A stretch of 64,000 nt of DNA from Longimicrobiales bacterium (GTDB lineage: Bacteria > Gemmatimonadota > Gemmatimonadetes > Longimicrobiales > Gaopeijiaceae). Shown in pieces: positions 1 through 64,000 of the stretch; within the stretch, counting starts at the first letter, position 1; each line of letters begins with the position of its first letter. The DNA is taken from NCBI GenBank assembly GCA_965248195.1, contig CBDFIQ010000002.1, positions 2,656,001 through 2,720,000 of the forward strand, given 5' to 3'. A model generated the notes under the pieces. That model had not been told where the DNA came from. It worked only from the letters and a program-made list of their open reading frames with translations, and made no database searches. The translations under genes were made by a program, and so were the position numbers.

Positions 1-73
1 TGACGCCCAGGCAGAAGACGATGAGGAACGCTACTGCGGGCGGTCCCCCTCTCCACATCTTCATCTCTGGCAT
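1..73 (-). CDS. Partial CDS (N-terminus only, runs off the window edge), signal-peptide-like
   Basis: ATG at 73 preceded by GGAGGA (81-86); reads MPEMKMWRGGPPAVAFLIVFCLGV. Confidence 0.6.
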   Translation of the reverse strand, partial: MPEMKMWRGGPPAVAFLIVFCLGV

Positions 74-139
74 CGTCGGCTCCTCCGCTTCAATCTGTCG
101 CGACGCGGAACCTGAGTGAAGGGGGTCTGAGGGACAAGA

Positions 140-169
140 CCGGGCTCCGAGATTTCTCCCGGAGCCCGG
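140..169. terminator. GC-rich hairpin downstream of the SusD-like gene
   Basis: CCGGGCTCCG (140-149) / CGGAGCCCGG (160-169) perfect inverted repeat; no clear U-tract. Confidence 0.5.
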
Positions 170-240
170 CCGATCGATCTACCCCTTCTCTTGCTTCCCT
201 TTACACAGGGCCACTGCACGCACCCCGCGGCGCCCGCATC

Positions 241-1710
241 CTAGGGCAACGTCAAAGGGACGGGCCAAGCTACTGCCCGACTCAACTGATTCGGGTAGAT
301 GTAGCTGAGGTCTGTGATATCGGGGCCTTCATACCCCGCCCCAAACTCGTCGATGATGTTTGTGTTGAGGTCATACTCGTCTGTCGGCATGAGCCAGCAG
401 TAGCCGAATCCGAACTGGATCCCCTTGTGGTCCTTACCCCGGCCGCGCGGGAACCATAGACCGTAGCGAAGCTTGTCGGCGAGGTGGCGCCCCTCGAAGA
501 AGAACTCGCGACGTCGCTCCTCGATCATCGTGCGATAGACCTCGTCGCTGTCGGTGCTCGCGAAGTTAGGAAGGCTGTGTACATCACGGAGGCTGTTGAT
601 ATACCCGACCGCCGTCGCCAACGAGCCCTGCGCGATCTCGACTTCTGCTAGGATGAGTTGCGCCTCGGCCCATTTCGCCAGGGCCTGGGGGTCCGAGACC
701 GTTGGATACTTGTTCTGGATGTACTGGTCGGTGACCCCGTCCTGCGCGAACTGACCGGTGAAGGTCACATCGACCCGGGGGTCCGGCATGCCATCGTCCA
801 CCGTTTGGAGACCAGAGGGATCGATGGTCAGATCGTAGTATCCCGCTGAGATGAGTTGGGTAGGGTTGAAGTCGTTCCAGTACCCTGGCCCACCGATCGT
901 GCGCCACCCCGATACGGTCAATGCCTGAGTTACCGCGTTCCAGCGGCTGCGTACAGACGCGTCTCGCGTGACCCAAGCCACGAAGCCAGGCTGAATCAGC
1001 AGTGCGTCCGCTTTGGCTCCGTCTAAGTTCCCGATCTGGAGGCGGACACGCGCCCGACCGAGAAGCGCCATCTGCTTCAAGCTGGTCGTGCTCACGATCT
1101 CCGCGTCCCCAGCACCGAGCGCATCCAGCGCCTTGGTGAACCACTCCTCGGCGGTTGTCAGGGTCTCCACCGGGGTCTGCATCGGGCCTACGCCCGCAGC
1201 AAATTCGCAATAGGTCTCACCGAAGACCGCGTAGAAAAACCCCGCGTAGACGGCCGCCGTGGCCAAGTGTGTGTTTCGGTCCCCCAGAACCTCAGCGTCG
1301 GTCCACTCGAGGAGTGCGTCGTAGACACCCACGGCTATGAATCGGGAGGACTGGAAGCTGGTGAACCAGTCAGTGCCGGTGTCAGAATTCTCGTTGCAGG
1401 CATCGGTAGGTGGGCGCGTGCGAAGATAGTCGGTCTCCTGACGCCAGTACCCGCTGGTCGCCCAGGTAGCGTCCTCCATACCAGATTGAACGGCGCTCAT
1501 CATCGAGTATGAGCACTCGAAGTCAGCAATGACCGAGTTGAGGATGATCGGAGTCGATCCCGGGTCGAAAAGATCGTCCGCGGTAAGATTCCCCGGAACT
1601 TCTACCTCCAGCAAGGAATCACATCCTCCAATTGTCAGAATAGCCGCTCCCATAGCCGAAGCCATGGCCAGCCGCGTTCCCGACCACCGTGTGTGTCGTT
1701 GGGTCTTCAT
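241..1710 (-). CDS. SusD/RagB-family nutrient-binding outer-membrane lipoprotein
   Basis: Lipobox-like LTIGGC after MKTQRH start; ARVRL, AEAQLILAE and EERRREFFFEGRHLADKLR motifs; directly downstream of SusC. ORF-track start at 2178 overlaps SusC and is not used. Confidence 0.9.
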   Translation of the reverse strand: MKTQRHTRWSGTRLAMASAMGAAILTIGGCDSLLEVEVPGNLTADDLFDPGSTPIILNSVIADFECSYSMMSAVQSGMEDATWATSGYWRQETDYLRTRPPTDACNENSDTGTDWFTSFQSSRFIAVGVYDALLEWTDAEVLGDRNTHLATAAVYAGFFYAVFGETYCEFAAGVGPMQTPVETLTTAEEWFTKALDALGAGDAEIVSTTSLKQMALLGRARVRLQIGNLDGAKADALLIQPGFVAWVTRDASVRSRWNAVTQALTVSGWRTIGGPGYWNDFNPTQLISAGYYDLTIDPSGLQTVDDGMPDPRVDVTFTGQFAQDGVTDQYIQNKYPTVSDPQALAKWAEAQLILAEVEIAQGSLATAVGYINSLRDVHSLPNFASTDSDEVYRTMIEERRREFFFEGRHLADKLRYGLWFPRGRGKDHKGIQFGFGYCWLMPTDEYDLNTNIIDEFGAGYEGPDITDLSYIYPNQLSRAVAWPVPLTLP

Positions 1711-1736
1711 GTCAGCTCGCTCCATGGATCGTGGCA

Positions 1737-4700
1737 TTAGAAGGTGACCCGCATGGTCACCGTGAAGTTCGTGAGCGGGGGAACGTTCGAGTTCGAAGCC
1801 GTGAGGCTTCCCGCACGCCGCGCCTCGGGGTCCGTCACCGGCACTCCGGGGTAGGTTTCGCCCGAGGGGGTTGTGGCGTCCCCGATGGTGTACGTCGCCT
1901 GCCAGATCGTCCACAAGTTCCTCGCGGCAACGTTGATGGAAGCCCTGGAGGCTCCGGCCCGGGCGGCCAACGAGGTCGGAAGTGTGTAATTGAGGCTGAT
2001 CTCGCGGAGCTTCGCGAACGAGGCATCGAACTCGTTGGTGAGTCGAGTCTGCTGGGCCCTGCCCGTAATCGCGGCGACCATGAACGGATCGTCTCTCCTT
2101 ACCGAAGCCTCCGACGTCTGGAAGCACGTGTGTCGGCACGCGGCGTCCGTCAGATTCCGCCAGTGCTCTCCCCGCCACTCCGCCATTGCGTACAGTCGCA
2201 GGTTGTCGAAGAGCGTGATCGTCGTATTCACGGTCGCTTCATGCTTCGGAAGCGCCAGGCCGTTACCCTGCCTGATACGCGGCGCGCCACTGCAGGGCTC
2301 CGGGGCGCCCCCCGGATCCAGACCGAGAACCCCTGTTCCACCGTCACACATCACGTTGATCGCGTTTCCGGTAGCGTCGAGCTCAGCCGAGAGGATGATT
2401 CGCTCCGTCTGGAAGGGATAGTTCAGGCCCTCCCTGAGGTCGTTCGTCTCTGGATTCCCACCCAGGTCGTCGATCCGGTTTTCGTTGCTGTTAATTCCTA
2501 AACCCAGATCCCAGGAGAAGCTCGACCGGTCAAGGATCCGGCCGTTCATGTTCAGCTCCCAGCCCCAATTGGTGAGCTGCCCGAGGTTCACAGTCTGAGC
2601 TCCGGGGAAGCCGAACGTTGGTGGGACCGGGATATCGATGAGTGCGTCCTTCACCTGCTGATTGTAATAGGTGAACGCCGCGCTGATCCGCTCGTCGAGG
2701 AACGCGGCATCGAAGCCAACCTCGATCTCCGAGCTGACTTCCGGCCCCAGATCCGGGTTGCCCAGCACGTCGGGTGTGACGGACGGTTGTCCACCCGGTC
2801 CCGGCTCGGGCGCGTAGAGCGTCACCCCGGCGAACGTGTCCGGCTGACGACCCGCCTTCCCCCAGGCCGACCTCAGACGGAAGCTGCTCACATAGTCATC
2901 GAGGCCACCCCAGAAGTCCTCCTCCGAGAGAACCCAGGTGCCCGAGAACTTCGGGTAGATCGCAGCGTCGAAGTCCGCCCCGAACGCTGAGTTGTCGTCC
3001 CCGCGAACCGCCGCGGTCAGGAAGAGGCGGTCATTCCAGCCCATTTCCTGCTGCACATACAGTCCCACGGACTTGTTCTCTATGAATGACTGGCCTGCGC
3101 TCGTGGACGCGGCGCCCGAGAGCGTCGTGATCTGAGGGGCTGGGAATACTTGCCCGATTCCGCTGACGATCTCCTCGGTCCTAGCGTAGTACTGCAGGCC
3201 GAACGAAGAGGTGAACTGCACGTTTTCGCCGAGCCCGGGCAGCCCCCCGTACGTCGCGCTCGCCGCGTAATCGAGTGTCTGGTACTCGCGCCTCGGACGG
3301 TCGATCTCGATGTTCCCCAGCGCGAGCGCGCCGAACTCCTCAGGCACCGCACGCCTCGGAAAGAGTTGGGAATTCTCCTCGTTCAACACGTCCGTCCCGA
3401 TGATCACCCGATGGGTGAACCAAGGCCTCGGAACATGTGTGAGCGTCGCGCTCCCCGTGAACCGGTTCAAATCACGAATGGCTCTATTATCAGCGATCTC
3501 CTCGGGTCTCGCTCTGAGGAAGCCGCGTAGGATGCGGTCCTGCCCCTCGGGGTTCGCCCACTGGAACTGCTCCCACATCCCCCAGGCCGTCCTCTGCTGC
3601 ATGAAGCTCGTCTGGCCGGTGATGTAGCCGAGGCTCACGTTCACCGTAACCTGGTCGGACGGCAGGATGGTAAGATTCGAACGCAGGTTGGTCTGCTTCT
3701 TCCAGTTGTAGCTGACGATCCCTGCGTCATCTCCGTAGTCTGCAGACAGGAAGTACCGGAGCCGGTCGGTGCCCCCCCGCATGCTAAGCGTGTAGGTTTG
3801 CAGCTGTCCGGTCTGGAAGTGGTTCCGACCAGCGGCTTTCTCGGCTTCGTAAATGTTGAAGGAGATGATGTTCCCGCTAGCATCTCGTCCGAACGACTCA
3901 CCAACCTTCCCCGATACGTCGTTCAGCCACGTCGCTCCCTGCCGGATGGACATGCTAAACTGAGTGGCGCCCCTCTGTCCCCTCTTAGTGATGATCTGGA
4001 TCACCCCGGCGGAGGCCTCCGTGCCGTAGAGCGTCGCAGCGGCGGGCCCCTTGATGATCTCGACGCTCTCGATCTCGTCGGGGCTGAAATCGTCTAGCGA
4101 GGAGACCTGCCCGCCATCGCGCAGGTTCGGGCCACCCCCCGTCTGGTTGTCCACGCGGATCCCATCCACGTAAATCAGGGGCTGGCTTCCCATTGTGACG
4201 CTGGAGACGCCTCGAATCCGCATCTCCGATCCGGTCCCTATGTTCCCCGAATTGCGGTTGAAGCTGAGACCCGACTCCCGCGCCCCAAGCAGGTCCTGAA
4301 TGGTACCCACCGCAGCGACCTCCATGATCTCCACGGCCTCAACCCGTCCCACCACGTTTCCGATCGCTCGGGCTCGCGTACCTCCAGCCGTTCCCGTCAC
4401 GACCAATTCGTCCAGCCGAAGCGCATCCCGGGAGACCTGGAATTCTATGGTTACAACGCCCCCGGCGGTGACCGTCACCTGTTGCGTTTCCCTGGTGAAT
4501 CCGAGGCGCTCCACCACGACCTCATACAGCCCGGCCCGCACGTTAGTGAGGATGAACGACCCATTGGGCCGCGAGTCGGTGCCGAGCGACAGCTCATCAA
4601 TGTGCACATAGGCCGCATCTATGGGCACCCCGCTCGCAGCGTCAACGATCCGGCCGGCAATGGTGCCTGTGTTTTGAGCAGCGAGTCCCGGCGCGGGGGT

Positions 4701-4790
4701 CAGCAACGTACCAATGAGGCCACCGAGCACTGCCACCCTTTGGAACCACGAGCCGTGTGCTTCCCCGTGATAAAACCTTTGAACCACCAT
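1737..4790 (-). CDS. SusC/RagA-family TonB-dependent outer-membrane transporter
   Basis: N-terminal carboxypeptidase-regulatory-like domain, LDELVVTG TonB-box-like, IESVEIIKGPAAATLYG...GVIQIITKRG plug motif, GNPDLGPE, C-terminal F; GGAGGAG RBS. Confidence 0.95.
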   Translation of the reverse strand: MVVQRFYHGEAHGSWFQRVAVLGGLIGTLLTPAPGLAAQNTGTIAGRIVDAASGVPIDAAYVHIDELSLGTDSRPNGSFILTNVRAGLYEVVVERLGFTRETQQVTVTAGGVVTIEFQVSRDALRLDELVVTGTAGGTRARAIGNVVGRVEAVEIMEVAAVGTIQDLLGARESGLSFNRNSGNIGTGSEMRIRGVSSVTMGSQPLIYVDGIRVDNQTGGGPNLRDGGQVSSLDDFSPDEIESVEIIKGPAAATLYGTEASAGVIQIITKRGQRGATQFSMSIRQGATWLNDVSGKVGESFGRDASGNIISFNIYEAEKAAGRNHFQTGQLQTYTLSMRGGTDRLRYFLSADYGDDAGIVSYNWKKQTNLRSNLTILPSDQVTVNVSLGYITGQTSFMQQRTAWGMWEQFQWANPEGQDRILRGFLRARPEEIADNRAIRDLNRFTGSATLTHVPRPWFTHRVIIGTDVLNEENSQLFPRRAVPEEFGALALGNIEIDRPRREYQTLDYAASATYGGLPGLGENVQFTSSFGLQYYARTEEIVSGIGQVFPAPQITTLSGAASTSAGQSFIENKSVGLYVQQEMGWNDRLFLTAAVRGDDNSAFGADFDAAIYPKFSGTWVLSEEDFWGGLDDYVSSFRLRSAWGKAGRQPDTFAGVTLYAPEPGPGGQPSVTPDVLGNPDLGPEVSSEIEVGFDAAFLDERISAAFTYYNQQVKDALIDIPVPPTFGFPGAQTVNLGQLTNWGWELNMNGRILDRSSFSWDLGLGINSNENRIDDLGGNPETNDLREGLNYPFQTERIILSAELDATGNAINVMCDGGTGVLGLDPGGAPEPCSGAPRIRQGNGLALPKHEATVNTTITLFDNLRLYAMAEWRGEHWRNLTDAACRHTCFQTSEASVRRDDPFMVAAITGRAQQTRLTNEFDASFAKLREISLNYTLPTSLAARAGASRASINVAARNLWTIWQATYTIGDATTPSGETYPGVPVTDPEARRAGSLTASNSNVPPLTNFTVTMRVTF

Positions 4791-5155
4791 GATCTCCTCC
4801 GTACGATTGGAACACCAGGAATGGCTGATCTATAAAAAAACAGAAAACGTGGACCTGTGGCGGCAGGTAAGCGATGGCAGCGCGATGGCTTACCCATGAG
4901 CGTTTTTTCGAGGAAGAAGCTACGCTTTGAGGGGTCGTCTTGCAAGCGAGGTGCGGAGGCACGGTGCGGTACCTACTCTCGAAACTTTTGGAACGCCGTC
5001 GTGCGTGGTGCGTTGATGCCAGGAAGGGGCCCTCTCCCTTGAGAAGGACACGAGGTGGCACAGCGCTCCGGGCGTAGGGCATCACCTGCACCCACGATGC
5101 TCGAATGGGACGAAGGCATGCGTAACGTGGGCAGTGGTCGGTGACGTCCCCGCCC

Positions 5156-6007
5156 CTAGATCGTCTCCAGCACCCCCACGGGGACCCACCCCACCCTCCC
5201 ATCCTCGAGCACGACCTCAGCCCATTCCTCGGAGAGGCGATCGATCCGAACCTTGGTCCCTTCGTGCACCGTGAAAACCGTGAGGGTCTCGTCGTCCAGA
5301 GGAGCGCTCTTCACGTCGACCTCGGGTTGTAGTACGACGGCCTCCTGCGTCCGTCCCACTTCGAACTCCCGAACGGCTAGGTTGAGTCCGAACAAAAGGA
5401 ACACGACACCGGAGGTGAGCGCGATCCGTCGGCCCCACATCGCCACCGGCGCTCCCCTCTTCAGGATGAGCAAGAGGACGACGCCCGTCCCGACCAGGTA
5501 GGAGGCTGCGACCACCGCGATGAGGAGGCTCCTCGGCAGAAGCGCGATCCACCACGTCACCGCAGCGAAGAGCCAGAACCGCGGGAGGGGCTCGATCTCG
5601 TCCACGGTCAACGAGCGTGCCAGCTCGAGGTTGGCCTGAACATCTTCATCCCCGGGGAGTAGCCGGCGGGCACGCTCGTAGTACAGGATCGCTTGGGCGA
5701 GATCACCGAGCTTGAAATAGGCGTTACCGATGTTGTAGTAGAGCTCGCCGCTCTCGAAACCGGCGTCTACCAGTCGCAGGTAGCTGGCGCGCGCTTCCTC
5801 GAACTCCCCTTCCTGGTACAGTCGGTTCCCCTCCTGGTAGAACTCCACCTGAGTGACCGCGAGATGAGGAGTGATTAGCACTGGGATTGTCAGTGCGTTC
5901 GACCCGGACACCTCGGGTATGCCCGAGGCTAGGACGCCGCGAGGGCTGGAGGCGACGGTGGCCGGGACGCCGGACATCGCCATCACCGCTAAGACCACCG
6001 CACGCAT
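5156..6007 (-). CDS. batE: BatE-like TPR + SH3-domain membrane protein
   Basis: TPR (YYNIGNAYFKLG..AILYYERA), two TM segments, C-terminal HEGTKV..WAEV..GRVGWV; TGATG overlap with batD. Confidence 0.85.
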   Translation of the reverse strand: MRAVVLAVMAMSGVPATVASSPRGVLASGIPEVSGSNALTIPVLITPHLAVTQVEFYQEGNRLYQEGEFEEARASYLRLVDAGFESGELYYNIGNAYFKLGDLAQAILYYERARRLLPGDEDVQANLELARSLTVDEIEPLPRFWLFAAVTWWIALLPRSLLIAVVAASYLVGTGVVLLLILKRGAPVAMWGRRIALTSGVVFLLFGLNLAVREFEVGRTQEAVVLQPEVDVKSAPLDDETLTVFTVHEGTKVRIDRLSEEWAEVVLEDGRVGWVPVGVLETI

Positions 6008-7821
6008 CAGGAGAGCCCCTCTTGTACGGACGTCATCGCCTCTGCCGCCCGGTCGAAGAATCCGGACTTCTCCTCCGCGCTGGAGCCTGGAGGAGCGAAG
6101 CGCGCGCGGTCGCACTCGCCCAGGCAATCGAAATACTCCTTCGTGTCTGCCTCCGAAACGCCACGCCTTCGGAGCTCCGCCTCGGCGACTTCAGACATGA
6201 ATCCGGCCTCGGCGACGTTGAGCTTGTCGGCGAGAAATCCGCGCAGCGCCCTCTCGACTTCCGCGTAAAACGCCCGGGCGTCACCTTCCGCCATCACCCG
6301 GCGGGCCTCGCCAAGACGCTTCTTGGCGATCCGCCCGGCTCTTCGCCCCCTCGCGTACGCCACATCGCCCTCGAGCCGGTCCCAGTGCGTTCGTAGGCCC
6401 AAGGCTCCGAGCAGGGCAACAAGCGGCAACAGCGTGACGATCCAGAACCCCGGCGCATCCGTGAGCGAACCTCCGAGCGCTCCGAGGCTCGGAGGGCCGA
6501 TCCGGATGAACCGGATATCCTCGCGCAGGGTCTCCACGCCGGCCCGCCCAATGGGGACCCCGATGATAGCATCTCCCGTCACCTCGAGCCGCAGCGGCTC
6601 CGAGGCAGATGTGGCGTACAGGCCACTCTCGGCGTCGAAGTAGCTCATTTCGACAGGAGGGATGCTCTTTTCTCCGGGCGACCTCGGAATCAGCACGTAG
6701 GTGTAGGCTCTACTCCCACGAATACGGGAGCCGGCGCGATCGATCGTCTCCGTGACCTCGGGGGGAAAGACCTCGAAGTCCCCGGGGAAGTCGATGATGG
6801 GCGCCGCCAAGCCCCGGAGATTGCCCTCTCCCTCTACGATCAGCTCCAGCGTCACGGCGTCGTTGGTCTCGACACTGGATCGATCGATCGAGGCGCTCAC
6901 ATTCAGCCGGCCCACCAGCCCGGTGAAGCTCTGAGGCCTCCCCGCCACCGGAAGTGGCAGGACTTCGACTTCCACCGGGTTCGATACGATTACCGCCGGA
7001 ACCTGTGATCCGAAGAGCGAACCCCCGCCGAAGAAGTCATCGAAAATGCTCCGCGCCTGCCTTCGAACTTGCACGCTCACCTCGACGCTCAGCGGCTCGA
7101 TGGTCTTGGTCCCCGACCCCGCAGGAAAGAGAACGACGCGCCGGACCACGGCGGTCGTATACGGCTGTCCGCCCCGAACCCTCTGTTCGACCTCTGGGTT
7201 CTGCGGACCGGGGACCTCTTCCACCCAGAAGCCCTCGCTCTCGCCTAGGTCGACAAGGGTGAAAGAGGTGACGTTTACGCGGGTGAACAGCCGGTAACTC
7301 ACTTCGATCGGCTCGTTCTGGTACACACGGGTTTTGCCGACTTCCGCCACGATGAAGAGATCGTCGGGGCCGACACCGGCCGGATTTTGGGGTCCAGACC
7401 CACCCCCCACCGCCGCGCCCGCCGTGGAAACGGTCAATGTGACCGGCTGCGTCCGCAGCACCTGCCCCCCGGCCTCGACCTCGACGACCCCGATCTCGAA
7501 GGTGCCCTCCCGGATCGCCCGGTAACGGTATTGGATGATCAAAGAGACGGTCGTTACGCCGTTGATCATCTGCACGCTCGTGGAGGAGTTGCGGCCGATG
7601 TAGCGGGAAAAGTCTCCCAAGTCCGGGAGTGAGGGCTCCACATCCATCTGATTCGTGCCCCTTACCTCCACGTCGAGGGTGAACTGGCCATTCAACGGGA
7701 CCACGGACGGGGTTACCGAGGCGTGAGCCTCGAGCTGCACAGCGGCCACATCGAAGGGTGCGGCCACACCCGCACCGACGACCCCGAAAAAGACGGTCGC
7801 CACCCAATCCAAGCCACGCAT
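6007..7821 (-). CDS. batD: BatD-family protein
   Basis: NSSTSVQMINGV, GEGNL and IPPVEMSYFD motifs, C-terminal TM segment; Bat operon context. Confidence 0.9.
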   Translation of the reverse strand: MRGLDWVATVFFGVVGAGVAAPFDVAAVQLEAHASVTPSVVPLNGQFTLDVEVRGTNQMDVEPSLPDLGDFSRYIGRNSSTSVQMINGVTTVSLIIQYRYRAIREGTFEIGVVEVEAGGQVLRTQPVTLTVSTAGAAVGGGSGPQNPAGVGPDDLFIVAEVGKTRVYQNEPIEVSYRLFTRVNVTSFTLVDLGESEGFWVEEVPGPQNPEVEQRVRGGQPYTTAVVRRVVLFPAGSGTKTIEPLSVEVSVQVRRQARSIFDDFFGGGSLFGSQVPAVIVSNPVEVEVLPLPVAGRPQSFTGLVGRLNVSASIDRSSVETNDAVTLELIVEGEGNLRGLAAPIIDFPGDFEVFPPEVTETIDRAGSRIRGSRAYTYVLIPRSPGEKSIPPVEMSYFDAESGLYATSASEPLRLEVTGDAIIGVPIGRAGVETLREDIRFIRIGPPSLGALGGSLTDAPGFWIVTLLPLVALLGALGLRTHWDRLEGDVAYARGRRAGRIAKKRLGEARRVMAEGDARAFYAEVERALRGFLADKLNVAEAGFMSEVAEAELRRRGVSEADTKEYFDCLGECDRARFAPPGSSAEEKSGFFDRAAEAMTSVQEGLS

Positions 7822-7830
7822 CGTCCGTCC

Positions 7831-8589
7831 CTACCAGGGTTTGCTGGGGCGCCGGCCCCGCAGGGGCGCTTGGCGCCGGTTGACTTCACCCGGATCCTCC
7901 TGGACCCCTTGAAGCAGCCGCTCGGCCTCTTCCTCCGTCATCTCACCGGGCGCTGGTTCGGGCTGCTGCTCCTGCTCCTGGTCCTGGTCCTGGTCCTGAT
8001 CCTGGTCCTCGTCCCGTCGTTCTTCCTGGTCCTGTGGCTCCTGGTTCTGCTCCCCGTCTTGATTCTCTTGCTCCTCGTCCTGCTGGCTCTCGTCCCCGTC
8101 CTCCGACTGCGGGTCCTGATCCGGTTGCTGAAGCTGCTGCTCGAGGGCCAACTCGAGATTGTGCTTGTAGTCGATCTCTCCCGGATCGATGCGGAGGGCC
8201 TGTTTGTACGCTTCGGCGCTTTCCTGGAACCTCTGCTCGCGGTAGAGGCCGTTCCCCAGGTTGTACCAGGCGGGTGCTGCAAGGGCCGGGTCGCCCGATT
8301 CGATCGCCCCGCGGTATGCATCCAAGGCCCGGACGTACTCTTCAGATTGGTAGAGCGCGTTCCCATCATTGAAGAGAGCGAGCGGCAAGTCGGGCGCCTC
8401 TCGAAGGGCCTCCAGATATTTTTCGTGCGCCTCGGGGAAGCGACCCTCTTCGTAGAGGCGGTTGCCGTCGTTGAGCTCGACGCGGCCCCGCTGAGCGGCG
8501 ACCCCACTCGGCAGGGCGCCGATGAGTACCACCGCGCCCGCCGCCGCCAACACGGCTCCCCATCTCATCGAGATCCTTCCGCCGCTCAT
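7831..8589 (-). CDS. batC: BatC-like TPR protein with Q/D/E-rich linker
   Basis: TPRs (WYNLGNGLY, YKQALRIDP), acidic Gln-rich tract, EEAERLL, C-terminal KPW. Confidence 0.85.
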   Translation of the reverse strand: MSGGRISMRWGAVLAAAGAVVLIGALPSGVAAQRGRVELNDGNRLYEEGRFPEAHEKYLEALREAPDLPLALFNDGNALYQSEEYVRALDAYRGAIESGDPALAAPAWYNLGNGLYREQRFQESAEAYKQALRIDPGEIDYKHNLELALEQQLQQPDQDPQSEDGDESQQDEEQENQDGEQNQEPQDQEERRDEDQDQDQDQDQEQEQQPEPAPGEMTEEEAERLLQGVQEDPGEVNRRQAPLRGRRPSKPW

Positions 8590-9617
8590 GAGAACCTCCC
8601 GGCCCACACCTCTTTCTTCCGCCGGCGCTCGCGGATCAAACCCTCCACGAGCAGTAGGACCAACGCGAACCCGAGGAAAAGCTGGAACTGTTCGTCGAAT
8701 TGTGTGATCTCCCGTGCTTCCAGTTCGCGACCCTCTCCACCGGTGATCTCCTCGACCAGAGGATCCAAGTTCGCGCCGAGCCCCAACGCTGGAAAATATC
8801 GACCTCCGGTGGCCTGAGCGACACGCTCCAGCGTCGATTCATCCAGCCGCGTGGTCACGACGGTGCCTGATTCGTCTCGGATGAAACCGCTCCGTTCCCC
8901 CGAGGCCGTGAACTCCGGAATCGGGACCCCTTCGAGCGACCCGATACCGACCGTGTGGATCTGTATCCCCTCGTCGAGGGCGCGCTCGAGTGCCCCTTCG
9001 ATCTCACCCTCGTGGTCTTCCCCGTCGGTGACCACGATGAGCACCCGATGGTCCCGCGTCCCCTCCTCGAACGCATCCAGGGCCACGGTGAGCGCTTCGC
9101 CCAGGTTGGTCCCCTGGATGGGGATCAGACCGGGATCCATGGCGTTCAGGAAGAGGGCAGCCGCACCGTAATCCACGGTGAGCGGGCTTTGGACGAAGGC
9201 GTTCCCGGCGAAGGCAACGAGGCCGATACGGTCCCCGTCCAGGCGCTGAAGGATGCGCATGATTTCCAGGCGTGCCCGCTCCAACCGGTTCGGCGCAACA
9301 TCCTCGGCCAGCATGGACCGCGAAACGTCGAGCGCCACCATCACGTCCTGTCCCTCACTCCTCACGGTCTCGACGCGGGTCCCGAACTGCGGACGAGCAA
9401 GGGCCAGGATGAGGAAGGCGACCGCCAGCAGGATGAGGCCACTCTTGGCCGCCCGCGCCCTTCGGCTGAGGGTCGCGCTCAACTTCTGCACAAGCGCCAG
9501 ATCTCCGAACTGGGCCAGCGCCCGTCTTCGTGCCTGACGCGCTCCCCAGAAGAACACACCCAGAGCCGGGACCAGGAGCAGCCCGAAGAGGATCTCAGTC
9601 GACACGAAGCGGAACAT
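8586..9617 (-). CDS. batB: BatB-like VWA-domain protein
   Basis: ALARPQFG, MIDAS DVSRSM, QSPLTVD, TDGEDH, TTRLDESTL. Confidence 0.9.
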   Translation of the reverse strand: MFRFVSTEILFGLLLVPALGVFFWGARQARRRALAQFGDLALVQKLSATLSRRARAAKSGLILLAVAFLILALARPQFGTRVETVRSEGQDVMVALDVSRSMLAEDVAPNRLERARLEIMRILQRLDGDRIGLVAFAGNAFVQSPLTVDYGAAALFLNAMDPGLIPIQGTNLGEALTVALDAFEEGTRDHRVLIVVTDGEDHEGEIEGALERALDEGIQIHTVGIGSLEGVPIPEFTASGERSGFIRDESGTVVTTRLDESTLERVAQATGGRYFPALGLGANLDPLVEEITGGEGRELEAREITQFDEQFQLFLGFALVLLLVEGLIRERRRKKEVWAGRFS

Positions 9618-9643
9618 GGCGGTACGGGTCTTCTCCTGAACGG

Positions 9644-10630
9644 TTACGGTAACTTGCGAAGGACGGTCTGGCCGAGGCCGACCTCGAGGAGCAAAAGCAG
9701 CAGACCCGCAGCCAGAGGATAATGGAAGAGCTCGCCATAACTCGTGAAGTTCTCCACTTCTATTTCCGTCGTCTCGAGGGCGTCGATTTCCTCGTAGATC
9801 TGGCCGAGGCCCTCCCGGTTGGTCGCGCGGAAGTACCGGCCACCGGTGGTCTCTGCCACCTCCTGCAGCGAGGCCTCGTCGATGTCGACTTCCACGGTGA
9901 CGTACTGGCGACCGCGGAGCCGATCGTCGATCGGTACTCGTGCCATGCCCTGGCTACCCGCCCCGATCGTGTACACCCTCACACCCAGTGCCTGAGCCAT
10001 CTGGCCGGCGGTCACCGGGCCAATTTCCCCGGTGTTGCTCCGCCCATCGGTGAGCAGCACGACCACCTGTGACTCGGCGTCTGAGGCCTGAAGCCGCTTG
10101 ACGGCCGTGGCGAGGCCCATGCCCACGGCGGTCCCATCCTCGATCATGCCAACCTCCATCTGGCCGAGAAGGTCCGTGACAACGGAGTAGTCGAGTGTAA
10201 GGGGGACCTGCGTAAAAGCCTCTCCAGCGAATACCACCAACCCGATGCGGTCGTTTCGTCGGCCCTCGACGAACTCCGCAGCCACGCCCTTCGCTGCCTC
10301 CAAACGGTTGGGCTCCAGGTCCTCGGCCAGCATGGAGCTCGACACGTCGATCGCGAGAACGATATCGATACCCTCGGCACTCACGGTCTCGCTGGTGACG
10401 CCGGTCTGGGGCCGAGAGAAGGCAACGATGAGAGCGGCGAGCGCGAATACGCGCAGGGCGAAAAGAACGTGCCTTCTCCGACCGGTGCGCCGCACATCGG
10501 ACTGCCTGAGCGATTCCACGTCCGAGTATCGGATCGCCCCGGAGCGACGCCGACGTGCGTACACATAAACGAGGGCCGGTATCGCCAGGATAAAAAACAG
10601 GAAATGGGGATCCTCGAAACGGTACATCAT
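9644..10630 (-). CDS. batA: BatA-like VWA-domain protein
   Basis: GIDIVLAIDVSSSM, DGTAVGMGLATAV, LLTDG, TGGRYFRA. Confidence 0.9.
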   Translation of the reverse strand: MMYRFEDPHFLFFILAIPALVYVYARRRRSGAIRYSDVESLRQSDVRRTGRRRHVLFALRVFALAALIVAFSRPQTGVTSETVSAEGIDIVLAIDVSSSMLAEDLEPNRLEAAKGVAAEFVEGRRNDRIGLVVFAGEAFTQVPLTLDYSVVTDLLGQMEVGMIEDGTAVGMGLATAVKRLQASDAESQVVVLLTDGRSNTGEIGPVTAGQMAQALGVRVYTIGAGSQGMARVPIDDRLRGRQYVTVEVDIDEASLQEVAETTGGRYFRATNREGLGQIYEEIDALETTEIEVENFTSYGELFHYPLAAGLLLLLLEVGLGQTVLRKLP

Positions 10631-11727
10631 CCCCCCGCAGAGTCGGTGGGGATTTGCGCAGGCGCGAGCGCCTCATCGTCCTCCGTGTCCTGCGCCGCCG
10701 CCACAGAGAGCCCCTCGGCATCACTGGGTGGGGCGTCCCATTCGCCGGCTCCGCCCGTTGAGCCCAGACCCTCGACGACCTGGTCTACACGCGGCTGGGT
10801 CCGATCCACGAACGCACGAGCGGCCTCGAGGATGTCCCGGCAGGCGTCGGGTGCAGGCCGAAGTTTGGCGAATTTCACGAGGTCGCAGCGGCTGGCGAAC
10901 CCCTCGAAGGCCTGGACGTCATCCTCCGGGAGATCCGCGCCCCGAAGCCCCTCGACCACCTCGCCCGTGGTCATCTCCAAGGCGTACACACCAAAGCGAC
11001 CTTCGACGTAGGTCCGGATGATCTCAGAAGCGAGGATGTGGTACTCCTTGATCTCTCCGCGCTCCAGGAGGTGGGACGCCTCCAGGCGGGCGAGCGCTTC
11101 GTAGGCGTCCTCGTGCGGAAAGCGTGGAATGACCACCGACCGGCGCGGGCTGGCCTCAACGGGCCTGCGCTTGACCCACAGCCAGTACCCGAGCCCAACG
11201 AGCAGCGCCAGCAGAAGGATCCACGGCAGAACGTGGATCACACTCAGCGGGATGCCGAGCGGCCCCCGGATGGCACGGATGTCCCCCCCTTCGTCCAACC
11301 CGACGCTCTGAACCGTAATCACGTAAGGATCCGTCGAGAGCGTAGTCGAGGACCCGTCCGGCGCCTCCACCCGGATTTCGAAACTCGGAATCTCGAGGTC
11401 CCCGAGCTCGAACGCGGCCAAGGTGAATCGCGCACCCGTGATGGTGCGCCCGCCCTCGTTGGCCGGCGGAAGTATTTCGGCTCCTAGCACCTCGACCGTG
11501 CCGAAACCGAGCGAGTCCGGCCACACCACGATGGCAGCCGGATCGTGCTCCACCCGCACCGTGAACTCCATCCGGTCGCCGACCGAGACCAACGCCGTGT
11601 CCAACTCGGTACGGATCCGGGGCGCCTGGGCGCGGAGCGGCACCGGTGCCAAGGCTACCAGAAGTGCAGCCTCGATAAGGGCAGCCGAAATGCGCCGGCG
11701 AGCGGCCCACCGCACCCGTACCCTCAT
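10627..11727 (-). CDS. Bat-operon single-pass membrane protein (DUF4381/BatD-like)
   Basis: Signal peptide, Ig-like region, TM segment, ALEMTTGE and CDLVKFAK motifs; lies between DUF58 and batA. Confidence 0.75.
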   Translation of the reverse strand: MRVRVRWAARRRISAALIEAALLVALAPVPLRAQAPRIRTELDTALVSVGDRMEFTVRVEHDPAAIVVWPDSLGFGTVEVLGAEILPPANEGGRTITGARFTLAAFELGDLEIPSFEIRVEAPDGSSTTLSTDPYVITVQSVGLDEGGDIRAIRGPLGIPLSVIHVLPWILLLALLVGLGYWLWVKRRPVEASPRRSVVIPRFPHEDAYEALARLEASHLLERGEIKEYHILASEIIRTYVEGRFGVYALEMTTGEVVEGLRGADLPEDDVQAFEGFASRCDLVKFAKLRPAPDACRDILEAARAFVDRTQPRVDQVVEGLGSTGGAGEWDAPPSDAEGLSVAAAQDTEDDEALAPAQIPTDSAGG

Positions 11728-12602
11728 CTGAATCGCCCCTCACGTTCCTTGAAGAAGCGCATCAGCGGCTGCACATACGGCTGGTCTGTCTGGATGTCGA
11801 TCACATCCACCCGGCTGTGCCGGAAGGTTCGCCCCAGATCGGACTGCACCCGGGCCGCCCGCTCCGTGAACTCCGCCTGGAAGCGGGGGTCGGCCGTATT
11901 AACCGTGTGCAGCTTACCAGTCTCCGCGTCCTCGAATTCCATGTATCCAAGCGGGGGGAGTGATGTCTCCCGATCATCCCCCAAGCGCACCGCAATCAGA
12001 TCGTGCCGCCTTCCGGCGACGGACAGCGGCTTCTCGAACCGGGGAGCTTTGAAATCCGACACGAGGAACACGACGGCTCGACGCTTGATCACGTGGGTCA
12101 GATATTCGAGGGCACCGCGGATGTCCGTCCCACGTCCCTCTGGCTTGTGGTAGAAGAGCTCCCTCAGCACGCGGAGCACATGAGGACGGCCCTTTCGGGG
12201 GGGTACGAACTTCTCGATGCGGTCGCTGAAAATGATCAGGCCGACTTTGTCGTTGTTTTTGATGGCAGAGAACGCCAACAACGCGCAGATCTCCACTGCC
12301 ACCTCGCCCTTCATCCGCTCGCGCGTTCCGAAGTCCCCGGATGCGCTCACGTCCACGACCAACATGACGGTGAGCTCCCGCTCCTCTTCGAACACCTTGA
12401 CGAAGGGGTCCCCCGTGCGGGCCGTGACGTTCCAGTCGATGCTGCGGATATCGTCGCCGTACTGATACTCCCGTACCTCGGCGAAATTCATCCCCCGTCC
12501 CTTGAAAACGGAGTGGTATTCACCTGAGAAGACCTCGTTTACGAGGCCACGGGTCCTGATCTCGACACGACGGACCTTTTTGAGGATCTCCCGCGGGATC
12601 AT
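11724..12602 (-). CDS. DUF58 domain protein
   Basis: FKGRGMNFAEVREYQYGDDIRSIDWNVTAR, VDVSAS, SDF. Confidence 0.93.
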   Translation of the reverse strand: MIPREILKKVRRVEIRTRGLVNEVFSGEYHSVFKGRGMNFAEVREYQYGDDIRSIDWNVTARTGDPFVKVFEEERELTVMLVVDVSASGDFGTRERMKGEVAVEICALLAFSAIKNNDKVGLIIFSDRIEKFVPPRKGRPHVLRVLRELFYHKPEGRGTDIRGALEYLTHVIKRRAVVFLVSDFKAPRFEKPLSVAGRRHDLIAVRLGDDRETSLPPLGYMEFEDAETGKLHTVNTADPRFQAEFTERAARVQSDLGRTFRHSRVDVIDIQTDQPYVQPLMRFFKEREGRFR

Positions 12603-12673
12603 GGACGCTGCTCCGGCGCGGCGCGACTCGTGAACGAGGTCATGCTATGCTCCTCCCATGCTCCTCACCGAAC

Positions 12674-13717
12674 CTAGGGCACCTCGATACTGTCGAGTAC
12701 GCGCGTCACCACGTCCTCCGGCGTGACCTCCTCCGCCTCGGCCTCGTAGGTGAGGAGCACACGGTGCCGCATCACATCGAGACCGACGGCCCGGACGTCC
12801 TCGGGGGTTACGTAACCCCGGCGTCGGAGGAAGGCATGCGCACGCGCGGCCTTCGCCAGGTTGATCGTCGCACGGGGCGAAGCGCCGAAGCGGATGAGGT
12901 CCACGAGGTCGGCGAGACCGTGGGCGGCGGGGTCTCGAGTCGCGAAGACGAGCTCCACGATGTACCGCTCGACCTGATTGTCCATATAGATCATCTGGAC
13001 AGCGCGCCGCGCCCGCAGAATCTCCTCGGGTGTGATGATCGTGGAGACCTCATGCGCCGGCCCACCCGCCACCCGGCGGAGGATTTCCACTTCCTCATCC
13101 TTGTTCGGGTATCCGACCGACAACTTCAGCATGAAGCGGTCGACCTGGGCCTCGGGGAGTGGATACGTGCCTTCTTGCTCGATCGGGTTCTGCGTAGCGA
13201 GAACGAGGAAGGGGTCGTCCAGGGGAAAGGTGTTCTGTCCGATCGTGACCTGATGCTCCTGCATCGCCTCCAGCAGCGCCGCCTGTACCTTCGCTGGCGA
13301 GCGGTTGATCTCGTCGGCCAGGATGACATTGGCGAAGATCGGGCCCTTCTTCGTTTGAAACTCCGACGATTTGGGATCGTAGATCAATGTCCCGATCAGG
13401 TCCGCCGGCAAGAGGTCGGGCGTGAACTGAATGCGCTGGAACGAAGTCTTTATCACCTTGGCCAGCGTGCTGACCGTGAGCGTTTTCGCCAGCCCGGGGA
13501 CGCCCTCCATGAGCACATGGCCATCCGCCAGTAGTCCGATGAGCAACCGCTCCACCATGTACCGCTGCCCCACGATTACGTGGGCCACCTCGTCCTGCAG
13601 GCGGCTCACGAAGCCGCTCTCTTCCTGGATCTTGGCCTGGATGACCTCGATGTCCGCGTGCATCCCAGGCGCGGATCGGGCTTCGGGCACCGTGTCCATC
13701 AAATCTTGATCTGCCAT
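12674..13717 (-). CDS. moxR: MoxR-family AAA+ ATPase
   Basis: EGVPGLAKT Walker A, RIQFTPDLLPAD, DEINR, ATQNPIEQEGTYPLPEAQVDRF; start chosen at MADQ, uncertain. Confidence 0.95.
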   Translation of the reverse strand: MADQDLMDTVPEARSAPGMHADIEVIQAKIQEESGFVSRLQDEVAHVIVGQRYMVERLLIGLLADGHVLMEGVPGLAKTLTVSTLAKVIKTSFQRIQFTPDLLPADLIGTLIYDPKSSEFQTKKGPIFANVILADEINRSPAKVQAALLEAMQEHQVTIGQNTFPLDDPFLVLATQNPIEQEGTYPLPEAQVDRFMLKLSVGYPNKDEEVEILRRVAGGPAHEVSTIITPEEILRARRAVQMIYMDNQVERYIVELVFATRDPAAHGLADLVDLIRFGASPRATINLAKAARAHAFLRRRGYVTPEDVRAVGLDVMRHRVLLTYEAEAEEVTPEDVVTRVLDSIEVP

Positions 13718-13936
13718 GTAGGTCTTTCCGTCTCCACCTGTTTCGAAAAACAAGGCCACCAAACGATCACTCCTTTGGCTGATCGTCCATGGCACCGCCG
13801 CGAGAATATACCAAATGAGGCGCCCTCGAGGTTCCCAAAGAAGCGTGCGTGAGACCCCTTATCGCGCACGTCGCCCACTGGAGGTCTACAGAGGTGAGAT
13901 CAAGGTAGTCACCTGAGACGTTGCCTCCGGCCTCGA

Positions 13937-15805
13937 TCAGCGTCCCTCCCCCTGCAGCCAGGTTTCAAGGGTAAGCAACGCCCAAAGCTGTTGCGAGAAA
14001 TCAATCTTGCCGTCCATGTGCTCCGCTGCCCGGCCGGTCACGTAATCTCGATCCAGCCATTCCCACAGTCTGGCGTCGGCCGTGAGCACGCGTTCATTCA
14101 GGACCTCACGCCAGGGGCCACGAAACCAGTCCGGAAGTGGCACCGCAAAACCCTGCTTCCCCCGGTCGCGCACAGCGGGTGGAACCACGTCAGAGAACGC
14201 CTTACGCAAGACGTACTTGAGTGTCCCTCTCCGGCGGAGGAGACGCGGTGGGAGACCGGCAGCGTACTCGACCAGGTCGGTGTCCAGAAATGGAACGCGG
14301 AGCTCCATGCTGTTCGCCATCCCCATTCGGTCCGCCTTGACCAGGAGATCATCGACGAGGTAGGTACCGAAGTTTGCGGAGAGCGAGCGAGCGAGAACGT
14401 TGCTTCGCCCGTTCATCGCCTTACGGATGCTGGCCGCCACGTCGGGGAGCGCCGCAGCGTCGAGCTTCATGACCTGCCCCAGGTCGGCCACGAAGAACCC
14501 CACCCAATGGAGCCACCGTTCTTCCTCGGGAAGGCCCGCCGCCTCGAAGAAACGTAGGATTCGTCTTCTCGCACCACGGTGGTGAGGATCGTGGGGTAGG
14601 GCCGACATGATCTTCCGTCCCACCGCCGCGCCCCATCCAGGTACTCTCGAAGCCATTTCCATTGCCCGAAGCCGAAGGTAGCCGCAAAAGAGCTCGTCCG
14701 AGCCCTCGCCTGACAGGGCCACGGTCACATTCTCCTTGGCGAGTTGGGTCACGGCGTACGTGGGCAGGGCAGAAGAGTCCCCAAAGGGTCCGTCGTGCGC
14801 AGCCACCAGCGTATCGAGCTGCTCGATACAGTCCGGACCGATGGCGACCTCATGGTGGACCGTCCCGAGTCGCTTGGAGACCAGCCGCGCGAACGCAGCC
14901 TCGTCGTATTTGGGAGAGCCCGCGAAGCTGGCTGTGAACGTCTGCACCCGCCCATCAGTGAGGGAGCTCACGACGGCTGTAATGATGGTCGAGTCCAAGC
15001 CGCCCGAGAGCAGGACGCCCAGTGGCACGTCGGCGATCAGCCGCCGCTTCACGGATTGGCGAAACAGGCGACGAACCTCCCGCTTCGCCTGGCGCCACGG
15101 CACAGAGCGAGGATCGAAGTCGGCCTGCCAGTAGGTGCGGATCCGCGGCTGGACGCCCTCCTCCACGATCATGCACGAGGCCGGACGAAGTGTGCGGACG
15201 TTTCGGTAGAACGTCCCGGGAGTCGGTACATATCCGAAGGCGAGGTACGACGGAAGTGCCGAGGGATTCAACCCGGCATCGAGATCGGGGCTTCGCATCA
15301 GCCCCTTCAACTCGGAGGCCCAAACAATACGTTCACCGTCGTGGTATACGAACAGGGGCTTGATCCCCATTCGATCACGCCCGAGTAGAAGTCGGCCTGC
15401 CTCATCGTCCCAGATGGCGAAGGCGAACTGACCGCGGAGGTGCTCCACCAGGTCCAGACCCCACTCCTCATAGGCATGAACGACGACCTCGCAATCTCCC
15501 GCCGATCGGAACACGTGGCCGCGATCCTTCAGCCGGCTCCGCAGAGACTCGTAGTTGTAGATCATGCCGTTCACGACGGTCGCGATGGAGCCCGTTTCGT
15601 TCACGATGGGCTGCCCGCCCGTTTCGAGATCGATTACGGCGAGTCGTGTATGACCGAGGACGCAACGACCGGAAGGAGCGCCCCAGGACCCGGACGAGTC
15701 CGGACCACGATGACGCATCTCCGCAGCCATGCGCTCAACGCGGGATCGAGCTTCCTGGGCCAGCGGGGTCGGGCCCCGAGCGACGATTCCAGCAATTCCG
15801 CACAT
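13937..15805 (-). CDS. asnB: Asparagine synthase-family glutamine amidotransferase (probably glycan amidation)
   Basis: MCGIAG N-terminal nucleophile, HRGPD, RDRMGIKPL, LSGGLDS, SGEGSDELF, ELRVPFLD, KQGF. Confidence 0.93.
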   Translation of the reverse strand: MCGIAGIVARGPTPLAQEARSRVERMAAEMRHRGPDSSGSWGAPSGRCVLGHTRLAVIDLETGGQPIVNETGSIATVVNGMIYNYESLRSRLKDRGHVFRSAGDCEVVVHAYEEWGLDLVEHLRGQFAFAIWDDEAGRLLLGRDRMGIKPLFVYHDGERIVWASELKGLMRSPDLDAGLNPSALPSYLAFGYVPTPGTFYRNVRTLRPASCMIVEEGVQPRIRTYWQADFDPRSVPWRQAKREVRRLFRQSVKRRLIADVPLGVLLSGGLDSTIITAVVSSLTDGRVQTFTASFAGSPKYDEAAFARLVSKRLGTVHHEVAIGPDCIEQLDTLVAAHDGPFGDSSALPTYAVTQLAKENVTVALSGEGSDELFCGYLRLRAMEMASRVPGWGAAVGRKIMSALPHDPHHRGARRRILRFFEAAGLPEEERWLHWVGFFVADLGQVMKLDAAALPDVAASIRKAMNGRSNVLARSLSANFGTYLVDDLLVKADRMGMANSMELRVPFLDTDLVEYAAGLPPRLLRRRGTLKYVLRKAFSDVVPPAVRDRGKQGFAVPLPDWFRGPWREVLNERVLTADARLWEWLDRDYVTGRAAEHMDGKIDFSQQLWALLTLETWLQGEGR

Positions 15806-15892
15806 GCTCAGAGGCCTGGTGAAGAAGTGGGGCGAGTCACCGCCCGCAGGGTTTCACGAACTTCATGTCGGAGAGGAGTCGCGGTCCACAAG

Positions 15893-15964
15893 TTAGCGTG
15901 CCCCCTTTATTAGCCTGCCCCCTTTAGGTGTTGCATGGTAGACTATATGTAGCACATGTAGCAC
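15893..15964. promoter_or_regulatory. Divergent promoter region with two tandem direct repeats
   Basis: TTAGC(G/C)TGCCCCCTTTA x2 (15893-15926) and ATGTAGCAC x2 (15947-15964) between asnB and rfbG. Confidence 0.5.
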
Positions 15965-16085
15965 CCCGGAGGGGACACTTCCACTGAGCCTGCGCCCGGT
16001 GAATTCACTCGGGATGGCGTTTCGCAACGGAGGAGTGATGGCGACACGGGGGGCTGCGTGGGCGTCCTCCAAGGTGGGAGCAGAC

Positions 16086-17204
16086 ATGACGGCGTCGCCA
16101 ACGCTGAGCACATCAACTGGTTTTCAGGGGCGAACAGTCCTGCTCACCGGCCACACTGGCTTCAAGGGTTCGTGGCTCGCCGCATGGCTCGTAGAGCTCG
16201 GTGCCAAAGTCGTTGGAGTCGCTCGCGATGTCCCCACCCAACCGTCGCATTTCGAGGCGGCGAGGCTGTCGAACGTTCTGACCGACCTCCGACTCGATCT
16301 CAGAAATCCAGAGGCGATCGACAAAGCCGTGAGGGAAGTCGAGCCGGACTTCGTGTTCCACCTTGCCGCCCAGGCCCTGGTCCGCCGAGCGTACTCGGAT
16401 CCCATAGAGACATATGCCACGAACGTCATGGGCACCATCCACCTCCTAGAGTCACTCAGAAAGTTGAAAAAACCGTGCGTTGCCGTATTGATCACTAGCG
16501 ACAAGTGCTACGACAACGTGGAGTGGTCCTGGGGGTACCGTGAAACCGACCGACTCGGGGGATCCGATCCCTACAGCGGCTCAAAAGGAGCTGCAGAGCT
16601 GGCGATTCGCTCCCATGTTCGCTCATTTTTCAGCGATGATTCCTGTCCCGTGCGCCTTGCGGTTGGCCGAGCCGGAAACGTGATCGGAGGCGGAGATTGG
16701 GCGGCCGATCGCATCGTGCCGGATTGTGTACGGTGCTGGTCGGCGGACGAGGTTGTCCCACTACGCAACCCCACGTCCACCCGACCCTGGCAACACGTCC
16801 TGGAGCCGTTAGGCGGGTATCTCACCCTCGCCTCGGCGCTTAGCGAAAGCCGGGAGCTTCACGGGGAGGCCTTCAACTTTGGTCCCGCCTCCGCGGAGGA
16901 CCATACCGTGACGGATTTGGTCCAGCAGATGGGCGAGCATTGGGATTCGGTGCGTTGGGAAGACGCTTCGAAACCGGAGGATGGTCAACACGAAGCCGGA
17001 TTATTGAAGCTGAATTGTGACAAGGCGCTCCATCGGCTCGGATGGCACGCGGTGCTGGGTTTCGCAGACACGGTTCGATTCACGGCCGAGTGGTACGGAC
17101 GATACTACGAGGATCCGCTGAACTCTCACTGGGAACTGACGCGATCGCAAATCGTCGAGTATATGGAGCTCGCGAAGCGCCAGGGCCTCGCGTGGGCGGG
17201 ATGA
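16086..17204 (+). CDS. rfbG: CDP-glucose 4,6-dehydratase
   Basis: LTGHTGFKGSWL, HLAAQALV, TSDKCY, DPYSGSK, RAGNVIGGGDW, RPWQHVLEPL. Confidence 0.95.
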   Translation: MTASPTLSTSTGFQGRTVLLTGHTGFKGSWLAAWLVELGAKVVGVARDVPTQPSHFEAARLSNVLTDLRLDLRNPEAIDKAVREVEPDFVFHLAAQALVRRAYSDPIETYATNVMGTIHLLESLRKLKKPCVAVLITSDKCYDNVEWSWGYRETDRLGGSDPYSGSKGAAELAIRSHVRSFFSDDSCPVRLAVGRAGNVIGGGDWAADRIVPDCVRCWSADEVVPLRNPTSTRPWQHVLEPLGGYLTLASALSESRELHGEAFNFGPASAEDHTVTDLVQQMGEHWDSVRWEDASKPEDGQHEAGLLKLNCDKALHRLGWHAVLGFADTVRFTAEWYGRYYEDPLNSHWELTRSQIVEYMELAKRQGLAWAG

Positions 17205-17629
17205 CATTGGAACAGGTTCGACTGGTGTCCCTGCCCCGCATCCCGAGCGCAGGGGGTGAGGTGTTACGGGCCCTCAGATGTACGGACGACGAATTCGTGG
17301 GATTTGGAGAAGCGTATTTTTCCATTGTGCGCCAGGCAGCGGTAAAGGCATGGAAACAACATCAGCGGATGACCTCGAATCTGGTCGTGCCGTACGGCCG
17401 GGTGCGCTTCGTCTTCTACACTCCCGACGCCGGATCGGAATTTCTCGTCCATGAGGTCGGCGAGGGCAACTACGGGCGACTCACGGTACCTTCAGGGATC
17501 TGGTTCGGTTTCCAGGGCCTCGCCGAACCACACAGCATAGTGCTGAACGTGGCCGATCTCGTTCACGATCCCGACGAATGTCTGACCAAGGAAAGAGACG
17601 CAATTCCCTTTGACTGGCCGGAGTCGTAG
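17201..17629 (+). CDS. NDP-4-keto-6-deoxyhexose 3,5-epimerase (RmlC-like cupin)
   Basis: FGEAYFS, VKAWKQH, LTVPSGIWFGFQG; ATGA overlap with rfbG. Confidence 0.85.
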   Translation: MTLEQVRLVSLPRIPSAGGEVLRALRCTDDEFVGFGEAYFSIVRQAAVKAWKQHQRMTSNLVVPYGRVRFVFYTPDAGSEFLVHEVGEGNYGRLTVPSGIWFGFQGLAEPHSIVLNVADLVHDPDECLTKERDAIPFDWPES

Positions 17630-17634
17630 CTGAC

Positions 17635-18399
17635 ATGAACGTAATTATCCTCGCCGGTGGCCTTGGCACACGACTCTCGGAGTACACCGAATCGCTTCCA
17701 AAGCCGATGGTGCCCATAGGGGGACGACCGATGCTGTGGCACATGATGAACACCTACGCACGTTACGACCACAAGGATTTTTACGTTGCGTTGGGCTTCA
17801 AGGGCGAGCTGATCAAGGAGTACTTTACGAACTACCGCACCCTCAACTCGAATTTCACGGTGGATCTCGGTAGTGGAGCGGTGGCCCCCCACGAGACTGA
17901 CGGCGTGGATTGGCGCGTTACCCTGGTCGATACGGGTGCAGCGACTATGACGGGCGGACGTGTGAAGAGGATGCGGGAGTACGTCGGGGACGAGACTTGC
18001 CTCGTGACCTACGGCGACGGCGTCGCGAACCTCGACTTGGATCGCCTCTTGGATTTCCACAGAAGCCATGGCAAGCTTGCCACCATCACCGCCGTACGTC
18101 CTGGAGCGCGCTTTGGAGAACTCGACCTGGACGAAGAACGCGTGGTCTCGTTTCGAGAAAAGCCCCAGCTGGGTCAAGGGTGGATCAACGGCGGTTACTT
18201 CGTCCTCGAGCCCGCCTTTTTCGACCTGATCCAAGGAGACGCTACACTACTCGAAAGGGAGCCCCTGGAGCAGGCGTCCAGCTCTGGAGAGTTGATGGCC
18301 TTCCGCCACGAGGGCTTCTGGCAGTGTATGGATACGAAACGAGATCGAGACCTCCTGGAGTCGTTGTGGGGCTCAGGTGATCCCCCCTGGCAGAAGTAG
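17635..18399 (+). CDS. rfbF: Glucose-1-phosphate cytidylyltransferase
   Basis: LAGGLGTRLSE..PKPMVPIG, TMTGGR, TYGDG, WINGGYFV, GFWQCMDT. Confidence 0.95.
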   Translation: MNVIILAGGLGTRLSEYTESLPKPMVPIGGRPMLWHMMNTYARYDHKDFYVALGFKGELIKEYFTNYRTLNSNFTVDLGSGAVAPHETDGVDWRVTLVDTGAATMTGGRVKRMREYVGDETCLVTYGDGVANLDLDRLLDFHRSHGKLATITAVRPGARFGELDLDEERVVSFREKPQLGQGWINGGYFVLEPAFFDLIQGDATLLEREPLEQASSSGELMAFRHEGFWQCMDTKRDRDLLESLWGSGDPPWQK

Positions 18400-18422
18400 T
18401 CTTCGGTGGGTATCCCGATTCC

Positions 18423-19376
18423 ATGAATGTCTTGATTACCGGTGGATTCGGATTCGTGGGTGGCAGGCTCGCGACCGCACTGTCCAGTCGGCTGGACGCC
18501 CGTGTGTTGCTTGGCTCCAGAGCCGTGCGGAAGGCGCCTTCCTGGCTACCCGAAGCGATTCCCGTCCAAACCGATTGGGGGTCCACGGAGAAGCTCGACG
18601 AGGCCCTCCGAGGAATCGATCTCGTGGTGCATTTGGCAACGATGAATGCGGCCGGGGCCGCGCGTGACCCGGAGAAGGCGGTGACTGCGAGCCAGGACCG
18701 GACCGCCCGTCTCTTGGAAGCGGCCAGGAGACAAAGGGTGGCACGCTTCATCTACCTCTCCACGGCACACGTCTACGGCCAGTTGTGCGGAAGGATCGAT
18801 GAGGAGATGACTCCACAACCTCGACACCCCTACGCCGAGAGCCATCGGGTGGCCGAATCCGCCGTCCTCGCGTCTGCTCCGGAAGGGGGGGCCACAGGAG
18901 TCGTTCTCAGACCGTCCAACGCCTTCGGAGCCCCAGTGAAGCCGGACACGGATTGCTGGACACTGGTGGTCAACGACCTCTGTCGTCAGGCCGTGACCAC
19001 AGGGGAGCTTCGACTTCACTCCCCTCGCGTGCAGCGACGAGATTTCATCACGATGACCGACTTGTGTCGCGCTGTGTTACACGTGATCGAAACACCCGAC
19101 GAGGCCTTGGGAGACGGCATCCTCAACGTGGGCGGCGATTGGGCACCGACCATACTAGAGATGGCCGTGCGCATCCAGAGATGTTGCGCAGCTGTGCTCG
19201 GAGCGGAGCCCGACATAGTCACAAGCGTGGCGGATCCGGACGAGATTCCTCCTCCTCTCGAGTTCTGCATCGACAAGATCCGGGGAACCGGCTTCGAGCT
19301 CGATCAGAACTGGGACGGAGAGCTGCAGGAGTTGCTGCTCTTCTGTCGGGCCCACTTCGGCGCCATGCCGCTATGA
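18423..19376 (+). CDS. NAD-dependent epimerase/dehydratase/reductase (extended SDR)
   Basis: ITGGFGFVG, LSTAHVYG, PYAESH (YxxxH variant), QRRDFI. Confidence 0.88.
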   Translation: MNVLITGGFGFVGGRLATALSSRLDARVLLGSRAVRKAPSWLPEAIPVQTDWGSTEKLDEALRGIDLVVHLATMNAAGAARDPEKAVTASQDRTARLLEAARRQRVARFIYLSTAHVYGQLCGRIDEEMTPQPRHPYAESHRVAESAVLASAPEGGATGVVLRPSNAFGAPVKPDTDCWTLVVNDLCRQAVTTGELRLHSPRVQRRDFITMTDLCRAVLHVIETPDEALGDGILNVGGDWAPTILEMAVRIQRCCAAVLGAEPDIVTSVADPDEIPPPLEFCIDKIRGTGFELDQNWDGELQELLLFCRAHFGAMPL

Positions 19377-20059
19377 TGGAGTGGCCGGACCCGAATCCGA
19401 GAACCGGCCAGAGCTTTGCCGAGGACTCCCCGGTCGGAGATCGGTGGCAGACCCGTCTCAAGAAACTACTCTATCCGATCGTTCTCCCTATTCGCACTCG
19501 ATTCGTGGGGCTACGGCGAGCACTTGACTGTTTGAGGACACCTATATTCTCGGACTTCAGGGGATCGGAGTTCGACTATGTCGTCTCAAGGCTTGGGAAA
19601 TCCCGAATCGAGACGGGTACAATCCTGATACAGGTGTATGGGACATTCGGCGGCGATCATTTCAGCGATCTCCGTGGCGGCTTGGAGCACGGCTATAACC
19701 ACCTTCTTCTGGACTCAAACGCCTACGGGGAGTTCGTAGACCACATGACGATACCGGGAATCGACGTCGTTGACGGATCTCTGAAGGACGGACGCCTTTA
19801 CATCGATCTGGACTTGTTCAGTCACCTGGGGTGGCGCGACTATCATCGGATGTTCAGCGAGGTGCTGCACCTGGATCTATTCACCACGCACCTAGACCCT
19901 GAGTCAGTAAAGTTCAGGGACCAATTCCCAAAAAAATGGTCGGCCCTACTCGAAAAGGGATATGCGGAAGAGGATCTGCTTGTCTCCACAGTAGTGGTGC
20001 TCGGTCGGTTCAAGAGTACTCCTACCCAGCCAGCTGTTGCAGAATCGACTCTCTCGTGA
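19373..20059 (+). CDS. Hypothetical protein; possibly an internally deleted SAM methyltransferase
   Basis: ATGA overlap with upstream gene; TILIQ runs directly into VYGTFGGDHF..YNHLLLD with no glycine-rich motif I; visibly lower GC. Confidence 0.55.
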   Translation: MMEWPDPNPRTGQSFAEDSPVGDRWQTRLKKLLYPIVLPIRTRFVGLRRALDCLRTPIFSDFRGSEFDYVVSRLGKSRIETGTILIQVYGTFGGDHFSDLRGGLEHGYNHLLLDSNAYGEFVDHMTIPGIDVVDGSLKDGRLYIDLDLFSHLGWRDYHRMFSEVLHLDLFTTHLDPESVKFRDQFPKKWSALLEKGYAEEDLLVSTVVVLGRFKSTPTQPAVAESTLS

Positions 20060-20105
20060 AGATCATGGGACCCTGGCTTCTCGAGATAAGGTGTTGAGTT
20101 CGAAC

Positions 20106-20945
20106 ATGGCCTCCGTTCAGTCCCCCGTTCGACGGATGCTGAAGCCGCTCCTTTTCAGGCTCTTGGGGCGCCGCGGCTACTTCCACATGCAGGTCTACGC
20201 CAAGGCGAAGGACATTCGGGAGAGACTCGTCGAGGAGAAGGAGATGGCTCTCCTCCCCCGACTGATCGACGAGGGTGACCACGTCTTGGACATCGGGGCG
20301 AACTTCGCCTACTACAGCACGAGACTCTCAGCCTTGGTGGGAGGGGCAGGCAAGGTTACCGCGTTTGAGCCGATCCCGTTCACGCACGACGTCTGCTTTG
20401 CCCTCCTGAAGAAGTTGGGTGCCACGAACGTCGCACTCTTCCAGAAGGGGGTCGGCGCGCGCGACGACCAGGTGGAGTTCAGTGTTCCACTTCAGGACTT
20501 CGGAGCGATGAGCGCCGGCCAGGCACACATGGCGGAGCGGAACAATGAGCTCGAGGGGAAGGAGAACTACTATTCGTTCAACCGCGCTACCGAGTTCACT
20601 TGCCATGTCGTCGCGTTGGACGACTTTTTGACGCTCGACGAACGTCCTCTTTCTTTCGTGAAGATCGACATCGAGGGGGCGGAATTTTACGCCCTCCAGG
20701 GCATGCGCCGACTGTTGGAGGAGCACCGCCCTGTCGTGCTGATCGAGATTCAGCCCTTCTTCCTGGAGGGGTTCGGGATCGAGGAGTCCGCGCTCGTCAA
20801 ACTCATCGACCATCTCGGATACGATCTGTACCTTTACAACAAGGGCAGTGGGAAGCTCCGTCGCCACCTTGCTGCCCTCATCGATAGCAATTACTTGATG
20901 ATTCACCGGGACAGGATCGCCGAATTCGAGGACATCCTGGACTGA
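20106..20945 (+). CDS. FkbM-family methyltransferase
   Basis: VLDIGANFAYYS, AFEP, FVKIDIEGAE, RPVVLIEI. Confidence 0.9.
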   Translation: MASVQSPVRRMLKPLLFRLLGRRGYFHMQVYAKAKDIRERLVEEKEMALLPRLIDEGDHVLDIGANFAYYSTRLSALVGGAGKVTAFEPIPFTHDVCFALLKKLGATNVALFQKGVGARDDQVEFSVPLQDFGAMSAGQAHMAERNNELEGKENYYSFNRATEFTCHVVALDDFLTLDERPLSFVKIDIEGAEFYALQGMRRLLEEHRPVVLIEIQPFFLEGFGIEESALVKLIDHLGYDLYLYNKGSGKLRRHLAALIDSNYLMIHRDRIAEFEDILD

Positions 20946-20955
20946 GCGCTACGAG

Positions 20956-21912
20956 GTGAGACCAGTGGACTACATCGCGGAGCTCCGTTCGATCTTCTCC
21001 CTGCCCGACCTCTACGAGGCTCACGAGGAGTGCGTGCCCGTAATGGACGCGATGGCGCGTGATCGAGCGTTCTTCTTCGGCGTCATCCGGAAGTGCCTCT
21101 CCGACCCCGAGTACCTCGATCGAATCAGGCACTACCCGACGCTTGCATTCCCCATCGAGGAGAACGAGGACTTCACGCTCGTCGCGAACGTCTTCCTTCC
21201 TCTACCCGACGGGAACCGGGACCTGTCCTTCCAGAGCATCCATCACCACGGCCAGCTCCTCCTGACCACCATATCGGCGTTCGGGGCCGGCTACGACTCG
21301 ATCATTTTCAAGCCCGGCTATTCGATCGATACAGAGACCGGGCTCACGAACATGCAGATGGATCGTGTCTACCAAAACGACCTCCACAATCTGGCGTTCG
21401 TCGACAAGCTCACCCCTCACATCGTGTTCTACCCGGAGGCCGCGTCCATCACCTTCGCGCTCTGGAGCCGAGAAAGGCACGAAGCGCTCGACAAGATGAG
21501 GAAGATGAAGGTGCTCCAGAGCGTGAAAAGGCCGCTCAAGCGGATCATCAAGATGGCAGGCCTGAACGCGGCGGTCGGGCTCAACCAGATCGACTACAAC
21601 GATTTCTACCCACAGGGGGGCAAGATCTGGGGCCTGAAGGAACGGCTCGGATACCCCGAAGGAAGGAACGACAACTGGCTGCAGAACGTGTTCTCGGTGG
21701 TCGAGCAATACGGCTTCGACGATATGGACTTCATACGGCAGTTGATAGCCGACTGCGAAGCACGCGGTCAAACAGCGCCAATTCCGTGGCTGGACCGGCT
21801 CCTCGCTGGGGAGACCATCGACCTGGAGTTCGAGCCAAGCCACCTGAACGTGGACAAGGTGAACCTCAGCAAGCGCGAGATCCTCGCGGTCTACGGCCAG
21901 GAAGCGGATTGA
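20956..21912 (+). CDS. Hypothetical protein with cupin-like His pattern
   Basis: Clean GC3-biased ORF with GAGG RBS; SIHHHG...TPHIVF...SITFALWS. Confidence 0.7.
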   Translation: MRPVDYIAELRSIFSLPDLYEAHEECVPVMDAMARDRAFFFGVIRKCLSDPEYLDRIRHYPTLAFPIEENEDFTLVANVFLPLPDGNRDLSFQSIHHHGQLLLTTISAFGAGYDSIIFKPGYSIDTETGLTNMQMDRVYQNDLHNLAFVDKLTPHIVFYPEAASITFALWSRERHEALDKMRKMKVLQSVKRPLKRIIKMAGLNAAVGLNQIDYNDFYPQGGKIWGLKERLGYPEGRNDNWLQNVFSVVEQYGFDDMDFIRQLIADCEARGQTAPIPWLDRLLAGETIDLEFEPSHLNVDKVNLSKREILAVYGQEAD

Positions 21913-21960
21913 GCCGGGGCCGACGTCCGCCCCGCTTCCTCATTTGAGGGGCGCCCAGCC

Positions 21961-23183
21961 TTGAAGACGGTCCTGTACATCTCCTACGATGGGATGACCG
22001 ACCCGCTCGGGCAGTCGCAGGTGATTCCATATCTCACGGGCCTGGCGAAGCGGGGTCATCACATCACCGTGCTCAGCTGTGAGAAGCGACACCACTTCGC
22101 CCTCCTGCGCGAGCGTTGCGAGAGACTCTTCGCGGACTGCGGAATCGAATGGCATCACGTGCGCTACTCCAAGCGGCCTCCCGTGCTGTCGACCTACGTC
22201 GACCTCGCCCGCATGCGACGCCTCGGCAAGAGGTTCTCCGCGGGGCGGCGGTTCGACATCGTACATTGCCGGACGATCCTTTCCACGCTCGTCGGCCATT
22301 CGCTGGCGCGCCGACTGGGCGCCAAGCTGATCTTCGACATGCGGGGTTTCTGGGCCGACGAGCGCGTGGAGGGCTCACTGTGGAGTCTGTCCAACCCGAT
22401 CTACCGGGGCCTATACGAGTACTTCAAGCGGAAGGAGCGTCGGTTCTTTCGTGAAGCCGACCTGGTCATAACCCTCACGCGGCGCGCCAGAGAGTTCATC
22501 CAGTCGCTGGGTCGCGGCCCCGGGGACGTTGCGGAGATTGCCGTGGTGCCCTGCTGCGTCGACATGGATCACTTTTCACCTGAGTCCCTTGACCGAGAGA
22601 TCGTGTCGAGGCATCGGCGGGAGTTGGGGCTCACGAACGACACGTTCGTACTCGCGTACCTGGGCTCTCTCGGGACGCGGTACATGCTGAGGGAGATGAT
22701 CGGCTTCTTTGCCGTGGTTCGGCGTGAGGATCGGGAGGCTCGACTCCTCATCGTGACTCGGGACGATCCCGCGCTCATACATTCGGCCGCATCGGACGCC
22801 GAGGTCGATCCGTCGGCCATTTCCATCGTGTCGAGCACCTACGAGGAGATGCCCAACCTCATCGCACTCGCCGACGCCTCGATCTTCTTCATCAAGACCG
22901 GGGTGAGCGGCAAGGCGGTGTCGCCGACCAAACAAGCGGAGCTGTTGGCCATGGGCGTCCGTGTCGTATGCAATTCCGGGATCGGTGACTGCGATGAAAT
23001 CCTCGAGGAACGGGCGCCGGAATCGTCGTCGACCGAATGACGGAGGAGGCGTTTCTCGACGCGGCCGCACGGCTGCTGGCTCGGGACGGACTCTCCGGCG
23101 ACGAGATCCGGCAGGTGGCGCTCGACAGATTATCCCTCGAGAGCGGGATCGCGCGATATCATGATGCGTGGGAGTCGCTCTGA
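21961..23183 (+). CDS. GT4 glycosyltransferase (apparent 1-nt frameshift near 23010)
   Basis: YISYDGMTDPLGQSQVIPYL, FDMRGFW, SPTK; adding one A at GAGGAA-CGG restores TGAGIVV..SLESGIARYHDAWESL* ending at 23183. Confidence 0.85.
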
Positions 23184-24091
23184 TGATCGAATACGCCAGC
23201 GCTCCCGATGGCTGGATCGAGCTCTCGGGCGGGAGGGTCGCACGTTTCAACACGGGGTCGGGAGCCAACATCGATCTCGAGACTGTCGCCTCGTTCGGGG
23301 AGGAGTGGACCAAGTTCGACCGGTTTTCGGACTCGGAAATCCAACGGATTGGGGACGAATACTTCGACGTGGTGACCGCCGCGATGCTCCCCGCCGAGGC
23401 GACCGCGCTCGATCTGGGGTGTGGCGGGGGTCGCTGGTCGCGGTACGTCGCCTCGCGCTGCGCCTTCGTCGAGGCCGTCGACCCGAGCGATGCGGTCCTG
23501 GTCGCACATTCGGTGACACGCGACCTGGCGAACGTGCGCGTGACAAAGGCTTCGGTCGACACGCTTCCCTTTCCGGACGACAGCTTCGATTTCATCCTCT
23601 GTCTTGGAGCCCTTCACCACATTCCCGATACCGCTGCGGCCCTCGAGAGGGCGGTGCAGAAGCTACGCCCCGGCGGATGGATGCTGCTCTACATCTACTA
23701 CGCCCTCGAAAACCGGGGGCTGGGCTACCGGCTGCTGTTCGGAACCGCGGACCTGCTCCGCCGAGTGGTATCGAGGCTCCCTGGACCGCTCAAGCGCCTC
23801 AGTTGTGATGTCCTGGCGGTCATCGTCTACCTGCCCTTGGTCGCCCTGGCCGGCGCCGTGGGGAGGCTCCTGGGAAGCCGGGCCGCCGAGGACGTTCCCC
23901 TGCACTACTACTCCGGAAAGTCCTGGCGCGTGATGCGAAACGATGCCCTCGACCGGTTCGGCACCCCGTTGGAGCAGCGCTTCACCCGGGCGGAGATCGC
24001 CGAGATGATGACGCAGGGCGGCCTCGAGGACCTTCGCTTTTCCGATCGAATGCCCATGTGGCACGCAGTGGGCAGGAAGGGTAACGAGTGA
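23183..24091 (+). CDS. Class I SAM-dependent methyltransferase
   Basis: SFGEEW, LDLGCGGGRW, LPFPDDSFD, LHHIPD, LRPGG, ALDRFGTPLEQRF. Confidence 0.9.
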   Translation: MIEYASAPDGWIELSGGRVARFNTGSGANIDLETVASFGEEWTKFDRFSDSEIQRIGDEYFDVVTAAMLPAEATALDLGCGGGRWSRYVASRCAFVEAVDPSDAVLVAHSVTRDLANVRVTKASVDTLPFPDDSFDFILCLGALHHIPDTAAALERAVQKLRPGGWMLLYIYYALENRGLGYRLLFGTADLLRRVVSRLPGPLKRLSCDVLAVIVYLPLVALAGAVGRLLGSRAAEDVPLHYYSGKSWRVMRNDALDRFGTPLEQRFTRAEIAEMMTQGGLEDLRFSDRMPMWHAVGRKGNE

Positions 24092-25227
24092 AACGCCTGC
24101 TCGTGGTCTGTCCGCATCCGGAGAACGTTGCACCCGGTCAACGGCTCAAGTACGAGCAGTACTTCGATCATTGGAGAGCCAACGGCTACGAGGTCGTCGT
24201 CTCGCCGTTCATGACGCGAAGGTTTCAGGCCATCATCTATCAGCCCGGCCGGATCCTGGAAAAGGTCTTCTGGGTCGGCTGGGGCTACCTCAGGCGGATT
24301 CGCGATCTGTTCCGACTGCCCTTCTACGATGGTGCGTACATCTTTCTCTGGGTCACTCCCCTGGGGATTCCTCTCTTCGAAGGACTGTTCTCTTTCGCGG
24401 CGAGGCATTTCGTCTACGACATCGACGATATGGTGTTTCTGGGGCACTCTAGCGAGGCCAATCGCTTCATCCAGGTGCTGAAGGGCCGCAGGAAGATGGC
24501 CTTCCTCATGCGGAGGGCCGACCACGTCATCGTATGCACCCCACACCTCGACGCGTTTGTCCAACGCTATAACCCCAAAACCACGGACATCTCCTCCACG
24601 ATCGACACAGACCGTTACCTGCCGGTCAATCCGTACTCGAACGACGGCCGGCTCACGCTTGGCTGGAGCGGCAGCCATAGCACGGCCAAATACCTGCATC
24701 TCCTGGACGACGTCTTGAAGGAGATCGGACGCGAGATCGACTTCCGGCTGAAGGTAATCGGCGACCCGAGCTTCTCGATGGATGGTGTCGAGGTCGACGC
24801 CCAAGAATGGCGCGAGCCGACCGAGGTCCGTGACCTCCAGGAGATTGACATCGGTTTGTATCCGCTGCCGGACGAGGAGTGGGTGTTGGGGAAGAGCGGG
24901 CTCAAGGCCCTTCAGTACATGGCGCTCGGGATTCCTACGGTTGCGACGAGAATCGGGGCGAACAGCCGGATCATCCAAGACGGAGAAAACGGCTTCCTGG
25001 TCTCAGATCAGGAAGAGTGGAGGAACCGCCTTCTGTCATTGGCCTCCGATCCGGAGCTCCGAAGGCGGGTCGGGGATCGCGCGAACCGAACCGTTTCCGA
25101 GCGGTTTTCGGTGCGTGCCAACCGGGATGCGTACCTCGGGGTTCTGGACGCCGTGTTCAGCGAGTCGGAATCGTCTAGAGACCGAGCCTCTGGGGATCGA
25201 GCCTCTAGGGACCAAGCCCCCGACTGA
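24088..25227 (+). CDS. GT4 glycosyltransferase
   Basis: APGQRLKYEQY, YDIDD, GWSGSHST, DIGLYPL, GKSGLKALQYMALGIP. Confidence 0.9.
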   Translation: MKRLLVVCPHPENVAPGQRLKYEQYFDHWRANGYEVVVSPFMTRRFQAIIYQPGRILEKVFWVGWGYLRRIRDLFRLPFYDGAYIFLWVTPLGIPLFEGLFSFAARHFVYDIDDMVFLGHSSEANRFIQVLKGRRKMAFLMRRADHVIVCTPHLDAFVQRYNPKTTDISSTIDTDRYLPVNPYSNDGRLTLGWSGSHSTAKYLHLLDDVLKEIGREIDFRLKVIGDPSFSMDGVEVDAQEWREPTEVRDLQEIDIGLYPLPDEEWVLGKSGLKALQYMALGIPTVATRIGANSRIIQDGENGFLVSDQEEWRNRLLSLASDPELRRRVGDRANRTVSERFSVRANRDAYLGVLDAVFSESESSRDRASGDRASRDQAPD

Positions 25228-26624
25228 TGACCACCAGCGCGCTCAAAGACCGCCTTCTCAAGATGGCGTCGGTGACCTCCGTGATGGGGATCGGCAACGT
25301 GGTGGGGATGGCAAGCCTGATCGTCAAGAACAAAGCGCTCGCGGTTCTTCTGGGACCGGCAGGTATCGGCATCATCTCCCAGGCCGTTCAGCTTCAACAG
25401 GTGGTGGCCAACGGAGGATCGCTGGGCCTGTCCTCAGGTCTCCAGCAGTCGCTGAGCAAAATCAGGAATCCCGACGACCCGAAATTCAGACGCATCGCAA
25501 ACCTGGGCTTTCGCCTGCTGCTCGCGATGTTTTTCGTCACCGCTTTGGTGGTTCTGATCTTCCGACGACCGATCTCCCAGGCGGTCTTCGACGGCTATCA
25601 CCCGAGCTGGATTGCCGCCATCTCGCTCTGGCTGGCGCTGACTCCCATCTCCATGGTCATCGACGCGATCTTCGTATCGGCGCAGCGTCCTGGGCTCTTC
25701 AGCGTCTCGCGGATCGCGCAGTTCTCGCTGCTAGCTCTTGGAACCGTGGCCGGTGCGCTCTTGGGGGGTGTGGGGGGAGCTATCTGGGGATCGGCGATCG
25801 GCTTCGCCCTTGCGATGGCCTACGTGTACTGGAAGTCCAACCGTGAACTGGGATCGCCGACCCTTTCGCTGGGCATCATGCTCACCCGCGAGGCATGGGA
25901 AACCGATCGGCGGTATCTGTCGGAGATCTGGGGAGTCGGGTGGGTGACGGCCGTTGCTGGAACGCTCACGATTCTTGCGGCCTTCCTCATGCGCACCCTC
26001 CTCCTTCACCAGGCGGGTGACGCCAACCTGGGTCAATACCACGCCAGCTTCGCGCTCGCCGCGATCCTGGGGCCGATCGTGGCAAACGGCATCTGGGGGC
26101 ACTTCTACCCCCAGGTGTGTGCCGCGTCGGACCCAGCCAAGTGCCGAGAGTTGGTCACCACGGTGGCGAGCTTCGCACTTCTTGCCCTCGTGCCCATGTT
26201 CATCGCCCTCGTGATCGGAGCTCCGATCCTGGTCAGGGTGCTCTTCACGGCTGAATTCACGGACGTCGTTCTGTACTTGCCCTTGCAGGTAGCATCGGAG
26301 CTCCTGCTGCAGTTCAGCACCATTCCCAGCTTCCTGCTTCTTGGCCGGGACTTCCGATTCTCGTATATGCTGAGTAGGGCGATCTACCCGGCGCTCCTGG
26401 TCGGCCTGGGGTTCGGCCTGCTAAGGGAGAACGGCGTGGAAGGCCTGCTCTGGGCACAGGTGATCGCGGCGCTGGCGAGCCTGCTCGTCGGGGTGGTGTT
26501 GGCCAAAGTCCGCTTCGGCGTCACGGTCCCCATCCTGCTCGTGGTGGGCGCGATCGCGTCCGCTGCTGCGTTGATCTGGTTCGGTCCGGCCTTGGTGGGA
26601 CTCCTGGCGTTCGTCGTGAGCTGA
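25227..26624 (+). CDS. Wzx-like oligosaccharide flippase
   Basis: KNKALAVLLGPAGIG motif, about 12 hydrophobic segments. Confidence 0.85.
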   Translation: MTTSALKDRLLKMASVTSVMGIGNVVGMASLIVKNKALAVLLGPAGIGIISQAVQLQQVVANGGSLGLSSGLQQSLSKIRNPDDPKFRRIANLGFRLLLAMFFVTALVVLIFRRPISQAVFDGYHPSWIAAISLWLALTPISMVIDAIFVSAQRPGLFSVSRIAQFSLLALGTVAGALLGGVGGAIWGSAIGFALAMAYVYWKSNRELGSPTLSLGIMLTREAWETDRRYLSEIWGVGWVTAVAGTLTILAAFLMRTLLLHQAGDANLGQYHASFALAAILGPIVANGIWGHFYPQVCAASDPAKCRELVTTVASFALLALVPMFIALVIGAPILVRVLFTAEFTDVVLYLPLQVASELLLQFSTIPSFLLLGRDFRFSYMLSRAIYPALLVGLGFGLLRENGVEGLLWAQVIAALASLLVGVVLAKVRFGVTVPILLVVGAIASAAALIWFGPALVGLLAFVVS

Positions 26625-26675
26625 GATATGGAAACGAACGCCCCCGAGGAAACCGGCTCTCGGCCTTCCGAGTGG

Positions 26676-27356
26676 TCACCGGCGGGCGGAGGCGATAATG
26701 CGCGTGGTGAGGATTCTCGGATTCTGGGAATCGACACCCCGCTCTAGAAAGTAGACCAGGCGCAGCCCCATCCTCCACAGGGCCTGCGCCACCGCAAAGA
26801 TGCGCGACTTGAGCCCCATGATCGTCGTCGGTCTCCCGCGAAGTACGATATCGGAGAAGCCTGCCTGCTCCAGATAGTAGCGAAGCAACGTCTCCGTCGG
26901 GATCCACTCTATATCGGGATCCTTGTACGCAACGTACGCACCTGTCCACGCCGCCCCGTTGAACGTCTCGAGAAGGACCCGACCTCCGGGAGCGGTGGCT
27001 TTCCACACGGCTCGCAGCAATGCCGGTACCTCGGCCTTGGGCAGGTAGTAGAGGACATCCTTGAGGACAACAAGACCGAACTGGTCCTCATGCCGAGCCA
27101 GGTAGCTCGGCAGATCCGACACGACCTCGACGTTCGGTGTCACGTTGGCGGCCGCCCAACTCACGACCTCCTCATCCCGGTCCACACCGCGCAGGTCCGT
27201 GTAGCCGTGCCGAGACAGAAACGCGAGCATTCTTCCGTGGCCGCAGCCAATGTCCAGGATGGGTGTGGATTTGTCGGCCGGAAGCTCGCCTCGGTAGGAC
27301 TGATCCAGGTCTTCAAAATGAAAGGCTTCGGGGGCCCGATAGAATCCCTCGCTCAT
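26676..27356 (-). CDS. Class I SAM-dependent methyltransferase
   Basis: ILDIGCGHG, GVD, APGGRVLLETFN. Confidence 0.85.
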   Translation of the reverse strand: MSEGFYRAPEAFHFEDLDQSYRGELPADKSTPILDIGCGHGRMLAFLSRHGYTDLRGVDRDEEVVSWAAANVTPNVEVVSDLPSYLARHEDQFGLVVLKDVLYYLPKAEVPALLRAVWKATAPGGRVLLETFNGAAWTGAYVAYKDPDIEWIPTETLLRYYLEQAGFSDIVLRGRPTTIMGLKSRIFAVAQALWRMGLRLVYFLERGVDSQNPRILTTRIIASARR

Positions 27357-28324
27357 TCCAGGCCTCCGCGATCCCCATCGCCCTTGGTCGCAACAAGACA
27401 GAGGTATTGGGCCAACGGTACAGCCCAGCTCCGCTTTTTAATCCCACTGTCGATCGGAGAGAGGGCGGAATCGAAGAAGGAGAGGCCCAGGCGCCCCCCA
27501 AACGTGTAAAAGAGACCGCGAGGTAGAACGGTCAGAGGAAAAGCTTCGATGTTGGTGAACCCGGCCTCACGGAGCGACTCCACCCAACGGCTCGGGCGTT
27601 GCCGCGACCACTCCTCTACAAAGTGGGCGTACTCGCCATGTGGCTTCGGGAGCGGAAACTGAGGATAGGCCTCCCAGAACGTCCGCCAGTTGTGAATCCG
27701 ATGGGTGGGAGCCGCGGAGGTCGACGGTCCGCCCGGCGCCTGAGGCCCTCCTGAAGTCACCCGTCTCCGCCGCAGTTTCTCGCCGATCCTGCGAAGCAAG
27801 CGCGCCATGGTGTCCACGTAGAAGTGGATCGGATAGACGACGTTGTGCGCGGACGCGGGCACGGTCGCGATCATGCGGCCTCCCGGTTTCAACACCCGTC
27901 GCGTCTCTTGGAGCGCTCGATGTCGATCCGGGACGTGCTCGAGCACGTACAACGAATACGCAGCGTCGAAACTCTCATCGGGGAACGGAAGGTCCACGGC
28001 CGAAGCACCCTCGACGGTAACGTTCGAGAGGCCCAGCATTTCAAAGAGTTCCACAGCGCGTTCGAGGCCGATCGAGTGGGCCGATGGGTCCTCCTCGGGG
28101 AGGTCGGTCGCGACCAGGGAGCCGATCGAAGGCGCAAAGTACGCGGCGGCCAGCCCGTTGCCACACCCCAGTTCCAGTACCCGATCGTTTGGTCCAAAAC
28201 CCGCTAATTGGCTGACCGCCGCTAGTTCGGGCACGCGCATCTCGAAATGGCCGGCCCACGTCTCCAAGTCGGGATGCTCGGCGAGGATGCCCCGGATCGT
28301 GTCCAGCGTCGGATGTGCGGTCAT
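27353..28324 (-). CDS. Class I SAM-dependent methyltransferase
   Basis: VLELGCGNG, LPFPDESFD, VLEHVPD, RVLKPGG; ATGA overlaps on both sides. Confidence 0.88.
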   Translation of the reverse strand: MTAHPTLDTIRGILAEHPDLETWAGHFEMRVPELAAVSQLAGFGPNDRVLELGCGNGLAAAYFAPSIGSLVATDLPEEDPSAHSIGLERAVELFEMLGLSNVTVEGASAVDLPFPDESFDAAYSLYVLEHVPDRHRALQETRRVLKPGGRMIATVPASAHNVVYPIHFYVDTMARLLRRIGEKLRRRRVTSGGPQAPGGPSTSAAPTHRIHNWRTFWEAYPQFPLPKPHGEYAHFVEEWSRQRPSRWVESLREAGFTNIEAFPLTVLPRGLFYTFGGRLGLSFFDSALSPIDSGIKKRSWAVPLAQYLCLVATKGDGDRGGLE

Positions 28325-29484
28325 GAGGACCCGGCCAAGTCGGTGTAGATCTCTCTCAGGATGCGATTCTGGCGCTGCTCCGAGAACTGCTCGACCACCT
28401 GCTGGTGGCCGGCCCGGCCCATGGCCGTCCAATCACTTGGCCGTTTGGCGAGCCTGCGCATCGTGTCAAAGAGTGAGTCCTCCGTCTCTGCGCAATAGAG
28501 CCCGCTCACGTCTTCGACGACCGAAATCTCGGATCCGGGGAACCGTGTGCATACGACCGGAAGCCCTGCTGCTTGGGCGCATACCAGACACAGGGAGGGC
28601 CCCCCCTCGTCATCTCCGTTGGGGGCGGCGATGGAAGGCAGCACGAAAATGTCATGCCTCTCGAGTTCCGAAGAGAAGAGCTCGTGGAAATCGCCCGACA
28701 GGCCTGTATCGTGCAGCCGTACGCGATCCTGGAGACCCAACCGTTCGATGTCGCCCTCGATCTGGCCTTTCAGCGTCCCGTAGCCGATCGCGGTCAGCGT
28801 AGCGTCGAGTCCGCCCTCCACGAGGCGCACGAAGGCGGGGATGAGCAGGTCGTATCCTTTCTTCTCCACGAAACGTGCCGCCGTAACGAAACGAACGGGG
28901 CCGTCGGTTCCGCGCTCCCGATAGGGGTATCGCTCGATGCGTGCCGGAAGATTGAATACGCTGATCTTTCCCGCCGGGCATCCATCGGCCACGAGCCGAT
29001 CGCGGACCACCTCCGAGAGCACCAGGAACCGGCTGTAGGCGTCGTACATTCGCCGATACGGCTTCCGCCAGCGCGGATCCCTGAGCGTGGCACTCGCATC
29101 GACCCCGTAGAGCGACACCACACCCGGTAGTCCGGTCGTTTCGAGAATGCCGACCGTCCGAGCGGCTGTGGTACCAAAATGTGCGTGAACCAACGAGACG
29201 CCGTATTTCTCGATCGCCTCGACGCAGAAGTCCACAAAACGGCGCTAGCGAAGCGGCGCGGTCACCCGACGCCGAAGCCGTTGAACGACCCCCGCACCGG
29301 TCGGAGAAAAGTTCGCCCCGACGTTACGACCCAGCGTGTGGTCGTCGAGCAGCTGAACGCCCTCATGCAGGTCCTCCACGAGATTGAACGACTCGAATGC
29401 CGGGTGTGCGCGCGAGCTTGCATGGGAGTCCACGAAGGTCCCCGGCAAATAGTCAGCCCAGATGTTTCCGACCACGATTGACAT
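28321..29484 (-). pseudogene. GT4 glycosyltransferase (WcaL-like) interrupted by an in-frame TAG at 29245-29247
   Basis: ORFs 29245-29484 and 28321-29235 share a frame: APLR*RRFVDFC; HAHFG, ARFVEKKG, PSIAAPNGDDEGGP. Confidence 0.8.
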
Positions 29485-29609
29485 GGCGTCTCGCTGCACT
29501 CGTGAGAAGCTGAGAAACTAGCCCCGCACGTGGCATTTCCACATATCTTGAAGAGAGCCCCAGCCTGAAATGATCCTACGCTCCACCAATAAAACACGGG
29601 ACATTCCCA

Positions 29610-30596
29610 ATGCACAGACCGGACTACGCCGGAAAGCGGATTCTCATCACGGGCGGGTTAGGCTTCATCGGGTCGAGCCTGGCCATCGAGCTGGTGGAGT
29701 CCGGTGCTGAGGTTACCGTGGTCGACTCCATGATTCCGGCGTACGGCGCGAACCTCTTCAACATAGAGCCGGTGCGAGATCGTCTACATATCAACTACTC
29801 AGACATTCGCGATCGGTACAGCCTGGAGCACCTGGTCCGCGAAAAGGACTACCTCTTCAATCTCGCTGGCCAGCTCAGTCACATCGACTCCATGCGAGAC
29901 CCGATGACCGACCTCGAGATCAACTGCGCTGCACAGTTATCGCTCCTCGAGTGCATAAGGCGTGTCAATCCCGATATCAGAATCGTTTTCGGAAGCACTC
30001 GACAGCTCTACGGACGTCCACAGTACCTCCCCGTCGACGAAGACCGCCCGATCAAGCCGGTCGACGTGAACGGCATCAACAAGTGGGCGAGCGAGTCGTT
30101 CTTCCGCCTGTACCATGAAGTTCATGGCATCGCGTCCGTCAGCGTCAGGCTCACGAACACCTATGGACCCCGCATGGACCTCCGGAGCACCACGAAAGGT
30201 TTCGTTGGTATCTTCGTGAGGAGGGCGCTTCAAGGCGAACCCATCGACGTGTTTGGGACGGGCGAGCAGAAGCGGGATTTCAACTACGTGGACGACGTCG
30301 TCGAGGCGCTCCTCGGGGCTGGCCAAACCGAGGAGGTCTACGGAAGGGCCCTGAACCTGGGGCACCCCCGTCCGTACAGCCTGAACGAATTCCTGGAAAT
30401 CCTCGCGGGACTCGCCGACTTCACTCATGCGCGTAAGGAGTGGCCCGATGATCGGAAGAAGATCGACGTCGGAGACTACTATGGAGACTATTCGCAGTTC
30501 AGGAAGGCAACGGGCTGGGAGCCGCGCGTCGACTTGGCCGAGGGATTAGAAAAGACCGTCGATTTTTTTCGGCAGCACGGATCCCACTACCTCTAA
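29610..30596 (+). CDS. NAD-dependent nucleotide-sugar epimerase/dehydratase
   Basis: ITGGLGFIGS, NLAGQLSH, STRQLYG, DVNGINK, RLTNTYGPRM. Confidence 0.9.
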   Translation: MHRPDYAGKRILITGGLGFIGSSLAIELVESGAEVTVVDSMIPAYGANLFNIEPVRDRLHINYSDIRDRYSLEHLVREKDYLFNLAGQLSHIDSMRDPMTDLEINCAAQLSLLECIRRVNPDIRIVFGSTRQLYGRPQYLPVDEDRPIKPVDVNGINKWASESFFRLYHEVHGIASVSVRLTNTYGPRMDLRSTTKGFVGIFVRRALQGEPIDVFGTGEQKRDFNYVDDVVEALLGAGQTEEVYGRALNLGHPRPYSLNEFLEILAGLADFTHARKEWPDDRKKIDVGDYYGDYSQFRKATGWEPRVDLAEGLEKTVDFFRQHGSHYL

Positions 30597-30606
30597 AGGG
30601 TTCGCG

Positions 30607-31725
30607 ATGCCCAGGATCCCCAGTTTCGACTACCTCCGTGGGTTGGAAGAGGACCGGATCGATACCCTGCGTGCGATCGAGCGGGTTCTCGATTCCGGCC
30701 ACCTCATTCTAGGGCCCGAGTTGGAGACCTTCGAAGAGGAGTTCGGGACTTACCTGGGCATCGAACACGTGGTCGGCGTGGCGAACGGCACGGATGCAAT
30801 CACCCTCGCCCTGCGAGCCCTGGAGATCGGGCAGGGCCACGAGGTCATCACGGTCGCCAACACCGCGGTGCCGACCGTCGCGGGAATCCGCGCTACTGGC
30901 GCCATTCCGAGGTTCGTGGATGTGGACACGGACCGGCTGCTGATGGATGCTGCAGGGCTAGAGCAGGCGCTGAGTGAACGCACGCGGGCCGTCATCCCCG
31001 TGCACCTCTACGGGGATCCCGCCCCGATCTCCCAGATTCAGGCCTTTGCCGCGCAGCATCACCTGCACGTCATCGACGACTGTGCCCAGGCGCATGGGGC
31101 TCGATCGGGCGGTCGCATGGTCGGGACCCACGGAGTGGTCAACTGCTTTTCTTTCTATCCCACCAAGAACCTGGGCGCGTTCGGAGACGCCGGCGCCTGT
31201 ACTACGTCGAGTCCCGAAATCGCCCACCGCCTGCGGATGCTACGGACCTACGGGTTCGACGGCGACGGGCACACGCACGTCGAGGGCTTCAATAGCAGGC
31301 TTGACGAGGTACAGGCGGCGATTCTGCGGGTGCAACTGAAGTCGCTGGACAGGCGCGTGGCAGCTCGCCGCGAGGTGGCGGGCCAATACCGTGAGCTCCT
31401 TCGGGGCGTTCGGCTCCCCCCGGGCGACGGGCCCGACTCAGAACACGCTTACCATCTGTTCGTCGTGCGCGTGTCCGAACGGGATGCCGTCCGGTCGGCG
31501 CTGGCAGACGAAGGGATTGGCACCGGCATTCACTACCCGGAGCCGATCCATCGTATGGAGGCGTATGAGTTCCTTGGCTACCCTGCCGGAAGCCTTCCGG
31601 TGACGGAATCCGCGGCAATCCAGTTGTTGTCTCTGCCCATGTTCCCCGAACTCCGTCCGGAGGAGATCAGTCAGGTCGCGGATGCCGTCAACACCGCCGT
31701 GCAGCGGAACGAAGATCCGCAGTGA
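30607..31725 (+). CDS. DegT/DnrJ/EryC1/StrS PLP-dependent sugar aminotransferase
   Basis: PVHLYG, DCAQAHG, SFYPTKNLGAFGD, NSRLDEVQAA, LSLPMFP. Confidence 0.95.
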   Translation: MPRIPSFDYLRGLEEDRIDTLRAIERVLDSGHLILGPELETFEEEFGTYLGIEHVVGVANGTDAITLALRALEIGQGHEVITVANTAVPTVAGIRATGAIPRFVDVDTDRLLMDAAGLEQALSERTRAVIPVHLYGDPAPISQIQAFAAQHHLHVIDDCAQAHGARSGGRMVGTHGVVNCFSFYPTKNLGAFGDAGACTTSSPEIAHRLRMLRTYGFDGDGHTHVEGFNSRLDEVQAAILRVQLKSLDRRVAARREVAGQYRELLRGVRLPPGDGPDSEHAYHLFVVRVSERDAVRSALADEGIGTGIHYPEPIHRMEAYEFLGYPAGSLPVTESAAIQLLSLPMFPELRPEEISQVADAVNTAVQRNEDPQ

Positions 31726-31746
31726 CCGGTGGGGGTTGTTCCTGCG

Positions 31747-32686
31747 ATGAGTGACCGTCCCACCTTCGCCGTGGTCATCCCGACGTACAATCGGGCGACC
31801 CGGCTTGTGAACACGCTCGAGACCGTGTTCGATCAAGCGGGGCAGGCCACCGAGATTATCGTCGTCGACAACTGCTCGACCGACGAAACGCCCGAGGTCA
31901 TGTCCAACTTGATGGAGACCCATGAGAATCTCGGTTATTACCGCCATGAGGTGAACCTGGAGCGAGCCGCGTCGCGAAACACGGGAATGTCGAAGGCGAC
32001 CGCCGATTACGTCACTTTTCTCGATTCCGACGATCTCATGTACCCGCAGAACCTTCGCGAGGCAGGCGATTTCGCGGTCGAGACGGGCGCGAAGTTCTTC
32101 CACAACCTTTACCAAAGCGTGGACGAGGACGGACGACACGTGCGCTACTGGCCCGTGCCGAGTTTACGGAACCAGCTCCGCTCGATCGCCATCGGCAACT
32201 TCCTCTCTTGTATAGGCGTCTTCATTCACCGCGACATCTACTCCGAGTACCGTTTTGACACGAACCCCATGCTGACCGGATCCGAAGACTGGGAGTTTTG
32301 GCTCCGAGTCGGGGCAGACCATCAAGTGGATCGCTTGACCGCAGTGAACAGTGCCATCGTCCAGCACTCTGGTCGGACAATGCTCAATCAGGACGTAACT
32401 CAGGCAACCCGCCGCGTCGACTACATTTTGAACAAGATCGACTCGGACCCGCATCTGAGTTCGGTTTACGGCCCCTACCGTAGTCTGATGCGAGCAAGCC
32501 GAATGGTATTCTTTGGCCGGCTTTGCCAACGACAATCATGACTCCAGGGCCGCCGTACGATTCTTGCGCCGAGCGCTGGCCGAGAAGCCGACCATGGGCT
32601 TCTCTCCCCGATTCATCAGGTGTACACAGATCGCGGCAGTGAACTGGCTCCGTCACCCGCAGAGGGGCGAGGGGTCGTCTGGCTGA
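31747..32686 (+). CDS. GT2 glycosyltransferase (apparent extra T near 32513)
   Basis: VVIPTYNRA, VVDNCSTD, FLDSDD, EDWEFWLR; removing one T from TTCTTTGGCC extends the frame to TGA at 32684-32686. Confidence 0.85.
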
Positions 32687-32793
32687 TCGCGGGCCGCTCA
32701 CCGCCATCCTGAGCCTGATCTGCGCCAGATTCTTTGCTTGCCCGTTCGTACGATTCTATTGGAGGCATCCGTAAGACGATCTTAGCTTACAGA

Positions 32794-34476
32794 ATGACCA
32801 CGAAAACAAGCGCTCCCCAGTCCCAACGCGCCACTGAGCTGGTAAAGGGACTGGTGCACCAGGTCGATAAGTGCCTGCGGGCGATGACGTTGTACAGCCC
32901 CTCCCACCCCATGCACCTCCGGGCCGTGGAGGAACTCCAGTCGGGTTTCGAGCCTGTTTGGGCAGAGTTCGGGTCGCTGACGCTTCAAGTCCGGGACGAC
33001 GGCTTCGTCTGGCAATCGAACCTGGTCCTCCCCCAAGATCACACGCCCGACAGCATCTCCTGGCTCCTTTTCAAAGAAGGCATCCGCTCCATCACTCTGA
33101 CCCAAGGCGTGGAAGACGAAGAGATCGTCTGCTTTCTCAGCGTGATTCACCTGTCCCGCTCTCTGGCGGAGGACACGGAGGACGACCTCCTCACCCTCTT
33201 GTGGGACCAGTACTTCGAACACATTCGCTACCGCCTGGTCGACCTCGGAAGCGAGGATGTCGCGGAGATCGAGGGACCTGCGAGTTCGGATCCACCACCG
33301 TCTCCCGAAGAGACCCGGGAACAGGTGGAGGACGAGGTCGCCGAAGTCATGGGTGTGGATGTGCTGGCTGATTTCGACGATTTCGACGCCTCGCTCTACT
33401 TCCTCGATGATCATGAGATCGGCCAGCTCAAAGACGATATCGCGACTGAATTCACGCAAGACGTCTCTGTGAACGTCCTCTCGATGTTGTTGGATGTCCT
33501 GGAGCTTCACCCCGACCGGGATGTCCGGGAGGAGACCTGCGGTGTGCTGGAAGAGCTCTTCTCCCATCTGGTCGGAACTGGGGACTTCGGCTCCATAGCC
33601 TACCTGATCCGAGAGTTGCGGGTTTTGCTCGCGCGGGTGACGGACCTGAAGCTCGAGCACCGGGAGACCCTCGGTGGCTTCGCGAGAAAGCTGTCCGATC
33701 CCAAAGTCATCAGTCTGCTGCTGCGATCGATGGACCACTCAGAGGTGCACCCGACTCCTGAGGATCTGCAGAACCTGTTTGGGGAGCTCGAGCCGGAGGC
33801 GCTGATGGCGGTGGTGAGTAGGATCCCGCAACTCGAAGACGAGGCGGCCAAGGCCCTCCTTCGAAGTGCGCTAGGGCATCAGGCTACACATTTCCCGAAG
33901 GTGATCCGGGAGGCGCTCACCTCCGAGGATGGAGAGATCGTATTGGTGGGGTTGCGTTGTGTGGAGGAAAGCAAGCTCACATCGGTCCATGCCCAGCTCC
34001 AGAGGCTCTCCCAACACGAGGACACGGCTGTGCGACGTGCGCTCGTCGCCGCACTCGCCGGGTTGAAAACATCGGAGGCCGTGCGGGAGATCGAGGAGCT
34101 ATTACACGACCGCGATCACGACATTCGGATCGCAGCGGTGCGCGCTCTCTCCACCTGTGGCGACGCCGAGACTCGGTCCCTAGTGGAGGCGATCGTGCTG
34201 GGCCGGGCCATCCGCGATACCGACAGAAGCGAAAAACTGGCATTCTTCGAGGCCTACGCAGCCCTTTTCGGTGAGTCCGCCACCGCCGGTCTGGAACCGC
34301 TCCTTCATGGAGGTGTGTTTCGGCGGCGGTCTGATGCCGCCACACGGGCATGTGCTGCCAGAGCGCTGGGAAAGGTCGGCGGTCCCGCAGCAAAGGCCAC
34401 GCTGGAAAAAGCACTGAAGGACAGAGATTTTTCGGTGAGAAGCGCCGCCGAGAGAGGGTTGACGGGCTTTGAGTGA
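32794..34476 (+). CDS. HEAT-repeat protein with N-terminal DUF-like region
   Basis: LYSPSHP motif; C-terminal HEAT units (VRRALVAAL, IRIAAVRAL, RACAARALG, VRSAAERGL). Confidence 0.8.
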   Translation: MTTKTSAPQSQRATELVKGLVHQVDKCLRAMTLYSPSHPMHLRAVEELQSGFEPVWAEFGSLTLQVRDDGFVWQSNLVLPQDHTPDSISWLLFKEGIRSITLTQGVEDEEIVCFLSVIHLSRSLAEDTEDDLLTLLWDQYFEHIRYRLVDLGSEDVAEIEGPASSDPPPSPEETREQVEDEVAEVMGVDVLADFDDFDASLYFLDDHEIGQLKDDIATEFTQDVSVNVLSMLLDVLELHPDRDVREETCGVLEELFSHLVGTGDFGSIAYLIRELRVLLARVTDLKLEHRETLGGFARKLSDPKVISLLLRSMDHSEVHPTPEDLQNLFGELEPEALMAVVSRIPQLEDEAAKALLRSALGHQATHFPKVIREALTSEDGEIVLVGLRCVEESKLTSVHAQLQRLSQHEDTAVRRALVAALAGLKTSEAVREIEELLHDRDHDIRIAAVRALSTCGDAETRSLVEAIVLGRAIRDTDRSEKLAFFEAYAALFGESATAGLEPLLHGGVFRRRSDAATRACAARALGKVGGPAAKATLEKALKDRDFSVRSAAERGLTGFE

Positions 34477-35958
34477 TATCAGGCCGGACCCGGCGGGCGG
34501 GTCGAGGGGACCCGGGCAAGAGCCAACGGAATCGCTGGCCAGCCAGGCGGTCCTCCGGCAGCGTGGACGGGACTTCGTGATCGCGCTGTACCGATCACTC
34601 CGAAGTCTCAAGCTTTACCCGGTCGAGAACCAACAGGTGCAGAGGGCGCTCGACGAGATGGTCGGGGCAGCGCTCGCTCTCCTGGAATACGAGCCGGAGC
34701 TGGAGGTGAGGGTTTCGCAAGAACTGATCTTCGTCAACCAGGTCAGACTACGACTCGACATCGACAACTATGCTTCCTTCGGTCACGTCCTGACCACCCT
34801 CACGCAGTGCGGTGTCGGACTGTTGAGGGTCAGCCCCGCAGTCGATCGCCGCGAATGGCAGATCTTCATCTTGGAACTCCTTCGCTTTGCCGGTCTGGGC
34901 GACGACCCGAACGGCGCGCTGCAGTTACCGCAGAGACTAGATCGAGCCGGCGTCGAGCATATCGTCATCGAGCCGGCGGCGGCGGGCGACGTTGAGTGGA
35001 TGGATGAGGACGGGCAAAAAAAAGTGCGAAGCGCACGTACGAGCGGGCCCTGGCCGTCACCAAGGACCTCATCGGAAGTACGAGGATGGGTCGGGTCAGG
35101 AACGTGCGCAAAGTGAAGCGCGCGGTGCAGAGCATCATCGACCAGGTGTTGAGCAACGAAGTCACGTTGGTGGGCATGACAAACCTCCGGGACTACGACG
35201 ACTACACGTTCACGCACTCGCTGAACGTCTGCATCTTCAGTTTGGCGATCGCCAAGCGACTGGGGTTCACGAGGCGCCAGCTCTTCGAGCTCGGGATGGC
35301 ATCGCTGTGCCACGATATCGGCAAAGGACGCGTGCCTCTGGAAACGCTAAACAAGGTTGGAAGCCTTTCGCCGGAGGAGTGGCGTAGCCTGCAGTCGCAC
35401 ACCTACCGCGGCGCGCTAAGCCTATTCAAGCTGCGGGAGTTCGGGGAAATACCCTTCCGCAGCATGATCGCGGCATATGAGCACCATATGAAGATCGATC
35501 TCACGGGGTATCCTGGGTCCGTACGGGAGCGACGCATGTCTTTCTTCTCCCGCATCGTGGCCATGGCCGACGCGTTCGACGCCGCGACAAGTGCTCGGGT
35601 CTACCAGAAGAGCATGACGCCGGATGAGGCCCTGCGTTTGTTTTGGGAAGAACCCGGAAGGGGCTTCGACCCCGTGTTGGTAAAGGCCCTGACGAACCTG
35701 CTCGGAATCTATCCGGTGGGAACGTGCGTCATTCTCGACAGACGCGAGCTCGCGATCGTGCACGCCGCGAACTCGGACGCCTCATTGATCCACAGGCCCG
35801 TGGTACGCATGATCTGCACCGCCGACGGGACTTGGCTTAGCCCGGGGCCCTTGCTCGATTTGTCGGGAACAACTGAGGACGGCCACTTCCGCCGCTCCAT
35901 CATCAAGGTGACTACGCCAGAAAAATACGGAATCCGAGCCGCCGATTACTTCGTCTGA
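34469..35958 (+). CDS. HD-GYP domain cyclic-dinucleotide phosphodiesterase, split at an A8 run (35016-35023)
   Basis: YDDYTFTHSLNV, CHDIGK, EHH..GYP, ADAFDA; A9 would join ORF 34469 to ORF 35086 via AKRTYERALAVTKD. Confidence 0.88.
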
Positions 35959-36028
35959 TTCTCGTTTCGCCGATTGAGGTAGGTTGGCGAGGGACTCCGA
36001 CCCACGCTGCAAGAGGACTGGCGTGTCA

Positions 36029-37153
36029 TCAAGGCAGCCGACCTCTTCGCTCCGTCAAGGGACTGTCCCCCAGATCATTCTCGCTCAGGAGCCGTCCCAT
36101 CTCACCCCCCTGAAACTCATCGGAGAAGGCGCCACCGTATACGCGGAGCCCTGTGGCTCGGGGCGAGTAGGTGACCCGAAGCACGAAGGCCGGAACCGAC
36201 AGGTCCGCGAGTTCTCGTACACGGCCGTTCGCCTCTCCCAGGGTCTCGTATTCTCCGAGAAAGAAGGAGTAGGGAGCCTCCCGGACGGCCCAGTTTTCGG
36301 GATCGGGATTCAGAAGATCAAAGGCTACAGCCAGGGGAACCTTGAGGTTGTTCGCCTCCGCCACGCTGTACGCGGGCCCCACCATGAGAGCGAAATGCCG
36401 GTCCCCATCGATCAGCAGGGCGGTCACGAAACCGAGGAGGTTGGGCATCCGCGCCCGGAGAGCGTCAGCCATGGCCAACGGCGTCTGGATCTCTCGCCAC
36501 GTATCGACAAGAACCACGTGGCTCATCACCGGCGTCCGGGGCTCGGGACCGGGCAGCACCACAGGACCGGGCGCTGCGGAACGGGACCGCTGCATCAGCG
36601 TGATTCTCGGAATGTCCACTACGCCAAAGTAGGCCATCGCGAATCCGCCGCCACCAAGAATTAGGACGGTCGCGGTAGCGCTCACTAGCCGACGCGCCCC
36701 GCTCCTCCATTTCCGCCGCCGCTCCAACTCCTCGAGACCTCGGTGTCTCGCCGTCGGCTTCGCCCTGTCGGGAGTAGGGGGAGTAGGCGTCGGCAGCAAA
36801 AGGGAGCCCTCATCACCTCCGTCCGTTCTGCCGAAATCCCGGTCCACCACAAGATCTTCACCACCCAGCTCCCCCGAACCGGACGTCTCCGCTTGCTGGA
36901 AATCAAGCTCATTGAACGCCTTCGACCTGATCTCCATGGTCTCGATTTCGACGTCCCGGTCCACTTCATCCGGAGGGCCCTCGACTTCGAGGCCCGAGCC
37001 GGTCTGGAACCCCTCCATGACGGGCGAGGTCTCCGCCGCCTCTGCTATGGCGTCTTCATCCACGTCGAGGTCCGCCCCCGTTTCGATTCGGGGAAGCTCG
37101 AGATCCTCTTCGCGGCCCTCCTGGGGTCCGGATTCTTCGTCGTCAGTCACCAA
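36029..37153 (-). CDS. Single-pass membrane protein with acidic N-terminus and SPOR-like domains
   Basis: Acidic low-complexity region, one TM segment, repeated VGPAYS..EA and GEYET..EA SPOR-like patterns. Confidence 0.65.
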   Translation of the reverse strand: MVTDDEESGPQEGREEDLELPRIETGADLDVDEDAIAEAAETSPVMEGFQTGSGLEVEGPPDEVDRDVEIETMEIRSKAFNELDFQQAETSGSGELGGEDLVVDRDFGRTDGGDEGSLLLPTPTPPTPDRAKPTARHRGLEELERRRKWRSGARRLVSATATVLILGGGGFAMAYFGVVDIPRITLMQRSRSAAPGPVVLPGPEPRTPVMSHVVLVDTWREIQTPLAMADALRARMPNLLGFVTALLIDGDRHFALMVGPAYSVAEANNLKVPLAVAFDLLNPDPENWAVREAPYSFFLGEYETLGEANGRVRELADLSVPAFVLRVTYSPRATGLRVYGGAFSDEFQGGEMGRLLSENDLGDSPLTERRGRLP

Positions 37154-37205
37154 CGCGCTCCTCTCATCGGGTCGCTCCCTTCCATTATCAAAAGAGAGTC
37201 AGCCT

Positions 37206-38213
37206 TCAGAAGATCGCAAGGGGGTTGAGGGGCGACCCCGTACCGCCCTCGACCGCCAACGGGGCCGCAACCAGCATGAACTCCCAGCGACCCTGGCGCG
37301 CGGCTTCGGCGGCCACGGCCTCCAGGTCGAGGTTGTCGAACAGCGGGGTCCCCATGGCAACGATCATGAGCTGGTGAATCGGCTGCGAGACCCCCTCGAC
37401 ACCCGAGGGTAGCACGTCGTTCGTATAATCGCTGCCCAGTATCGCGACGCCACGCTCACGGAGCCACGGAACCACGGAAGCGTGCAGCCCGGCAGCCTCC
37501 CGGCCGGTCCGCCAGGGCCCGACCTCGGCACGCCGAGCCCACCGCCCGCTGCGCACCAACACGACGTCTCCGCTCCCGACCCGAATACCGGCCTCACGCT
37601 CCCAGGCCTCCAGGTCTTCCACGTAGATCGGCGTCCCTGGCTCGAGATATTCGACCCCCTTGAGCCGTGCGATATCCATCAGGATGCCACGGGTGACGAT
37701 CCCTTGCTTGAAATTGATGATCGCCAGCTTGTCGCACCCGCCCTCCGTCACCTCGTCGTCTCGAACGTACCCGTTATACAGCCGACCCTCGTGCATCATG
37801 TGGCACAACGCGTCCAGGTGGGAGTGCGCGTATCCGTGGTAGGCGATGGTATACCGATCGCTGCGAAACACACCCGGACTCCCGATCCCGAGCATCTCGT
37901 GGCCGAACGGAGAGGTCGCGTCCTCCGCCCGCTCCTTGAGATAGTTGTGCGAAAGCGACACCGATGTCCCGACCCGTGCGAGGCCGATCGCCTGGAGGCG
38001 CTTCTCCACGGTTATCAGGTTGAGGGTTCCGAGTTGGTCGTCGGCCCCCCATCGGCCCCAATTCGACAAGTCCGCCATCCACTGCTGGACCATCGCCTGC
38101 GTCACCTCCGGCGACGACTGTGCCGAGAGGGGCCGGTCTACCGGAGCCAGCAGCAGGAACACACTACAGAGGAGCAGTCGAGTCGGAATGGCCATGCGGT
38201 GTGGTGTCGTCAT
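37206..38213 (-). CDS. Secreted cyclase-family (kynurenine formamidase-like) metallohydrolase
   Basis: NWGRWGADDQLGTLN, HGYAHSHLDALCH, RGILMD, GTGSPLNPLAIF; signal peptide. Confidence 0.9.
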   Translation of the reverse strand: MTTPHRMAIPTRLLLCSVFLLLAPVDRPLSAQSSPEVTQAMVQQWMADLSNWGRWGADDQLGTLNLITVEKRLQAIGLARVGTSVSLSHNYLKERAEDATSPFGHEMLGIGSPGVFRSDRYTIAYHGYAHSHLDALCHMMHEGRLYNGYVRDDEVTEGGCDKLAIINFKQGIVTRGILMDIARLKGVEYLEPGTPIYVEDLEAWEREAGIRVGSGDVVLVRSGRWARRAEVGPWRTGREAAGLHASVVPWLRERGVAILGSDYTNDVLPSGVEGVSQPIHQLMIVAMGTPLFDNLDLEAVAAEAARQGRWEFMLVAAPLAVEGGTGSPLNPLAIF

Positions 38214-38260
38214 GAGTTTCTCCGAAGTGTGAAGCCCGCCGGTCCCTCACATGAAAACGC

Positions 38261-38291
38261 GAGGGCGGGCCGGTCTTGCCGGCCCGCCCTC
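38261..38291 (-). terminator. Intrinsic terminator-like hairpin after the NHL gene
   Basis: 13-bp perfect stem GAGGGCGGGCCGG/CCGGCCCGCCCTC followed on the minus strand by GCGTTTTCA. Confidence 0.7.
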
Positions 38292-38322
38292 CTCTGATCT
38301 TACCAAAGCTGTGCGCTCGGTC

Positions 38323-39342
38323 CTACCGCGCTATGTGCTTCCGGAGTGCACGAGGACCGACCTCCGCGCCGTAGACGTTTCCTTCGTTGTCCACCGCGAC
38401 GCCCTCCGCCGCGCTCGTTCCGCCCGGGGTGGGGTCCGGATCGGGGATGAAGGCGATCACGAAGCCGGTGTCGAGGTCCATCACTCGGATTCCGCGCCTG
38501 AATCCCGGGTTGCTTCCGTATCGGGATTCCGAATCCGCCACGTAGAGCTTGTTATTGTGGATCGTGATGCCACTGGCCCGCCCCATGTTGTAGAAGTCAC
38601 GAACGAAGGTGCCGTCCTGCTCGAAGACCTGGATCCTCCGGTTGCTGCGGTCTCCCACGTAGAGGAGGCCGTCGTCATCCATCGCCAGGGCGTGGGGCGT
38701 CCTGAACTGCCCGGGGTTTGAGCCCTCCTCGCCCCACTCCATGAGATACCTGCCGTCGCTCGAGTACTTGACGATCCGATTGTTTCCTCCAGCGGCCGAA
38801 TGCCCGTCGCCCACGAAGATGTCTCCGTTGGGCGCCACCAACACGTCGTTGGGCTCATTGAGCGTGGTCCGCGTCCTCCCCCCCACCCCCGCCGTGCCCA
38901 GGCGCAGCAAAACCATTCCCTCCGGGCTGAACTTGATCACCTGATTGCCCCGCATGAGGTCGTCGTTCCCCCGGGCATCCGCGATCCAGACGTTGCCGTC
39001 GTCATCCACGTCGATCCCGTGGGGCCAGACGAACATCCCGGCTCCGAACTGCGTGAGGATGTTGCCCATCTTGTCGAACTGGAAGACGACGTCCAGGTCG
39101 TCGTGACCGACACAGTTGTTCTCTCCGCAGCGATCGACGGCCCAGATCGTTTCGCCGTCCGGGGAGACCTCTACCAAGCTGGTCGAACCCCAATCTCGTC
39201 CGTCGGGCAGCGGCGCCCACACCCCGGGCACCGTCCGGTACGGGTTGGGCTCACCATTCTGCGCTTGCATCGGTGCCACCGTCGCGCCCGCAACGGCGCC
39301 GACCACGACGAACATCAAACCCGCTTGACTCAGATAGGACAT
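38323..39342 (-). CDS. Secreted NHL-repeat beta-propeller (PAL-like lyase family)
   Basis: WPHGIDVD, EPNDVLVAPNGDIFVGDGH, PGQFRTPHAL, DRSNRRIQVF; signal peptide. Confidence 0.88.
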   Translation of the reverse strand: MSYLSQAGLMFVVVGAVAGATVAPMQAQNGEPNPYRTVPGVWAPLPDGRDWGSTSLVEVSPDGETIWAVDRCGENNCVGHDDLDVVFQFDKMGNILTQFGAGMFVWPHGIDVDDDGNVWIADARGNDDLMRGNQVIKFSPEGMVLLRLGTAGVGGRTRTTLNEPNDVLVAPNGDIFVGDGHSAAGGNNRIVKYSSDGRYLMEWGEEGSNPGQFRTPHALAMDDDGLLYVGDRSNRRIQVFEQDGTFVRDFYNMGRASGITIHNNKLYVADSESRYGSNPGFRRGIRVMDLDTGFVIAFIPDPDPTPGGTSAAEGVAVDNEGNVYGAEVGPRALRKHIAR

Positions 39343-39643
39343 GGTAAGATCTCCCTTTACGGATAGAGGTAGAACGGTGCCGATCGGCAGCACCACTCGG
39401 GGTTCCAAAAGGGGCTCGTCAGCCCGACAGTCCGGGACCATAGGGGAGAGATATTGAACGGGCAAGTGTCGAGAGGCGGCCGTTTCCTTGCTACTCAACT
39501 GTCGCCCTACGATACTGCCTCAGATCGTCGACCAGGACTCCTGGCTGCTTTGTGCGAGGCGAGCCCATGCGCAAGAAGGAAGACGGATCGGCGTACGCTG
39601 CTCGAACTGGCGGTGTAGAGATCGCGCCTTTTCGGGGATGCTG

Positions 39644-40003
39644 ATGAAACGGCGCGACTTTCTTCGGCTCAAGACCGAGCGGGGGATCCGCACCGTCGAG
39701 CTCTCCTGCCAGCGGCTACACATGCATTACCTCGAGAGGCGTGTGACGGCCGGCCAGCCGGACAGGGGCGACCCGTTGGACGACGATTTCGATCCGACGG
39801 AAGATGGCGAGCCGCCCACAGCCTTCGAGGAGCGGACGACCGAGGAGCTATTCGAGCATCTCCGGCGTGACCTGGACGGCGTCGACCTTCTACGTGTTAC
39901 CGGGCACCGCTGGCTGTCGGAGGGGGACGAGGAGCTGCGGCGGGAATTCAACAGGCTAGTCTCGTCGTTTCGGGCAAGTGGCGGGCGCGTTGAGTACGGC
40001 TGA
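39644..40003 (+). CDS. Hypothetical protein
   Basis: GC3-biased ORF ending 5 nt before the channel gene. Confidence 0.6.
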   Translation: MKRRDFLRLKTERGIRTVELSCQRLHMHYLERRVTAGQPDRGDPLDDDFDPTEDGEPPTAFEERTTEELFEHLRRDLDGVDLLRVTGHRWLSEGDEELRREFNRLVSSFRASGGRVEYG

Positions 40004-40008
40004 AGCCC

Positions 40009-40892
40009 ATGCCTAACGCGAGCGACCTCCGCCCCCCTGTCGAGGCCTCCCGAGTCCGGCATCGTACGTATGCGGTCATCTTCGGCCACGATACTCGACC
40101 GGGCCGGATTTTCGATGTCGTCCTGATCGTCGTCATCCTCGCCAGCGTTCTCGTGATCATGCTCGAGAGTGTCGCCTCGGTTCGTGCGGAGTACGCTAGC
40201 CTACTCCGGAGAGCGGAGTGGTTTTTCACGCTGCTCTTCACCATCGAGTATGTGACTCGCCTCTGGTGCGTGGGGCGTCCGCTGACTTACGCGAAAAGCC
40301 CCCTGGGCCTCATCGACCTGCTGGCGGTACTTCCAACCTTGGTTTCGTTGCTCTTCCCCGGAGGGCAGGTCATCACCGTCGTGCGAATCCTGCGCGTGCT
40401 CAGGGTCTTCCGCATCCTGAAGCTGGCCCGTTACGTCGGGGAGGCGGGCGTTCTGGTCCGGGCGCTGAGGGCCAGCCAGTACAAGATCACGATTTTCGCC
40501 CTCACGGTCGTGACGATCACCGTCATCGTCGGCGCACTCATGTACCTGATCGAGGGGCCCGACAACGGATTTACCAGCATACCACGTGGCGTGTACTGGG
40601 GAATCGTCACGCTCACGACCGTGGGCTTCGGTGACGTCACACCTCAGACCCCATGGGGCCAGGCCCTGGCGAGCGTCGTGATGATCATGGGGTACGGCAT
40701 CATCGCGGTCCCAACCGGGATCGTGACCGCGGAGCTCGTGTACTCCGCACGGTTGCAAGAGGGACCCGAATGCCAGGGGTGTGGTGTGACCGGAGGGGGC
40801 ACGAGCCTGACGCCCGGCACTGCAAGTGGTGCGGGGCGAGCCTGCGTAGAACGGTAGACCGCACGCCGGCATCCCTTGCCGACATCGACTGA
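40009..40892 (+). CDS. Voltage-gated potassium channel (Ion_trans); C-terminal Zn ribbon frameshifted near 40795
   Basis: S4 VRILRVLRVFRILKLAR, filter TTVGFGD; CQGC in one frame and HEPDARHCKWCG in another. Confidence 0.9.
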
Positions 40893-40950
40893 ATGTCCTA
40901 AGATCGGCGACCCGAACAAAAACCGATAGTGATTTTCCGAAGGAGGCCCC

Positions 40951-41454
40951 ATGTCGATGGCGAAGACGATGCTGGAACAGTTCAAGCGAGAGATGGCCGG
41001 AACGCGAAAGGCGCTGGAGCGCGTCCCCTTCGACAAGGCCGAGTGGGCCCCTCATGAGAAGTCCATGACGTTGGGCCGCCTGGCGGGGCACCTCGCCGAG
41101 GCGCCGAGTTGGGGAGTCTCGATCCTCACGACCGAAGAGCTCGACATCGCTCCAGCCGGCGGAAATTCGTACAAGCCACCCGTCTTCGAGTCCCTTGATG
41201 ATATCCTGGCGACCTTCGATCAAGGGGTTTTGGCGGTAGAAGCGGCGCTGCCCGACGTAACGGACGAAGCGTTGACCGAGCACTGGTCCCTGAAGTCCGG
41301 TGGAGAGGAGATCCTCGGCGGCCCCCGTGGGGCGCTCTTTGGAAACATGGTCACCGGCCACGTCATCCATCACCGAGGCCAGTTGACGGTCTACCTCCGC
41401 CTTTGTGATGTGCCGGTTCCTGGGATGTACGGGCCCTCGGCTGACGAGAAGTAG
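40951..41454 (+). CDS. DinB-family protein
   Basis: PHEKSMTLGRLAGHLAE, HVIHHRGQLTVYLR, PGMYGPSADE; AAGGAGG RBS. Confidence 0.92.
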   Translation: MSMAKTMLEQFKREMAGTRKALERVPFDKAEWAPHEKSMTLGRLAGHLAEAPSWGVSILTTEELDIAPAGGNSYKPPVFESLDDILATFDQGVLAVEAALPDVTDEALTEHWSLKSGGEEILGGPRGALFGNMVTGHVIHHRGQLTVYLRLCDVPVPGMYGPSADEK

Positions 41455-41500
41455 GACGGGCTGTAGGAACTTGTCAGAAACAGTCCCGGGGAGCTCCCGG

Positions 41501-42103
41501 TTACTCGGGTAAGTCCAGCAGCTGTCCCTGGGGCCCGGCGTTGAGCACCAGGGTCGGCCCGATCGCAGATCGCTGTCCCCAGCACCCGTGAATGTGCCCA
41601 CACACCACCAGGCGCGGGGACATCCGCTCGATGGTGTCGAGCACGGAGTGGCTTCCGAGGTGGCGTCCCCCGGCCTCATCCACATGCCCATGAGGAGGGG
41701 AGTGGCTGACGAGCACACCGTTCTCAGGGCATCCGGCGAGCAACACCTTCGCTTCGTCCTCGTTGAAATCGAAGCTCCACTCTCCGAAGGGCGTCACCGG
41801 AATGCCTCCGCCGATCCCGTAGAAAGGCACCCCTGCAACTGTCACGCCCTCGCCGTGGAGGACATGAGCCGAGGGCCACCCCGCACACGCCTTCCGTAAC
41901 TCGACATCGGACTCACCGTTGCCCGGAACCAGAAGCACCGGCTTATCGACCCCCCGGAGGATCTCGATCACGTCGTCGATGCCGTGCCGCATGACGGCGA
42001 AGTCCCCTGCGCCGATGAGCACGTCCGCCTCACCGGAGCGCTCCACCAACGAACGCGCGGCGTCTCGGTCCCGGTGCAGATCACTGAAGACAAGGAGTCT
42101 CAT
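41501..42103 (-). CDS. Calcineurin-like metallophosphoesterase
   Basis: SDLH, AGD, PGNGE, SHSPP, CGHIH. Confidence 0.9.
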   Translation of the reverse strand: MRLLVFSDLHRDRDAARSLVERSGEADVLIGAGDFAVMRHGIDDVIEILRGVDKPVLLVPGNGESDVELRKACAGWPSAHVLHGEGVTVAGVPFYGIGGGIPVTPFGEWSFDFNEDEAKVLLAGCPENGVLVSHSPPHGHVDEAGGRHLGSHSVLDTIERMSPRLVVCGHIHGCWGQRSAIGPTLVLNAGPQGQLLDLPE

Positions 42104-42305
42104 GGATCGGACAAGGTACCGTGCTGCAGGTCGGTCCACACGGGCCTGAGGGGATGTGGCTCCGGTACTGCTCTTGCGGATGACTATACTATACGATATG
42201 GTATAACAACAGATTGGTGCTCATGTACTAGAACAGGTATACAATCACCAATGGGATTCGTACCTCAACCTCCGCAACGACTCCCGTCACATGACGAGGT
42301 GAGAA

Positions 42306-43469
42306 ATGGACAGGACGATCCTCACATGCGTGGCACTCTTGGTTGGTGCTTCCTCGCTCACGGGGCAGGTTACCTCCCCAGCCGACTCGGCAAACGTCCT
42401 GCTCGACGCAGCTGAATCGTTCGAATCCGACGGCAGGTGGGATGTCGCCGAGGCCCTCTACAGGTTCATCGCCGAGCACTTCGACACGACCCCGGCGTCG
42501 TTGCAGGCTCGGACACGATTCTCAGCACTGAGCAGAGTGGGGGCCGAGGGCAGTGGCAGCGTCGAGCTCCGTGTATGGGCCACGACCTTCGGCCTCTGGC
42601 TGGGAGTCGCCGTTCCCGGCTGGCTCGGTGCGGACCAGCCGGAACCCTACGGCGCTGGGCTTCTGTTGGGCGGGCCGGCAGGCTACTTCGGAGGAAAGGT
42701 CCTGGCCGGGTCCCTGGACCTGACCGAGGGGCAAGCCAGGGCCGTCACCCTGGGCGGAACCTGGGGCACCTGGCAGGGGTTCGGCTGGGCCGAGGTTCTG
42801 GATCTCGGGGGCCAGGAAAACTGCTTCAGGGGTCAGTGCTTCGACAGCGGCCCGAGCGATGAAGCCAGGTTCGGCGCCATGGTGATCGGTGGACTGTCCG
42901 GGATCGCCGCCGGGGCTCTGCTCGCCCGCCGGCCGATAACTCGAGGTGTTGCGAGTACCGCGAACTACGGGGCGCTGTGGGGCACATGGTTCGGGGTAGC
43001 CAGCTCGATTCTCATGGATTTCGACGAGGGCGACGGGCCCTTGACTGGGGCGCTCATCGGGGGAAACGTCGGACTTCTGACGACCGCGCTCTTGGCACCC
43101 GGGTGGAACATCAGCAGGAACCGCGCCCGCCTCATCAGCATCACGGGTGTAATCGGAGGCCTGGGCGGAGTGGGCCTCGATCTTCTCTTTCAGCCGGACG
43201 ATGAAAAAACGGCCGTCGCCATTCCGTTCGCGACGAGCCTACTCGGGTTGGCGATCGGAGCAGTGACCACGCGGGGCTCCGACGCGGAGCCGGTGCCCGC
43301 AGACAACTCACTCTCCTCCTTGTCCGGAGCCCTTTTCAAGTTGGACGAGGGCCGCTTCGGGGTCGGGTTCCCGACGCCCACACCCACCCTGGTTCGAATC
43401 GATCTCCCCTCGGGAGGCACGGCCCTTGAGCCCGCGGCCTCGTTCACCCTCTTCGCGGCGAGGTTCTAG
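42306..43469 (+). CDS. Hypothetical Gly-rich multi-pass membrane protein
   Basis: Signal peptide, short TPR-like helix pair, repeated G-x-WG-TW hydrophobic units; GAGGTG RBS. Confidence 0.7.
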   Translation: MDRTILTCVALLVGASSLTGQVTSPADSANVLLDAAESFESDGRWDVAEALYRFIAEHFDTTPASLQARTRFSALSRVGAEGSGSVELRVWATTFGLWLGVAVPGWLGADQPEPYGAGLLLGGPAGYFGGKVLAGSLDLTEGQARAVTLGGTWGTWQGFGWAEVLDLGGQENCFRGQCFDSGPSDEARFGAMVIGGLSGIAAGALLARRPITRGVASTANYGALWGTWFGVASSILMDFDEGDGPLTGALIGGNVGLLTTALLAPGWNISRNRARLISITGVIGGLGGVGLDLLFQPDDEKTAVAIPFATSLLGLAIGAVTTRGSDAEPVPADNSLSSLSGALFKLDEGRFGVGFPTPTPTLVRIDLPSGGTALEPAASFTLFAARF

Positions 43470-43481
43470 GCTGCCGAACCG

Positions 43482-44360
43482 CTACGCCTCGCCGGCGTCT
43501 CGGTCCGACTCCGCCGCTCCGGACCCGTAGACCTCAGGCACCCAACGCAAGCTGTCGATCGGGGGGCGCTGGTAGTTGGGGTCTTTCTGTAGGTCGGGAA
43601 GCTCGATGGGCTCGTCCGGGATCTCTTGGCACGGAATCGTCTGCAGGAGGTGGTGGATACAGTTGAGGCGGGCGTGGCGCTTGACGTCGGCTCCGACCAC
43701 GTACCAGGGCGCCCCTTCGACATCGGTATGTCTCATCATCTCGTCCCTCGCCCGGGAGTAGTCGCTCCAGTGGGCGCGGGATGCGACATCGATCGGTCCG
43801 ATCTTCCACCGCTTTCTCGGATCTGCTAGCCGGCTTCTGAACCGCCGTTCCTGTTCCTCCGGACTGATCGCGAACCAGTACTTGATCAGGACTATCCCGG
43901 ACTCGACCAGCATCCGCTCGAAACCCGGACACGACCGCAGGAATTCCCGATACTCATCGTCGGTACAGAATCCCATGACCCGCTCTACGCCCGCCCGGTT
44001 GTACCAACTGCGATCGAACAGTACCATTTCTCCGGCAGCCGGCAGGTGAGGAACGTAGCGCTGGAAGTACCACTGGCTTCGCTCCCGTTCGGTCGGGATC
44101 CCGAGCGCCACCACCCGGGCGATACGATGGTTCAGTCGCTGCGTAATCCGCGTGATGACACCGCCCTTCCCCGCCGCATCCCGGCCCTCGAAGACGATGG
44201 CCACCCTGAGGCCTTCGTGCTTGATCCACTTCTGTAGATCGACCAGGTCTTCTTGGAGCCTGAGGAGCTCTCGGTTATAGAACTTGCGGGTGATGCGGCC
44301 GTCCGGGCGATACTCAGACGGCCCTTCGCTCTCTTCCGCGCCTCGCGGGGGCGGAGGCAT
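43482..44360 (-). CDS. ppk2: Polyphosphate kinase 2
   Basis: FEGRDAAGKGG, WYFQRY, FDRSWYNRAGVERVMGFC. Confidence 0.95.
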   Translation of the reverse strand: MPPPPRGAEESEGPSEYRPDGRITRKFYNRELLRLQEDLVDLQKWIKHEGLRVAIVFEGRDAAGKGGVITRITQRLNHRIARVVALGIPTERERSQWYFQRYVPHLPAAGEMVLFDRSWYNRAGVERVMGFCTDDEYREFLRSCPGFERMLVESGIVLIKYWFAISPEEQERRFRSRLADPRKRWKIGPIDVASRAHWSDYSRARDEMMRHTDVEGAPWYVVGADVKRHARLNCIHHLLQTIPCQEIPDEPIELPDLQKDPNYQRPPIDSLRWVPEVYGSGAAESDRDAGEA

Positions 44361-44915
44361 TCATTCCCCTCCGTGTTCGACGGTGTCGAACAGTGGATCG
44401 AGGAACCGAAGCACGCGGTAAAGCTCCTCACCCTCGAAGGGGGGATCGACATGCTGCGCACCGACGAGGGTGAGTTGGATAAGCCGGGCCAGTACGTCTG
44501 CGGCCTCTAGGTCCGTCATCCGCTCGGTGCACAACTCGACCAGGAACTCGAGCCTCTTTCGGTCGACGCGATCCTGGACGCGACGTGCCTCGGGCTCTCG
44601 GGTGGCCCAGCCTCGAATCGCCCTCTCCAACCTCGCGTTCTTGAGCTCGGAAGCCTGCCGGTTGACCGCGCGCAGCCGCTCCTTCACCGGGGCTTCGGAG
44701 CGACCCGAGGCAATGATGCGGTCCGTGGCCTGCTGCTCCCACGCCGCCAAGACATCCCCCACGTATCCCGGGCGGCCCTCGAAGTGATGGTAGAACGACC
44801 CCTTTGAGCGCTCGAGACGTTCGCATAGGGCGTCCACCGTGAGTCCGGCATCGCCCTCGCTGGCTAGGATCCGAAAGCCCTCTTCAATCCAGTCCTTTCG
44901 TGATCTTTGGGCCAT
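44361..44915 (-). CDS. TetR/AcrR-family regulator
   Basis: LTVDALCERLERSKGSFYHHF helix-turn-helix. Confidence 0.92.
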   Translation of the reverse strand: MAQRSRKDWIEEGFRILASEGDAGLTVDALCERLERSKGSFYHHFEGRPGYVGDVLAAWEQQATDRIIASGRSEAPVKERLRAVNRQASELKNARLERAIRGWATREPEARRVQDRVDRKRLEFLVELCTERMTDLEAADVLARLIQLTLVGAQHVDPPFEGEELYRVLRFLDPLFDTVEHGGE

Positions 44916-45139
44916 CCGGTGGTCTCGCTCCTCTGGTCGTGACCGTGCTCGGTGGAGAACGGTAACCCCGGTCTTGGGGATAGGCCATCACGGCGTATTC
45001 GCGCGTGACGCGACCATGAGATCCCGGGTAGAACCTCGTGCCTGCGCCCCACCGCTTGCGGGGGCCGGCACAAACGTCCTAGCATCCTTGAGAACCGCCA
45101 CCGGGGTCGCCAAGTCGGGCCCTTTACCAAAATACCGGG

Positions 45140-46264
45140 ATGACTTCCATGGGCAGAAAAGCATTTGAAATCGACCGGCGTGAGTTCGTCCGCCACGGGG
45201 TGGGAATGGGTGCAGGCGCCTTGGCTCTGGGGCGCCTGCCGAAGGGAAGGGCGCACGGGGAAGACCAAGCCGTTGGAACCCCCCTGGTCATCACCAGCCG
45301 TACGACGGACGCCGGCCATGACGCGATGCGGCAGGCGTGGGACATCCTGGACGGAGGGGGCACCGCCTTGGACGCCGTCGAGCGCGGCGCCAACGTCGTG
45401 GAGCTGGACCCGGAAGATTCGGGCGTCGGCTACGGCGGCCTTCCGAATGAGAATGGCGTCATCCAGCTCGACGCTTCGATCATGGATGGCAAGACCTATA
45501 ATGCCGGAGCCGTGGCAGCCCTCGAGAACATCAAGACCCCCGCTTCGGTCGCCCGGCTCGTGATGGAGCGAACGGACCATATAATCCTGGTGGGAGCCGG
45601 CGCGCTGGAGTTCGCCCGCTCCTTCGGTTTCAAGGAGGAGGATCTGCACACCGAACGGTCACGTGCGGCTTGGCTGCGGTGGCGGGAGGAGCACAGCGAT
45701 CGGGACGACTGGGGCTCACCGGATCACTTGAGAAACCTGGCGGGGCCAGGATCGGACGGGCGCGGCGCGAGTTCAGGATCGGGCCGGCGCAGCGATGAGC
45801 CCCTCGACTTCCACTACGGAACGGTCAACGTCCTGGCCGTCGACTCGAACGGCGACATCTCCGGCATCACGACCACCAGCGGATTGAGCTGGAAGGTCAA
45901 CGGACGGATCGGGGACTCTCCGATCATCGGTGCGGGGCTCTACGTCGACAACGACATCGGCGCGGCGGGGGCCACGGGCCGCGGGGAAGACGTCATCAAG
46001 TCCTGCGCCTCATTCTACATTGTCCTGCGCATGGGCCAGGGTCGCACACCCCAAGAGGCCTGCGAGGACGCGTGCGATCTGATCGTCCACAAGTACCGGA
46101 AAGTGAACCCGAACTTCATCCCGGGGGAAAAGTTCGTCGCCATCAACAAGGACGGAGAGTACGGTGCCGCTGCGATGGGCCGCAATCGGAGCCGGCCCCA
46201 GATGACCGTGCGAAGCGCGGAAGGCCTTCAGATTCACGAGGGGACGGTAAATTACACGGGCTGA
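45140..46264 (+). CDS. Tat-exported Ntn-hydrolase (glycosylasparaginase / asparaginase_2 family)
   Basis: DRREFV Tat motif, VGYGGLP, LDASIMDG, G|T cleavage site (HYGTVN), GRIGDSPIIGAG, ATGRGE. Confidence 0.9.
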   Translation: MTSMGRKAFEIDRREFVRHGVGMGAGALALGRLPKGRAHGEDQAVGTPLVITSRTTDAGHDAMRQAWDILDGGGTALDAVERGANVVELDPEDSGVGYGGLPNENGVIQLDASIMDGKTYNAGAVAALENIKTPASVARLVMERTDHIILVGAGALEFARSFGFKEEDLHTERSRAAWLRWREEHSDRDDWGSPDHLRNLAGPGSDGRGASSGSGRRSDEPLDFHYGTVNVLAVDSNGDISGITTTSGLSWKVNGRIGDSPIIGAGLYVDNDIGAAGATGRGEDVIKSCASFYIVLRMGQGRTPQEACEDACDLIVHKYRKVNPNFIPGEKFVAINKDGEYGAAAMGRNRSRPQMTVRSAEGLQIHEGTVNYTG

Positions 46265-46305
46265 AGCACGCCGGCACGGGCGGGGCCCATTGGGGAGAAC
46301 CTGAC

Positions 46306-47745
46306 TTGAAGGCCACGTTCGGCTTTCTGATCTGCATGTCGTTCCTGGCCTCGGGCCTGGCCTTCGGTGGGTGCGCGATGACAGGGGCCACCCCGGTGTA
46401 CGGGGCGGGCCTAGCCGTCCAGTACGGAGAGGTTCAGCGTCTCCTCGACGAGAAATGCACCTCTTGCCACACAGGCGCCGACGCCGTGCGGGGCCTGCGC
46501 CTCGACTCCTGGCCGGCGCTGATCGCGGGGTCCGACCACGGCGAGGCGGTCATCCCCTTCGACGCCGCTCGCTCGCTGTTGGTCGAGCTGACGACCAAGC
46601 TCGTGGGCGGTCCGCATCCTGCCGAGGTAGGCCGTGAGCCCTTGAACGACGCCGAGGTGGCGCTCCTGAGTGAATGGATCGACGAGGGTGCCCCGTCGGA
46701 GACCGGCGAGGTCCCGTTTGCCGACGCGCAACATCTCCTTTATGCGGCCAATCAGAGCGTCGCCGTCATTTCCGTGATCGACATGGACACCAACCAAGTG
46801 ATCCGCACCGTGGATCTCCAGGAATACGGACTCCCGGAGAACGCATCGCCCCACCACATCGCGGTCGAGCCGGACGGCTTTCACTGGTATGTATCGGCCA
46901 TCGCCGCCAACCAGATCCTCAAGTTCGACCGCGAAAACGAATTGGTGCAACGGAAGGAGTTCGTACGGCCGGGCCTTCTGGCAGTCGATCCAGATGGCGA
47001 GAACCTCTACGCCGGCCGCTCGATGGCGGCAGTATCACCGCCGCAGGCAATCGGCGTGATTCGCCGATCCGACATGACGCTGGAAGAGGTGGGCATCTTC
47101 CTGCCGAGACCTCACGCTTTGGCCGTTCGGCCTGGTACGGGCACGGTCTATACAGCCAGCCTGGCGGTCAACCAGATCGCGTCTTTCTATCCCGAGGACG
47201 AGGCCGTCGAGCTCCATGAGCTGGAGGGCGACCGCCAACACACGCTCGTCGGCTTCGCCGTGTCACCGGACGGGCGATGGATGGTCGGAACGACCGAGCT
47301 CACGGCCTCAGTGTTCGTGTTCGATCTCGATCGGGCGCCCGACATGACCCCGGTGGATACCATCGCGGTAAACAGCGCGCCGTGGCATCCTGTGTTCACA
47401 CCGGACGGACGCTGGGTCTACGTGGGCAACAATCGGGACAATACGGTCAACGTGATCGACATGGAGACGCGAACGCTCGCCAAGGTCATCGAGGGGAACG
47501 GGCTTGCACAGCCCCACGGAGCCGCCGTATCAGCGGACGGACGTTTCGTATACATCTCCAGCCGGAACCTCGAGATGTCTGAGGACCCAACCAGAGCAGG
47601 CCACGTGTACACACCTCGGTACGACCTGGGCGACAACGGCCGGGCGGGCACGGTGGTAGTCATCGACACGGAGAGCCAGGAGATCGTGAAAATCATCGAG
47701 ATCGAGGGGTATGGGGCGGGGCTGGGTACGGCCGCGTCTAGCTGA
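46306..47745 (+). CDS. Cytochrome c domain + YVTN-type beta-propeller protein
   Basis: Possible lipobox FGGC, CTSCH heme motif, WIDEGA, repeated PH..AVSxDG..YV blades; TTG start after GGAG is inferred. Confidence 0.8.
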   Translation: MKATFGFLICMSFLASGLAFGGCAMTGATPVYGAGLAVQYGEVQRLLDEKCTSCHTGADAVRGLRLDSWPALIAGSDHGEAVIPFDAARSLLVELTTKLVGGPHPAEVGREPLNDAEVALLSEWIDEGAPSETGEVPFADAQHLLYAANQSVAVISVIDMDTNQVIRTVDLQEYGLPENASPHHIAVEPDGFHWYVSAIAANQILKFDRENELVQRKEFVRPGLLAVDPDGENLYAGRSMAAVSPPQAIGVIRRSDMTLEEVGIFLPRPHALAVRPGTGTVYTASLAVNQIASFYPEDEAVELHELEGDRQHTLVGFAVSPDGRWMVGTTELTASVFVFDLDRAPDMTPVDTIAVNSAPWHPVFTPDGRWVYVGNNRDNTVNVIDMETRTLAKVIEGNGLAQPHGAAVSADGRFVYISSRNLEMSEDPTRAGHVYTPRYDLGDNGRAGTVVVIDTESQEIVKIIEIEGYGAGLGTAASS

Positions 47746-47920
47746 CTGCGACCTTCGCCGAGCCCTCCCTCTATTCGTCGTATGCCACCGCCGCGACTCA
47801 TCACAACCTGCCACAGAGCGGGAGACTTCTTGATACGTCGGATGACGTAGAGATGGAGATCCGAATACGTAGTGCTGGGGGTGCGAATCCGTGCGCGCGG
47901 TCCGCGCGAGTGAATGCCCC

Positions 47921-47952
47921 TTGTCATATAATCCGGACTCTCACGTCACTCA
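47921..47952 (+). promoter_or_regulatory. Candidate ECF-sigma promoter TTGTCATA-N16-GTCACTCA
   Basis: 28 nt upstream of the ECF gene; identical boxes and spacing at 51463-51494 (-). Confidence 0.7.
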
Positions 47953-47980
47953 TCCTTGAAAATGGATCAGCAGCGTTTGG

Positions 47981-48526
47981 ATGATCTCGCCCGAACTGAC
48001 GCCTGAAGAGCTGGAGGCCCAGCTCGGGCAGTTGCACGAGGACAGCTTCGGTTGGGCGTTGAGCTGCTGTGGATGGGATGAAGCGGACGCGGAGGATGTT
48101 CTGCAGACAACATACCTGAAGGTGGTTTCGGGCAGTGCGTGCTTCGGAGGCAAGTCCGCGTTCAAGACGTGGCTCTTCGGGGTGATCCGGCAGACGGCTC
48201 GTGAGCATATACGGCGAGCGAGCTCTCACCGGGAGCGGGTCGAGAGACTGGAACAGGAGATGGTGTCTGGAGATAGAGCAGTGGCGCATCCGGACGATCG
48301 GGTGGAGCGCTCGGAGACCAGTGGCGCGCTGCTCGAGGCGATGGCAGAGTTGCCGCCGAAGCAGCGTGAGGTGCTTCATTTGGTCTTCTACCAAGATCTT
48401 ACAGTCCGCGAGGCGGGCGAGGTGATGGGGGTATCCCTGGGTACGGCCCGGGTGCATTATGACCGAGGGAAGAAGAAGCTGAAGGCCCTTCTCTCTGATG
48501 AGGAAGTAGGCGGAGGATCTCCGTGA
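47981..48526 (+). CDS. ECF sigma-70 factor
   Basis: DAEDVLQ, FKTWLFGV, LPPKQREVL, TVREAGEVMGVSLGTAR. Confidence 0.93.
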   Translation: MISPELTPEELEAQLGQLHEDSFGWALSCCGWDEADAEDVLQTTYLKVVSGSACFGGKSAFKTWLFGVIRQTAREHIRRASSHRERVERLEQEMVSGDRAVAHPDDRVERSETSGALLEAMAELPPKQREVLHLVFYQDLTVREAGEVMGVSLGTARVHYDRGKKKLKALLSDEEVGGGSP

Positions 48527-49014
48527 TGCATAGACATGACGATGACCGTTTGAAGCATGACGACGACGGCTTGAAGGAGGAGTTCGGGCGACTCCGGTCC
48601 GAAACGGAGGGGTCCCCACGTGTACCCGACTTCGGGACGATGCTCGAGAAGGCCAAGGCCGACGCGGTGGCGCGCCCCGAACTCCAGGTCTTACAAGGTG
48701 GGCAGTCCGACGCCGGACCGCACCGCAGGCGCGTGATGCTGATCGGCGGTTGGGCCTCGGCAGCCGTTGCGGCGGCCATGGCCGGGGTCCTGCTGATGGG
48801 TGGTCGCTCCGATGCCGATCGCGAGTTCGAACGTTTGGTGGCCTCCTACTCGGCGGACGTGTCTTCCGGCGCTTGGCGGTCGCCGACTTCTGGACTGCTG
48901 AATGTGCCGGGCATGGGCCTCACCCGCTCGGTGCCGTCGCTCGGCTCCGCGATCCGAGGTCTCGATCCGGACCAGCTCCGCAACGTGCCCGATCCCGAGA
49001 CGAGGGACTTATGA
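48523..49014 (+). CDS. Putative single-TM anti-sigma factor
   Basis: Overlaps sigma stop; one TM segment; WRSPTSGLL motif. Confidence 0.7.
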   Translation: MMHRHDDDRLKHDDDGLKEEFGRLRSETEGSPRVPDFGTMLEKAKADAVARPELQVLQGGQSDAGPHRRRVMLIGGWASAAVAAAMAGVLLMGGRSDADREFERLVASYSADVSSGAWRSPTSGLLNVPGMGLTRSVPSLGSAIRGLDPDQLRNVPDPETRDL

Positions 49015-49481
49015 GGCGATCTAGTGCTGGACTGTCGAGCGCCGGACTCGTGATCGCACTCGTGGTGTGCTCGGTTGCGCTCTCGACGCCCGCTCTCGCC
49101 CAGCAAGAGCAGGCGACTGCGGAAGATCCTCTGTTTTCGACGCTGTTTCCGCCCGAGCTGATCATGCAGCACCGGCGCGCGATCGGCCTCACGGACGAGC
49201 AACGGGACGCGATCAGCCAGTTGATTGGGGACCTGCAGGGGCGCGTTGTCCGACTCCAGTGGGATCTGCTCGACGAGATCCAGCGGCTGACGGAGATCAC
49301 GTCGGGCGCGAGGGTCGACCTCGACCGATCTCTCGATCAGATCGGGAACGTGCTCGACACGGAAAACGAGATCAAGGAGGCGCACTTCGAGATGTTGGTG
49401 CGGGTCAAGAACCTGCTGAGCGCTGAGCAGCAGGCGACGCTGGAACGGCTACGTGCCGCGGAGATGCCGCCGCCCGGCTGA
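49011..49481 (+). CDS. Spy/CpxP-like periplasmic helical protein
   Basis: Signal peptide; IGLTDEQ and LLSAEQ (LTxxQ-type) motifs; ATGA overlap. Confidence 0.8.
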   Translation: MRRSSAGLSSAGLVIALVVCSVALSTPALAQQEQATAEDPLFSTLFPPELIMQHRRAIGLTDEQRDAISQLIGDLQGRVVRLQWDLLDEIQRLTEITSGARVDLDRSLDQIGNVLDTENEIKEAHFEMLVRVKNLLSAEQQATLERLRAAEMPPPG

Positions 49482-49506
49482 GCGCCTGAGCAACCACTTG
49501 GTCTGC

Positions 49507-49550
49507 AGCCGGCCTAAGGCCACCCGATCTGGAGCCGGCCTAAGGCCACC
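49507..49550. repeat. 18-bp direct repeat at the convergent gene ends
   Basis: AGCCGGCCTAAGGCCACC at 49507-49524 and 49533-49550. Confidence 0.8.
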
Positions 49551-50175
49551 ACGACACGCCGAGGTTGACGCGTGACGAGTTCGCGTCGAAGTCCAGGCCG
49601 CTTAGCGAGACGTTATCGACCCTCAGGGTGGTGAACTCGCCTCCGGTCCATAGCAGCTGCAGATCCAGCGCCCACGACTCGCTCAAGTAGTAGTCGACTC
49701 CGCCGCCGAGCGTGAGCCCTGCGCCCGAGAAAGAGAGTTCGTTCCGTGCGGTACCGTCTACCACGGGGTCGTTGACGCTCACCACTCGATAACCGATCGC
49801 CCCCTGCAGGAACGGAACCCACTTGCGCAGCGAGTTCGCGAAGTTGAACCGGACACCGACGTCGAAGTGGCCCATGGTCCACTCGCCCTCGATGTTGTCC
49901 GTGCTCTCGTTGTCGAACTGCCCGCCGTCACCTTGAACGAAGATCGTGATTCTGCGGTTCACGCCGTAGCCGAGATAGAGGCCCCCACCCCCCGCGTTGT
50001 TGCGCTCATCGTCACCGCCGTCGACGGACAGCGACGCAGCGGTCAGGTGCAGCCCGACGGTGAACCCTCGGGTCGTGGACTCTTGCGCAGCGGCCGATTC
50101 GGCCACGAAAAAGAGGGCCAGAGCGGCCAAGGACAGGAGGGCCAAGGGTAGGAGACTGAGCTTCGAGCGTCGCAT
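49540..50175 (-). CDS. Small outer-membrane beta-barrel protein
   Basis: Signal peptide, alternating beta strands, WVPFLQGAIG, GGGVDYYL, aromatic C-terminus. Confidence 0.85.
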   Translation of the reverse strand: MRRSKLSLLPLALLSLAALALFFVAESAAAQESTTRGFTVGLHLTAASLSVDGGDDERNNAGGGGLYLGYGVNRRITIFVQGDGGQFDNESTDNIEGEWTMGHFDVGVRFNFANSLRKWVPFLQGAIGYRVVSVNDPVVDGTARNELSFSGAGLTLGGGVDYYLSESWALDLQLLWTGGEFTTLRVDNVSLSGLDFDANSSRVNLGVSWWP

Positions 50176-50205
50176 GGTTGCCTCGGTGGTCCAAGTACGA
50201 AGGAT

Positions 50206-50288
50206 CCCCGGTCCGGCGCCGGTGACCGTGACGGACGCGGAGCTCGCCGCGTCCAAAACAATCATAATGGTCCGGCGACGGACCGGGG
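50206..50288 (-). other. Predicted branched RNA structure in the lipoprotein-barrel intergenic region
   Basis: 17-bp outer stem (50206-50222 / 50272-50288, 1 mismatch) and 8-bp inner stem (50233-50240 / 50247-50254). Confidence 0.55.
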
Positions 50289-50318
50289 CGAGTTTCTTTT
50301 GCCCCGTCTATTGCCCCT

Positions 50319-51416
50319 CTAGAGGATGATCCCGAGAATCACGAGATCGTCGATCGGGTCGATGAGATCCTCGAGGAAGTCGAAAACGTCTTCAACGACG
50401 TCGACAATCCGGTGGAGCACGAGCGCCTCGCCGAAGGTAAGCGGCTCGCCACCCTGGCCGAGGATGGTCAGGTCGTCCTCGGGCCCGGAGACCGTGGCGA
50501 AGATGTCACCGTTGAGGAAGAACGTGCCTTCCATGATTCCGTCGACTCCAATCACGTCGACCCGGATCGAGTGCATGCGGTGGCGCACCGTGAGGTCGAT
50601 ATCTCCGACGCTCTCGGTATCGTCCTCGATACCACTGACGTTGCCGGTGATGCTGAAATCACGCGCGTCGACGCGGAGCTCGAACTCGATGTCGAGCATA
50701 GTCCCGTCCTCGGTTTCCGTCCCGACGGCCTCGATGGCGAAGTCCAGCCGGACGCCGTCCCCGTTTAAGAACCCGTGCACGGTCAGGGCGCCGCGATTCG
50801 CGCTTTCGTCCAGCGTGGTGCGGTAATCGAGCACCGTACTCTCGTTCTGCACAACGGTGAGGTGTAAGACGATGTCCTCGGCGCTCCCGTCTCCCTCATC
50901 GATCAAGTCGGCGTATCCGCTCTCCCGTTCGACGATGGGCGTGCCCCCCTCGTCTACCTCGTACGTGATGAAGCGCACGCCGGTCTCGGGGGCGCCCGTG
51001 CGCTCCGGATCGGGGGCGTAGTCATCGGCGACGGGATCGTACACGAAGGTCACACCGCGATGTATGTCGGAGATGATCGGCGCGGCGGCCGGGCCTCGGG
51101 TGGCGTTGGCCGCGTTGATGCGGCGGGCCATGTTCAGGGCGAACGCTCTGCCGCCGTCGGCGGTGTTCGGCGAGCCCATTGCGGCTACGAGGTCGATTGC
51201 GGCGGGTGAGGCCCCGAACGGCGTGCGGTTTCCCAGGGCCTGGAAGCCGGCGAACTCGGCCGAGCCGAGCGCCGCATCCATGGCCGCGTAGTCCGCAAGT
51301 GCGGCGTCGGTGTCGAGCGCCGTCTCGAGATCGGGCTCCGTGCTGCTCTCACACCCGGCCGCGAACGTGCTTACGGCTGCGATCGTGGCGAGCGCTTTCA
51401 GTCGATTCTTCCACAT
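50319..51416 (-). CDS. Acidic beta-rich lipoprotein of unknown function
   Basis: FAAGC lipobox; GGAGGA RBS. Confidence 0.8.
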   Translation of the reverse strand: MWKNRLKALATIAAVSTFAAGCESSTEPDLETALDTDAALADYAAMDAALGSAEFAGFQALGNRTPFGASPAAIDLVAAMGSPNTADGGRAFALNMARRINAANATRGPAAAPIISDIHRGVTFVYDPVADDYAPDPERTGAPETGVRFITYEVDEGGTPIVERESGYADLIDEGDGSAEDIVLHLTVVQNESTVLDYRTTLDESANRGALTVHGFLNGDGVRLDFAIEAVGTETEDGTMLDIEFELRVDARDFSITGNVSGIEDDTESVGDIDLTVRHRMHSIRVDVIGVDGIMEGTFFLNGDIFATVSGPEDDLTILGQGGEPLTFGEALVLHRIVDVVEDVFDFLEDLIDPIDDLVILGIIL

Positions 51417-51462
51417 GGTTCAGTCCTCCCCTTCTCGTTCTCGAAGTTGTTTCGATCGAGGG

Positions 51463-51494
51463 TGAGTGACCTGGGGGGTCCGGTTGTATGACAA
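51463..51494 (-). promoter_or_regulatory. Second copy of candidate ECF promoter TTGTCATA-N16-GTCACTCA
   Basis: 46 nt upstream of the lipoprotein ATG; spacer also shares CCGGAC with the first copy. Confidence 0.7.
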
Positions 51495-51616
51495 GTGCTC
51501 GGAAACGCAGGCCGGAGGCCAATCCAGTCGCCCGCTATGACTGGCGGCTGCTTGCGCCTGCGGCCCCGTATGTACACTCCGGCCAACTTCTCGGAGAGGA
51601 TCCGGTGGTGAGGCGT

Positions 51617-52459
51617 TTACCGGCGCCCCTCCACCTCCACGATGAAAGCCAGCGTGTGCTCGATCACCTCATCCGTGACTGACATGTGTCCGCGATCCTC
51701 GTAATGGACGAAGCGGTGTAGGACGTTGGCGGCGTCCAACGCGGCCGCCATGTCGAGCGCTTGATCGATAGGCACTGAACGATCGTCGTCGGAATGCACG
51801 ACCAGGATCGGCTTCGTGCCGGACCCGACGTGGTGGATCGGAGACGCTAGGCGCCGAGCTTCAGGAGTGTCCCCCTCGACCGGTGTCCAAAGATCGCCCC
51901 AGGAGAGAGTGTTCAAGTCATAGGGACCGGCGGCGCTGATCACCGCCCGTACATCACTCCGGGCGTCCTCCCAGCCCCCCACTCTTTCGTAGGGTCCCTC
52001 GCCCAGCGTGGCGGCCAGCGCTACGAGGTGGCCGCCCGACGAGTTCCCGATCAGGTAGATGCGGTCCGGGTCGATCCCGTACTCGTCGGCGTGGGCGTGC
52101 ACCCAACGGATGGCCGTCTGGAGGTCCTGATACGCGGCGGGGGCCGGTGATGCCCCCACCAGGCGATAATCGATAGTCATCGCGAAGAATCCCATCCCAG
52201 CCCATTGAGCAACTTTGAGACCCGCGTCGTTGACCCGCGTGCCGCCCCGCCAGCGGCCGCCGTGCACATACATGATGACCGGCAACTCCGCACCGCCGAC
52301 CGGATACGCGATATCCGCGAGGATGGCCGAGCCGAGAGTACGGCTGAAGATCACGTCCTCTTCAACGGTGACTGGCGTCTGCGCGGACGCTGCCGCGGGG
52401 ATGGTGAGGGCCAGCGAGGCGATGGCGGCGATTAGCCTGGACGCGATAGGCCTGGACAT
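51617..52459 (-). CDS. Secreted alpha/beta hydrolase (esterase/lipase)
   Basis: HGGRW, GNSSGG nucleophile elbow, HSDDDRSV, C-terminal GH. Confidence 0.9.
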   Translation of the reverse strand: MSRPIASRLIAAIASLALTIPAAASAQTPVTVEEDVIFSRTLGSAILADIAYPVGGAELPVIMYVHGGRWRGGTRVNDAGLKVAQWAGMGFFAMTIDYRLVGASPAPAAYQDLQTAIRWVHAHADEYGIDPDRIYLIGNSSGGHLVALAATLGEGPYERVGGWEDARSDVRAVISAAGPYDLNTLSWGDLWTPVEGDTPEARRLASPIHHVGSGTKPILVVHSDDDRSVPIDQALDMAAALDAANVLHRFVHYEDRGHMSVTDEVIEHTLAFIVEVEGRR

Positions 52460-52643
52460 GGACGTCTCCCTACCTGGGTGCCTGGAAGAATGAGGGGGAA
52501 AGATTACCCCAGGCTCGGGTGCGGGCAACTACGGAAACGAGCCGTTCATCACACCGAAGGGACCGCCTCCTGCTTCAATGGTGGTCGTCGCCCGCAGGGA
52601 TCAGGGTCGGCAGGCCCTCGCGCAGACGTTAAACGCCATGGCC

Positions 52644-52693
52644 TAACATCGGCCCACGAGCTACGTAACATCGACCCACGAGCTACGTAACAT
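52644..52693. repeat. 22-bp tandem repeat (2.3 copies)
   Basis: TAACATCG(G/A)CCCACGAGCTACG x2 + TAACAT. Confidence 0.85.
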
Positions 52694-52765
52694 GACGTAG
52701 ATGAGGACTCCTCCCGGAACCTTAACGTTCTTCCTCACGCAGCTCTTTCAAAAGGAGGAGAAATC

Positions 52766-53191
52766 ATGTTCAGGAAAAACCCGATCCCCGTCGCCCTGCT
52801 GTGCATCGCCCTGCTTGGGGCATGTACAGATCAGGCCGACTCCGTATTCGAGCCGAGCTCCGAAGTCGCATTCGGTCGCGACGGGGAGGGCTCGTGCGGC
52901 GCCATCTCGGCGCTCACGAGGAATGTCTACGTCGGCGCCGACCTCAGTCCGATCTTCGAGGTCGACTTCAACAATCCTCTCGCCGTCGTTCAAGCCGCCG
53001 CCGGCGTTTGGGCTGAGGTTCAGAGCACCCGCTTCGAGGAGAGGGCCGTAGTCCTGGTCGACGAGATCGAGGAGCGACGGCCCCACCTGATCGGTCTCCA
53101 GGAAGTGGCGAGGTTCATCACGATCGATCCCGCGACTGGGGCCCCTACGGCACAGTACAGATGGCGTGAATCACGGCAAGGAATCGTCTAA
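52766..53191 (+). pseudogene. Truncated lipoprotein of the endonuclease/exonuclease/phosphatase family
   Basis: AAGGAGG RBS, LLGAC lipobox, TRNVYVGADL and PHLIGLQEV motifs; coding character lost after about 53150. Confidence 0.7.
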
Positions 53192-53622
53192 GTTCAACTA
53201 GGACTGCACGATCTGCCGCACTTGCCGTTCGACGATATCTGACTCCACCGTACTGAAATAGCCGTGCTGCCGGCATCGAATGGCGGGAATTCGGGTCGCA
53301 TCACGTTCCATCCGAGGGGCGCTGCGCAGCACCACGAGGAAAGTGCTTCCAGCTCAAGGGTGATGGCAGCGGGGATAAGGCGTCAACACTGCAATTCATG
53401 GCTGACCTCGGAAGTGGTGTCATGGGGGAGTGACGGAAGTAAGAAGGTGCGGCAGAAGTGACCGAGGTCCACGGCCACGGCCAACGTCGACCATACGCCT
53501 GCACGAGGAGGCCGAGACCCTCAGGCTCGCCATCGATACGGCCAAGCTGCCGGCCGGTGTCTCGCCGCACCCCAATCAGCATCGCCTAGGGCGGCGGTCC
53601 AAGTCCCCGTTGACGTGCCTTT

Positions 53623-54172
53623 CTAGAACGAGTCCATCAGCGAAAAGTGGTGATCACCTGTGGCAACGAACTGATCGAACTCGCACCCACGCTGGCATGC
53701 CAAGCCGACACGCTGATCCATGATGCCCGGATAGTACCGAAAGCGTTGGACGCCGAGGTCACTCTGCCCGGCGATCCCCGTCACCATTGAGATCATGTGG
53801 AACACCTCGAGGGACGCCAAGTTGGCGCTGAAGGGGAAGACATTCTCGCGCCGATGTAGAGGACTCCCGGCATCAAGCCCAGCCATGTAGCTGGGATCGT
53901 CAAGCAGGCCCGCCTGATCGAGCGAGACCGTGTTCTCGTCGTAGGCTCCGAGGCAGCGCAGGCACGCTCGGCCAGGCGCCACAGTCTGAACTTGCCAGTC
54001 CGCACCGCGGAACTGGCACTAGATGGCTGTAGGCCAGGAAGTTGAGCACGTGCCGTGGGTGGGGCCGATCGACACAGCTGAACAGGATGTCACAGTCCAG
54101 CGCTGCCCGGTAGCTATCCGGATGGGAGATTCTTTCCGGTACGACACGCAGGTCGAGCGCCGCCGCCGTTGC
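53623..54172 (-). pseudogene. ThiF/E1-like adenylyltransferase C-terminal remnant
   Basis: [24 protein letters not shown] in one frame; [32 protein letters not shown] in another. Confidence 0.75.
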
Positions 54173-54177
54173 AACAT

Positions 54178-54279
54178 GAGGCGACGTGCCTTTCCCCCGG
54201 GTGCTCACCCGGGATTCGCTGGTTATTGCTCAGCGGACAGGTACGTCGCCTCTCTTTTTACACACCCTTTGATCCTACC
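54178..54279 (-). mobile_element. Orphan terminus of a second IS256-family element
   Basis: Minus strand GGTAGGATCAAAGGGTGTGTAAAAAG resembles the IS256 end GGTAGTGTCCCTAGATTTGTGTAAAAG; internal IR GAGGCGACGT/ACGTCGCCTC. Confidence 0.55.
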
Positions 54280-54456
54280 TCCGGCCGCAAGCCACAGGAT
54301 GGACGCCAACTGTAATCCTGCACCCATCAGTCGCAGTCCGGCTACCCTACTCCTCTGCTTCTCCTCGAAGACGACATACCACCTGGCTCCGAGAAGGAGG
54401 AAACCCGTGTCACGCCGTTCGTCGCAGGCCACCTGCGCCACGGTGCGCCAACGATA

Positions 54457-55832
54457 GGTAGTGTCCCTAGATTTGTGTAAAAGCGGATAAGCTGGACAGG
54501 AGGGAAAGAAAAACGGAAGCTCCTCTGTTGTTGTTCACTGTCACATGAACCCGGGAGTCCGGGTCTGCAGAGCAGGCTCGGAACCGGAGAGGAGCTTCCG
54601 ATGCAAGAGATTGTGGAGATCGGTCGGGCCACGCAAGACGAGCTACGCGATGATTTGCGCGAGCTGTTTCAAGGCGCGATCCGGCTGACGCTCGAGATGG
54701 TGCTGGAAGAGGAGCTGAAGGCCATGGTAGGTGCACGCCGCTTCGAGCGGGTGGGAAGCCGGAAGGACCATAGGAACGGCACATACCTGAGGCGGCTGCT
54801 GACGAGCCTGGGGCAGATCGAGGTCGCCATGCCCCGGAGCCGGGACAACGGTTCGCCGGCCGACGTGATCGGCCGCTACCAGCGCAGGAGCCCCGAGCTC
54901 GACGAGATGATGGTCGAGGCGTATGTGAGCGGCGTGTCACAGCGCAAGATGGGCGACGTCACCGAGGCGCTGATGGGCGAGCGTGTTGGGCGCTCGACGG
55001 TGAGTCGTGTGGCAAAACGGCTCGACGAGGCCGTGGAAGGGCTGCGCCGTGCGCCGATCGAGGGGCCTCACCCCTATCTGTACCTGGACGCCACGTTCTT
55101 GGACGCCCGCTGGGCCCGCAAAGTCGAGAACGTGAGTGCGCTCGTGGCGTATGCAGTGGGCCCTGAGGGTCACCGACGGCTCCTGGCCGTCACGCTGGGC
55201 GCTGAGGAGTCGCAGCAGAGCTGGTCGGAGCTCCTCGAGCAACTCCAGGACCGCGGCCTCGGCGGTGTCGAGCTCGTGATCGCCGATGAGCACGCAGGCC
55301 TGGCAGCTGCGGTCCGCCGCTTCCTGCCCGAGGCACGCCGTCAGAGGTGTACGGTCCATCTGCAGCGTAATGTGGGGGCGAGGGTCCCCCACCGCCTACG
55401 CAAGCGCGTGGCGCGTGAGGTCTCGGTGATCTTCCAGACATCCGGACTCGCCGAGGCGAAGAAGCTCCTGGGCGAGTTCGGCGCACGCTGGAAGAAGGAG
55501 CTGCCCGAGGCCGTGGAGGTCCTGGAGCGGGGCTTCGGGGCAGCGACGCAGTTCTACGCGTTCCCCGAGGCGCACTGGCCCCGGCTGCGTACCACCAACA
55601 GCCTCGAGCGGCTGCACGGCGAGATCAAACGCAGGATCAAGGCCGCCGGCGCCTTCCCGGACCGGGCCAGCGCCCTCAGGCTCATCACGGCCGTCGCACT
55701 CAGGACCACACACGTCTGGGGCGACCGGCGTTACCTCGACCTCTCACTCCTCCAGAAACAGGAGGTCGCCCAAGCAGCCTAGCCGAAGGCGAGGAGCTTC
55801 CTCCGCTTTTACACACAAATCGGGACTTGACC
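54457..55832 (+). mobile_element. IS256-family element, copy 1 (1376 bp)
   Basis: Imperfect TIRs; 8-bp TSD CAACGATA at 54449-54456 and 55833-55840. Confidence 0.95.
54601..55782 (+). CDS. IS256-family (Mutator-like) DDE transposase
   Basis: RNG, YLYLDAT, IADEHAGL, QRCTVH, RTTNSLERLHGEIKRR. Confidence 0.95.
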   Translation: MQEIVEIGRATQDELRDDLRELFQGAIRLTLEMVLEEELKAMVGARRFERVGSRKDHRNGTYLRRLLTSLGQIEVAMPRSRDNGSPADVIGRYQRRSPELDEMMVEAYVSGVSQRKMGDVTEALMGERVGRSTVSRVAKRLDEAVEGLRRAPIEGPHPYLYLDATFLDARWARKVENVSALVAYAVGPEGHRRLLAVTLGAEESQQSWSELLEQLQDRGLGGVELVIADEHAGLAAAVRRFLPEARRQRCTVHLQRNVGARVPHRLRKRVAREVSVIFQTSGLAEAKKLLGEFGARWKKELPEAVEVLERGFGAATQFYAFPEAHWPRLRTTNSLERLHGEIKRRIKAAGAFPDRASALRLITAVALRTTHVWGDRRYLDLSLLQKQEVAQAA

Positions 55833-56301
55833 CAACGATACCCCCTCTCGACGGCTTTACTGGCACGCCGGAGAAGGCGAAAGAGCGCGACGAACGTCTC
55901 CAGAACCAGACCCATGCCCACGCCGGTGGTGATGAGGATGATCCACCAGGCCCTGCCTAGCGGTCCCAGACTCCAGAAGTCTTGCCTCAATGAGATGGAG
56001 AGAAGAAGGGGAAAGACCAGGATCAACACGGCAAGCGTGCCGCTGCGGACTATGTTCCAGACGTCGCCCTGTAGTCGTTCCAGCCCCGGAGGAGGCCAGC
56101 GGAGGCTGGATCCCGTGGACGGTGCCTGCCCATCAACGTTGTCACCGGATTGATCCATGGCCTCTCTTTTTGCTAGGTGTGAGCCACCAGCAAATACCGT
56201 GTCAACGGCCATCGAAAGCTGCACAGGTCTTGGAGTGAACCCTACAAAGTGGACACAGAGGGGGCGATGGATTGACCTTCCGTAATCACTCGGGAGGTTC
56301 G

Positions 56302-56664
56302 ATGACGGTTCGACGACACACGAGGTACAGCACGGAGTTCAAGATCCAGCTGGTCCAGGCGTACTTGGATGGAGAAGGCAGTGCGAGGGCGATCGCTACT
56401 CGACACAGTGTACCTCACTCCCTACTCATGATCTGGGTCAAGAAGTACGGGGAAGGCGAACTTACGGAGGAGATCCACCTGCAGGAGCAAGTTGTCGAGG
56501 ACCAGGCCAAGATCGCGGCACTCGAGCGCAAGATTGGTCAGTTGACGATGGAACTCGACGCCATGAAAAAAAGGGCTCTGATACAGCCGTCACAGAAAAG
56601 CGCGCGGCCGTCGATCATCTCCGGGCCAGGGGTGTCCCTGTCCGACGGGGATGCAGCCTCATGA
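56302..56664 (+). CDS. IS3 OrfA (HTH)
   Basis: YSTEFKIQLV, LERKIGQLTME; GGAGG RBS; A7 run at 56566-56572. Confidence 0.9.
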   Translation: MTVRRHTRYSTEFKIQLVQAYLDGEGSARAIATRHSVPHSLLMIWVKKYGEGELTEEIHLQEQVVEDQAKIAALERKIGQLTMELDAMKKRALIQPSQKSARPSIISGPGVSLSDGDAAS

Positions 56665-57455
56665 ACATCCCGAGGAGTACCTTCTACAAGCGACCGGATG
56701 CGGCCTGCGAGACCGCTCGGGAGAGAGCGGACGGGGACCTGCGCGTGCGGATCGAAGACATTCTCGCCGAGTTCCCCGCCTACGGATATCGCCGGGTCAC
56801 GCACGAACTCGGGAGACGCGGCCTGGTGGTCAATCACAAGCGAGTCTCCAGGATTATGCGTGAACACGCGCTTACGCCCCACCGCGTACGCGCATGGCTT
56901 GCTACGACGAACAGCAATCACAAGCAGCGCATCTACCCGAACCTGAGGTCGTCGATCACGCCCGAGGGGCCTGACGAGCTCTGGGTGGCCGATCTGACGT
57001 ACATCCGGCTCACGACCGGCTTTGTTTTCCTAGCCGTCGTGCTCGACGTGTGGTCGCGGCGTGTCATTGGCTACGCCATCAGCCATCTCCTGGACGTGCG
57101 TCTTTGCCTGGCCGCACTCGATGCCGCACTCGAACTTCGGCAGCCGCGGTCTGGCCTCATCCACCACTCCGATCGCGGCGTCCAGTATGCATCCCAATTG
57201 TACCGTTCACGTCTCGCCGAACACGGTGTCCGAGGATCGATGTCCCGGCGGGGCAACCCGTACGACAACGCCCATGTTGAGAGCTTTTTCAAAACCCTGA
57301 AGCACGAGGAGATCTTGGCAAACGACTACAGCACAATTGATGACGTAGCCAACCGACTCCCCCACTTCCTTGAGGAGGTGTACAATCGAAGACGCTTGCA
57401 CTCCTCGCTCGGTTACATGCCACCTGAGGAATTCGAGAGCATTCATGCAGCTTGA
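56661..57455 (+). CDS. IS3 OrfB (rve integrase core), -1 frame relative to OrfA
   Basis: YGYRR, WVADLTY, HHSDRGVQY, DNAHVESFF, RLHSSLGY. Confidence 0.93.
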   Translation: MNIPRSTFYKRPDAACETARERADGDLRVRIEDILAEFPAYGYRRVTHELGRRGLVVNHKRVSRIMREHALTPHRVRAWLATTNSNHKQRIYPNLRSSITPEGPDELWVADLTYIRLTTGFVFLAVVLDVWSRRVIGYAISHLLDVRLCLAALDAALELRQPRSGLIHHSDRGVQYASQLYRSRLAEHGVRGSMSRRGNPYDNAHVESFFKTLKHEEILANDYSTIDDVANRLPHFLEEVYNRRRLHSSLGYMPPEEFESIHAA

Positions 57456-57513
57456 AGCCACTGACTGGTCAATCCAACCAACTCTCGTTGTCCACCCTCA
57501 GGGGTTCACTCCA

Positions 57514-58276
57514 CTCGACGAGGTCCTCACCGGCGTCGATGGCGGCGGCGTCACTGCCTCAGAGGCCATTGAACAGCTTCTGGGCGCCCAAATCATGCTC
57601 CGCAACAACCGACGACTTCAGGCCGCGATGCGCTCGTCCCGGTTGCCGACTATCAAGACGCTCGAAGACTTCGACTTCAGCTTCCAGCCCTCGATCCAGC
57701 GAGATCAGATCGACTCGCTCCACGAGCTCGGCTTCCTGGAGCGCAAGGAAAACGTGATCTTCCTCGGCCCACCGGGCGTCGGCAAGACACATCTCGCGAT
57801 CAGTCTCGCGATCGAGGCAGCCCAGAGCGGCCGTAGGGTCTACTACGGGACGCTCGCTGACCTCATCACTTCGCTCGAAGAAGCGAAGTCCGCTGGTAGG
57901 TTCGGCCACCGCCTCAAGACGCTGACCTATCCGTCTCTGCTCGTCGTCGACGACGATCGGTTATCTACCGGTCGGCCCGACCGGCGCCATGCTCTTCTTC
58001 CAGCTCATCAATCGACGCTACGAGCACGCCTCTACCGTGCTCACTTCCAACAAAGGGTTCGAGGAATGGGGCGAAATCCTGGGCGACGAAGTCATGGCCG
58101 CTGCACTCATCGACCGCCTCGTCCATCACTGCCACATCGTCAACATCCGAGGCAACAGCTTCCGGATGCGTCATCACACCGAACTCTCCAAAGCCCTCCA
58201 CTCGCCTCCTTCGGAGTCGAGCTCTTCACACCCACGGTCTAGGAGAAGAAAACAAAAGGAGAAAACGACGACTTAG
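57514..58276 (+). pseudogene. istB: IS21 helper ATPase IstB, 5'-truncated and frameshifted near 57955
   Basis: LEDFDFSFQP, GPPGVGKTHLA; Walker B VVDEIGYL disrupted by one extra base; TSNKGFEEWG, DRLVHH, GNSFR. Confidence 0.88.
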
Positions 58277-58298
58277 AGGCCCGTCACCTCCCGCCGAA

Positions 58299-58344
58299 AT
58301 GTGTGACATTTTCAACCGGCACATGTGTGACATTTTCAACCGGC
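58299..58344. repeat. IS21 subterminal 22-bp direct repeats
   Basis: ATGTGTGACATTTTCAACCGGC at 58299-58320 and 58323-58344. Confidence 0.88.
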
Positions 58345-58630
58345 GTTGACACCATGGCTCCTTCTGATGGTTAGTGTTCCAGCAAACCACTTTCACCATT
58401 CGAATGCTCCGTTGAGATTACATGGGCACCCTAACGACGACGCTGCCTGTCTAGTGGGGCGGTCTATTGGGTTAGCTCCCGGGGTGGCCGGGGTTGACCG
58501 GTCGTTTCGGAGGCAGACGGGAGCGAGGCCATGAGCGACGCCCCGCTGGCGGAATGGCTCGCCCGCTACCGGCCGCCTAATTGGAGTTTGAATGCGGTAC
58601 CCAAGCGACCTGCTCCGACCGCGCAATGCG

Positions 58631-58819
58631 TCATCGGGTAGCTTGCGATACCTTCGCCTCCTCGAAATAGCGGACTGCGCTTTCGAACTTGTCGCGGCAA
58701 CCGGGATTGCAGAACCCGACGAGATGGCCGTCGTACTCGGTGAGCGAACCGGCCTGCACCGGCTTGCCGGACCAGGGGCAGGTTTGGTTGATGCAATCAG
58801 CAATGTCGAGCGCACGCAT
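58631..58819 (-). CDS. Small YHS/TRASH-domain metal-binding protein (62 aa)
   Basis: INQTCPWSGKPV..VGFCNPGCRDKF; GAAGG upstream. Confidence 0.8.
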   Translation of the reverse strand: MRALDIADCINQTCPWSGKPVQAGSLTEYDGHLVGFCNPGCRDKFESAVRYFEEAKVSQATR

Positions 58820-59224
58820 CGTGCCTTCCTTCGTTTCGCGGCTGTAGAGTTCAAGAACCCAATGGCGGAGCTCGACCCGGTTCCAGTACGTGAATAGACC
58901 ACCTGGGATATCCCGTCGCTGACCATGATTGACATCGCGCGAAGGAGGCTCCTGATTGTAACGGGTAGGGAGAACCATCGAGCAGATGCGGGTGGCCGCG
59001 TTCCAGGACCCGGACAGGCTGCGGGAATGGCTCCTCTTCAAGCTCCCTTGTTCTACACGGGCGCCGATAGCTAGGGACTCAGGGAGGCGGAGCGGCGATG
59101 ATCGCCCAACTCCAGGGACGCGAGAAAGGCGCTCGAGCCCTTCGCGTGGAAGGGCGCCGGGCCGAATGGATCGTCTTCGCCTGTCTACACAGCGGCGTCT
59201 TCATACGCGACCAGAGGTCCCGGT

Positions 59225-60600
59225 GGTCAAGTCCCGATTTGTGTGTAAAAGCGGAGGAAGCTCCTCGCCTTCGGCTAGGCTGCTTGGGCGACCTCCTGTT
59301 TCTGGAGGAGTGAGAGGTCGAGGTAACGCCGGTCGCCCCAGACGTGTGTGGTCCTGAGTGCGACGGCCGTGATGAGCCTGAGGGCGCTGGCCCGGTCCGG
59401 GAAGGCGCCGGCGGCCTTGATCCTGCGTTTGATCTCGCCGTGCAGCCGCTCGAGGCTGTTGGTGGTACGCAGCCGGGGCCAGTGCGCCTCGGGGAACGCG
59501 TAGAACTGCGTCGCTGCCCCGAAGCCCCGCTCCAGGACCTCCACGGCCTCGGGCAGCTCCTTCTTCCAGCGTGCGCCGAACTCGCCCAGGAGCTTCTTCG
59601 CCTCGGCGAGTCCGGATGTCTGGAAGATCACCGAGACCTCACGCGCCACGCGCTTGCGTAGGCGGTGGGGGACCCTCGCCCCCACATTACGCTGCAGATG
59701 GACCGTACACCTCTGACGGCGTGCCTCGGGCAGGAAGCGGCGGACCGCAGCTGCCAGGCCTGCGTGCTCATCGGCGATCACGAGCTCGACACCGCCGAGG
59801 CCGCGGTCCTGGAGTTGCTCGAGGAGCTCCGACCAGCTCTGCTGCGACTCCTCAGCGCCCAGCGTGACGGCCAGGAGCCGTCGGTGACCCTCAGGGCCCA
59901 CTGCATACGCCACGAGCGCACTCACGTTCTCGACTTTGCGGGCCCAGCGGGCGTCCAAGAACGTGGCGTCCAGGTACAGATAGGGGTGAGGCCCCTCGAT
60001 CGGCGCACGGCGCAGCCCTTCCACGGCCTCGTCGAGCCGTTTTGCCACACGACTCACCGTCGAGCGCCCAACACGCTCGCCCATCAGCGCCTCGGTGACG
60101 TCGCCCATCTTGCGCTGTGACACGCCGCTCACATACGCCTCGACCATCATCTCGTCGAGCTCGGGGCTCCTGCGCTGGTAGCGGCCGATCACGTCGGCCG
60201 GCGAACCGTTGTCCCGGCTCCGGGGCATGGCGACCTCGATCTGCCCCAGGCTCGTCAGCAGCCGCCTCAGGTATGTGCCGTTCCTATAGTCCTTCCGGCT
60301 TCCCACCCGCTCGAAGCGGCGTGCACCTACCATGGCCTTCAGCTCCTCTTCCAGCACCATCTCGAGCGTCAGCCGGATCGCGCCTTGAAACAGCTCGCGC
60401 AAATCATCGCGTAGCTCGTCTTGCGTGGCCCGACCGATCTCCACAATCTCTTGCATCGGAAGCTCCTCTCCGGTTCCGAGCCTGCTCTGCAGACCCGGAC
60501 TCCCGGGTTCATGTGACAGTGAACAACAACAGAGGAGCTTCCGTTTTTCTTTCCCTCCTGTCCAGCTTATCCGCTTTTACACAAATCTAGGGACACTACC
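59225..60600 (-). mobile_element. IS256-family element, copy 2 (1376 bp)
   Basis: Same ends as copy 1; 9-bp TSD GGTCCCGGT at 59216-59224 and 60601-60609. Confidence 0.95.
59275..60456 (-). CDS. IS256-family transposase
   Basis: Protein identical to copy 1 except KDYRNG vs KDHRNG. Confidence 0.95.
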   Translation of the reverse strand: MQEIVEIGRATQDELRDDLRELFQGAIRLTLEMVLEEELKAMVGARRFERVGSRKDYRNGTYLRRLLTSLGQIEVAMPRSRDNGSPADVIGRYQRRSPELDEMMVEAYVSGVSQRKMGDVTEALMGERVGRSTVSRVAKRLDEAVEGLRRAPIEGPHPYLYLDATFLDARWARKVENVSALVAYAVGPEGHRRLLAVTLGAEESQQSWSELLEQLQDRGLGGVELVIADEHAGLAAAVRRFLPEARRQRCTVHLQRNVGARVPHRLRKRVAREVSVIFQTSGLAEAKKLLGEFGARWKKELPEAVEVLERGFGAATQFYAFPEAHWPRLRTTNSLERLHGEIKRRIKAAGAFPDRASALRLITAVALRTTHVWGDRRYLDLSLLQKQEVAQAA

Positions 60601-60759
60601 GGTCCCGGTTCCCAGATGCGCATCCTGAACAGGTACGCTGCGGCGTCCACGCCCTGATCGCACGGGGCATGGCGACCGACGAGATGGCCCGAATTGAGGA
60701 GGCCATCCTTCGGGGCGATGGGTGGGTGCTCGGAGAGTATGGTGGTCTGCAGGCCGCCA

Positions 60760-60855
60760 TGAAGCGCAGCGTCGCGCTGAAGAAGCAGGCGCGCCAGCGG
60801 AGCGTATCATCGCCAAGCCGGAGCTTGGCGAGACGCGGGCGTAGCCGATCAGCAT
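60760..60855 (-). pseudogene. Serine resolvase N-terminal remnant
   Basis: MLIGYARVS followed out of frame by LQRDA. Confidence 0.6.
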
Positions 60856-61090
60856 GTGTTGTAAACGGTCGTTTGCGACACGCTGGCAATGGCGCCGTCC
60901 AGCGAGCGCCGCCGTGTGTCGTATCCCGTGTCTGATTCTATGTCATGCAGACGTCAAGCGCGTGTGACAGTGCCGTTCGCTTCTACGTCCGCCGCCGCAG
61001 ATCCTTACTGGGATAGTAACAGCCCCACAAAAACAGCACCAAAATCGGCCCACGGCGCACATTCGTTATGATTGCTGTACGTTGCGAAGA

Positions 61091-61545
61091 AAGGAATCCC
61101 CGATGAAGGAATCCCCGATGAAGGAATCCCCGATGAAGGAATCCCCGATGAAGGAATCCCCGATGAAGGAATCCCCGATGAAGGAATCCCCGATGAAGGA
61201 ATCCCCGATGAAGGAATCCCCGATGAAGGAATCCCCGATGAAGGAATCCCCGATGAAGGAATCCCCGATGAAGGAATCCCCGATGAAGGAATCCCCGATG
61301 AAGGAATCCCCGATGAAGGAATCCCCGATGAAGGAATCCCCGATGAAGGAATCCCCGATGAAGGAATCCCCGATGAAGGAATCCCCGATGAAGGAATCCC
61401 CGATGAAGGAATCCCCGATGAAGGAATCCCCGATGAAGGAATCCCCGATGAAGGAATCCCCGATGAAGGAATCCCCGATGAAGGAATCCCCGATGAAGGA
61501 ATCCCCGATGAAGGAATCCCCGATGAAGGAATCCCCGATGAAGGA
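61091..61545 (+). repeat. Perfect 15-bp tandem array, 30 copies + AAGGA
   Basis: AAGGAATCCCCGATG x30 (61091-61540); no spacers; no stop codon in any frame. Confidence 0.98.
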
Positions 61546-62305
61546 TATGCGTCGAGTCCACGCCGAACAACTGATGTCGTCGCTGGAGCTGTCACTGCCC
61601 CCGGTGGCCATCGCGTTCTGTGACGTCGTGCCGGACGACGTGCCGATGTTTGAGGGGGTGGTTCCCGCAGGATGCGCGTTCTGGCCGCAGGCCACGGCGC
61701 GCACCTTCGCGACAGCAGCCCGTGACCACGCCCTGTGCGCGATTGGCATCCACACGCACAATCTCTCGGGCGCGGCGGCCTCGCAGCCGGATGAGTTGCA
61801 AGCCTCCCTCAAGGCCATGATGGGACTCGATTACGTACGCGAGGAAGAAATCGCCGCCATTCCGGTCATGCAGGACAAGCTGGCCCATGCGCTCTACGGT
61901 CCGCTCGCGGACTTCCCGGTCCAGCCCGAGGTCGTCCTGGTGTTCGCCCACGCGCAACACGGGCTCATCCTGAGTGAGGCCGTCGCGCGCGTCGATGGCG
62001 GCACACCGCCGGCGATGGGGCGACCGGCGTGTGCCATCGTCCCTCACGTGCTCAATCAGCGGCGCGCGGCCATGAGCCTAGGGTGCTGCGGCGCGCGTGC
62101 CTACCTCGATGCGTTGACGGACGATGTAGCGCTATGGGCTCTGCCGGCACATTGCCTCGACCAGTACTGTGAGCAGATTGCCGCATTCGCTGATGCGAAC
62201 AGGACGCTCACGGCGTTTCATGAGCGTCGGCGGCAGGATGTCGAGTCTGGCCAGAGACCGACGGTCCAACAGTCGCTCGAGCGGCTGTCGGAGCCAGCGC
62301 CGTAA
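61538..62305 (+). CDS. DUF169-family Cys-rich protein (may be N-terminally extended by (MKESP)n)
   Basis: PPVAIAF, GCAFW, HALC, PLADFPVQPEVV, GRPAC, SLGCCGAR. Confidence 0.82.
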   Translation: MKDMRRVHAEQLMSSLELSLPPVAIAFCDVVPDDVPMFEGVVPAGCAFWPQATARTFATAARDHALCAIGIHTHNLSGAAASQPDELQASLKAMMGLDYVREEEIAAIPVMQDKLAHALYGPLADFPVQPEVVLVFAHAQHGLILSEAVARVDGGTPPAMGRPACAIVPHVLNQRRAAMSLGCCGARAYLDALTDDVALWALPAHCLDQYCEQIAAFADANRTLTAFHERRRQDVESGQRPTVQQSLERLSEPAP

Positions 62306-62594
62306 CTGCCGTCCGCTCACCAGGACACCGCCACGCTGGCCCCGATGCACGCCGAGCCCGCCGCAGTGTGCAAGACGACCTCCGCGCCGAGGGGGCGGTA
62401 CACGCCGAGCGTGTCGCCAGCAAACGACGACGAGACCGTGACCGCCGTGGTCAGCACGCTCCTGACCCTAGCTCTACTTCTTGATGTGGCCCGGCTTGCT
62501 GGGGGGCCGGGACGACTAGTGCGTTTTCACGGTGCTGTAGTGACTCGTAACCGCTATTGAAGCTCTGCACGTGAGCGTCTATGACCCCTCGACC

Positions 62595-62835
62595 GACGAT
62601 CACCAGCCAATCGAATAGGCGGCGGATGGCGGCCAGATGCTGCTTGATCGTGGGGGCACGATACCCGCCTTGCATTTCTTCGATGTAGGTGGCCACCGCG
62701 ACCGGCGAAATCTGTGCGAGCTCGAGCCCGCGCGCGTCGCACCAAGCGAAGAATCGCGTCACAGCCGCGCCGTACGCCGCGCGCGTATGCGGGTTGCGGA
62801 TCTGGGCCGTGAAAAACTCAACCGTCCGCTCCGCG
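62595..62835 (-). pseudogene. Tyrosine recombinase N-terminal (SAM-like) fragment
   Basis: EFFTAQIRNPHTRAAY..RFFAWC..PTIKQHLAAIRRLFDWLV; no catalytic domain. Confidence 0.8.
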
Positions 62836-62837
62836 GC

Positions 62838-62971
62838 TTACCGCTGTCGTTCCTTAAGGATCCGTTCCAGCGCTTCCACGCCGAGCGCCTGAAGACTGGT
62901 GTCCTCGTCGAGGGAGAGCTGTCGCAGTTGCCGGTGTAGTTTTGGCTGGAGTCGGAGCAACACTCCTTTCA
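62838..62971 (-). pseudogene. Ribbon-helix-helix protein cut at its 5' end by IS256 copy 3
   Basis: KGVLLRLQPKLHRQLRQLSLDEDTSLQALGVEALERILKERQR*; not in the ORF track. Confidence 0.65.
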
Positions 62972-64000
62972 GGTAGTGTCCCTAGATTTGTGTAAAAGCG
63001 GATAAGCTGGACAGGAGGGAAAGAAAAACGGAAGCTCCTCTGTTGTTGTTCACTGTCACATGAACCCGGGAGTCCGGGTCTGCAGAGCAGGCTCGGAACC
63101 GGAGAGGAGCTTCCGATGCAAGAGATTGTGGAGATCGGTCGGGCCACGCAAGACGAGCTACGCGATGATTTGCGCGAGCTGTTTCAAGGCGCGATCCGGC
63201 TGACGCTCGAGATGGTGCTGGAAGAGGAGCTGAAGGCCATGGTAGGTGCACGCCGCTTCGAGCGGGTGGGAAGCCGGAAGGACCATAGGAACGGCACATA
63301 CCTGAGGCGGCTGCTGACGAGCCTGGGGCAGATCGAGGTCGCCATGCCCCGGAGCCGGGACAACGGTTCGCCGGCCGACGTGATCGGCCGCTACCAGCGC
63401 AGGAGCCCCGAGCTCGACGAGATGATGGTCGAGGCGTATGTGAGCGGCGTGTCACAGCGCAAGATGGGCGACGTCACCGAGGCGCTGATGGGCGAGCGTG
63501 TTGGGCGCTCGACGGTGAGTCGTGTGGCAAAACGGCTCGACGAGGCCGTGGAAGGGCTGCGCCGTGCGCCGATCGAGGGGCCTCACCCCTATCTGTACCT
63601 GGACGCCACGTTCTTGGACGCCCGCTGGGCCCGCAAAGTCGAGAACGTGAGTGCGCTCGTGGCGTATGCAGTGGGCCCTGAGGGTCACCGACGGCTCCTG
63701 GCCGTCACGCTGGGCGCTGAGGAGTCGCAGCAGAGCTGGTCGGAGCTCCTCGAGCAACTCCAGGACCGCGGCCTCGGCGGTGTCGAGCTCGTGATCGCCG
63801 ATGAGCACGCAGGCCTGGCAGCTGCGGTCCGCCGCTTCCTGCCCGAGGCACGCCGTCAGAGGTGTACGGTCCATCTGCAGCGTAATGTGGGGGCGAGGGT
63901 CCCCCACCGCCTACGCAAGCGCGTGGCGCGTGAGGTCTCGGTGATCTTCCAGACATCCGGACTCGCCGAGGCGAAGAAGCTCCTGGGCGAGTTCGGCGCA
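62972..64000 (+). mobile_element. IS256-family element, copy 3 (runs off the window)
   Basis: Left end and leader match copy 1. Confidence 0.95.
63116..64000 (+). CDS. IS256-family transposase (partial)
   Basis: ATGCAAGAGATT start; matches copy 1 including KDHRNG. Confidence 0.93.
   Translation, partial: MQEIVEIGRATQDELRDDLRELFQGAIRLTLEMVLEEELKAMVGARRFERVGSRKDHRNGTYLRRLLTSLGQIEVAMPRSRDNGSPADVIGRYQRRSPELDEMMVEAYVSGVSQRKMGDVTEALMGERVGRSTVSRVAKRLDEAVEGLRRAPIEGPHPYLYLDATFLDARWARKVENVSALVAYAVGPEGHRRLLAVTLGAEESQQSWSELLEQLQDRGLGGVELVIADEHAGLAAAVRRFLPEARRQRCTVHLQRNVGARVPHRLRKRVAREVSVIFQTSGLAEAKKLLGEFGA

Follow-up and report, generated by a model that had tools for sequence, protein, structure and literature searches.

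A variable tandem repeat of a gene's own ribosome-binding site and start codon, in one to thirty units, ahead of a mobile DUF169 gene in Longimicrobiales

Minisatellites with a variable number of tandem repeats (VNTRs) can reach into the start of a gene. In Yersinia pestis, 6 of 88 such loci overlap gene start codons; the accessible part of that report gives these loci few alleles and diversities of 0.12-0.26, and makes no mention of ribosome-binding sites (PMC3689786). Leaders with several ribosome-binding sites (RBSs) have also been engineered, with the Shine-Dalgarno (SD) sequences set in the loops of synthetic hairpins, and as far as the accessible text goes they were tested to little over six sites in four species, with a gain in Gram-positive hosts and a loss in E. 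coli (Zhang et al. 2022, PMC9723656). According to the same portion of that paper, only an SD spacing of 15-21 nt boosted output in Bacillus licheniformis, where six sites yielded 5-fold more GFP and one band per site, with no gain beyond six (PMC9723656). Mycobacterial interspersed repetitive units (MIRU) are also found at start codons; they contain signals for translation and seem to affect the gene little, and the sections available describe them as dispersed and apparently mobile, with a small ORF whose coupling to the gene is at -4 nt (PMC12548453). For a natural in-frame array of SD plus start codon no paper was found in a search made largely without subscription papers. The locus analysed here lies near the end of the window, by which we mean the whole 64,000-nt stretch of DNA that was analysed, in the genome assembly studied here (G000; 4.86 Mb, two contigs). 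Its features are as follows.

59275..60456, minus strand: IS256-family transposase upstream of the module (PF00872, E 4.4e-100).
60774..62971, no strand assigned: mobile module with the DUF169 gene, common to other genomes; it continues past the IS256 copy and the window end.
61067..61072, plus strand: likely -10 box, TATGAT, 30 nt before the first ATG.
61088..61095, plus strand: original extended Shine-Dalgarno of the first site, AGAAAGGA; the one-unit allele has the same letters.
61091..61545, plus strand: perfect tandem array of a 15-bp unit, 30.3 copies; each unit holds the SD core AAGGA, a 7-nt spacer and ATG.
61103..61537, plus strand: in-frame coding extension, (MKESP)x29, 145 aa, predicted to be disordered (ORF translation, AlphaFold2).
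61538..62305, plus strand: DUF169 (COG2043) coding region, 255 aa from the last ATG (Pfam PF02596, E 1.9e-15).
61541..61543, plus strand: codon 2 after the last ATG, AAG here and AAT in most alleles (allele comparison).
62451..62762, minus strand: tyrosine-recombinase N-terminal remnant, part of the module (PF02899, E 8.8e-07); also in L002.
62972..64000, plus strand: IS256-family element inside the module's ribbon-helix-helix gene, truncated where the window ends; L002/L009 and L024 lack it.

The first-pass annotation of this DNA had described 30 tandem initiation units, all with their ATG in frame with a DUF169 gene and ending in ATG AAG GAT, and the sequence agrees on each of these points. 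In the assembly, the 15-bp unit at 61091-61545 is repeated 30.3 times with 100% matches and zero indels, the 30 ATGs (61103, 61118 ... 61538) share the frame of the ORF that ends at 62305, and the letters at the array's end are read as claimed. All 30 occurrences of the exact unit in G000 lie inside the array, with none elsewhere in the genome. The array is the longest among the 41 perfect arrays of at least 30 bp in G000, and among 278 perfect arrays (at least two copies, period 9-40) it is the sole one whose unit contains an SD core and a start codon and which leads into an ORF of at least 100 aa. The array had also been called stop-free in all six frames, and this was wrong: the frame from 61092 reads RNPR-stop in every unit, so that five of the six frames are open and TGA occurs once per unit in the remaining one. 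Openness of the six frames was accordingly given up as evidence of design: five open frames were the commonest outcome among 20,000 shuffled units (9,349), and six occurred in 4,656.

The start site of this gene is a natural variable tandem repeat. A comparison of orthologue leaders, which had been proposed as a check, gave one or two units in DNA and 1, 2, 3, 4 or 15 in proteins. At the DNA level L002/L009 have a single unit. There are two units in L024, L025 and L010; the junction precedes the single mismatch between the SD core and the letters 15 nt downstream in L024 and L025, and follows it in L010. When the one-unit allele was compared with contigs of four runs from four studies, X1, X2 and X3 had no insertion (depths 261, 100 and 69.5), and the fourth run, X4, had a contig with a 15-letter insertion of the unit at a depth of 153. 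Each run's crossing contig also had three other letters that differ from the one-unit allele; among the differences listed, places 1454, 1463 and 1548 differ in all contigs, G000 also differs from L002 there, and X4 may not be independent of L024/L025. A two-unit contig could also be a longer array in collapsed form, as short-word graphs can produce.

Units were counted in 27 predicted proteins of the near-identical form: one-unit and two-unit proteins number 11 each, four units occur in 2 proteins, and three, fifteen (P0131) and thirty units (G000's own) in a single protein each. Multi-unit alleles thus make up 16 of the 27, a share biased towards such alleles in that three proteins were picked by name and cluster 1 was built round a multi-unit representative; the set took all 12 members of one cluster and 15 of the 110 of cluster 2. 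Gene callers can conceal upstream units, and out-of-frame duplications are invisible in proteins. Thirty units stand on a body common to 1-, 2- and 3-unit alleles, fifteen on E229Q and four on D113H/A226V/E229Q. The two-unit proteins (n=11) comprise eight MKESP-MN and one each of MNESP-MN, MNESP-MK and MKESP-MK. The sister form of the gene had no duplication in 44 proteins or 9 DNA loci, and neither had the more distant relatives screened. Longer alleles did not appear as separate clusters in the best 120 of 410 matches of 178-569 aa, and none of the six forms sought with G000's exact body and Lys end (2, 4, 5, 6, 7 and 8 units) was present in the collection.

These observations bear on the earlier caution that the array might be an assembly or read artefact. 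Pure artefact is unlikely as the source of the duplication itself. What remains of that caution is a narrower alternative, which we also hold to be improbable, namely that the alleles of 2-4 units are real and those of 15 and 30 units were inflated by long-read assembly or polishing. The two long alleles do rest on one contig each, the array is perfect throughout and the proteins searched include none with 5-14 or 16-29 units; however, they lie on different contigs and different protein backgrounds, and intermediate alleles of three and four units exist. A Lys end is also present in one- and two-unit alleles, including MNESP-MK, which polishing to the majority unit cannot make. None of the four runs showed at least three units, though their contigs could not span such arrays. 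False duplications and excessive repeats have been reported for long-read metagenome assemblers (10.1101/2025.04.22.649783), but the errors described in the accessible part of that source are long duplications and repeat-filled short contigs, whereas here a short unit is placed inside a 3.4-Mb contig.

The other perfect arrays of G000, which are much longer than those of its congeners, could be taken in favour of such inflation, as two more in-frame arrays of this genome are far longer than in all three congeners compared. A perfect 6-bp array of 26 copies at G000:C2:2787894-2788051 (L052) encodes a (KE)26 run in the FdhE gene, 45-54 residues longer than in G005, G006 and G011, with an SD-like purine run as its unit. 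At G000:C2:1193987-1194125 (L053) a radical-SAM gene encodes a Val-Asp run, about 54 residues long, which has grown from a two-copy seed that is present in congeners and consists of a perfect block followed by degenerate blocks. The blockwise degeneracy of this second array speaks against inflation and points to a genuine slippage history, and the G000 lineage seems to retain such array expansions. The frame bias of the arrays argues in the same direction: among the 22 perfect arrays of at least three copies in G000, 13 of 15 with a triplet period lie inside open frames, compared with 2 of 7 others, in what is a crude test.

Slipped-strand amplification had been suggested as the origin of the array, seeded by a perfect AAGGA shared by the RBS and codons 2-3. 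The series of 1, 2, 3, 4, 15 and 30 units and the four combinations of junction and end favour amplification of this kind, and these combinations would be the expected trace of slips or unequal exchanges flanking the mismatch. The seeding part of the suggestion has mostly to be reversed. Asn, with AAT as codon 2, is the second residue of 10 of the 11 one-unit proteins and of 9 of the 11 with two units, so that perfect 5-nt microhomology is unnecessary for seeding the duplication; the one-unit allele carries AAGGA in its SD and AATGA 15 nt later, an imperfect ancestral match of 4/5. A one-unit allele with Lys does exist, however (P0127). L011 has the 4/5 match in the 15-nt register without duplication, which indicates that microhomology is also insufficient, and the sister-form loci L013 and L014 match at 3/5 in that register. 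The one-unit allele matches itself better in a 16-nt than in a 15-nt register; all five duplicated DNA alleles (G000, L010, L024, L025 and X4) are 15-nt, and they may descend from one event.

The Lys end is found in 1 of 11 one-unit alleles, 2 of 11 two-unit alleles and 4 of 5 alleles of at least three units (longer versus two-unit alleles, Fisher p 0.036, the kin being non-independent). It looks like a slippage product that then favoured or accompanied long arrays. The AAG at 61541..61543, which lengthens the perfect repeat by 3 nt, is likely derived, and a point mutation to G may have come first in the lineage of G000. A contingency (phase-variable) locus would show frequent, reversible length change that switches or tunes a selected phenotype; what is seen here is variation in length, with a one-unit Lys allele that would be consistent with contraction. 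A search for some special source of instability found none: neither as DNA nor as RNA does the array fold better than its shuffles (z +0.45, +1.11, +0.63), which speaks against hairpin-driven expansion, and loss of mismatch repair was rejected on the presence of MutS and MutL domains in open frames.

The array is carried by a module that is 97-99.5% identical to L002/L009, L010, L024 and L025 on both flanks of the repeat. The module occurs in 4 of 314 genomes of the family, in three genera, and its 98-99% DNA identity across these genera points to recent horizontal spread. The DUF169 gene, present in 2 of the 12 genomes of the genus, is accessory cargo. Matching named records of the module are titled Longimicrobiales (Gemmatimonadota); at nine more loci, in records with Vicinamibacterales titles, the gene is 92.5-94.4% identical and represents the sister form. 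A 401-genome sample of the phylum yielded no additional copy of the gene and short chance matches only, and the two-unit pattern was found in 3 of 401 genomes of the order, none of them beyond the alleles already counted. The viral contigs searched contained no relative, leaving carriage by phage unsupported. A conserved partner gene sought around 18 loci (87 of 132 ORFs scanned) was not found, the neighbours being mostly transposases and integrases.

The surroundings are rich in insertions. G000 has 104 near-full-length copies (at least 97%) of one IS256-family element, and three IS256 copies lie within the window's last 10 kb (54601-55782, 59275-60456 and 63116-64000); a short direct repeat flanks the copy at 62972 on both sides. 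An IS3-type element and a frameshifted IstB occupy 56272-58276, an insertion-rich stretch, and 58631-58813 on the minus strand encodes a small YHS-like protein with a weak Pfam match below the cut-off. A minus-strand ORF starting at 60855 (window 60824-60960) begins MLIGYARVS, which we take to resemble a serine-resolvase N-terminus, and then breaks off; it has no Pfam match. The stretch 60824-60960 is single copy in G000 and reached depths of 7,500-90,000 in all four runs compared, which suggests plentiful look-alikes in those communities. Towards the module's left end, L010 and L024 (at about 2670-2690) have a further 5-bp micro-duplication relative to L009, and the same micro-duplication appears as an insertion in runs X1 and X3.

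The cargo protein is a clear member of DUF169, with 57.7 bits for PF02596 against a curated cut-off of 27. C46 and C183 are invariant and H64, C67 and C165 are conserved at 90% or more in 64 sequences, which suggests a putative metal site formed by these five residues. A dN/dS of 0.17-0.19 against eight sister loci indicates purifying selection, and hence that the protein matters somewhere. The coding region of G000 is intact and is the same as in one-unit alleles except for residue 2. Second DUF169 copies at L025:3001-3769 and L023:3001-3764 are frameshifted, decay and sequence error both being possible; P0003 has an internal duplication and P0009 an internal deletion. AlphaFold2 models the 255-aa protein at a pLDDT of 96.4. 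In the 400-aa form, residues 1-130 have a pLDDT of about 50 and no secondary structure, and the domain is unchanged; the tail is made of 29 each of M, K, E, S and P and has no net charge. A PDB sequence search with the protein gave no match, as did a Foldseek search of the model at E 0.001. The best VIA structural match (Z 5.9, rmsd 7.1 over 105 residues) shows neither a new nor a known fold, and a weak lead from the Atlas comparison is to GGGtGRT proteins (0.91, low recognition). The literature that names the family gives no function in its accessible parts. With a confident model, no clear solved-fold match and a set of Cys and His residues, the domain at 61538-62305 is a candidate for structural and metal-binding work.

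TATAAT or TATGAT stands at an equal distance from the start site in all seven alleles compared (G000, L009, L010, L024, L025, L013 and L014); a sigma-70 consensus scan at the locus gave no full promoter, and a terminator scan there gave no hit. With the -10-like box at a constant 30 nt upstream of the first ATG, a change in copy number leaves the first site where it is. The duplex of the first SD with the 16S tail of G000 is -4.9 kcal/mol for an 11-nt tail or -10.3 kcal/mol for a 14-nt tail, and that of the inner SDs is -5.0 or -6.4 kcal/mol, varying with the assumed mature rRNA end; the value of -5.0 kcal/mol is near a crude genome median of -4.8 (2,390 long ORFs). Opening costs 8.7-10.4 kcal/mol at inner sites and 8.3 at the first (7 of the 30 sites), and 7.7 in the one-unit allele. 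Since the first site is stronger and more open, the main product is predicted to start there and to carry the tail, and inner starts with a small ladder of isoforms are plausible. In RNA runs, some of which are labelled sponge metagenome, a fraction of 0.07-0.30 of words was matched, by word matching only.

Could the array be a selected translational rheostat, in which each unit is an extra initiation site and copy number would set the amount of DUF169 together with the ladder of isoforms? We think this unlikely. The first-pass annotation had raised tuned expression, such a ladder and slowed ribosomes as possibilities; the engineered leaders make the first two plausible, although their effect had the opposite sign in E. 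coli. The unit has the form of working engineered leaders (SD, 7-nt spacer, in-frame ATG and 15 nt between SDs), but in the part of the study available the leaders reduced output in E. coli and more than six sites gave no additional benefit (PMC9723656), which puts 30 units far past the useful range. At least three protein backgrounds and three genera do have multi-unit alleles, yet none of the 44 sister-form proteins and no screened distant relative is duplicated. All five duplicated DNA alleles stay in frame despite the better match in the 16-nt register; L010, however, copies the ATG while destroying the second SD (-1.1 kcal/mol), as would be expected of an accident. Two units also make a weak hairpin over the SD, where the one-unit start is unusually open (z +2.6). 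The purifying selection on the protein counts in favour of a rheostat, the frameshifted copies of L023 and L025 against it.

The opposite effect can also be envisaged, with a reversible expansion that lowers the expression of a costly cargo because SD-ATG sites jam ribosomes or because the tail destabilises the protein. In the accessible part of the engineering study, multiple sites reduced output in E. coli, and collisions between ribosomes were put forward for leaders of more than six sites (PMC9723656); the inner sites here are harder to open, and damaged copies of the gene occur. Nevertheless, the coding region in G000 has stayed intact and equal to one-unit alleles apart from residue 2, and with 104 IS256 copies in the genome plain inactivation would come more easily, so we consider such a turn-down device very improbable.

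We therefore favour, with moderate confidence, a simpler reading: the array is a VNTR of DUF169's own RBS and start site, in 1-30 units across records, a likely product of replication slippage that is probably tolerated rather than selected. We propose the following series of steps. The near-match between SD and codons 2-3 in the one-unit allele is where a first slip would occur, and would give two units; a junction before or after the mismatch would produce the MKESP or MNESP forms. More slips or unequal exchanges would then lengthen and shorten the array, and the G can move into codon 2, giving the purer tract that goes with long alleles. A unit of 15 nt preserves the frame, and the distance from the likely promoter to the first SD-ATG does not change. 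Most ribosomes are predicted to start at this first site and to read through, giving DUF169 with a disordered (MKESP)n tail, and some shorter forms would come from inner sites. Tolerance of the array would follow from the unchanged position of the first site and the predicted disorder of the tail; a small cost, the accessory nature of the cargo and weak purging of repeats and insertion sequences would allow long alleles to persist. Neutrality of the array is what we infer from this. Counted against tolerance is that multi-unit alleles are common, which selection could also give, although the proteins listed are a biased sample.

As a tolerated repeat, the locus would be an extreme but ordinary VNTR, and a clean record of how a 4/5 microhomology between an SD and codons 2-3 can seed a duplication that recombines at both junctions and reaches 30 copies. 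It is doubtful that the array is a horizontally spreading natural volume knob, seeded by slippage, whose 1-30 units would set output and isoforms with promoter and enzyme untouched; if it were, it would be nature's own multi-RBS leader with a ready-made allelic series. The series of 1, 2 (four forms), 3, 4, 15 and 30 units before the same protein would permit a direct natural test of whether tandem initiation sites, known until now as an engineered part, have an effect on output, and of its direction in a diderm host. For annotators, the locus is a warning that repeated N-terminal pentapeptides can be copied start sites.

Among the systems described, the start-codon VNTRs of Y. pestis share with the array head-to-tail units (8-60 bp there), a start codon inside the unit and a strain-variable copy number that alters ORF length, as far as the available description goes (PMC3689786). 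The array has the features of this class, i.e. head-to-tail units in the range of about 7-100 bp, a copy number that varies among near-identical alleles and an internal start codon. It differs from those loci, on the same partial description, in that the whole SD-spacer-ATG is repeated in frame, in 1-30 units, on a mobile module that is found across genera. MIRU, as described in the accessible sections of PMC12548453, are more distant: the unit here duplicates the gene's own start locally, is present at a single locus in G000 and is fused in frame without a stop, and there is no small ORF with -4 nt coupling, as the ATG frame of the unit has no stop and the TGA that overlaps each ATG belongs to a frame that lacks a start codon within the unit. 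Within DUF169, to which the cargo protein belongs, only one near-identical lineage of the relatives compared has the N-terminal repeat. With the engineered leaders the array shares tandem in-frame units of SD and start codon, and its geometry, with a 7-nt spacer and 15 nt between units, lies within theirs (SD, a spacer of 7-9 nt, an in-frame start, 15-21 nt apart); the ladder of N-terminally extended isoforms is theirs. Compared with what the available text tells of those leaders (PMC9723656), the array is natural, has an SD of medium strength, reaches 30 units and is known here from sequence alone. The array is a real start-site VNTR, unusual for its length and its complete allelic series.
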